IMG/VR virus record: IMGVR_UViG_3300027956_000024
Location: 1-36,771 of that record
From: a virus
Taxonomy: Duplodnaviria; Caudoviricetes
Length of the DNA stretch: 36,771 nt
Direction: 5' to 3' (one strand)
Position numbers and translations under genes: made by a program. Positions 1 through 36,771 of the stretch are shown here, piece after piece. Positions within the stretch are counted from its first letter, which is position 1; every line of letters starts with the position of its first letter. The notes under the pieces were generated by a model. It had not been told where the DNA came from. It was given only the letters and a program-made list of their open reading frames with translations, and searched no databases.

Positions 1-103
1 CCCCGGCCGGGCGGCGGAGCACGGCTATTCGGCCGCCAATAGCCCTATTGCGAGGCGCGCGGGCGTCCGAGGGGGTGAGGGGCACCACGTAGATCCCTCC
101 CCC

Positions 104-639
104 TGGCCACCGCTCTGGCCACCCCCCCCTGGCCACCTCCAAACGGTGCTGGGGCAGCGGATTCTCGACGAGTTTGGCCACGCGCTGGCCACGTCCGTAG
201 ATCTACGGATACGTCCACCCTGAATCCCGTGCTGGACGGCGTTCTCGTCTATTCGCTGGCCACCCCCCTTTTTCGCTGAGAATCCCGTCCAGCAGCGGAT
301 TCTCATGTAGGTTGGCCACCCTGGACACCGATTTTTCCAAGAGTTCTTGGGGAGGTAGGGAGGGTATATATAACGATCGTTATGTAAAATAGTGATCTAC
401 CCCCTATAGAAGTTTTGGGCGTTTTGGGGTGGCCAGGGTGGCCAGCCCACATTAGAATGGCGTGCTGGTCGACGTTTTCGACGAAAAAGGGGGGTGGCCA
501 GGGAATAGGCGAGAATGGCGTCCAGCACGGGATTCAGGGTGGACGCCCCCCCTTGGCCAGGGGGTGGCCAGGGATCGGCCTGCGGCGGCCGGTTCCTGGC
601 CTCGCCCCTGCCTTTTCGCCTGGCCATGGGGGGTGGCCA
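104..639. repeat. Mirror-symmetric array of TGGCCA boxes around an AT-rich palindrome (candidate origin / packaging / telomere site)
   Basis: TGGCCA at 104,116,130,175,186,257,313 (all followed by C, mostly CTGGCCAC) and 430,439,495,554,565,621,634 (mostly GGTGGCCAG). 212-275 vs reverse complement of 482-545 has 4 mismatches in 64 bp. Central palindrome ATAACGATCGTTAT at 370-383. The repeat is certain; its function is inferred. Confidence 0.9.
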
Positions 640-724
640 GGGCCATTTCGCTGGCCGGCGCCCCGCCGGGGGGCTAAGGTGGTGGCGTTGGGGGCGGCGG
701 GCGCTGCCGCCATTGGAGGGGGAT

Positions 725-1942
725 GTGGCCACGGTCAAGAATAGTAGGGAGATCACCCGGCGGCTAAAGGCACTGCACGGAGTGCATTGGCGGCAGAGGT
801 ACGTACCGCAATCGCCACCCCGCACGCCCCTTGGCGCGCTGTGGCGCGCTATCATCGAGCAGTGCGGCTATTGGCCGGGCGCCTCCGGCCTGGGGAATAA
901 GGCCAACGGGGTTTGGGAGGACATTATGCCGGGGATGTGGGTCGAGGACACGGCCACGTTCATGCTACTATTAGGGAGGTATCCGCCGGCCTTTGTCGCG
1001 GATGGGACGTACAGTAGTGGGAAGGACCCCACTATTCGGAAGCAGGCCAACCGCGTGAAGGGGTGCCTGATGCTGAACGTCCGCCTCGGGCCGCGTGGCG
1101 GCTGGGCGGGCCTCCTGTTCGGCACGGCCGAGCTCCTGTGCCCACCCGCCGCGTGGCCGCCCCGGCTGCACGCCGCGCTCCTGGAGGCGACCAGGACGAT
1201 GTGGGTGCCCACCCCGCGGCGCATGGCGCACCAACTGCTGGCCAACGACAAGGTGGCCGCCCTGCCCTCCGTGGAGACGGCCGACGCCCCGCCCGCCGAG
1301 GACATGGCCGCGTTCCTGCTTTTCTGCCTCGGGATCACCTTCGAGCAGATGGAGAGGGCGCACGCCATCATCCAGCCGGGCCTGTCGTACGCACAGCAGC
1401 CCGCTCGCGCCTTCGAGGACGCCGCCCTGCGCGCCATCGAGCGCCTATCAGGGTCGCCGGCCTTCATCATCTGGGCGTCAGGGATGGATGCAGAGCAGTT
1501 GGAGCACCTGAACCCCTCTGACCAGGATTACCTGAACATGGGCATCCGCCCGGACTGGGACACCAAGCAGAAGAACCAGGCGTTTTTTGCGTACCAGAAG
1601 CACACCAAGGACCTTACGGCCCTGCGGAGACCGCCGGACACCCTCGACCCCTTCGATAACTACACATGGCCGAGCGTACAGGCCGCCATCGCCGACCGAT
1701 CCAGCCACATCGCGTACGCCTACCAGCTCTGGGACAGGTTCAAGAGCCCGGTCGTGCGGGAACTGGACCTCGCCGCAGCGCCAAAAGACCCGCTGACCAC
1801 TCCCATTCCCGTCATCAGCCGGCTAAAGGAGGAGAAGGCGAGGCCCTACCCCCACTCCAGGCCCGAGACCGCGGCCCTGATCGTCGCCCAGGCCAAGCGC
1901 CAGCCCCTCCAAGGGCGCCCCAAGGGCCGCCAACTTCGCTGA
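725..1942 (+). CDS. Hypothetical protein (~405 aa)
   Basis: Long ORF with GC3-biased codons. GTG at 725 with GGAGG at 715-719. The upstream extension to 515 runs through the repeat element and is probably not coding. Confidence 0.7.
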   Translation: MATVKNSREITRRLKALHGVHWRQRYVPQSPPRTPLGALWRAIIEQCGYWPGASGLGNKANGVWEDIMPGMWVEDTATFMLLLGRYPPAFVADGTYSSGKDPTIRKQANRVKGCLMLNVRLGPRGGWAGLLFGTAELLCPPAAWPPRLHAALLEATRTMWVPTPRRMAHQLLANDKVAALPSVETADAPPAEDMAAFLLFCLGITFEQMERAHAIIQPGLSYAQQPARAFEDAALRAIERLSGSPAFIIWASGMDAEQLEHLNPSDQDYLNMGIRPDWDTKQKNQAFFAYQKHTKDLTALRRPPDTLDPFDNYTWPSVQAAIADRSSHIAYAYQLWDRFKSPVVRELDLAAAPKDPLTTPIPVISRLKEEKARPYPHSRPETAALIVAQAKRQPLQGRPKGRQLR

Positions 1943-1951
1943 GAGGACCCC

Positions 1952-2431
1952 ATGCCGGACGATCCAGCCATCATTGACGCCTTCCCGACCGCCTTCAACA
2001 CGCAGGAGGACATTCTCACGGGCCTCAACGTGCTCGCGAGGGCCGCCCTGTTCGGGGAAATCCCGGCCATGAAGGTCGATCCGCTCAGGAAGATCCTCGA
2101 AACGGGCGCCAGGACCATCGCCATGCGGGATACGGTCAAGCAGAACGACAAACCGCGCACCCCGACGCCCGTGAACATGCAGATCAACACCACCATCACG
2201 AACCAACCCAGCCCCGCGCAGATCTCGGCCATCGACACCTTCCTCGGAGACCAGCACATGCCCTCCGCCGGGACCATCAAGGCCCTTGCCGCGCTGGACG
2301 ACGACCCGCTTGAGGTCGAGGCGGCCCCGCTGCCGCAGTCGGACGGGATGAACGACAAGGTGCGGGCAGGGAAAGCGGACATGCGCGCCGGAAAGGCCAC
2401 GTGGATCGAGAACCTGCGGAGGCCCCAATGA
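1952..2431 (+). CDS. Hypothetical protein, putative terminase small subunit
   Basis: 159 aa with GAGGA RBS. Its stop overlaps the TerL start (ATGA). The TerS call rests on position only. Confidence 0.5.
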   Translation: MPDDPAIIDAFPTAFNTQEDILTGLNVLARAALFGEIPAMKVDPLRKILETGARTIAMRDTVKQNDKPRTPTPVNMQINTTITNQPSPAQISAIDTFLGDQHMPSAGTIKALAALDDDPLEVEAAPLPQSDGMNDKVRAGKADMRAGKATWIENLRRPQ

Positions 2432-4287
2432 CAAAGCCCCCCACCCAACTGGGCCTGCGCCTCCGCACGGACGATTACTTCCGCACGGAGTTCGAGGAGC
2501 GCCTCAGCCTGGACCCGGCCTTTGCCACGACCATCCGCCAGAGGCTCCAGTCGCCCGCCTGGGCCGTCATCAACCTCGGGACCGTGGCCTCGGGGAGCTC
2601 GCAGGGCCTGATCCCCTACGATCCCGGGCAGATGACGGTGCGGATGCAGCAGGAGATGATTGAATACTGGGACGATCCGCCCCGAGATCTCGATGGGATG
2701 ACGAAGTTCCTCACGCTTTTGGCCCCGCGGCAGGTGGGCAAGTCGCTGGCGGCAGAACTTCTGGGGTACGCCACCGCCAGCCGCAACCCCGGCTGGGACC
2801 ACGTCTGCGACGCGGACACGAAAGACCGGGCGATCTACCTCCATCAGCGCGTTCACGACAATCACCGCCTCTGGCCACTCGCCCTTCGCACGGAGACCGT
2901 CTCCGCGAAGGAAAACAGGCAGATGACCTTCGAGTTCCCGGACAAGACCAAGTCGAAGATGCGCGTTCGGAGTGCCAACGACGATTCTCTGGGCCTGGGA
3001 CAGAGCCCGGACTCGTACCACGCCAGTGAGTGCGCCTTCTGGAACGACTTTGGCGGCGCCATGTCACTGATCCTCCCATCCATTACGAACAGAGCGGACT
3101 GCCGCGTCGTTTTTGAGTGTACGCCAGCCCCTTTGGGCCTTGCCTCGGGCGCCGACTGGAAGGACCACTACTTCGCGGCCAAGAACCCCATCGCTGGGGT
3201 GCGGCACATGGCCCGCTTCTACCCCTTCTGGGACGGGTTGCTCAACCGGCGGCGCTGGCCGCCCGAATGGAAGATGGACAACGAGGAGATCCGCCTCATG
3301 GAGCGGTTCGCGCCGCAGGGCCTGACCAAGGAGAACCTCGCCTTCCGCCGGATTCAGCTCGGACAGGCCACGGAGTTCCGAAAGCACCCGGAAACCTTTC
3401 GGATCTGGTATCCGTTCGATGACGCCACGTGCTGGATGGAGGGGACGGTACGCGCCGTGCCGGCCGCAGCCCTGGAGCGGCACGCCGACACGCCGAAAGT
3501 TCAGTGGACGACCGAGGATGGATACCAGGAGTACGAGCCGCCGCGCCCAGGGGCCATCTACGTCATTGGCGCCGACCCCTGCGGCTCCGCCGGCCGGGAC
3601 CACGCCGCGTTTGTGGTGCTGGAGGTGTGGGCGGACGAGTGGCGCGTGGTCGCCTGCTACAGCAACACGACCACGCCCCTGGATTTCGCCAACCTCCTCC
3701 TGAAAACGGGCGAATACTACAACATGGCGTACATCGCCGTGGAGAATAACGGCGTCGGGCAGGGGACGCTGTCGCCAATCATCGCCGCTAAGTACAAGAA
3801 CCTCTGCTACGATCGCGGCCAGCCTGGATATGTGAGCGCAGGGGGCGCAGTCGGGGAAGCCCTCTTGGGAGACATGGTTCAGGCGCTCCTTGACCGGATC
3901 TACATCCCCTGCCAGTTCCTGTTCGACCAGCTCTCGACGTACAAACATGACAAAACCACGCAGGAGAGCAATAGCCAAGAGACTTTGCGCGCACTCACCA
4001 ACGTGATCGCCAAACCTGCTCGTGGGCGCCGAGAGAAACACCACTGGGACCTCGTCAGCGCCTTGATGATGGCGACGAAGGGCGCACGGATGGAGGCCCC
4101 ACGGCGACACAAGCCAAAAGCCACAGACCGGGACGTCAATGCCGGCGATCCGCGCACCTTCCCTGACGCGGGCTTGACAAAAGGCCGCAAGGCCGCTATG
4201 ATGCGACAACTTGGTCTCACCCCCAGCACAAAGAACGCCTGGGGGCCGTCCGGCCGGAATAGCACAGCACTTTGGGGGCGGAAATGA
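2428..4287 (+). CDS. terL: Terminase large subunit
   Basis: Walker A (LLAPRQVGKS), Walker B (YHASECAFW), coupling motif (VVFECTP), RNase H-like nuclease motifs (YVIGADP...RDHAAFVV, IAVENNGVG, HHWDLVSA). ATG 2428 with GGAGG upstream. Confidence 0.93.
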   Translation: MTKPPTQLGLRLRTDDYFRTEFEERLSLDPAFATTIRQRLQSPAWAVINLGTVASGSSQGLIPYDPGQMTVRMQQEMIEYWDDPPRDLDGMTKFLTLLAPRQVGKSLAAELLGYATASRNPGWDHVCDADTKDRAIYLHQRVHDNHRLWPLALRTETVSAKENRQMTFEFPDKTKSKMRVRSANDDSLGLGQSPDSYHASECAFWNDFGGAMSLILPSITNRADCRVVFECTPAPLGLASGADWKDHYFAAKNPIAGVRHMARFYPFWDGLLNRRRWPPEWKMDNEEIRLMERFAPQGLTKENLAFRRIQLGQATEFRKHPETFRIWYPFDDATCWMEGTVRAVPAAALERHADTPKVQWTTEDGYQEYEPPRPGAIYVIGADPCGSAGRDHAAFVVLEVWADEWRVVACYSNTTTPLDFANLLLKTGEYYNMAYIAVENNGVGQGTLSPIIAAKYKNLCYDRGQPGYVSAGGAVGEALLGDMVQALLDRIYIPCQFLFDQLSTYKHDKTTQESNSQETLRALTNVIAKPARGRREKHHWDLVSALMMATKGARMEAPRRHKPKATDRDVNAGDPRTFPDAGLTKGRKAAMMRQLGLTPSTKNAWGPSGRNSTALWGRK

Positions 4288-6224
4288 GCGGCGAGGGCAA
4301 GCCCAACGGAACATTCTCGGTGATGTCGGCGCAAGAGGCGATCCGCGAGGCGGAGCGCACCCTGTCGCGGACGATCCGGCCCCGCCTTGCGCGATACAAG
4401 CAGATGTACGCCGGCCTCAACCGCCCCGTACAGGCGAACCTGAGCCAGATCCTCGGGGGTGACCTGGACCGCAGCCGGAATGAGGATGGGGAGGCGTACT
4501 TCGACACGAACTACGCCTTTATGATGGTCGACACGGGACGCAGCAACGTGGTTCCGGGGAACCCGCAGGTCCAGATCCTGCCAATGGCGGACGACGTCGA
4601 CATTCACCGGACGAAGACCGCCGAAGCCCTTGTCAACCACTGCTTTCGACAGGGGAAGATGCGGCGCGTGCTGGGGCGGCTCAACGGCCTGACCATGCTA
4701 CAGGGCGTGAGTTACCTCAAGTGCGTGTACGACATTCAGCAGAAGACCGTGCGGTATCGCGTGGTTCCGAGGCTCGACCTGTTCGTCGACCCGCTTGCAG
4801 AGACCTGGGATCAGGTCGGGTACGTCATCGAGAAGACCACCATTCCGATGGCGGAGATCCGGCGGCGACTTGAGAGCGGGCAATACACGCCCATCGACAA
4901 GATGACGATCGACCAGACCATCGAGATGTTGAAGACTCGGGCCAACAGCCTGATGTACGATCACACCTCGGGTAGCGGCGGCGTCACGGCGTCATGGTCG
5001 GACTGGGTGGGGCGCCCGTCGCCGCGGGACATCCTGCAGGAAGACAACCAGGCGCTCAAGAAGACGGATGTCGTTGTCGTCTACGAGGTCTTCGACCTGA
5101 CCGGGGATCGCCTCTGGCACTTCGCGGGGACGGGGCTCTGGCCCATGTTTGTGAGTGAGCTGCCGTACCGACTGGTGCCCAACCCGTACATCCCACTGGT
5201 CTACAACGACGCCCTCGAAGGGACGGGCGGGATCAGTGACCTCGAGTTGGTCGAGCCCCTCATCTCGCAGATCCACTATATGTCCGCCATGAGCGTTCGC
5301 CACGCCCAGGCGTGCGTTCCGCGCACCCTGGTGAACGATGACGCGCTGGAGGACCCCGACGGCTTCGTCGCAGACCTCGCCAACGCGGCTGGACCGGGCG
5401 ACGTGGTGCGGGTCAAGATCGCAAACACGGGGAAATACAGCGAACTCTCCTCGATCTTCGCGCACACACCGCAGCCGTCGTTGATGCCGGAGTTCGGGAC
5501 GTCCATCCAGCGCATGGAGGACAAGCTCTACGAGACCCTCGGCATCAGCCCCTTCCAGCGCGGCGTCGTCGGTGCAGGGCGCGTGGCCACAGAGTTTGCC
5601 CTCGCGGATCAGGCCAACCAGACGCGGCTGGCCGAGCGCCTGCAGTGCCTCGGGGACCTCATCGAGCAGGCCGCCCGGGTGACGCTGGACCTCTACAACG
5701 AGTACCTCCCACACACGCACCGGATCTACCTGCGCGTCCAGGGCGCGTCGCAGGGGATGGTCGCGTCGAAGGAGACGCTGCCCTTCTACCCTGGCGTCAG
5801 CGTCAGTGGCTCACTGCTCATCAGCGTCGTGCCCTACAGCCCGGCTGAGGTGACGCGAGAGACGCGCCTGAACAAGATGCTCCAACTCCTCCCGATGCTC
5901 GCGCAGATGGACCCCGAGGCGCTGAACACCCAGGCCACCATGTCGGCCTTGGTGGATGCTGCCGCGCTCCCGCCGGGGATGCTCTACTCGCAGGAGGAGA
6001 AGCTCCAGCGCCAGCAGGTAGCGGCCGATGCCGCGGCGGAGTTCGACGCGCAGGCCGGCGCGGACGTTCCTGTGCAGACAGGCGTCCCGCCGCTGGCACC
6101 GGCCCGAGGGGGTGGAGGAGGCGTCTCGCCAGGGAGGGTGAACGCAGGCGGCCAGAGCGCGGCCACGCAGGCCCAGGGGGCGCCACAGGCCCGAGGCGCT
6201 ATGGTCGGCGGAGCAGGACGTTGA
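4284..6224 (+). CDS. Portal protein (podovirus type)
   Basis: ~646 aa directly after TerL (ATGA overlap). Portal-like segments (DLFVDPLA, PYIPL...GISDLELVEPL, GISPFQRG...VATE), helical C-terminus and an Ala/Gly/Gln tail. Confidence 0.85.
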   Translation: MSGEGKPNGTFSVMSAQEAIREAERTLSRTIRPRLARYKQMYAGLNRPVQANLSQILGGDLDRSRNEDGEAYFDTNYAFMMVDTGRSNVVPGNPQVQILPMADDVDIHRTKTAEALVNHCFRQGKMRRVLGRLNGLTMLQGVSYLKCVYDIQQKTVRYRVVPRLDLFVDPLAETWDQVGYVIEKTTIPMAEIRRRLESGQYTPIDKMTIDQTIEMLKTRANSLMYDHTSGSGGVTASWSDWVGRPSPRDILQEDNQALKKTDVVVVYEVFDLTGDRLWHFAGTGLWPMFVSELPYRLVPNPYIPLVYNDALEGTGGISDLELVEPLISQIHYMSAMSVRHAQACVPRTLVNDDALEDPDGFVADLANAAGPGDVVRVKIANTGKYSELSSIFAHTPQPSLMPEFGTSIQRMEDKLYETLGISPFQRGVVGAGRVATEFALADQANQTRLAERLQCLGDLIEQAARVTLDLYNEYLPHTHRIYLRVQGASQGMVASKETLPFYPGVSVSGSLLISVVPYSPAEVTRETRLNKMLQLLPMLAQMDPEALNTQATMSALVDAAALPPGMLYSQEEKLQRQQVAADAAAEFDAQAGADVPVQTGVPPLAPARGGGGGVSPGRVNAGGQSAATQAQGAPQARGAMVGGAGR

Positions 6225-6249
6225 CATTGGGCTGGGAGTAGGCTAAGGC
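6221..6249 (+). promoter_or_regulatory. Putative sigma70-type promoter
   Basis: TTGACA-17 nt-TAAGGC in the gap before the 6275 gene, followed by an AAGGAGGT RBS. Confidence 0.45.
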
Positions 6250-6274
6250 ATTGACCTGCTAAGGAGGTACACCC

Positions 6275-7129
6275 ATGCCCATTCCCCCCGCCGCTGTTGT
6301 TGGCGGAGCCGCCGCTGGCGGGTTGCTCTACGCCGGGTACACAGGCAAGAAGATCTACGACGCCATCGTGGATGATCTTGATCCAGAAGGCACGTTCAGC
6401 CTTTTCGCACAACCGCCGGTGGTGAACGTGCCAGGCAAAGGCATGGTGGGGCAGGCCCCACGCACGCCGGATGAGGATCAGCGGATGGCTGACAAGCTCG
6501 CGGGCGGGTTGCCGAACAGGCAGGCCCGCGCCCCTGAGCCCACTGCCAGTCCTGAGACCCCAGACTACAGCGGAGACGGGTCGTACCAGGAGGCCAGCCC
6601 GGAGCCGGCAGAGGCCCCTGTAGACTGGTCGCAGTACACAGGGGCTCCGGCGAAGGAGAAGGCCCCTGCCCCAGCAGCCGCCGCGCCTGTAGCGCAGAAG
6701 AAGAGTGGTGCGGAGAAGCGCGCCGCACTCCCGGCGAAAGACCCGCAGTCGCAGGTCATCAGCGACGGTCAGTGGTCGTACGAGATCATGCCCAACGGCA
6801 ACATCCGATTCTTGTCGGTGCCTGCCAACAGCCGGATGTACGGTGAGGTCATTGACCCGAGCAAGGTAGGTGCCCTACCAGACGGACCTGCAAAGCAGCG
6901 GCTGACGAAGGCCATCGAATCTATCCAGGCGATGGCGGCTTCGCAGAAGCCGCAACCAACGGCGAGCGAGGAGCCCGCCACGGTGGAGACGCAGCAGACC
7001 CCCGCGGCCAAGCAAGCCGCACAGCCCGAAGATGGTTACGTTCCCCCGGGGCGCCTCCAAGGCGCCCGGCGGATTATCAGCAGGTTCAGCCGACCGGGCG
7101 CAGGCGCCGACGGCAGTGGCGCGTTCTGA
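6275..7129 (+). CDS. Hypothetical protein; Gly/Ala hydrophobic N-terminus, Pro/Ala linkers, one domain shared with the next gene
   Basis: Strong RBS AAGGAGG; 284 aa ORF. Confidence 0.8.
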   Translation: MPIPPAAVVGGAAAGGLLYAGYTGKKIYDAIVDDLDPEGTFSLFAQPPVVNVPGKGMVGQAPRTPDEDQRMADKLAGGLPNRQARAPEPTASPETPDYSGDGSYQEASPEPAEAPVDWSQYTGAPAKEKAPAPAAAAPVAQKKSGAEKRAALPAKDPQSQVISDGQWSYEIMPNGNIRFLSVPANSRMYGEVIDPSKVGALPDGPAKQRLTKAIESIQAMAASQKPQPTASEEPATVETQQTPAAKQAAQPEDGYVPPGRLQGARRIISRFSRPGAGADGSGAF

Positions 7130-7158
7130 TAGACAACACACCGTAGGAGGACAGTCAC

Positions 7159-7725
7159 ATGGCACAGATGGAGAACGCGAAGAACTTCGTAGCGAAGGCG
7201 CAGGGCAACTTCGAGAGCATGACCCGCCCCGGACAGGGCACCATGTCGGACGCAAAGGGCGCCTTTGCGGACATGACCAGCACCGGCGGAAAGGGGGGCA
7301 TGGCAGAGCCCGGCGAAGGTCGGATGCAGGACGACGGCGTGGTCGCAGACGAAGGTGGCTGGATGTACCGCGACCTGGGCGACGGTCGGATCGAGATCAT
7401 GGCGGCGCCAAAGGGCAGTAAGATGGTCGGACAGATCCTCGATCCGAAGAAGATCGACGCCATCGCGGACCCCGCACAGCGCGCCCGTGCAGGCAGGGCG
7501 TACGCCAGCATCAAGTCGGTGATGGCGGGTGGAAAGGCGATCCCGCAGGGCGCACGCCCGAAGATGCCCGCCGCCCCGGCGGCGTCCGCTGGCGGAGCTA
7601 CGGACCCGGGCAAGCCCGGCCTGGAGGGGCTGCCCATGACCGGCGTGCCCAGCAACGGCGGCGTCCCCTCCGCGAGCAGCACCATCTTGGGAGAGGCCCG
7701 CTCCCGCACCAGGGGAGGGATGTAG
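7159..7725 (+). CDS. Hypothetical protein, paralogous domain with 6275..7129
   Basis: RBS AGGAGG; 188 aa; shared W-x-Y...G-x-I...P...S-x-M-x-G-x-x-x-DP-x-K pattern. Confidence 0.8.
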   Translation: MAQMENAKNFVAKAQGNFESMTRPGQGTMSDAKGAFADMTSTGGKGGMAEPGEGRMQDDGVVADEGGWMYRDLGDGRIEIMAAPKGSKMVGQILDPKKIDAIADPAQRARAGRAYASIKSVMAGGKAIPQGARPKMPAAPAASAGGATDPGKPGLEGLPMTGVPSNGGVPSASSTILGEARSRTRGGM

Positions 7726-7728
7726 ACC

Positions 7729-8079
7729 ATGAGCACCGCAGCCCTCCCCCCGATGGCCGCTGGCGCCGGAGCCCCCGCTGAGGGGGCCTCCCCGGAGGTC
7801 GACGAGCAGCAGGCCGTTGCCGTCATCGCCAGCATCGTCGACCAGCTCATCGCCGCCGCTACGCGCGACCCGGCGACGGTCAAGACCATCATCACGACCG
7901 CGATGGAGGACCCCGAGATCCGCGCCATGATGAAGGAGGCCCTCGCCGGAGCGCCCTCCGAAGATGACACGGACATGGACGACGAGCCCACCGACGACGA
8001 CTTCGAGGCGCTCATCGCAGGCTCCGACGACGTCGGGGAACTGTCCGACGAGGACCTTGCGCTGTTGTCGGCCGAGTAG
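7729..8079 (+). CDS. Highly acidic hypothetical protein
   Basis: 116 aa, GGAGG upstream, strong GC3 bias, D/E-rich C-terminus. Confidence 0.75.
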   Translation: MSTAALPPMAAGAGAPAEGASPEVDEQQAVAVIASIVDQLIAAATRDPATVKTIITTAMEDPEIRAMMKEALAGAPSEDDTDMDDEPTDDDFEALIAGSDDVGELSDEDLALLSAE

Positions 8080-8102
8080 CCACCAACCTGGAGAGGATTC
8101 AC

Positions 8103-8495
8103 ATGCCGCTGTACGACACCCGCTGTCGATCGTGCGGCGCCGTTGAGGAGGAGGACTATCGCTCTGTCGATGATGTCCTCCTCTTCTCGTCTGGCGCCTA
8201 CGGTTTCCCATGTTCTTGTGGCGGAGAGGCCGCCATCGTTACCACGGGCAAAGTTCGGCTGCCCCAGGACAATCTCCTGCCGGCAGACATGCAAGGGGAG
8301 CGCCTCACAACGAAGCAGTTCCACGAGAAGTACGGAGAGGACGCCCACCCAGTCGAGCCAGGGAGCCCCTTGGCAAAGAGACAACTGGACAAGATCAAAG
8401 CCCACAACCACGGACGGGCGATGGCGGCGGGGTATCGGGACTCGGGGCACATGTATAGCGAAGTGCGGCGGCGCCAGAACAGCAGGAGGTCGTAA
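8103..8495 (+). CDS. FmdB-like zinc-ribbon protein
   Basis: N-terminal MPLYDTRCRSCG and a second Cys pair (CSCGG). This family often lies between portal and scaffold genes in podovirus-like phages. Confidence 0.75.
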   Translation: MPLYDTRCRSCGAVEEEDYRSVDDVLLFSSGAYGFPCSCGGEAAIVTTGKVRLPQDNLLPADMQGERLTTKQFHEKYGEDAHPVEPGSPLAKRQLDKIKAHNHGRAMAAGYRDSGHMYSEVRRRQNSRRS

Positions 8496-9373
8496 TGGAA
8501 GGAGAGGCAGTAGCAGAGACCGTCGAGGCCCCTGTAGGGGATGCCGCGCCGGTTGAGAGCGCGGCGCCAGCCGCGGAGGGCAATAGCGACGGAGGCTTTG
8601 ACTGGGGGGCGTGGACGCCGGATCGCGATGACGTGCCGGAGCAGTTCAAGCCCGCCGTCACGCAGATCACGTCGTACTATCAGAAGCAACTCGCGGACGC
8701 TAAGGCGGCCGAGGAGCGCGCCGCGCTATTCCAGCAACTCTACGAGGCGCATGACACGGGCACCTCGGCAGAGATGATCGCCGATATGATGATGGCGAAG
8801 GATGATCTGGAGAGCCTCCGCGCGCAGTTCGACGAGTTGAACCAGCAGTCCTCGGGATGGACCACGGAGAAGGTAGAACTCGCCCAGCGCCTCGAAGAGA
8901 CGCAGGCCGAGATCGAGATGCTCCGATCGAAGATCCCAGAGGTAGAGGCTCAACTGCGGGACAGCATGTCGCAGGAGTACAGCGCCCTAATCCAGCAGGA
9001 CGTGGACGCCTTCTTCGAGATGCACAGGGAAGACCTGGAGAACGACGCCATCCGGGACGCCTTCACGGAGTACCATGCGGGCTCTGTACCGGAGGGCCAC
9101 GCCATCCAACTCGCTAAGATGCCGCCGGCAGATCAGGCGTTCGCCAAGGCCCTTCTTGAGAGCGGGACGCCACCGAATAAGGTCCTGCCGCTGACGGCCC
9201 GCGCTGCAAAAGAGCGTACGCCGCCGATTAGCCCTGCCGCTACCTTGACAGCGGGCGGGGCGCCTGTTAGTAGATCCCCAAGCCCAGCGGCTAAGCCCCA
9301 GGCCAACCAGCCAGCGCCAGTCGGTAGTGGCAGGTTCGCCAACACGCGGGCGCTCTTCAACCGCCCCTCCTAA
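8495..9373 (+). CDS. Capsid scaffolding protein
   Basis: Acidic N-terminus, long coiled coil, Pro/Ala-rich tail with a basic tip; directly upstream of the capsid gene. Confidence 0.7.
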   Translation: MEGEAVAETVEAPVGDAAPVESAAPAAEGNSDGGFDWGAWTPDRDDVPEQFKPAVTQITSYYQKQLADAKAAEERAALFQQLYEAHDTGTSAEMIADMMMAKDDLESLRAQFDELNQQSSGWTTEKVELAQRLEETQAEIEMLRSKIPEVEAQLRDSMSQEYSALIQQDVDAFFEMHREDLENDAIRDAFTEYHAGSVPEGHAIQLAKMPPADQAFAKALLESGTPPNKVLPLTARAAKERTPPISPAATLTAGGAPVSRSPSPAAKPQANQPAPVGSGRFANTRALFNRPS

Positions 9374-9391
9374 CATCACGAGGTACTCCAC

Positions 9392-10732
9392 ATGGCACCC
9401 CCCTCTGGTGCGCTCATCACCTCTCGCATCGGCGCGGAGCACCTCCCGGAGTTCGCCCGCGCGTTGTCCACCGACGTCGAAGCGATGATCTTCGGCGCGA
9501 ACCCCGTCTCGAAGCTCCTCTTCTCCGGCAAGTTCGCTGGCCGGACGATGAACCACGACGGCGCCGCGCAGCTTGAGATGGTCGATCGTACGAGCACCCG
9601 CTCGAACATCGTCGCCGTCATCAACGGCCAGGAGCGCCCGCGCACCAACGGCGGCGCCGTTGAGCATCGGCACCGCGCGTTCCCCACCGCCCCGCTGTTC
9701 AAGGGCGACGCGACCCTGACCTACGCCGAACTCGAGGAGCTCTCGCTCACCGCCGAGCGCGCCGCTGGTGGCCAGTCCAGCATCGTCTTTATGAACAACG
9801 TGCTCGACCACCTCGCGGACAGCCAGGAGGACCTGCGGCGCCGGTTCACCAAGTGGTTCGTCCGCGGCTCGCTGCAGAGCGACCCCGAGGAGGCCGATGC
9901 CGAGGTGCTCGCGCAGGAGGCCCTGGACTACCAGGACATCACCCGCACGTTCACCCTGTGGGGTGGCAACGCCGCCATCGGCCTCACCACGTGGCACCCC
10001 GACGCGCCCAAGACCACCCTCGGCCAGGGCGGCCTGCTCCAGTTCCAGGCGCCGGAGTCCCAGACCGGGCACTACGCCGGCCTGTACCGGAAGGGTGATG
10101 GCGGCGCGACCGCCGGCAGCCGGTACTGGTACAACCAGTACGCCCTCTGCAACGGCCCGGACACCCTGGCCCTGCAGCTTCGGCGGATGCGGCAGGCCAT
10201 GATGAAGCTGCCCAAGTACGAGAAGTACAAGTTCCCCACGATGGCCCTCGCGGATAACCGCACCGTGGAGCAGCTTCTCGAGTTCCACAAGTCGCGGCTC
10301 ACCGCCATCGGCAACAAGGCCGTGTACGAGGAGATCGACAAGGACCTCTACGGCGACGTTGAGACCTCCTTCCGTATGCCCGTCGAGGGCGGCGGCACCC
10401 TGGACGTGCTCGTCCCCCCGGAGTTGGACTTCGACTCCGACGACGACATCCAGACCCTGCGTGGCGTGATCATGCTGCCGAACATCGCCACCTTCATCAC
10501 GATCAACTCGTGGGCGAAGATGCAGCGGCTCATCCAGCAGAAGGGTCTCCCGTGGCTCACCCCCACCGAGGGCCTGAACAACCGCGCCTTCCTCCTGTCG
10601 GACTTCTTCCAGCCCAACGTGGAGGAGGAGCTCTGGAAGAGCATGTGGTACATGAGCCACCTGCACATGGCGGAGGAACTGGCGTTCAACGGCGCCATCA
10701 ACGGCACTGCCAACATCGACGCCAGCGCCTAA
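9392..10732 (+). CDS. Major capsid protein (probable HK97 fold)
   Basis: 446 aa; very strong codon bias; GAGGT RBS; position after the scaffold. Confidence 0.75.
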   Translation: MAPPSGALITSRIGAEHLPEFARALSTDVEAMIFGANPVSKLLFSGKFAGRTMNHDGAAQLEMVDRTSTRSNIVAVINGQERPRTNGGAVEHRHRAFPTAPLFKGDATLTYAELEELSLTAERAAGGQSSIVFMNNVLDHLADSQEDLRRRFTKWFVRGSLQSDPEEADAEVLAQEALDYQDITRTFTLWGGNAAIGLTTWHPDAPKTTLGQGGLLQFQAPESQTGHYAGLYRKGDGGATAGSRYWYNQYALCNGPDTLALQLRRMRQAMMKLPKYEKYKFPTMALADNRTVEQLLEFHKSRLTAIGNKAVYEEIDKDLYGDVETSFRMPVEGGGTLDVLVPPELDFDSDDDIQTLRGVIMLPNIATFITINSWAKMQRLIQQKGLPWLTPTEGLNNRAFLLSDFFQPNVEEELWKSMWYMSHLHMAEELAFNGAINGTANIDASA

Positions 10733-10756
10733 TCGGCTCACAAGGAGGATTTCCCC

Positions 10757-11284
10757 ATGCGTGGTTTTCAGAGCAACGGGCAGAACGTCCTGATGGAGGT
10801 TTCCGCCCAGCAGAAGTGGCAGTTGGGGATGGTCCGTCAGGCCCCCTCCCCGGTTGCCCCCGACACCAACGACCCGGCCTTCGTCTGCGAGTACATCTAC
10901 TGCCTCGCGGGCGAGGAGTTGGACCCCGGCGAGATCGTCAGCCTCGACCTGACCTCGCTGTCCACCATCTCCGAGTGTAAGGTGGCCAAGGCCCCCGGAG
11001 TCAACGCCACGATCAACGTCGTCGGCGTCGTCCCCGAGAACCTCCGGGACGTCACCGGCAACCTCCTGGACGTGGTCCCCTCGGGGTACTACTTCTGGGC
11101 CGTGCGGAAGGGCGTGGTGCGCGTCATCGACTCCGGGACCTCGACCGCTGGTGACGTGCTCACGGCCAGCGCGACCGCCGGCAAGGTCGACTCCAGCGCC
11201 ACCACCACGGTCGGGCTTGGCGTGGTGCTGGTGGGCGGCTCGGCGGGCCTCATCAAGGCCCTGTTCAAGGCGCCGCTGGCGTAG
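10757..11284 (+). CDS. Capsid cement/decoration protein
   Basis: 175 aa after the capsid gene, AAGGAGG RBS; GYYFWAVRKG...AGDVLTASATAGKV...VGLGVV pattern typical of cement proteins. Confidence 0.6.
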   Translation: MRGFQSNGQNVLMEVSAQQKWQLGMVRQAPSPVAPDTNDPAFVCEYIYCLAGEELDPGEIVSLDLTSLSTISECKVAKAPGVNATINVVGVVPENLRDVTGNLLDVVPSGYYFWAVRKGVVRVIDSGTSTAGDVLTASATAGKVDSSATTTVGLGVVLVGGSAGLIKALFKAPLA

Positions 11285-11316
11285 CCCCCGGCTGCCCTCG
11301 ACACTCCGCCGGGGGG
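11285..11316 (+). terminator. GC-rich hairpin after the head genes (possible terminator or stabiliser)
   Basis: CCCCCGGC...GCCGGGGG stem right after the stop codon; no immediate U-tract. Confidence 0.4.
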
Positions 11317-11358
11317 CCATCAGTGGCCTCTCGGCGGATTTCGCATTAGTGAGGCAGC

Positions 11359-12867
11359 ATGTCCCCTACGTACCAGACCTCGATCCCGAACGGCTCGCTC
11401 GGCTACCTGCTCAAGCGGATGGCCACGTACCTCGACTGGGCGCCCACCAGCGCCCCCGAGACCGAGGCACGGTTCATCGACCTCGTGAACGACGAGTTGG
11501 CGCGGCTGTCGACAGAGAGCCCGTGGCTGATCAACGACAAGGAGTTCGTGCTCCGGGTTGAGTCGGACTTCATTCCGTCGGACCACGAGGACGACGTCGT
11601 TCTTCGCCATGAGAATGACCCCTTCGTACTGACGCGCACGTCGTCGGAGGACTTCGACGACTGGCCCACCGACGGCTCTTGGAACTCGCGGTGGATCGAG
11701 ATTACAAACGAGGCCGGGGACGTAGAGCGTCGTCGGATTCGCTCCGTGTGGCGTGCGGTTCAGCCGCCGGCAGCCGACACCCTCTACATGTCGGTCGATC
11801 GCGCCCTCACTATTACGGGGGAGACGCTCGACTTTCGCGTCTTCACGATCGAATACCCGCTCCCTCACGGGACGGTCGGACTCTCGCGAGACACGCTGAT
11901 TCAGGACAACCGCCTGGACCTACCGGCGCAGCGCGTTCAGCCGATGAAGAAGATGGCGGACAGCGCCTTCCGTGGCGGTGACCGGGAGATCCCCGAGGAC
12001 TACGCCGTTGACTGGTACTGTGGTGCCGAGGTCCAGCCTCTGGCCACGCCGGCAGGCGCCCCGGGTGTAGCCAAGACCGCTGGGCAAAGTCCGACGATGT
12101 GGGGTGGCCCCGATCTCCCCGGCACGTTCCAATACTGCGTGGCGTATGGATGGGGGCAGTACGCAGACACCAGTGAGCAGGATGAGGCAGCTACGCTGCG
12201 GCCGATCCCGAAGTACCTGTCCGCGCCGAGCGAGGCCAGCGCCAGTGTCACGGTCGCCGCGGGAGGCAACGCTGTCGAGATCTACCTCCCGGACGTCGCG
12301 TGGCTCGCGGGCTGGGGAGAGAGCGCCCTCACGACCTCTACGTCGGACGTGCGCTGGTATCACACAGGCATCTACCGCTACGTCTTCCGTCGCCGGCTGG
12401 CGACCACGGCACCCGTAGCGCCCCCACACAACAACGCCAACATGCAGAGGCACGTGCCAGCCGACGGTGTTTGGCGACTGTGGCGCGTCGTACAGAGCGA
12501 GACGACGCAGACCTTGACGGACAACGGGGCGCTCCCTTTGGAGATGCAGCAGCGACCGCTCACCACGGACGGACGACACCTCACGCTCTTGCCGAACGGC
12601 GCGCCGACCGGAGCGAAGGAGGTCTACCTTCGCCTGCGTGTACGCCCCCCGCCGCTGTTCGGCGCGTCGGACCCGCTCGGCCTTGTGCCTGGCGCAGAGA
12701 TCGCTGTCGCCATGCGCGCCGCTGCTCGATTCGCGTCCTCGCAGTCGCGGCACGATGTGAGCCAAGGGCTGATGCGAGAGGCAGGTAAGATCATCGACGC
12801 TTTGCGAGGCAACTCGACGGGAGTAGGGTCGCGCATCACGCGCCGTATTCCGAGCCGGAGGTACTGA
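11359..12867 (+). CDS. Head-tail adaptor / tail tubular protein A-like, with large insertion
   Basis: N-terminal helix (EARFIDLVNDELARL) and C-terminal helices (VPGAEIAVAMRAAARF) resemble adaptor proteins; position after capsid/cement. Confidence 0.55.
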   Translation: MSPTYQTSIPNGSLGYLLKRMATYLDWAPTSAPETEARFIDLVNDELARLSTESPWLINDKEFVLRVESDFIPSDHEDDVVLRHENDPFVLTRTSSEDFDDWPTDGSWNSRWIEITNEAGDVERRRIRSVWRAVQPPAADTLYMSVDRALTITGETLDFRVFTIEYPLPHGTVGLSRDTLIQDNRLDLPAQRVQPMKKMADSAFRGGDREIPEDYAVDWYCGAEVQPLATPAGAPGVAKTAGQSPTMWGGPDLPGTFQYCVAYGWGQYADTSEQDEAATLRPIPKYLSAPSEASASVTVAAGGNAVEIYLPDVAWLAGWGESALTTSTSDVRWYHTGIYRYVFRRRLATTAPVAPPHNNANMQRHVPADGVWRLWRVVQSETTQTLTDNGALPLEMQQRPLTTDGRHLTLLPNGAPTGAKEVYLRLRVRPPPLFGASDPLGLVPGAEIAVAMRAAARFASSQSRHDVSQGLMREAGKIIDALRGNSTGVGSRITRRIPSRRY

Positions 12868-15008
12868 TGCCGGGCCGCGCGAACCTGGATGACACTACGC
12901 AAGGCCCCTACCGGCTTGTTGGGATGGACACGCGCCGAGCCGCCCGCACGGAGGGCGCGGCGACGCTAATCCAGAACTTCAACGTCGGCATTGACGGCCT
13001 TCTGCGAGGCATCGTCGGCCCAGCCCCTGTGATGGTGGATCTGCAGTCCGGCGCCCCGCAGACGTACGAGCCCCTCTACGGGGTCTTCCTGGGCAACATC
13101 GGCGGGCTCGAGACGCTGTTGATCTACGAAGGGGGAGCCATCAAGCGGTGGACACCGTGGGGTGGACAGAACGCCTGGGCCACGCTGGAGGAGGGGCTCC
13201 AGGCAGGCAGCACGCTTGCGCCGGCACAGTTCCTGTCGGCCGGCGAAGGGGTCGTCATCCTTCCGCAGTCTGTAGAGGGGGCGCAGCCGCGCTACTACGA
13301 CGGCATGTACTACGGCTACCTCGGCTACCCGGACATCCCCCCGACGGTTGACCCCATTGGGCCAAGTAACAGGTCGCCGTCGAGCACCGGCGTACCAGCT
13401 TACGAGGGACACAACACCGCGGGCATCGCGCGGATGGCCGTAGACCTCAACAAGACCTATGAAAGCGACGGGTCACTCACAGAGACGAGATACCGCTTCT
13501 ACAGGTACGGCTTTGGGGCCATCGGATCGACAGAGGCAAACCCCGCATCGACAGACGCAGAAGGAGAGGATGCGGGGATCTTGTTGCCTGGAGAGTGGTT
13601 TGCCACTGTGCAGTATGTGAATCGGTGGGGGCATATCTCCGCGCCCGCGCCGCTGTCGGCACCACAGCGCCTCAGTTTCCGACGCCCCATCAACACCAGT
13701 ACGCAACTGGAGGACCTCCGGCAGAACTGGTATTGGAACATTCCCGTAGGGCCTAAGAACACCGTAGGACGGATCATCTCGCGGACGCGGGACACGATAA
13801 ACAACGGAACGGGCTTCACGACTTACGAACTTCGAGGCCGTGCAGGTAGCTCGGGGCTTGCAGCCTTCGCCTCTGTCCCTGACAATGCCAGTACGCTGTT
13901 CTACGATAACTTCGGAGACGGCTCCCTTCTCACAGAGACGATGCAGACCATTCGCGTTCCTACGGCAACTGCGATGGCTTTCGCTTTCGGGCGGCTCTGG
14001 CTCGGCACGCGCGACGGCCGCATCTATTTCAGTAAGCAAGGCAACATCGGCACGTTCCTCCGTGATGAGTTCGTCGTCACCTCCGGACGTGTGACTGGAT
14101 TCGCACTGACCCCCGAGGGGCTTATCGCTTTTACGGCTACGGACGCCATGATGGTGATCGAGCGGCCCGAGGCGGCTGCGTTCACCACGAGGAAGATGGC
14201 TTCGACCGAGGGGTGCGTGGCGCCGGACAGCATCCGCACGCTCACCGACGGGACGGTGATCTGGCTGTCTCGCCGAGGGTTCTGCGCCTATGCCGCCACG
14301 GCAGATGGAGGAACACCGCTGCACGTAGGGGCGCCGATCGTCCACGACTGGACGGAGCACATGGAAACCGTAAGGACCGCCTGCGCGGTTGTGCATCCGA
14401 CACAGGGGACTTACATCTGCTGGGTTCAGACCAAGCGAGGGAAGATTGGTTTTCAGTTCGACTCGCAGTTTGGCTGGAGCATCCGTACGGATGTCGAGGC
14501 AACTTCTGCTACGCCGTTTGATGACACGATCATCGCTACTGGAGTACGGAGCGACGACTCACTGCGGGGCATCTGGTGCCTGGATCGGCGCCAATACAAG
14601 TCGGCCAAGGTAGACTATGTAGGCGACCTCACCTACATCATCGAGACGGAGCACTTCAACACCCAGGATCAGGCGGCAGTTAGTGCGTGGCACCTTGAAA
14701 TGGAGGTGTGGCACAACACCGCCCCTACGTTCACGGTTGAGTGTCTCCCGTATGGCCGGGCCGTGACCACGACGTCTACGCATACGGTCGCGTCGTCGAC
14801 CGTAGACAACGGCGCAGACAACGGACGCTGGGACACCTTCGTCTGGGGCGCTGAGGCCGAGTATTGGGATAAGGACCTGCAGTCGGTTATTCGCGCAGAC
14901 CTGAGCGCCCACCACGCCCGGACCTTCCGCGTGCGGGTTACGGCGCAGACGCCACCCACCATCGGCTGGATCAGCGTCAACTCGAATAAGCGAGGGGGTG
15001 TCCGTTGA
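12867..15008 (+). CDS. Tail nozzle / tubular protein B-like (beta-propeller)
   Basis: 713 aa with propeller-like segments (FAFGRLWLG, IYFSK, EGCVAPDSI, VIWLSRRG) as in P22 gp10/T7 gp12-type nozzles; TGATG coupling to the adaptor gene. Confidence 0.7.
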   Translation: MPGRANLDDTTQGPYRLVGMDTRRAARTEGAATLIQNFNVGIDGLLRGIVGPAPVMVDLQSGAPQTYEPLYGVFLGNIGGLETLLIYEGGAIKRWTPWGGQNAWATLEEGLQAGSTLAPAQFLSAGEGVVILPQSVEGAQPRYYDGMYYGYLGYPDIPPTVDPIGPSNRSPSSTGVPAYEGHNTAGIARMAVDLNKTYESDGSLTETRYRFYRYGFGAIGSTEANPASTDAEGEDAGILLPGEWFATVQYVNRWGHISAPAPLSAPQRLSFRRPINTSTQLEDLRQNWYWNIPVGPKNTVGRIISRTRDTINNGTGFTTYELRGRAGSSGLAAFASVPDNASTLFYDNFGDGSLLTETMQTIRVPTATAMAFAFGRLWLGTRDGRIYFSKQGNIGTFLRDEFVVTSGRVTGFALTPEGLIAFTATDAMMVIERPEAAAFTTRKMASTEGCVAPDSIRTLTDGTVIWLSRRGFCAYAATADGGTPLHVGAPIVHDWTEHMETVRTACAVVHPTQGTYICWVQTKRGKIGFQFDSQFGWSIRTDVEATSATPFDDTIIATGVRSDDSLRGIWCLDRRQYKSAKVDYVGDLTYIIETEHFNTQDQAAVSAWHLEMEVWHNTAPTFTVECLPYGRAVTTTSTHTVASSTVDNGADNGRWDTFVWGAEAEYWDKDLQSVIRADLSAHHARTFRVRVTAQTPPTIGWISVNSNKRGGVR

Positions 15009-15718
15009 GCATGTATGTACCGGCACCGCTGGGTGTAGCGGAGAGCGGCTCCACAGAGCCCATCAACAAGGCCCTCGGTGTCCTCAGTCGGGCGCTGCGC
15101 TCCGTCGATAGCAACAACTTTAGCGCCAACTCCCTTGATGTCGCTGAGTATGGCGCCATCCAGCGCGTAGTGGGTGTGTCGCTCCAGGTCCCGATCGGGG
15201 ACGACGGCGATCTGGAGCCGGCGACGTACTCCGGGTGCCTGCCGTACGATGACTCCACTGGCGCATGGGAGGGCTTGAAGGATGGGGCCAGCCGAGACAC
15301 GACCTGTAACGGGCTGGCCATTGAGATCAATAAGGCACGCAACTGGTCGCTGCTGAGCAGCACACTGACCAAGTCCTTTACGTGTCGGCAGAGTTTCCTA
15401 CACCTACGATTCACCTGCCAACTGTCGAGCAACATCCTCGGTGACGTTGGCGTCCAGTTCGCCTTCCGCGTGGACGGGCGAATCATCGACGACTCCGCTC
15501 AGGGAGGCTCTCCGAGCCCAAACGACCCATACACCGGGATGCACATAGTCGACGGGCCTGTGTTTGTGAGGGCTCTTGTACCTGTGGAGGATGGAGAGCA
15601 CACCGTCGAGGTTGTGTATCGGGCGCTCTACATGCCAGAGGTATCCGCAAACGTAGATGAGATGACCTTCAACATCCTTAGCAGGTACTTGATCATCTCC
15701 GCGGAGGGCTCGCCATGA
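15005..15718 (+). CDS. Small tail-associated beta-sandwich protein
   Basis: TTGA overlap with the nozzle stop (alternative ATG at 15011); beta-rich, GEHTVEV motif. Confidence 0.65.
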   Translation: MSMYVPAPLGVAESGSTEPINKALGVLSRALRSVDSNNFSANSLDVAEYGAIQRVVGVSLQVPIGDDGDLEPATYSGCLPYDDSTGAWEGLKDGASRDTTCNGLAIEINKARNWSLLSSTLTKSFTCRQSFLHLRFTCQLSSNILGDVGVQFAFRVDGRIIDDSAQGGSPSPNDPYTGMHIVDGPVFVRALVPVEDGEHTVEVVYRALYMPEVSANVDEMTFNILSRYLIISAEGSP

Positions 15719-16548
15719 GCGCGTTCATTGTTCCCGGCACAGTGCGAAACGCAGCCAGCCTCACGGACGTCCTCTCGGATGTGGAGGATGACATCAACGG
15801 CGTTCCGCGTGATGCCTTCCTGCCCGAGAGCATCATCCCGGAGACCCTTCGCCTCGGCCTGTTCTCGGGACATTACGTGGCTGGCGAGGAGGTCGGTGCC
15901 GAGGTGGGCCTGCTCTTTGTAGGAGGCGACTCGGCTTCTGGCTGGTCCGAGGTCTTGAAGGTGGACGTTGGCGGCACGGGGCAGGGGTACGGAAACCGGC
16001 GACGAAACATGGAGATGATTACGCTCTACCAACGGCCCACCTTCGGCGGGTTTGTTATTGAGTGGGATCTACACCTATGGCAGATTACGTCGTGGATTGC
16101 TCCGACCTTCGAGTACGGACACGCCTTCGGCCGCTTTGTTATCGAGATCATGGTGGAGGTGTGTAACACGACGGACACCAGCAGCACCAGTTCGGACTGG
16201 TATCCTGTGGCCGGGCCATTCTACCAGAGGAACAACGCGGTCTACGTCAATAACCACAACTACCCGACGGACGAGGCTACGTTCTCTGGAGACACAGGAG
16301 ACGACAATCCACTCATCAGCGCCGCCATCTCCGGCGCGGTACTTGTAGACGCCGCTATTATGACGGCGCTGGTCGGCCCGACAAACATCAACGTCTATGG
16401 TGTCCGGGTTCGCGCTCGGGCGTGGATGTCTGACGAGCAGTTCGAGTTGATTGCGGACAAAGTCACCGACCTCTCCCCATACGCCCTGTTCGGGCTTGGC
16501 TCCAGCCGGCTGTGCGTAGAGCACACAAACGCAGGGATACTGGAATGA
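15715..16548 (+). CDS. Small tail-associated protein
   Basis: ATGA overlaps at both ends; GGAGG RBS; 277 aa. Confidence 0.65.
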   Translation: MSAFIVPGTVRNAASLTDVLSDVEDDINGVPRDAFLPESIIPETLRLGLFSGHYVAGEEVGAEVGLLFVGGDSASGWSEVLKVDVGGTGQGYGNRRRNMEMITLYQRPTFGGFVIEWDLHLWQITSWIAPTFEYGHAFGRFVIEIMVEVCNTTDTSSTSSDWYPVAGPFYQRNNAVYVNNHNYPTDEATFSGDTGDDNPLISAAISGAVLVDAAIMTALVGPTNINVYGVRVRARAWMSDEQFELIADKVTDLSPYALFGLGSSRLCVEHTNAGILE

Positions 16549-17240
16549 GCACCGTAGACCTTCAAGTCGCCTCTGCTGCGGTCGATGAGGACGTCTCCGA
16601 TGTCCAACTCCTGAACGATCGGCTGGCTGGCCCACCGACAGGCGCTGTGGATTCTGCGCGCATGTTGTGCGGAGGGCTGGACAGTGACAACTGGCCGACG
16701 CTCTCCCCTCTGGAGACCGCACTCCATCGGCGCTGGACATCACAGCACCAGGGGTACGCCGCACTCCAGCGGCCGGTGGACTACAAGGCAGACCTCTACA
16801 AGACGCAAGAGGAGGGGATACTGATCCCGGGCGCCGTATGCTCCTTTACTACGAAGGAGACGAGGGATGTAATCGTCTACTGGAGCATCACGTACTCGTC
16901 TATTAGGCAGACTGGGAGGTACGCCCCGAGCACGGACGCAGAACAGAAGTTGTTTCTGGACCTTGACGGAGAGCAGATCGACAACGCCGTACGGTACATT
17001 CCAGTTAGTTATGGGGCGTGGGCACGAAGCGTCTCTAATGCGGGGACAGGAACGGCCATCGCTATGAACAACGATGTCAATGATCAGGTTATTTCTCGTG
17101 GCAGGACGTGGACCGGACACAGAGTGCTGCGAAACATCGCCGCCGGGGATCACCATTTTGGTGTTGTCATCTGGATGAGCGGCAAGGGAACGGTTAGGAT
17201 ACACAGCGCCCAGGTCTGGGCGCTTGTTCGGAGGCAGTAG
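16545..17240 (+). CDS. Small tail-associated beta-sandwich protein
   Basis: ATG 16545 overlaps the previous TGA; LDGEQID and GDHHFGV motifs resemble 15005..15718. Confidence 0.65.
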   Translation: MSTVDLQVASAAVDEDVSDVQLLNDRLAGPPTGAVDSARMLCGGLDSDNWPTLSPLETALHRRWTSQHQGYAALQRPVDYKADLYKTQEEGILIPGAVCSFTTKETRDVIVYWSITYSSIRQTGRYAPSTDAEQKLFLDLDGEQIDNAVRYIPVSYGAWARSVSNAGTGTAIAMNNDVNDQVISRGRTWTGHRVLRNIAAGDHHFGVVIWMSGKGTVRIHSAQVWALVRRQ

Positions 17241-17242
17241 CC

Positions 17243-17755
17243 ATGAAGAGCAGCAAGGAAATCATCTCGTCTGGCAGGTTCCGGCCGAATAGGTTGATGA
17301 AGGCTCAGCTCATGGAGGACCAGCAGGCTGCCTCCGAGGGCAAGCTCGGGCTGACGCAGGCGCAGAAGGAGCAGATGGCGCAGGAGAGCGCCACGGCCGC
17401 AGCCACGCAGGCCGCGCAGACCCAGACGGAGATCAGCCGGTCCATGATGGGTCAGCCGGACTTCGTCGGCCAGAAGGCGCAACTCTCCGCCGCCGCCTCA
17501 GAGGCCGCCGCCGCCCAGGGCGCGGCCGGCATGGCCGCCGCGAACATGGCGAGCCAGAGTCAGGCCATGCAGAAGAAGTCCATGATCGACCAGCGCCTCG
17601 CGCAACTTGCGAACCGGCGATACAACACCGGCATGTGGATCGCGCAGACGGGAGTCAACATGGCCGATAAGCATCTACTGGGCGCAGGCAAGGGAGCCGA
17701 GACTGCGTCTCAGACGGCGCAGACTTCTGTCGGCGCAGAAATCCCCTACCAGTAG
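17243..17755 (+). CDS. Putative DNA ejection / internal virion protein (small)
   Basis: Ala/Gln/Met-rich helical 170 aa; first of three genes of increasing size, as in P22 gp7/gp20/gp16 or T7 gp14-16. Confidence 0.55.
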   Translation: MKSSKEIISSGRFRPNRLMKAQLMEDQQAASEGKLGLTQAQKEQMAQESATAAATQAAQTQTEISRSMMGQPDFVGQKAQLSAAASEAAAAQGAAGMAAANMASQSQAMQKKSMIDQRLAQLANRRYNTGMWIAQTGVNMADKHLLGAGKGAETASQTAQTSVGAEIPYQ

Positions 17756-17765
17756 GAGCACAACA

Positions 17766-19526
17766 ATGCCTGCGTTTGATGGCCTGTCGCCGTACCTGAA
17801 AGTCGCCGCCGGGCAGATGCTCGAAGACCCGGAGGTTATGAAGCTCACGCGAGACCTCGTGGCCATGCGCCGTGAGGGCCGGCAGAACATGTTTGCCAGC
17901 ATCGTCTCGGGAGGAAAGTTCGGCAGCGTCGGCCGCGTCACGGCCGCGAATATGACGGGGCCGGATCTCTCTCGGATTAGCGATCTGGAGGCCGAGAGGG
18001 CTCGCATCCTCAGTGAGGCCATGAAGGCACGCTTGGTAGGCGTGAAAGGGCTCAAGGAACTTGCTGACGGAGGTAACGACGTCGCCAAGGCGTTCCTCTC
18101 GGCAGAAGGCACGGTACTGGCGTCCAACTCCGCAGCAACGGCTGTGAAGTACAAGGAAGAGTCGGATCGACTTACAGTGATGGAGGAGCGTCTTGCTCAA
18201 GGGCAGGAGGGACTCACGAACAAAGGACTTTACGGGCAGATCCGAAGCGCCGCAGAGGGCACAGTAGGAGGAGTTCTGCAGCCCGTACAACAGGGCTACA
18301 TCGCCTTCCAGAAGATCCCCCCAGGTGCGTTCAGCGTGGCGGAACACGGATCTGTTGTTACTGAGTACCTCGGCGAGAGGTCGCCGCTCAACGCAGAACA
18401 GAAGGCGATTCTGCGGGTCCAACTACTGAACAGGGGAGTCACGCAAGACGATCTCGCGAAGATCGCCCCCATCTCGACTGATGAACAGGCGGTGTTTTCG
18501 GCAAGCGCGACGAGCATGAACGCATACATGGGGACTATTGAGAAGCGTGCCCAACTCGTCGAGGACCTCGGCTCCCGACTGGATAAGGCTGGTGTGGGCG
18601 TTTCGACTTTCGGGACGACGTTGGAGCGCAGAGGTAGCGACTTGACGAAGACCCAGCAGTTGGGGGCACATCTCGCTGCGTTGAACGGGCTTGGGCCGAT
18701 AGCTACAAAGACGTTGGAGGAGATTGCCACCAACCCGCTCCTGCCGGACGCCAAGAAGCGGATGGACGCCATCGACGACGAGATCGGGCAGTTGAAGTCG
18801 GCCCAGGGCGGCCTGTTGAAGAACGACGCGCTCTTGTCGCTGCGTTCCAGCAGGGCGCTGCCGGAGTTGGTCAAGAACGCAGTCTATGTCGCGTACGACA
18901 AGAAGATCGCCCTGGCCGACGCCGATCCCGACGCCGATCCCGACGCCAAGGCGAAACTGGAGGCTGAGCGCGACGAGCGACTGTCCACGGTCGACGCCAT
19001 CGGGGCAACGGCCGAGGGCGGTCGCCGCGCCGCGCGCGCCCTGATTCGGGAGCAGAAGGGACTGCAGCGAGGCGTTCGGCTTGCCGCGGAGGTCTCGGAC
19101 ACGGGCGACGTGGCGCGGACCCGTGAGCGAAACATCGTGGCCAGTGAGGCTGACCGCGCCGCTACGCTCCGGGCCACGGCCGATGCTGGACAGATGGACC
19201 GCTTGGGGCCTGACGAGGCTCGAGCGGCGATTATGAAGACTGCCACGGCTAAGTCCCTGACGCAGGACCTTGGCGTTGGGCAAGGGAGCCGGCCGCTGTA
19301 CGGGAGGCCCGTCGCCGGTGCGCCCCCTGTCGCCGGTGCGCCGCCGAAGGCGGAGACCGAGCCGGATGAAGACGAAGATGGTGTCGCCCCGAAAGCCCCA
19401 GAAGCGGAGGAAACCGCGGCGTGGAACGCGCCGCCGCGAGCCACGCAATCCTTTGACCGCTCCATGCTCAAGGGCGACATGGTGCGACAGCGCCTCGAGC
19501 AGATCCGTGGCCTGAGCCGCGCGTAG
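17766..19526 (+). CDS. Putative DNA ejection / internal virion protein (medium)
   Basis: ATG 17766 with AGGAG RBS; helical ~586 aa; position. Confidence 0.55.
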   Translation: MPAFDGLSPYLKVAAGQMLEDPEVMKLTRDLVAMRREGRQNMFASIVSGGKFGSVGRVTAANMTGPDLSRISDLEAERARILSEAMKARLVGVKGLKELADGGNDVAKAFLSAEGTVLASNSAATAVKYKEESDRLTVMEERLAQGQEGLTNKGLYGQIRSAAEGTVGGVLQPVQQGYIAFQKIPPGAFSVAEHGSVVTEYLGERSPLNAEQKAILRVQLLNRGVTQDDLAKIAPISTDEQAVFSASATSMNAYMGTIEKRAQLVEDLGSRLDKAGVGVSTFGTTLERRGSDLTKTQQLGAHLAALNGLGPIATKTLEEIATNPLLPDAKKRMDAIDDEIGQLKSAQGGLLKNDALLSLRSSRALPELVKNAVYVAYDKKIALADADPDADPDAKAKLEAERDERLSTVDAIGATAEGGRRAARALIREQKGLQRGVRLAAEVSDTGDVARTRERNIVASEADRAATLRATADAGQMDRLGPDEARAAIMKTATAKSLTQDLGVGQGSRPLYGRPVAGAPPVAGAPPKAETEPDEDEDGVAPKAPEAEETAAWNAPPRATQSFDRSMLKGDMVRQRLEQIRGLSRA

Positions 19527-19532
19527 CCGTCT

Positions 19533-19561
19533 TTGACGGAGCGCGCGGCGCGTGCTACACG
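19533..19561 (+). promoter_or_regulatory. Putative promoter for the giant virion gene
   Basis: TTGACG-17 nt-TACACG, with TGC just before the -10 element, in a 64-bp intergenic gap. Confidence 0.4.
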
Positions 19562-19590
19562 AGCGAGACGACAACCACGGGAGTCTCCAT

Positions 19591-22500
19591 ATGGCTACGC
19601 CGCCGCGCACCAGCAGCCCCCTCGCCGTCCCTGGGTTCACCGCTCCTGCGGGAGAGGCTCCCAGCGAGGTGTGGCGCGAGGCTCGGGAGAGGCTTGAGGC
19701 CGACCAGAGGCAGGTCGATCAGCAGCGCAGCAAGCGAGCGGCGGAGAAGGCCGCGGCCGTCGCCGCCGTGCCGGTCCCGCCCCCCGCAGCGACCGACAGC
19801 GCGCCGACCGAGGACGACGAGGACGACGGAGACATCGCCGACGACGCCGCGGAGAACACCCAGGCGTACCTCGACCGCTACCTCGCGCCGGTGCGCGCCG
19901 CCGCGCCAGGGATGACCGACGCCTGGGTGGCGGCGAACAGGCGAGACCTCCCGCAGCCCATCGTCAACTTGACCCCAGAGCAGATCGGAGAGGAGCGCGC
20001 CGCCGCCGCCACCGCCTTCGACTTCTACCGCTCGGCGTACGACGCGGTCGACGGCGACACGGAGAAGCTCCGCGCGCAGATTTTGTCCAAGAGCGCCCCT
20101 GGCATCGACGCCCTCGCTGGAGACAAGAAGGCGTTCGAGGCCCTGGTGGACTTGGCGGATCAGGAGACCAAGCCCTACTCCTGGTTCACCCGCGCCGCCG
20201 GCACGTTCGGGGACGCAGACTTCGAGGAGAGCGCCGCGCGAACCAAGGAGGAGTTCACCGCCGGCCGCGCCGCTCGCGCAGTGACGCTGGGTCCGAAGCA
20301 GCGGCGGTTCAAGGAGTTGACCACGGTCTTCACTCCGGGAGCCCTGCCCGAGATCGACATCACGGACACGCAGGCGGAGTTGATCGAGGACTATCGCGTC
20401 AAGTACGCGACCGACGCGCAACTTGATGGCCGGGAACTGACCGCGGACGACTGGCGAGAGATTGAAGGGAAGGCCATCGACTCGGCCACGCAGGACATTC
20501 GCCACGCTATGTCCTCTATCGGCCGCCCGATTGTCTTCTCGATGGGAGCGTCGAAGACCCCGCTGGAGATGCAGATCGAGAACGACCGTGCGACTGGCAT
20601 AGACCGTGTGCTGGATAGTACGGGCGCCTCCATCATGGAGGCCAAACTCCGGTGGAAGAAGGCGGAGTTGCCGACCGAGGCAGGTAGTGTGGACTCCGCA
20701 CTGATCCAAGGAGGCAACGCCGCGGGCCTGCTCGGGCAACTCCTGATGGCCATCGACCCGACGGAGATCGTAGGCACCTCTTTGGACGTGGCCGCCAAGG
20801 AGTACCGGCGCAGCCTCGCCGCGGCGGAAGAAGACGGCGAAGTGGCCGACAGTGGGGACGTCCTGCTGAGCGCCGCCAAGGGCGCCGTCGCTGGCGGCTA
20901 CGCCAACGCGCTGCAGATGTTCCCGCTCTTCCCATACGACGAGGCCCTGGCCGCTGCCGGCGCGGCTGGCGTAGTGCCGGAGGCAGCCAACGAGTGGCGC
21001 GAGCAAGTGGTGCGGGACACCATCATCTCGAGTGGCGACAACGAGGACTACTTCGACACCGTCACGGACGCACTGCCGACCTTCACGGCTGCCGGATGGC
21101 GAGCGGCCACGGGCGAAGAGAACACCGCCGCGATGAAGAAGTGGTTCTTGGAGAACCAGTTCGCCGCAAAGTCGGCGTTGATGCTGGTCGCAATCAAGAC
21201 CCCGATGCTCCCCGTCACCAGCGCCCTCGGCCCCGTCGGGGACCTCGTGACCGGCGCGGCTCGCGCTCGGCGCATCCCCACGGACATCGCCACGACGATC
21301 GAGCAAGGCATTGAGGCGGGCCTGGACGCCACGACGGTTGCGCGGAACGTGGACAACGCCTACGGCGTAGGCCCCGGCGGGGCAGTGCAGGCCGTTGCAA
21401 TCTCGGCCGCAGCCAACGCCGCCGAGCGGGACGTAGACCTGCTCACCCGAGAGGTGAGCCAGATCGTCTCTCGGGTGCAGGGGCCGGTGGATGCTGCCCG
21501 CGTCGCGAGCGAGGAAGCTGCGGCGGCTGCGGCCCGCGCGGCGCGCACGACCGCCGTGGAGGGCAGCCTCACCGCCGCGAAGTTGGACGACGCAGCGGTC
21601 GCGCCCATCCGCAGCGACCTCGACACGGAGGAGCTCCGCCGGCTGATCGACCCCCAGGCGGACCCGACGCAGCCCTCGAAGATGGCAGACGCCATCTCCG
21701 ACTGGGCGGCGGCCGTCGCCGGCCCTCAGCGCACCAGCGACGACCTGCTGCAGACCACGGACCTGATGGACAAGGCCCTGGCGCACACGGCCAAGGTGCG
21801 GGAGGCAGTCTACGACGTGGCCCGCGGCGCCCAGAGCCAACTCGATGCCGCCGAGGCCAGCCTGACGCCCACGGTCATCGCCTCCATCACGGACATCACG
21901 CGCGCCGAGAAGGCCCTGGCACGGGCCATGACGCGCCTCTCGGACCTCCGCACGACCGTGACCGGCGCCGACGACATCCTTGACGGGGTGATCTCGCTCG
22001 CGCGGGCGAAGAAGAACGAGGCCGCCCTTCGGCTGCGACTCAAGCGAGTTCGGGAGGGTGGAGGCAACCTCTACGAGTCCCGCTCGCGGAGCGCCGTAGA
22101 GGCAGAGATCGCGGCCCTGGAAGGCAACACCACGAAGACCCGGCAGGAATACGCCTACTTGGCGCACCTCAAGTCTCGCGTGGCCGCAACGCCCCAGGGG
22201 GCTGCGGACATCCGGCTATTCTCTACGGACGCCCACGTCGTGATGGGCATGATCCGCAACAACCGGAAGCACATCGAGCGCGGGCAGGCTGCGCTGGAGG
22301 CCCTCAAGACGAAGAACCCCAAGGCGTACGCAACCGCCGAGGGGATCATCAGTGACATGCAGGCCCCGGCCCGCGTCCTGAGCGACACAGACAAACTGGC
22401 CGCGGCGGCGAATGGCAAACTGCTCCAGCGGCAGGCGGCGAACCTCCGCAAGCAGCAGGGCAATCTCATCAACGTGGTGAAGAAGCTCGACGCCGTCGAT

Positions 22501-25500
22501 GCCCACATCGCCTTGAAGACGCGGGCAAAGTACCCGACATCTGTTCGGCCGCTCAAGGCATTGAAGGGTTCCGCGGTCAACGAGATCGAGTTGCGCCGCG
22601 CCGAGGCGCTCCGCCGCGCGAACGCCATCGCCCGCCGCCGAGCCATCAACGCCGCAGGCACCGACCAGCAGGCGCGCGTCGCTGCCGAGGCCGCCTGGAA
22701 CGCACAGACGAAGGAGGTGCAGAAGGCCAGCCGCGCCGCCGTCAGCGCCGCCCGGACGGCGGCGGCGAGCCGCCTTGTCGTTCGGCAGCGGGAAGCCCTC
22801 GTGGAGTTCGCGGCGGCCCTCCGCCGAGGCGCCGCCGAGACCGCGCGCCGGAAGATCAACACCCGGTCCATGACCTACCGCACGGGCCTCCCCGACCGAG
22901 ACCTGCGGATCATCGACCACGCCAAGGATGAGCTCACCCGCCGGTTGGGCGCCTCCGACGTTTTCGGCAACGCTGTCGGCACCAAGCAGGAGTACATCGA
23001 CCACGTCGTCGCTTCGGTGCTGCGCGTGGCCGACGACATCGGCAAGGACCTCGACCCGGACGACCTGCGGCGCGTCATCGACGAGGTGTCTCCCGCCACG
23101 GTGGTCGACTTCGCTACGCTGGGGACGGCCGCGGGCCGCCGCGCTGCGCTGGAGAACCTCACGCGCTCGCTGGCAGAGATCCAGCACGCCGGGTTCAGCG
23201 CCGTCGGCGACGTGAAGATGGAGCACCTCCACCAAGCGGTCACCGAGGCCGTTGGCGTCGCGCTACAGACCCGTCGCGCCGAGCGGGACGTCTTCGCTGC
23301 GCTGACGATGCAGCAGTCGGCGTGGGCTCGGCAGGGGTTCCGCTACGCGCTCTACAAAATGATGACCCCCCGCGCAGGGTTCATCGGAGAAGGCAGCGAT
23401 CAGGCGTGGCGCGTCTACCAGCACGCAGATCAGGTCTCTGCTGGCCTCCAGGCGTGGCTGGTAGTGCAGAGCCAGCGCGCCATTGACGACCTGATGAAGA
23501 CCGGCGGACAGTACACCCGGAAAGAGTTGGCCGATCGACTCCTTACTACGCTCTCCGAGGCGTTTGCTACGGTCGGGGACAAGGCCCGGCTGGGTCTCCC
23601 GGTCGACACGCTCTCTCCTTTCCAGGTAGCCAAGCGGTTCTTGATGGAGCGGTCGCCCTCCGCGCACGCATCTACGGTCACTCCGACCGGAGGGGCCGTT
23701 CGAGACACCACGAAGGTGGCCGAAGTAGTAGAGGCCGTACGAGCGGCGAAGACCGCCCAGGAGAAGGCCGTTCGGGCGCACGCTGGCAACCAAGTAGTGG
23801 ATGGGCGCCGCGCCCGTAGCGTGACCATCGACGCGGAGATCCTGGCCCGCAAGCAGGCGGAGTTGGATGCACGCAACGCGGAGGCCGCAGGGAACGCGAC
23901 CCAGGCCGCGGAGGCCCGCGCACGCAAGGCGGAGTTGGAGGCCGATAGTGTCGCTGCGGAGAAGACGCTCAGCACCCTCCCGCAGGACATCATCGACGAC
24001 GCCGTCCGGGTTGAGGAGGAGGCGCTCGCGAAGTTGAACGCCGAGAAGGCAGCGACGAAGGCGAAGCTCGCGCAGGCCGACAAGGACGTCAAGGCCGCTG
24101 AGCAGGCCGGGGCGCCCAAGAGGACCCCTGCTGACCGGGCCAAGAGCGCCGCGGAGATCAAGGAACTCGAGCGGCAGTTGACGCCCGAGAAGATCGCGGA
24201 GCGGCAGGCGCAGGCGCAGGCCATGTGGGAGGCGACGAAGGCCCGCAAGGCCGGCAAGTTGTTCGAGGGCAAGCAGGCCCCAGCCCCGAAGGAGGTCAAG
24301 GACTATGTGACGCAGCGCCTTGCTGAGGGCGCAGACCCGGCCACGGTGCTGTACGAGGCCGCGCAGTTGCCTGGGGTCCGCTGGGCCGCCAGCACGTACG
24401 TGCGCCGCATGTTCCACCCCGACGTAAGCCTCATGTCGAATGGCGGCCTCGCCAGTCAGCACCTCGACACGCTACGTCAGGCGCTCAAGAACCTGGAGAA
24501 CTTCGAGGCGGACGAGGCGTGGAAGACCTCCGTTGGCCGGCGCCGAGAGACGGGCAACATCAAGCCCACGGCAGATGAGCCCTGGCGCTTCTCTGACGCG
24601 GAGACCGTCAACAGTGCCCGACGGATGCAGGCCATCGAGGCAGCAAGTCTGGAGTTCCAGGACGCACTGAACGCCCCGCAGAATATCAAAGAGGCGCGGA
24701 TCGTTATTCGCAACCTCATCAAGCGAGGCGAGAAGTACCAGAAGGACACGCAGGAGCGCATCACCCAGGGGCTGGCCCAGATTATCGAGGTTCAGGGGCA
24801 GGCGGCCAAGACGTCCGATGCCTTCCTGGACTCGGACATCTTCAAGGCGTTCGAGCAGCAACTCGTCAAAGAGCGGGCCGCCGTACTGGCGAAGAAGGCG
24901 GAGCTCGCCGCCGAGGTCGGAGGAAACAAGGCAGGGGCAGCGGCGGCGCAAGCTGTGCGCGCTCAACTCACGGCAGACCAGAAGGCGCTGTTGGGCAGGA
25001 TCACTTCGCAGACCGCGAAGGTGAAGGCCGCCAAGGCCGGGAAGGTCGCCACGCCGGCCGCAGCCGACTACATCCGCAGCGTGAAAGACAAGATCGCGAC
25101 GATCGACGACGACATCAAGAGCATCAACGCGCAGATCGGTACGTTCGATCGCTTCTCCAGCGTCGATGTTGCCACGCTGGAGGCGGAGATCCTTCGCCTG
25201 AGCAAGTCCTTGAAGGATAAGCAGGACGCGGCGCAGATCGCCAGCCAGCGGTCTGCGGCATCCCGCAAAGCCCTGGAGGATGCGACGACCACGCTGCGGG
25301 CGAAGCAGGGAGAGTTGACGCAGATCGAGAACGCCGCGGCGAGCCTCACCCGCTCGGACCTTGTGGGCGCCATCAACGAGGGGGCGCTTGATGAGAAGAC
25401 CATGACGATCTTCGACAAGATCGTTCTGAACATGGGGCGCTCGGTGTTCCGCGGTATGCAGGCCACAGGGCTCGACGAGGACACGCTCAACCGGATCTTG

Positions 25501-28104
25501 TATACGGTGGCTCGCGACGCGCTCGCAAAGAGCGATGACTTCAAGACGCTCCACGAGCGGATCAAGAAGGGGCTGCTGGGTCGACTGCCAGGGCAGTTGC
25601 GAATCATCGACGACCGCGCCCCTCGTACTGCGACGGCCCTCTCCGCCGCGCTCATGCAGGCCGTCACCGCAGAGTACACCACGCAGTATGCGCTGAGGGA
25701 GGGGCTCGCCATTGTGCAGAAGACGGAGGCGATGGGGTTCAACGCACTCCTCAGCCGACCCATCGCAAACTCGATGAACAACTCCACGACTGTTATTCGG
25801 GACATGTACTCGACGCTTGAGCAGGTACTCCGCACGGGCGCTCGCCTCGGGCGAGTCAACGAGGGCCGCTCGACCCTGCCCATCTTTGATCGCCGCGGGG
25901 ACGTCAGCCTGGAGTTGGTAGAGGCCGCCAAGTTGCCCGGCTTCAACGGTGGCGTCTGGCTGCCGGAGAGCGTGCTGCGTACGGCACTGGAGGATCTCGA
26001 AGCCTACGCGCGGCAGATGGATGTCCTCAGCGCGACTGCCCCGGCGGAGATTGGTAGCTGGATTGCGGACAAGGCCAAGGACCTGTTCTCTATATGGCGG
26101 ACCTCGAAGTTGGTGGGCTACGGCATCAACTTCGGCACGTACCGCACCCGAGCCGTGACTGGCGACATCGCGTCTACTTACATGGTCTTTGGGGCAAAAG
26201 AGGCGGCGAAGGTGGCGGCGATGTCCACGGCCAACGTCCTGCCCTTTGTGCGTGAGGGCGCCATTGACAAGCTCGGCGCCCTGGGCACGCTGTCCAACAA
26301 GGCGGTTGCCTCCTTGGCCGCTACCACAGCCGCGTGGCGCAACGGAACGGTCGCATCCAAACTGCTCTCTCCGGGGACGTGGCAGTACCTTCCCCGGCGG
26401 GTGAGCGCCGCGATCCTGGACAGCGTGGCAGAGGTTCCGAAGGCTCTTGCCGGGATCACCAGCCCTCACGTCGGGCGGATGCTCCGTGGAGAGATGGACG
26501 AGGTGCTCCGCCTGGGCGACACGGAGCAGACCGTAGAGCAGTGGTGGAACGAGGCCCGGCGTGAGGGCATCCTCGACAACAACGTCGAGATCAACCTCCG
26601 CACCGCCCTCCGTAGAGGCAGCGAGATGTGGGCGGAGGTCACGAGCCGCCGACACTCCTGGGCCGCGGTGGAGTTGGAATACTTCAAGCAGAAGAAGGGC
26701 AACCCCTCCGTGACGCGGGAGTCCGTTCGGCAGTCGATGGAGGCGTCCGAGAGCGTCAAGACCGTCGCGCGGACCACGCGGATCAAGCACGCGCTCCTAC
26801 GGCACCAAGAGACGCTGGAGAAGACGGAGGCTCAGGTCCACGTCACCACGCGCATCACGCTCTACACCAGTCTCCGCAAGCAGGGACTCACGGCCAAAGA
26901 GGCCGCCGACGGGGTGAAGGCTGCCATCTATGATTGGAACTACGGCGCCAACCGCGCTGTGCTGAACATGTTGTCCTTCGTCCCGTTCGGCCGATTCCAT
27001 GTTCTCCGCAAGCAGCAGGGCGTGGACATGTTGAACATGGCCAGCGACACCAGTCCGTGGCGGAAGATGGGCGGAGGCGCCATCGCTCCTCTCCGGCGCG
27101 CCGCCCTGCTGGAGCGGTACATGGCCAGCAGCACGCAGTCGGAGATCCCCAGCGAGGAGGAGTTGGACATCCACCTCGCAGATGCCCGCGCCTACGGCGC
27201 CAACATGGCCGACGAGTGGGGGATGACGCCCCAAGAGGCCGCAGTCGCCGCCGAGCAGGAGACGCTCTCCTTCTTGATCAGCGCGTGGTGGGCGCGCGCC
27301 CACTCCCCAGACTACCTCTCGAACCGCCAATACTTCTACGACATGATCCCTGCGGAGCAGCAGGAAGCCTTCAAGAAGGCGTACGGGTCCGACCCCAGCA
27401 CCACGTTGGCCATGACCAGCCGGATGCCGCAGCTTAGCGTGTGGGATGCCTTCGAGGTCATCAGCACGGGCGCAGCCCTGGCGGAAGTTACTTTCGCCAC
27501 CTTGAACGGGGAGGACGTAGTGGCGGCGAACGCCATGAGCAAACTCACGAAGCCGTGGATTGACCTACTGCCCGATCCTGCCAAAGCCATTCTGGCTGTA
27601 TTCGCTGGTAAGGCCGGGGCTGAGATGGACGCCATCGAGCAGGGAAGGCACACGCCGCAGATGTTGGCAGCGGCTACGCCCGCTGAGGCCGATATTATGA
27701 ACGCTCTGGGGTACGCCCCGGTGACCTTCGGCCTGTCGGATTCGCCCATTCGTTCGTTGCTGACGACTACCAAAGAGGGCGATGCGCGCCCCCGCGCCGG
27801 TGGGATGTGGTCCAAGTCCTTGCTCGCCGCTATTCGACTGGACCCTGTAATCAGCCCTGCGTTGACCAAGACGATCAACGCCTCTGCCTACAAGAACCCG
27901 CAGTACGGGAAGGACTGGGATGCAGTTCGGGCTGCTTACACGTTCTCGAACTTGGTCGGCGCCACATCCTACGGCGTCACTGATCCCCTTCGAGAGGCGA
28001 CCTTCGACGTCCGGGATGTGAAGGCGGCCCTTACGAAGAAGAAGCAAACTGCAAGTGGCGCTTCTCGACAGGGGGCGCGGGCTGCAGAGGAGCAGGAGCC
28101 TTGA
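19591..28104 (+). CDS. Giant internal virion / ejection protein (~2837 aa)
   Basis: Uninterrupted 8.5-kb ORF, Ala-rich coiled coils; C-terminal A-x-x-V-x-x-x-IYDW...FVPF segment resembles large podovirus internal proteins; ATG 19591 with GGAG upstream. Confidence 0.7.
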   Translation: MATPPRTSSPLAVPGFTAPAGEAPSEVWREARERLEADQRQVDQQRSKRAAEKAAAVAAVPVPPPAATDSAPTEDDEDDGDIADDAAENTQAYLDRYLAPVRAAAPGMTDAWVAANRRDLPQPIVNLTPEQIGEERAAAATAFDFYRSAYDAVDGDTEKLRAQILSKSAPGIDALAGDKKAFEALVDLADQETKPYSWFTRAAGTFGDADFEESAARTKEEFTAGRAARAVTLGPKQRRFKELTTVFTPGALPEIDITDTQAELIEDYRVKYATDAQLDGRELTADDWREIEGKAIDSATQDIRHAMSSIGRPIVFSMGASKTPLEMQIENDRATGIDRVLDSTGASIMEAKLRWKKAELPTEAGSVDSALIQGGNAAGLLGQLLMAIDPTEIVGTSLDVAAKEYRRSLAAAEEDGEVADSGDVLLSAAKGAVAGGYANALQMFPLFPYDEALAAAGAAGVVPEAANEWREQVVRDTIISSGDNEDYFDTVTDALPTFTAAGWRAATGEENTAAMKKWFLENQFAAKSALMLVAIKTPMLPVTSALGPVGDLVTGAARARRIPTDIATTIEQGIEAGLDATTVARNVDNAYGVGPGGAVQAVAISAAANAAERDVDLLTREVSQIVSRVQGPVDAARVASEEAAAAAARAARTTAVEGSLTAAKLDDAAVAPIRSDLDTEELRRLIDPQADPTQPSKMADAISDWAAAVAGPQRTSDDLLQTTDLMDKALAHTAKVREAVYDVARGAQSQLDAAEASLTPTVIASITDITRAEKALARAMTRLSDLRTTVTGADDILDGVISLARAKKNEAALRLRLKRVREGGGNLYESRSRSAVEAEIAALEGNTTKTRQEYAYLAHLKSRVAATPQGAADIRLFSTDAHVVMGMIRNNRKHIERGQAALEALKTKNPKAYATAEGIISDMQAPARVLSDTDKLAAAANGKLLQRQAANLRKQQGNLINVVKKLDAVDAHIALKTRAKYPTSVRPLKALKGSAVNEIELRRAEALRRANAIARRRAINAAGTDQQARVAAEAAWNAQTKEVQKASRAAVSAARTAAASRLVVRQREALVEFAAALRRGAAETARRKINTRSMTYRTGLPDRDLRIIDHAKDELTRRLGASDVFGNAVGTKQEYIDHVVASVLRVADDIGKDLDPDDLRRVIDEVSPATVVDFATLGTAAGRRAALENLTRSLAEIQHAGFSAVGDVKMEHLHQAVTEAVGVALQTRRAERDVFAALTMQQSAWARQGFRYALYKMMTPRAGFIGEGSDQAWRVYQHADQVSAGLQAWLVVQSQRAIDDLMKTGGQYTRKELADRLLTTLSEAFATVGDKARLGLPVDTLSPFQVAKRFLMERSPSAHASTVTPTGGAVRDTTKVAEVVEAVRAAKTAQEKAVRAHAGNQVVDGRRARSVTIDAEILARKQAELDARNAEAAGNATQAAEARARKAELEADSVAAEKTLSTLPQDIIDDAVRVEEEALAKLNAEKAATKAKLAQADKDVKAAEQAGAPKRTPADRAKSAAEIKELERQLTPEKIAERQAQAQAMWEATKARKAGKLFEGKQAPAPKEVKDYVTQRLAEGADPATVLYEAAQLPGVRWAASTYVRRMFHPDVSLMSNGGLASQHLDTLRQALKNLENFEADEAWKTSVGRRRETGNIKPTADEPWRFSDAETVNSARRMQAIEAASLEFQDALNAPQNIKEARIVIRNLIKRGEKYQKDTQERITQGLAQIIEVQGQAAKTSDAFLDSDIFKAFEQQLVKERAAVLAKKAELAAEVGGNKAGAAAAQAVRAQLTADQKALLGRITSQTAKVKAAKAGKVATPAAADYIRSVKDKIATIDDDIKSINAQIGTFDRFSSVDVATLEAEILRLSKSLKDKQDAAQIASQRSAASRKALEDATTTLRAKQGELTQIENAAASLTRSDLVGAINEGALDEKTMTIFDKIVLNMGRSVFRGMQATGLDEDTLNRILYTVARDALAKSDDFKTLHERIKKGLLGRLPGQLRIIDDRAPRTATALSAALMQAVTAEYTTQYALREGLAIVQKTEAMGFNALLSRPIANSMNNSTTVIRDMYSTLEQVLRTGARLGRVNEGRSTLPIFDRRGDVSLELVEAAKLPGFNGGVWLPESVLRTALEDLEAYARQMDVLSATAPAEIGSWIADKAKDLFSIWRTSKLVGYGINFGTYRTRAVTGDIASTYMVFGAKEAAKVAAMSTANVLPFVREGAIDKLGALGTLSNKAVASLAATTAAWRNGTVASKLLSPGTWQYLPRRVSAAILDSVAEVPKALAGITSPHVGRMLRGEMDEVLRLGDTEQTVEQWWNEARREGILDNNVEINLRTALRRGSEMWAEVTSRRHSWAAVELEYFKQKKGNPSVTRESVRQSMEASESVKTVARTTRIKHALLRHQETLEKTEAQVHVTTRITLYTSLRKQGLTAKEAADGVKAAIYDWNYGANRAVLNMLSFVPFGRFHVLRKQQGVDMLNMASDTSPWRKMGGGAIAPLRRAALLERYMASSTQSEIPSEEELDIHLADARAYGANMADEWGMTPQEAAVAAEQETLSFLISAWWARAHSPDYLSNRQYFYDMIPAEQQEAFKKAYGSDPSTTLAMTSRMPQLSVWDAFEVISTGAALAEVTFATLNGEDVVAANAMSKLTKPWIDLLPDPAKAILAVFAGKAGAEMDAIEQGRHTPQMLAAATPAEADIMNALGYAPVTFGLSDSPIRSLLTTTKEGDARPRAGGMWSKSLLAAIRLDPVISPALTKTINASAYKNPQYGKDWDAVRAAYTFSNLVGATSYGVTDPLREATFDVRDVKAALTKKKQTASGASRQGARAAEEQEP

Positions 28105-28129
28105 CAGTGGCCTGACATCCCGTTAGGCT
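28101..28129 (+). promoter_or_regulatory. Sigma70-type promoter
   Basis: TTGACA-17 nt-TAGGCT upstream of 28152. Confidence 0.65.
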
Positions 28130-28151
28130 ACACACCACCACGGAGATTCCC

Positions 28152-28940
28152 ATGCCCGCTATGTTCCGCCCCGCACCCCTCACGATGCTGACCGAGGGGA
28201 TCAACCTCTCCCACGGGCTCCCCCACCGCCTGCGCGGCTACGTTCGGAAGCTCGGCTCGGGCGCCAAGGCCATCCCGCGCGGCACCATCCTGGTGCTGAC
28301 CGGCGTCCAGGAGGGCAAGCACCAGGAGCTCCTGTTCAAGCCGGCCTCTGCCGCGACCTCCGCCGGCCACTCGAACCCGCTCTACGTCGCGGGCGAGTAC
28401 ATCGCGAAGGAGTACGTGGACGCCGCCGACAAGGACCGGCAGATCTACCGGAACGTCGTCGACAAGATCGTCATCGACTTCGACACCACGGGCGCCAACG
28501 CCGGTGACTACGTCTACCTCACCGACGCGCAGGCCACGGGTGGCCTGAACATCAGCCTGACGCCCGGGACCTCCGAGGTCGCGGTCGGCATCGTGGTCGT
28601 CGAGGACACCACGGATGGCAAGGTGCTGATCGCCCCCGCGATGATTGGCGCCAAGGTGGCCCATCTGGCGGAGATCAACGCGGTCCCTGACCTGCACGGC
28701 ACGATGGCCGCGACCAACACGGAGACCTACGCCGAGGTCACCGCGGGCGCGCTGTACGACGGAGGCACGCTGATCTGGTCGCTCAAGAGCCTCGCAGGGG
28801 GCGCTACGAGCAAGGCCACGGACTGGGTGCAGGTCGGGACCGGCGCCGGCACCAAGTTCCGCATCAACCTCGATGCCGCTCCCACGGGTGTCGGGAAGAC
28901 CGTCACCTTCTCGTACGTCATCAAGCCCCCCGCCGCGTAA
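28152..28940 (+). CDS. Virion structural protein, cement/capsid-fibre-like
   Basis: DTTGANAGDYVYL...VAVGIVV pattern like cement folds; strong codon bias. Confidence 0.55.
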   Translation: MPAMFRPAPLTMLTEGINLSHGLPHRLRGYVRKLGSGAKAIPRGTILVLTGVQEGKHQELLFKPASAATSAGHSNPLYVAGEYIAKEYVDAADKDRQIYRNVVDKIVIDFDTTGANAGDYVYLTDAQATGGLNISLTPGTSEVAVGIVVVEDTTDGKVLIAPAMIGAKVAHLAEINAVPDLHGTMAATNTETYAEVTAGALYDGGTLIWSLKSLAGGATSKATDWVQVGTGAGTKFRINLDAAPTGVGKTVTFSYVIKPPAA

Positions 28941-28952
28941 TAGGAGCCTTCG

Positions 28953-29411
28953 ATGCACAGCTTCGTGTTGCATAGCCGACGGGTGGCTGTGACTTTTGCA
29001 GGCAGCACGGCCAAGAAGGCGGCCGTGCCCATCTACGCTGACCCGGGTGGCGCTCGGGTCATGCAGTTGCGGGTCGTCCCCACCAGCCTGACCGGGTCGA
29101 GCCAGACGTACAGCGCCTGGGTGGCCCACTTGGCCGCGGCGGAGATCGGGGACCCCGACACCATCTTCGCGGACATCGACCGCACGATTGTGTCGGGGGC
29201 GACGCACACCCCCGCAGAGCAGGTCTTCAAGGCGGCGGGCGAAGACGACTTCTACGTCTTCGTCCCCTCCGTCTCCGACACCACCAACCACGCCTTCTAC
29301 GTCATCATCGAGTTGGACACCCTCGCGGCGGCCGACTTCGTGGTGGAGGTCGTGTATGGCGCCGTCGGGTCCTACACGCAGACCAAGCGATCCACGCTGT
29401 CGGTGACCTGA
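28953..29411 (+). CDS. Hypothetical beta-rich virion protein
   Basis: AGGAG RBS; 152 aa; TGATG coupling to the next gene. Confidence 0.7.
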   Translation: MHSFVLHSRRVAVTFAGSTAKKAAVPIYADPGGARVMQLRVVPTSLTGSSQTYSAWVAHLAAAEIGDPDTIFADIDRTIVSGATHTPAEQVFKAAGEDDFYVFVPSVSDTTNHAFYVIIELDTLAAADFVVEVVYGAVGSYTQTKRSTLSVT

Positions 29412-31081
29412 TGCGTACGTTACCGCCCTCCGTAGCCACTCTCGTAGCCCTCTATGAGGAGCCTACGGAGCCAGGGGACGTTACGTTTACTTGGCCGGAA
29501 GTTCCGCCAGGGACGCAGGCCACGTTCGAGTTGACGCAGGCCCCGGCTGAGAGCACCGCGACCGCTTCCCTCTCCGGTGTTCTCGCGGACGCTGATCTGC
29601 CGGGTGCCTACGTTCTCGAGCGCACCTGCTCGTTGATGGGCCACGCTGTCCGTAAAGACGTAGCTGTAGCCTTCCTGAACACGGCTGCTGAGGTGGCCGA
29701 CCTCGCCTGGGCCGCCCCGGACGCAACCCTCGTCACCGCCGGCACCACCTTTGGCGCTGTCTCGTGGCCGACCCCCACGGGCGGCGCAGGCGGCTACACC
29801 TACAGCGCCGCAGCCTTCGTCGCCGACTCCGCAGGCGCTTCGAGCACCGCGACCGTCTCCACCGCCGGCACCGCGCCAGGCACGTCCACCGTTTCGGGGC
29901 TGGCTAACAATCAAACGGTCGTGCTCCAGCGCACCGTGACCGACAGCGACGGCGAGACCGTCACCGTGCAAGCCGCGGTCACCGTCGCCGCGACCGCAGC
30001 CGGCGTCACCCCCGGCACCGCGCCCGCGGGGCAGACCCTGGCGGCGGGCACCCCGTCGGCCACGATCGGAACGTGGGGCGCCCCGAGCGGCGGGACAGGC
30101 CCCTACACCTACGCGCTCACTGAGCCCGGCGGGTCGGGCGTCACCATCAGCGGGTCCGGCCTCGGCCCGTGGACCGTGGCGGGCCTGACGGATGGCGTGA
30201 CGTACGTCTTTTTGCTGACGATCACGGACTCGCTCGGCGCCAAGGGCTACTCCGTCGTCACCATCTCCGTCGCCGCGGTCGTTTCGACTGGAGCGTGGGA
30301 GGTTGTGGGCGAGACCAACTTTGCGGACGGCGACTGGACCGACCTTGAAAGCACCGCCGCGACCGCTGCGACGCCCCAACACCTGCTCTATGCAGCGGAT
30401 GGAACCACCCAACGGGCCTTCAGCCGCAACACCAGCACCTCGGCGCGAACGCTAATCCTCGACGGCGACACCGGTATCACGCTGCGGAACGGTTCGACTG
30501 CCGTGCAGCCGTCCGTAGGCATCGTTCCCGGCGGGTGGTCGGGGATGGCTGGCGCGTCCCGCCGAGACGCGCACATCCTGCAGATGCAAGTAGGCGGTTA
30601 TGAGACTGCGGGCACGTCCAACTTTGTCCACGTTGTCGGGATTTCGACTACTTCCGCAAACAGCAGCCCGCTCATGGGCTTTCGCGTGGTAAACACTGGC
30701 AGCAACGTGTTGGTCACGTTCTACAGCTATTATCTTTCCGACAGTGTGACTCTTCGTACCATCCCGACTGGAGTTGACCGGCGGTGGTCTGCTGATTTCC
30801 AGCTAGTTATCCTCGACGGTGGCTCCAGCCATCGGGCCTACGTCACCGTGAACCCGACCGGGTGGGCTGACCCGCTGACAGGCCAGCGGGTGTCCATCCA
30901 GGCGCCCAGCCGCACACTAACGCTTGGTGACTGGCCGACTGCGGCAACGTGGACCGCTGGGACCGACAGCGGGCGCCCCGCGGTCGTTTTGTACCACGAC
31001 GGTGGCAGTGTCACGCTCACCGAGTCCGGCGTCATGGTGACCCGGTGTCGTCATCTTCGCCTGCCCGGGGGATCACTGTAA
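29411..31081 (+). CDS. Fibre/adhesin-like protein with tandem Ig/FN3-like domains
   Basis: Two repeats W-x-x-P-(T/S)-GG-x-G-x-YTY...V-x-GL...T-(V/I)-TDS-x-G, then a beta-rich C-terminal domain. Confidence 0.7.
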   Translation: MRTLPPSVATLVALYEEPTEPGDVTFTWPEVPPGTQATFELTQAPAESTATASLSGVLADADLPGAYVLERTCSLMGHAVRKDVAVAFLNTAAEVADLAWAAPDATLVTAGTTFGAVSWPTPTGGAGGYTYSAAAFVADSAGASSTATVSTAGTAPGTSTVSGLANNQTVVLQRTVTDSDGETVTVQAAVTVAATAAGVTPGTAPAGQTLAAGTPSATIGTWGAPSGGTGPYTYALTEPGGSGVTISGSGLGPWTVAGLTDGVTYVFLLTITDSLGAKGYSVVTISVAAVVSTGAWEVVGETNFADGDWTDLESTAATAATPQHLLYAADGTTQRAFSRNTSTSARTLILDGDTGITLRNGSTAVQPSVGIVPGGWSGMAGASRRDAHILQMQVGGYETAGTSNFVHVVGISTTSANSSPLMGFRVVNTGSNVLVTFYSYYLSDSVTLRTIPTGVDRRWSADFQLVILDGGSSHRAYVTVNPTGWADPLTGQRVSIQAPSRTLTLGDWPTAATWTAGTDSGRPAVVLYHDGGSVTLTESGVMVTRCRHLRLPGGSL

Positions 31082-31308
31082 TGCACGTCATCTACGAGTG
31101 GGAGCAGACCCCACCGCCCGAGGGCCTTGTCTCCATTGTCGTGCGGTTGAGCCACGCCGAGGCCAGCGCCCTCATCGACGCGACGACCAACAGCGCCACC
31201 ACCCCGAGCGCCGCCGACTCCCGCGCCATCGCCCGGCCGATCGGGCTGGCGCTCCAGGCCGCGGTTGCCGACGGCTCCCTGGAGCTCCCGGGACCGCCCG
31301 CACCATAA
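31081..31308 (+). CDS. Hypothetical protein (75 aa)
   Basis: TAATG coupling to the fibre gene; GC3-biased. Confidence 0.65.
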   Translation: MHVIYEWEQTPPPEGLVSIVVRLSHAEASALIDATTNSATTPSAADSRAIARPIGLALQAAVADGSLELPGPPAP

Positions 31309-31328
31309 ATACAGCATAGGAGCAGACA

Positions 31329-31595
31329 ATGGCTACCCCCGCAAAGGGCAAGGCGAAGGCCAAGACATACGTAAATCCCGACACCGGGCGCAAGAACACC
31401 GTCTCCTATGGGCAGGCCGGCGCTGCCACGGACGGCGGCCCGAGGGTGCGCCCGGGGACCTCGAAAGGGGACGCCTACTGCGCGAGGAGCGCCGGGCAGA
31501 TGAGGGACCACCCCGAGGCCGCGAAGAACCCAAAAAGCCCCCTGCGCCTGTCGCGTCAGGCGTGGGCGTGCGAGGGTGAGAAGTCTAAGAAGTAG
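31329..31595 (+). CDS. Small basic phage protein (DUF6321-like)
   Basis: AGGAG RBS; VSYGQAG...PGTSKGDAYCARSAG...SPLRLSRQAWAC matches, from memory, a widespread small phage family. Confidence 0.65.
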   Translation: MATPAKGKAKAKTYVNPDTGRKNTVSYGQAGAATDGGPRVRPGTSKGDAYCARSAGQMRDHPEAAKNPKSPLRLSRQAWACEGEKSKK

Positions 31596-31606
31596 AGGAA
31601 GTGACC

Positions 31607-31705
31607 GTGTCGAAGAAGCCGATGCCCAAGCCCCCGCCGAAGAAGACGTGGCAGGACACCAAACTCCCGCCCAAGAGTGGGAGCACCAAGAAGAAGATGT
31701 GCTGA
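31607..31705 (+). CDS. 32-aa Lys/Pro-rich peptide (MSKKPMPKPPPKKTWQDTKLPPKSGSTKKKMC)
   Basis: GAGGA RBS 7 nt before GTG; fills the gap; GC3-biased codons; below the ORF-track length cutoff. Confidence 0.6.
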   Translation: MSKKPMPKPPPKKTWQDTKLPPKSGSTKKKMC

Positions 31706-31722
31706 CGCACCCAGGAGAGGAC

Positions 31723-32127
31723 ATGGCCCGCTTCGAGGGGAGGAAGGTCTGGAACCTGACAGGGCACCACGTTCGGCTGCTCCGAAAGGGGGACCAGAGC
31801 ATCGTCTGGAACTCTGACGGCCTGCTCCGCGTAGCGGCCGGGCCGAAGGTGGATGGCCGCACGCTGTTCCTCACGTCGCCTGCGGGCAGCCCGGTCTGCG
31901 TCGGCGTCTACCGGCCCCCTCTCCCGACCGAGCTGTTCTGCCACGGCTTCCGCCTGGAGGACATCACCGACGAGGACGTGGTCGTGGTCTCGACGCCGTG
32001 CGGCGCCCTGCTCAGAGACAACCCGAACCTGTTGCCGAACGCGAGGTTCGTGCTAAGCCCGATGGGTGCGGACCCCGTCAACGGGCGGAAGGGCGCCAAG
32101 AGCTTCGCGTACTGGAGGGGATTCTGA
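31723..32127 (+). CDS. NLTxH-motif protein (possible Crn4/Unk01-like ring nuclease homologue)
   Basis: AGGAGAGG RBS, ATG 31723; N-terminal WNLTGH, then G-x-x-RV, VVVS and SP spaced like the phage NLTPH family. The function is tentative. Confidence 0.45.
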   Translation: MARFEGRKVWNLTGHHVRLLRKGDQSIVWNSDGLLRVAAGPKVDGRTLFLTSPAGSPVCVGVYRPPLPTELFCHGFRLEDITDEDVVVVSTPCGALLRDNPNLLPNARFVLSPMGADPVNGRKGAKSFAYWRGF

Positions 32128-32525
32128 TGCCGGCTTGCCGCTACGTGGTAGACTTCGGAGAGGTAGGCGACGAGCCTACTGTAGGGATTGAGTCTGCTCC
32201 CGCGGAGGGCATGAACGTGGTCCCCGCGGGCGTGCTGATGCACTACTACATGGAGGTCGCAGAGCTCGACTGCATGGGGGACGAGAATAGCCCCCTGGCG
32301 CAGTTCGTCTACATCGACGTAGTCGTGGAAGGAAACAAGCACGCGGTCAGCGTCAGCATCGACCCAGACACATTCATCAACGGCGTCGGGCTCTTCTACG
32401 TAGGGACGCTTCTCAGCGAGTTCCTGCTCGAGGAGTGGACCGATCGGCTCGACGAGGAGGAGACCGTAGGTCCCCTCGACTTGGCTCGGGGATGGCAAGC
32501 TCCTCGTGAGGACATCGAAGCATGA
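32127..32525 (+). CDS. Highly acidic hypothetical protein (132 aa)
   Basis: TGATG coupling, GGAGG RBS; about 27 D/E vs 5 K/R. Confidence 0.7.
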   Translation: MPACRYVVDFGEVGDEPTVGIESAPAEGMNVVPAGVLMHYYMEVAELDCMGDENSPLAQFVYIDVVVEGNKHAVSVSIDPDTFINGVGLFYVGTLLSEFLLEEWTDRLDEEETVGPLDLARGWQAPREDIEA

Positions 32526-32995
32526 CCACGAAGCCCAAGTTCGTCGTTGGAAGGTCCAGCCAAGGCCATCTCGACGGCTGTCGAGGTGTGCTCTCGATCC
32601 TTGTTCGCAGGGCGCTTGCTCGGGCGGACATGCCTCACGACTTCAAGGTCACGGAGGGGCACCGTCCCAACTCCGAGCAGGACGCCCTCTACGCGAAGGG
32701 CCGGCGGGGAGTGCCCGGCGAGAGGATCGTCACCTACGCCAAGGCCGGGCAGAGTTGGCACAACGTCTGGCCGTCGCAGGCCATCGACATCATGGTCCTC
32801 GTGAAGGGCCGGGAGTGGGACGAGGAGCTGTATGACGCGGTCGCCGCGGTCGTCATCCTCGAATGGGCGCAGATGCAGCGAGAGGGGCTCTGCGTTGAGA
32901 CCCTTCCAGATGGGCAGACCATCACTTGGAACTTGGAGTGGGGCGGCAACTGGCGCCGGCCCGACCGACCACACTTCCAGATCGTCAAGGCGTAA
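32522..32995 (+). CDS. Endolysin, M15 family L-Ala-D-Glu peptidase
   Basis: VTEGHR...EQDALYAKGR, SWHN...AIDI and WGGNW...DRPHFQ zinc-peptidase motifs (Ply500/T5 lys type). Confidence 0.92.
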   Translation: MTTKPKFVVGRSSQGHLDGCRGVLSILVRRALARADMPHDFKVTEGHRPNSEQDALYAKGRRGVPGERIVTYAKAGQSWHNVWPSQAIDIMVLVKGREWDEELYDAVAAVVILEWAQMQREGLCVETLPDGQTITWNLEWGGNWRRPDRPHFQIVKA

Positions 32996-33000
32996 AAGCT

Positions 33001-33028
33001 AAGCCCCACCGGTCTCCCGGCGGGGCTT
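33001..33028. terminator. Hairpin between convergent transcription units
   Basis: AAGCCCC-ACCGG-TCTC-CCGG-C-GGGGCTT directly after the endolysin stop. Confidence 0.7.
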
Positions 33029-33056
33029 GTGACTCCTTCCACTCGTGGTGGATGAG

Positions 33057-33251
33057 CTACTCGACGGGCGCGGGCTCCGCCGCCGGAACGACGACCGCCT
33101 CGACCGCGGCCTCGACGGCAGGCGGGGGCGGCACGGGCACGACGCCCTGGCCGAAGAGGAACTGCCACGCGGCGAGCGCGGCGGCGCCCACGGCGCCAAG
33201 GATGAGGGCGATCTTGCGCTTGCGGGCGGGGGCTGGCTTCGGGTCGGTCAT
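33057..33251 (-). CDS. Small single-TM membrane protein with Pro-rich tail
   Basis: RKRK, then IALILGAVGAAALAAWQFLF; GAGG RBS. Confidence 0.7.
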   Translation of the reverse strand: MTDPKPAPARKRKIALILGAVGAAALAAWQFLFGQGVVPVPPPPAVEAAVEAVVVPAAEPAPVE

Positions 33252-33390
33252 CAGGTCCTCGGGTGCGCCCTCGCAAGGGCGGCTGCTGCGGTGGAGCGGA
33301 TCTTCGCCGCCTCGGGGGTCTCGATCGGCCAGTCGCGGAAGCGCCGTTCGAGCTCTTCAAGGAGGGTCAGGGGCTTGGTCGGAGCCTCAT

Positions 33391-33738
33391 CTACTGCCGG
33401 CGCGGACGGCCGTCCACCGAGCCAGAGAGCATTGAGGCGACTTCGTTTGGGACCGCGGCCAGCCTATCGCTGAGGCGCTCGAGGACAGCCTCAACTCGGG
33501 CGAGGGACGACGTCGTCGCTGCCATCGTGGCGCCCGTAGCGGCGTGGCCTGCTTCGAGGTGGGCGATCTTGTTCGCGTTGACCTCGTGCTTCGCGTTGAG
33601 CTGTGTCTCCAGGGCGTCGATCTTCTTCTCCGCGGCGCTGAGCCGGGTGTGCAAGACGGCCCAGGCGGTGGCGCCGCCCGAGCCCGCGCCGAGGGCGATG
33701 GAGATGATGCTCTCGTAGAGGGCTGGGTCGGACGACAT
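33391..33738 (-). CDS. N-terminal TM plus coiled-coil protein (lysis-associated?); possible -1 frameshift extension to 33251
   Basis: GGAG RBS, hydrophobic IISIALGAGSGGATAWAVL, heptad-like body. Confidence 0.75.
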   Translation of the reverse strand: MSSDPALYESIISIALGAGSGGATAWAVLHTRLSAAEKKIDALETQLNAKHEVNANKIAHLEAGHAATGATMAATTSSLARVEAVLERLSDRLAAVPNEVASMLSGSVDGRPRRQ

Positions 33739-33769
33739 GCAGGGCTCCGCGGCGAAAAGGTGCCGAGGC

Positions 33770-33798
33770 AGCCTAACTTACGCGAGTGGAGGAGTCAA
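33770..33798 (-). promoter_or_regulatory. Sigma70-type promoter for the membrane cassette
   Basis: On the - strand TTGACT-17 nt-TAGGCT, same spacing and -10 as the 28101 promoter. Confidence 0.6.
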
Positions 33799-33923
33799 TG
33801 GACGCACTCGCACAGGCACCTCGGCGCCTCCGACGGAAGGCGCAGAGAGAGCAGCAGCGCCAAGAGCACCCAGGCCAATAGGACCACAAGGATCAGCGAG
33901 CCGTAGTAGGTGGTGTCGCTCAT
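33795..33923 (-). CDS. 42-aa membrane peptide (MSDTTYYGSLILVVLLAWVLLALLLSLRLPSEAPRCLCECVH)
   Basis: ATGA overlap with the upstream gene, GGGGAG RBS, clear TM helix; absent from the ORF track. Confidence 0.6.
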   Translation of the reverse strand: MSDTTYYGSLILVVLLAWVLLALLLSLRLPSEAPRCLCECVH

Positions 33924-34162
33924 AGGGCTCTCCCCTGTTGCCGTTCTTGGTACATGTACGTGATCATCTCATCCCGTGACCCCCCGAGGACCGCGACATC
34001 GGCTACGCACCTCTCCCACGCGCTGTTCGGCCCAGAGCCGTAGATGGGTGTCCAGCGCGCCTCGATGCTCTTCGCCGTCTCTGGAGGCATGGCGGCCTTG
34101 ATCGCCGCGCGCTCCGCCAGGAAGGTATCCACACGCGCCGCTGCTTTCGGGGGTAGGGCCAT
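33920..34162 (-). CDS. Hypothetical protein (80 aa)
   Basis: GGAGG RBS before ATG 34162. Confidence 0.65.
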   Translation of the reverse strand: MALPPKAAARVDTFLAERAAIKAAMPPETAKSIEARWTPIYGSGPNSAWERCVADVAVLGGSRDEMITYMYQERQQGRAL

Positions 34163-34188
34163 AGTTTCTGCCTCCATTGAAAGAGTAA

Positions 34189-34214
34189 CCCCGCCGCGTC
34201 ATGGACGGGCGGGG
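34189..34214 (-). terminator. Intrinsic terminator
   Basis: On the - strand CCCCGCCCGTC-CAT-GACGCGGCGGGG followed by TTACTCTTTC. Confidence 0.6.
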
Positions 34215-34237
34215 CCTGTGTCAGCAAGTTGTCAGGG

Positions 34238-34831
34238 CTACACGGGGATGCGGACGCTCTCGAAGTCAGCGCGGATCTCGTTCGCGAGCTTGATCATGCC
34301 GGGGCTGACGGCGTACGAGTCCTTCGACGACCGCTGAAAGGCGCAGTAGTTGCCCAGCATCGAGTGGATCTCGACGACGTTCTCGTTCGAGGTCGGCAGG
34401 GTGACGCCGACGTTGGCCTGCACGAAGGCGCAGAACGCCCGGCACTTGTCCACGCCCGCGCGCCACAGGCGGGCCTGGAGCAGGAGGAGGGCGCGCTGCT
34501 GCCACAGGGCCGAGCGGCTGGGGGACAGGGCCTCGATGGTGTCGCGCAGGACCTTGCGGCGCTCGGTCAGGGCGTCGAGCTCGGCCTGGAGGGCAGCGAC
34601 CTCGGCGGTGTTGTCGACGGCGTTGGCCTCGGCGTTGAGGGCCTTGGCAGCCTCGAAGGCCGACCCGGCGCGGATGGTCGCCATCGCACGGGCGCGGGAG
34701 TTGGGCCACTTGACCGCGGCGGCGATCTTGACGTTGTCCGGGGGGGTCTCGTCGGTGAGGGCGACCTCGACGATGTGGGTGGTCTCAACGGGGGTCTCGG
34801 TGGCAGCCGCCACGGTGTTGCGCTTGGCCAT
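34238..34831 (-). CDS. Hypothetical coiled-coil protein (197 aa)
   Basis: AGGAGAG RBS before ATG 34831; strong codon bias. Confidence 0.75.
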   Translation of the reverse strand: MAKRNTVAAATETPVETTHIVEVALTDETPPDNVKIAAAVKWPNSRARAMATIRAGSAFEAAKALNAEANAVDNTAEVAALQAELDALTERRKVLRDTIEALSPSRSALWQQRALLLLQARLWRAGVDKCRAFCAFVQANVGVTLPTSNENVVEIHSMLGNYCAFQRSSKDSYAVSPGMIKLANEIRADFESVRIPV

Positions 34832-34938
34832 GATAGTCTCTCCTGGAGGAAGGGCGCCGAGGTTGATCCCCGACGCCCTTTGTTTAGTCCCCTTGCGCGA
34901 TGGGCGCAAGGGGCGTTTCGTAAGAAAACGTGATCGAC

Positions 34939-36771
34939 CTACCCGAGGTGCCGGAGGCTACACGCTTTGCCTCCGCACTCGCCGTCCGCAATCGAGTTGC
35001 TACGCTCGTTGTCAAGGCGCTCGTACTCCGCCCAGTCGATGTTCTCGACAGCCGTCAGGAACCGCACCTGACGCTCGCGGAAGGTCTTCTCATCCACCTC
35101 CTCACGCGGGGCGCGGAAGTACACGTCGGGGGAGTAGGGCAAGAAGGTCAGACCCTTCCAGACGCCGGCCTTCCAGCCGTCGACAACCTCCTCGATCAGA
35201 TCCGGCACCTCATGCGGCTCGTAGGTGACGGTGATCGAGATCGCCTGCGCCTTCGGGCCGGCAACCCAGGTCCGCGCGAGCTTGCGGTAGCGCGCCATCT
35301 GGTCCAGGGCGGACTCGTGCTCACGCAAGAGCGACCCTTCGGGCGCCTCCAGCGGAACCTCGAAGAGGAAGGTCTGGGCCGTGCTCTCGTCCTCGAAGAA
35401 CTTGTACGGGGCGTCGGGTTGCTGCCGACCGTTGACGGCATCCTTGTGATCCGCGTACATGTCGAACAGCGACCCGTCGTATACGCACGCGCCGTCCTTG
35501 AAGACCTGCACGCGCTTCGCGGACCCTGGCTTGGCGACGAGCAGCGCCGGGGCGCTCGCCTGCACGGCCAGGAACAACGGGTGATCCGTGCTGATCTCCA
35601 TGCGCTGGATCGACCAGCGGCTGTGCCGCGCGTGGGCGCCGCTGGAGCAGCCGGCGAAGGCGGCCGAGTTCCCACCCGGCTTGATCAAGAAGGCGCGCTT
35701 CGCGGGGTTGATCCCGATGCGGCGGGCGATCCACTCGTTGTACCGCTCCATCTCCTCCCGGAGCTCGACGAGGCGGCCCTCGTCCTCGAACAAGTGCGGG
35801 GCGTCGGTCTGCCCCGTCAGGTCCACGCCAATCTGCGCCTGCTCGATGGCGAGCTTGCGCCAGCCGGGCGGAAGGATCGAGAACTCCACCATGCTGGCCT
35901 GCAGGGTGCCGAGGAGCGTGGCCGCGCGGACCTTGACCGCGAAGGTCTCCCAGGTGTCCGTGGCCCGAGCAACGCCGGCCGACAGGTTGCAGAACTGGCC
36001 CGCGCCCCCGTCGTCGTAGACCTTCTTGTAGCCGTCGATGAAGAAGCGCGAGTTGTTCGCCGGGGTCCAGTCGTTGCAGACCTCACCGCAGGCGTTCGGC
36101 CGCAGATGCTCCTCCGTGATCCCGTTCGTACACCACAGGCCCCGCTCGCCGTTCAGCGACCAGAAGGTGTGCTCAAGTTCATTCCGAAGGTCGTGCTCCG
36201 AGGTTCGACCGGGCGCGTGGGCGGCGGCGGAGTTGTTGCTCACGTGGCCGGCGCGGGGCGTGGGCCGGCGAGCGCCGCCTGGGTACTGCCAGTCCTTGTA
36301 GTCCCGCATCCCGCGGTCCCGCAGGTCGCCCGTATCGATCGCCGCCATCCGTCGGACGCCGCCGCAGACGATGGCCTCCCCGACCAGCGTGTAGAGGTAG
36401 TGGACCTCGGTCGACCGGAGCTTGCGCCCGCGGGCGCCGCCGCAGACGGCGTAGATGGCATTGATCAACTCGCGCAGGGGGTCAGGGCCGGAACTGTAGC
36501 CACCGCGCCGGCGGAGTGGCTCGCCCTTCGCGCGCAGGGCGCTGTAGTCGAAGAACTCCTTGCGGTCGTGACCGGACCACGCCAGCCAGGTTGCGACCTG
36601 CACAGCCCGGCCCCAGCCCTCGAGGCTGTCCTCCACGACGAAGGTGTCCTGGCGGCGCATGTTCTCCGGGTACTCGATGTAGACCTTGGCCTCCAGGGCG
36701 GAGGGGCGTGAGGCCACGCGCTTCACGGCCGGCATGTTGCTCAGGACGGGGGTGCGCTTGCCGTGCCGTCG
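34939..36771 (-). CDS. nrdJ: Class II adenosylcobalamin-dependent ribonucleotide reductase (monomeric RTPR type), 5' end outside window
   Basis: DSLEGW, FDYSALR-x-KG...GG-x-SSGP-x-PL, GGVRRMAAI, SNNS, NACGE (thiyl Cys), FCNLS, KPGGN, and C-terminal CGGKAC redox pair. The frame is open to the window edge. Confidence 0.92.
   Translation of the reverse strand, partial: RRHGKRTPVLSNMPAVKRVASRPSALEAKVYIEYPENMRRQDTFVVEDSLEGWGRAVQVATWLAWSGHDRKEFFDYSALRAKGEPLRRRGGYSSGPDPLRELINAIYAVCGGARGRKLRSTEVHYLYTLVGEAIVCGGVRRMAAIDTGDLRDRGMRDYKDWQYPGGARRPTPRAGHVSNNSAAAHAPGRTSEHDLRNELEHTFWSLNGERGLWCTNGITEEHLRPNACGEVCNDWTPANNSRFFIDGYKKVYDDGGAGQFCNLSAGVARATDTWETFAVKVRAATLLGTLQASMVEFSILPPGWRKLAIEQAQIGVDLTGQTDAPHLFEDEGRLVELREEMERYNEWIARRIGINPAKRAFLIKPGGNSAAFAGCSSGAHARHSRWSIQRMEISTDHPLFLAVQASAPALLVAKPGSAKRVQVFKDGACVYDGSLFDMYADHKDAVNGRQQPDAPYKFFEDESTAQTFLFEVPLEAPEGSLLREHESALDQMARYRKLARTWVAGPKAQAISITVTYEPHEVPDLIEEVVDGWKAGVWKGLTFLPYSPDVYFRAPREEVDEKTFRERQVRFLTAVENIDWAEYERLDNERSNSIADGECGGKACSLRHLG

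Follow-up and report, generated by a model that had tools for sequence, protein, structure and literature searches.

A small membrane protein gene adjoining the endolysin gene of an uncultured tailed phage probably employs a programmed −1 ribosomal frameshift, judging by its sequence and those of its relatives. The gene, hereafter ORF1, is located in a 36,771-base stretch of phage DNA (the window), all of which was analyzed. A frameshift at this site was proposed in the initial annotation, and the proposal is now supported, mostly, by contigs from other strains, the slippery heptamer, the hairpin of a diverged relative, and the conservation of the peptide encoded in the −1 frame. The complete scenario, in which slippage would yield a major membrane protein of 115 amino acids (aa) and a minor one of 162 aa, appears likely as well, if slightly less so; its weakest part is a possible role in the regulation of lysis.

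Genome context and comparison set

Genes in the window (65.6% G+C) include those for a terminase, a portal-like protein, an M15-type endolysin, a class II ribonucleotide reductase, and a protein of 2,850 aa. End repeats are lacking, and proteins of the ORF1 family sit on contigs as long as 67 kb, so that the window represents an incomplete genome. A profile scan of the window proteins produced a match to the SU10 portal (E = 1e-4), and a podovirus-like phage is plausible. The best matches among named phages are 21–31% identical and indicate no host, and no match to ORF1 was found among 50,697 named phages. For 80 endolysin loci at 33–42% identity, kinship was established by none of the tests made, and ORF1 was found in none of the four records searched; two scans of genome contigs detected no further ORF1-family loci, and searches of viral contigs with family proteins retrieved the L081 record alone. 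At the level of diverged DNA, the window was compared with two loci, L083 and L081, in which ORF1 is 58–59% (63 of 109 aligned residues) and 36–37% (39 of 108) identical to that of the window, respectively. Ten clusters of homologous proteins show 61–98% identity, with further ones down to 37%, and all ten homologs from a search over the range of 63–202 aa are 108–122 aa long. The 41 family proteins represent clusters at 90%, are non-independent, and were compared as protein only.

Two other proteins of the window deserve mention. The 134-aa protein encoded at 31720–32127 (+), which has no PHROG or Pfam matches, is family-specific (73% identity with its L081 counterpart; also found in L083) and is a good marker for this phage group. 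The 2,850-aa Ala-rich protein (19552–28104, +), without a Pfam match, may be located inside the virion or take part in ejection.

Gene layout

The features of the ORF1 region are as follows.

33770–33798, −: promoter-like site preceding ORF1, TTGACT-17 nt-TAGGCT, with 8 of the 12 consensus positions matched (found with our own pattern)
33745–33748, −: GGAG, ribosome-binding site of ORF1; GGAG precedes ORF1 in L081 and L083 as well
33391–33738, −: ORF1, 115 aa, the short product; Gly-rich N-terminal hydrophobic segment (approximately residues 10–29) and a long predicted helix/coiled coil
33464–33466, −: TAG five codons upstream of the heptamer, closing the −1 frame, read from the sequence
33445–33451, −: slippery heptamer C CCA AAC (Pro97-Asn98), identical and in frame in the window, L083, and L081
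33439–33444, −: spacer, 6 nt, as in L083
33384–33438, −: stimulator-like hairpin of 55 nt identified by folding, the 3′ arm of which includes the ORF1 stop; L083 has a counterpart
33251–33445, −: −1 frame extension, 64 codons plus TGA, residues 99–162 of the predicted long product
33254–33394, −: conserved distal part of the extension (the tail), 47 codons, with two predicted helices and no hydrophobic segment
33057–33251, −: TM2, 64-aa single-pass membrane protein with a basic N-terminus, an acidic Pro-rich tail, and no Cys
32994–33028, −: G+C hairpin with a short T run at the operon end, at the convergence with the endolysin gene; similar hairpins in L083 and L081
32522–32995, +: endolysin of the M15 peptidase type (phrog_465, E = 1e-23; PF13539, E = 1e-4, below the cut-off)

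The order ORF1-tail-TM2 adjoining the endolysin is kept in all three loci, with intervening genes in L081 and L083. The ORF1 operon is on the strand of the ribonucleotide reductase gene; the structural genes and the endolysin gene, whose product lacks an N-terminal hydrophobic segment (maximum hydropathy, 0.99), are on the other strand. TM2 follows the extension in each of the three loci, with a 2-nt gap in L081 and a start/stop overlap in L083 and the window; in the latter, as originally noted, the TGA at 33253–33251 overlaps the ATG of TM2. The accompanying suggestion that TM2 might be coupled to frameshifting loses ground: TM2 has its own ribosome-binding site, GAGGA, and therefore need not depend on frameshifting.

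The promoter-like site of ORF1 is present with the same spacing in L083 and has no match in L081; the promoter scan tool reported no promoters at ORF1, this site falling below its threshold, and the terminator scan did not list the hairpin at 32994–33028. Three promoter-like sites of the form TTGAC-17 nt-TAnnnT were detected in the window, at 4174 (+), 28101 (+), and 33798 (−); two of these share TAGGCT as the second hexamer, and one falls within the terminal part of the terminase gene, ahead of the portal-like gene. Just upstream of the ORF1 promoter-like site is a small variable membrane ORF (33796–33923, −), the L083 counterpart of which (L083:2698–2937) contains a lipobox-like F-A-G-C; the L081 ORF in this place is unrelated. 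In L083, the space separating TM2 from the terminator-like hairpin is occupied by a Tad2-like gene (Thoeris anti-defence 2, PF11195, E = 3e-17; L083:3658–3912); the corresponding place holds an unrelated ORF for a 91-aa acidic protein in L081 (L081:3649–3924) and no gene in the window.

The putative frameshift signal in the window

The sequence elements described in the initial annotation were all reproduced. The heptamer C CCA AAC (33451–33445) is in frame with ORF1; the stem-loop said to start 6 nt after it does so and folds at −28.3 kcal/mol; the −1 frame is closed by the TAG at 33466–33464 and includes no ATG, GTG, or TTG in its 64 codons; the lengths of the predicted products, 115 and 162 aa with 98 common residues, are correct; and the reported GC3 bias of the distal part corresponds to a G+C fraction of 0.70, 0.57, and 0.81 at codon positions 1, 2, and 3, respectively, over 47 codons.

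Among the 11,260 codons of 28 window genes, there are five in-frame heptamers of the form X XXY YYZ (Y = A/T), and the one in ORF1 is unique among the five in that the −1 frame runs past the stop codon of the gene; the fold downstream of it is equalled by 1.9% of 1,500 random coding stretches. CCA accounts for 11.5% of the Pro codons. The hairpin, with its edges as chosen in the initial annotation, has a z-score of −2.36 (4 of 200 shuffles equal or better), and with flanks included, −1.61 (17 of 200). Resampling of synonymous codons reached the hairpin energy in 8 of 400 trials for the window, in none of 400 for L083, and in 9 of 400 for L081. Inspection of the sequence upstream of the heptamer revealed no SD-like 5′ stimulator in either the window or L083. 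Elsewhere in the window, a second in-frame CCCAAAC occurs at codon 172 of the gene at 15005–15718 (+), where the sequence that follows folds weakly (−13.7 kcal/mol) and the −1 frame, 47 codons long, stops before the gene end.

Conservation of the heptamer and the hairpin

Comparison of homologs, the check suggested in the initial annotation, bore out conservation of the heptamer in both diverged loci and that of the hairpin, at the same spacing, in L083. No invariant run in ORF1 is longer than the one that includes the heptamer (10 nt across the window, L083, and L081), and this run is the second longest in 1,074 three-way alignment columns from four genes. Given the amino acids, the chance of the heptamer codons is 0.04–0.09 per locus. 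Of the fourfold codons that end in A or T in the window, L081 retains 2 of 21 overall (1 of 19 when ORF1 is left out) and L083 retains 8 of 23 overall (1 of 5 within ORF1); the heptamer motif is retained at its synonymous positions in all three loci. At the protein level, [VLF]-P-N is present in 39 of the 41 (clustered, non-independent) family proteins. The exceptions, one contig each, are P0012 and P0050, with F-S-N and F-P-T, respectively, residues with which the heptamer cannot be encoded. Over the four genes compared, the longest run invariant in the three loci, 16 nt at 32533–32548 (+), is at the start of the endolysin gene and may be a translation or regulatory signal.

The L083 hairpin (40 nt, −28.0 kcal/mol) has a z-score of −5.7, with none of 200 shuffles folding as well, and shares with the window hairpin the outer GCCUC/GAGGC helix; the inner stems differ. 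An empirical rule for stimulators (PMC4066793, in its accessible part) places the start of the hairpin 4–10 nt downstream and specifies a first G-C pair followed by three more pairs; the window and L083 hairpins, both with a 6-nt spacer, conform to this rule. In L081, the folds that do so are all long and multi-branched, and a strong 11-bp hairpin begins 15 nt past the heptamer and is thus too distant for a usual stimulator; AGGA is located approximately 16 nt upstream of the heptamer. When the window and L083 were folded jointly on a MAFFT alignment, the hairpin was missed, the 15-nt difference in length having been gapped across the stem, and separate folds were compared instead. Between the closing stop and the heptamer, the −1 frame is open for 4 codons in the window, 5 in L083, and 141 in L081.

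The distal tail

The 47-codon tail is very probably a coding sequence. It is 74% identical (35 of 47 residues) between the window and L083, compared with 58% for ORF1, and 17 of the 36 residues aligned with L081 are identical, including the core L-T-L-L-x-x-L-E-R-R-F-x-D-W-P; the linker between the heptamer and the ORF1 stop shows no conservation in the −1 frame. Of the eight listed tail differences in a strain contig (X2 record 12), six are synonymous in the −1 frame; in another (X10 record 1), all three listed tail changes are non-synonymous, one of these at an otherwise invariant Leu codon. The differences between the window and L083 are distributed over codon positions as 7/8/12, a mild third-position bias. 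The structural model of the tail (pLDDT 73, pTM 0.30) consists of two helices. Profile searches with the tail detected no family match, the ESM Atlas showed no look-alike for it, and none of the 86 matches in a fold search with its model reached E ≤ 0.001. Among 5.8 billion proteins, the tail was observed exclusively in an ATG-bearing form of 37 aa (one of three candidates), a cluster of eight proteins that all begin with MTAP, having been selected by gene calling; no natural in-frame fusion of ORF1 with the tail was detected in a weak search that included 4,659 longer candidates.

The initial annotation had raised, as an argument against frameshifting, the possibility that homologs encode the distal peptide from a start codon of its own. 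This is the case in the L081 clade, which also keeps the heptamer, and not in the window or L083, where no ATG, GTG, or TTG precedes the conserved tail. In L081, the tail ATG overlaps the TGA stop of ORF1, inside the 11-bp hairpin. The four −1 codons before this ATG encode VVEA, as do the first four of L083, with four differences, all at third positions; none of 7,516 overlapping null −1 stretches scores as well, in a test that followed the observation. We read this arrangement as one in which slippage and the separate ATG would both be open to L081, slippage alone being left to the window clade; the L081 tail is probably also made on its own, from its ATG.

The alternative that best withstands these comparisons, although we consider it unlikely, is translational coupling, whereby the distal frame would be a separate gene for 37–47 aa, and ribosomes terminating on ORF1, having unwound the hairpin, would reinitiate one base back: in the L081 clade at ATG, and in the window clade at a non-standard GTA overlapping the TAG. 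There is a precedent in the lysis gene of MS2, the expression of which was first ascribed to frameshifting and later to termination-coupled restart (PMC5009743, in its accessible part). The main evidence for coupling is the L081 layout, with the ATG overlapping the TGA inside a perfect hairpin, as in coupled restart; furthermore, the 37-aa product is gene-called in the above cluster, GTA overlaps the stop in L083 no less than in the window, protein conservation starts near the ORF1 stop, and 8 of the 30 window genes have stop/start overlaps of 1 or 4 nt. However, GTA is a very poor start codon and here lacks a preceding ribosome-binding site, and coupling leaves unexplained the invariant heptamer with its rare CCA, the fixed 6-nt spacer, and the VVEA codons upstream of the L081 ATG. 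The use of TAG rather than TGA at the end of ORF1, considered as a sign of selection against a GTG start, proved uninformative, given that TAG ends 9 of the 30 genes, in 8 cases after G.

Gene decay, which appears highly improbable, would imply that, in the window clade, the start of the distal ORF has disappeared and the ORF is untranslated, the hairpin being involved in mRNA processing or stability and Pro-Asn being kept for the sake of the protein. The lack of a canonical start and the ATG-bearing form in L081 fit this account, and Pro-Asn could cap the coiled coil; still, the tail is better conserved than ORF1 between the window and L083, the synonymous CCA is retained, and the changes listed for the strain contigs include no stop or frame-breaking indel.

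Strain contigs

Logan contigs (contigs, not reads) of X1, X2, X3, X4, X7, and X10 were compared over the ORF1-TM2 region. The X1 contig is identical to the window and may be its source; X8 yielded no contig over the region. As to the indel suspected in the initial annotation as a possible artifact, those among the listed changes in X2, X3, X4, X7, and X10 are either offsetting or multiples of three. X10 record 2, which spans 33336–33500, carries four substitutions and one 3-nt deletion; in the tail, a 3-nt deletion found in X10 and X7 preserves the frame. At 33430–33455, there is no strain difference among those listed; three of the five contigs covering the heptamer contain it well inside, and in the other two it is close to an end, a part of the contig for which differences are not listed.

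Altogether, 23 listed strain changes fall inside the window hairpin, as placed by hand on the version of the fold in the initial annotation (−28.0 kcal/mol). Fourteen of these are unpaired, including eight in the apical loop; of the nine at paired positions, three retain the pair with an unchanged partner (two U-G to C-G and one C-G to U-G), and A-U to G-U occurs twice. In X3 record 5, two apical pairs are altered on both sides when read with offsetting indels, and a neighboring U-G pair is lost. In several strains, a change at 33396 (−) ends ORF1 one codon sooner, creating two TAG codons in tandem, as in L083; the −1 frame stays open in these strains, and lower-stem pairing is kept or gained.

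A one-base assembly or sequencing error that broke a single 162-aa gene or an ATG-started second gene has next to no probability and is already refuted by these independent contigs: a frame-0 ATG does directly follow the ORF1 stop, one base off the distal frame, but the listed indels all preserve the frame, L083 shares the frame relation and lacks this ATG, and the homologs are uniformly of ORF1 size. The same frame-0 ATG, which opens a 7-codon mini-ORF ending in CCC TGA, was rejected as an entry into the distal frame, being absent in L083.

Proposed mechanism

Under programmed frameshifting, the explanation that we favor, the hairpin would stall the ribosome, and the tRNA-Pro and tRNA-Asn would slip in tandem from CCA AAC to CCC AAA at residue 98, with translation resuming at the Arg codon at 33445–33443. 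A minority of ribosomes would slip back one base in this manner, presumably at most a few percent. The long form should be the less abundant one because A_AA.C sites are of low efficiency in E. coli: according to the accessible part of PMC4066793, these sites are weak, and E. coli tolerates an AAC to AAA slip in the A site poorly, although C_CC.A_AA.C is not one of the 3 of 64 heptamers that were at background with the IS3 pseudoknot. The products would be a major 115-aa membrane-anchored coiled coil and a minor 162-aa form with the conserved two-helix tail, both with an N-out/C-in topology such that the coil and the tail are cytoplasmic, and the two forms might join in mixed oligomers at a fixed ratio. 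Together with TM2, the pair could act as holin-like lysis regulators similar to mycobacteriophage LysF1b or Mu gp25, the long form being a low-abundance adaptor or timer. Counting against frameshifting are the L081 ATG, the AAC to AAA slip, P0012 and P0050, the lack of an SD-like 5′ stimulator, the non-synonymous tail changes, and the lack of a natural fusion among the proteins searched.

Possible functions of ORF1 and TM2

The N-terminal segment of ORF1 is weakly hydrophobic (hydropathy 1.55), with acidic residues before and basic residues after it, and the protein therefore probably has an N-out/C-in topology, which would make the tail cytoplasmic. The structural model of ORF1 (pLDDT 70, pTM 0.28) contains a helix spanning residues 21–108.

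A role of the ORF1 pair and TM2 in lysis or its control is quite possible, if short of probable, and as a label, lysis is plausible. ORF1 and TM2 are small membrane proteins near an endolysin, the usual mark of holins, albeit encoded convergently and not co-transcribed with it. The lysis/membrane cassette of the initial annotation did not hold up in this respect: the ORF1 operon is on the strand opposite the endolysin gene and converges on it, so that there is no co-transcribed lysis cassette. The creditable small membrane genes near the endolysin are ORF1, TM2, and one non-conserved ORF of 42 aa. A releasin cluster is among the ESM Atlas look-alikes of ORF1 (0.92, rank 17 of 30), and there are weak Rz-like matches (E = 0.0016–0.005), with charges that suggest a topology opposite to N-in/C-out. 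Against lysis are the opposite strand, the separate promoter-like site, the Tad2-like gene in the L083 operon, the lack of a family match above the cut-off, and the incomplete genome.

Possible too, though with a weaker claim, is that the same two products belong to an early or constitutive membrane operon for interaction with the host, such as superinfection exclusion, lysis inhibition, or counter-defence; this reading contests the function only and not the frameshift. It accords with the sigma70-like site of the operon, which is kept in L083, with the location on the ribonucleotide reductase strand, opposite to the structural genes and endolysin, and with the Tad2-like gene within the L083 operon. 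It is at odds with the proximity to the endolysin in all three loci (across intervening genes in L081 and L083), with the weak look-alikes being lysis proteins (Rz-like proteins and the releasin cluster), and with there being no other creditable holin candidate in the sequenced part of this incomplete genome.

Several specific assignments were rejected. ORF1 is not a DUF2730 member: PF10805 is absent among the families listed for 12 members (25 of 31 shown) and for P0013, which bears no more than a precomputed DUF2730 label, and there is no transposase among the 31 window proteins scanned from this incomplete genome. A two-component spanin (Rz/Rz1) is ruled out, there being no lipoprotein partner with a lipobox Cys, either adjacent or embedded; ORF1, the extension, and TM2 contain no Cys. 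A tail assembly chaperone (G/GT) does not fit the location of ORF1 between the endolysin and ribonucleotide reductase genes, opposite to the structural genes.

In a more specific scenario, which we regard as doubtful, a holin-like gene sets the ratio of the coiled-coil form to the tailed form by −1 frameshifting, a recoding counterpart of the dual-start holin/antiholin arrangement. The family would then display both stages of the origin of such a gene, namely, a tail ATG along with the slip site in one clade and loss of the start, with frameshifting only, in the other.

Comparison with known systems

In the −1 signals of bacteria (IS3 and IS1 families, dnaX), an X_XX.Z_ZZ.N heptamer is combined with a 3′ hairpin (PMC4066793, accessible part). 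ORF1 resembles these in the form of the heptamer, the hairpin 4–10 nt downstream with a first G-C pair (window and L083), and the overlapping −1 ORF, start-less in the window and L083, and differs in the low-efficiency A_AA.C site, the absence of an SD-like 5′ stimulator, and the nature of the product, a membrane protein rather than a transposase or clamp loader. Confined to 70 nt, the signal bears on whether a Pro-Asn (A_AA.C) site combined with a simple hairpin is used by bacteria.

The phage frameshifts described in the accessible part of PMC5009743 are those in tail chaperones and in capsid and tail proteins, and holins, endolysins, and spanins are not mentioned there. A search of the literature for frameshifts associated with holins or lysis, or with this heptamer, with thin coverage of subscription papers, yielded no described case; the accessible parts of PMC10885494, PMC13313380, and PMC13704836 contain no additional frameshift in a lysis gene. 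The nearest report concerns Streptomyces phages of cluster BI2, with putative frameshifts predicted by GeneMarkS near predicted holins (PMC9671017, accessible part), which differs in being program output for unrelated siphoviruses, with no site or conservation given in that part. A conserved frameshift in a membrane gene by the endolysin would thus extend the phage list beyond tail chaperone, capsid, and tail genes. In clades without a start codon, the 47-residue tail escapes gene callers.

The low-level slip near the 3′ end, the short major and long minor products, and the set ratio, as predicted for ORF1, would be shared with the tail chaperone G/GT and with Ig-like extensions (lambda, T3, T7, A2, PSA; PMC5009743, accessible part). 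Unlike G/GT, ORF1 is not located between the major tail and tape-measure genes and by no match is a virion protein; unlike the Ig-like extensions, that of ORF1 consists of two helices. In the alphavirus 6K/TF pair, according to the part of the literature available, −1 frameshifting gives a small membrane protein a second form with another C-terminus, an analogy only, given the eukaryotic virus polyprotein and the unrelated sequence. The L081 clade fits coat-lysis coupling in MS2, where a hairpin conceals the start of a small gene next to the upstream stop (PMC10885494, accessible part), MS2 differing as an RNA phage with a canonical start; this clade offers a natural comparison of coupled restart with frameshift fusion.

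As far as the accessible parts of the reports go, the Mu releasin gp25 (PMC9239132) and LysF1b (PMC13056207) are similar to ORF1 in size (approximately 100–120 aa), the single N-terminal membrane segment, the proximity to the endolysin, and, should the probable N-out/C-in topology of ORF1 be right, the cytoplasmic helical domain, and no frameshift is described for either in those parts. The system differs from that of Mu gp25 in that this phage is not Mu-like, its endolysin has no SAR-like segment, and ORF1 is on the opposite strand. Should ORF1 function in lysis, recoding would add to the means of fixing the ratio of effector to regulator.
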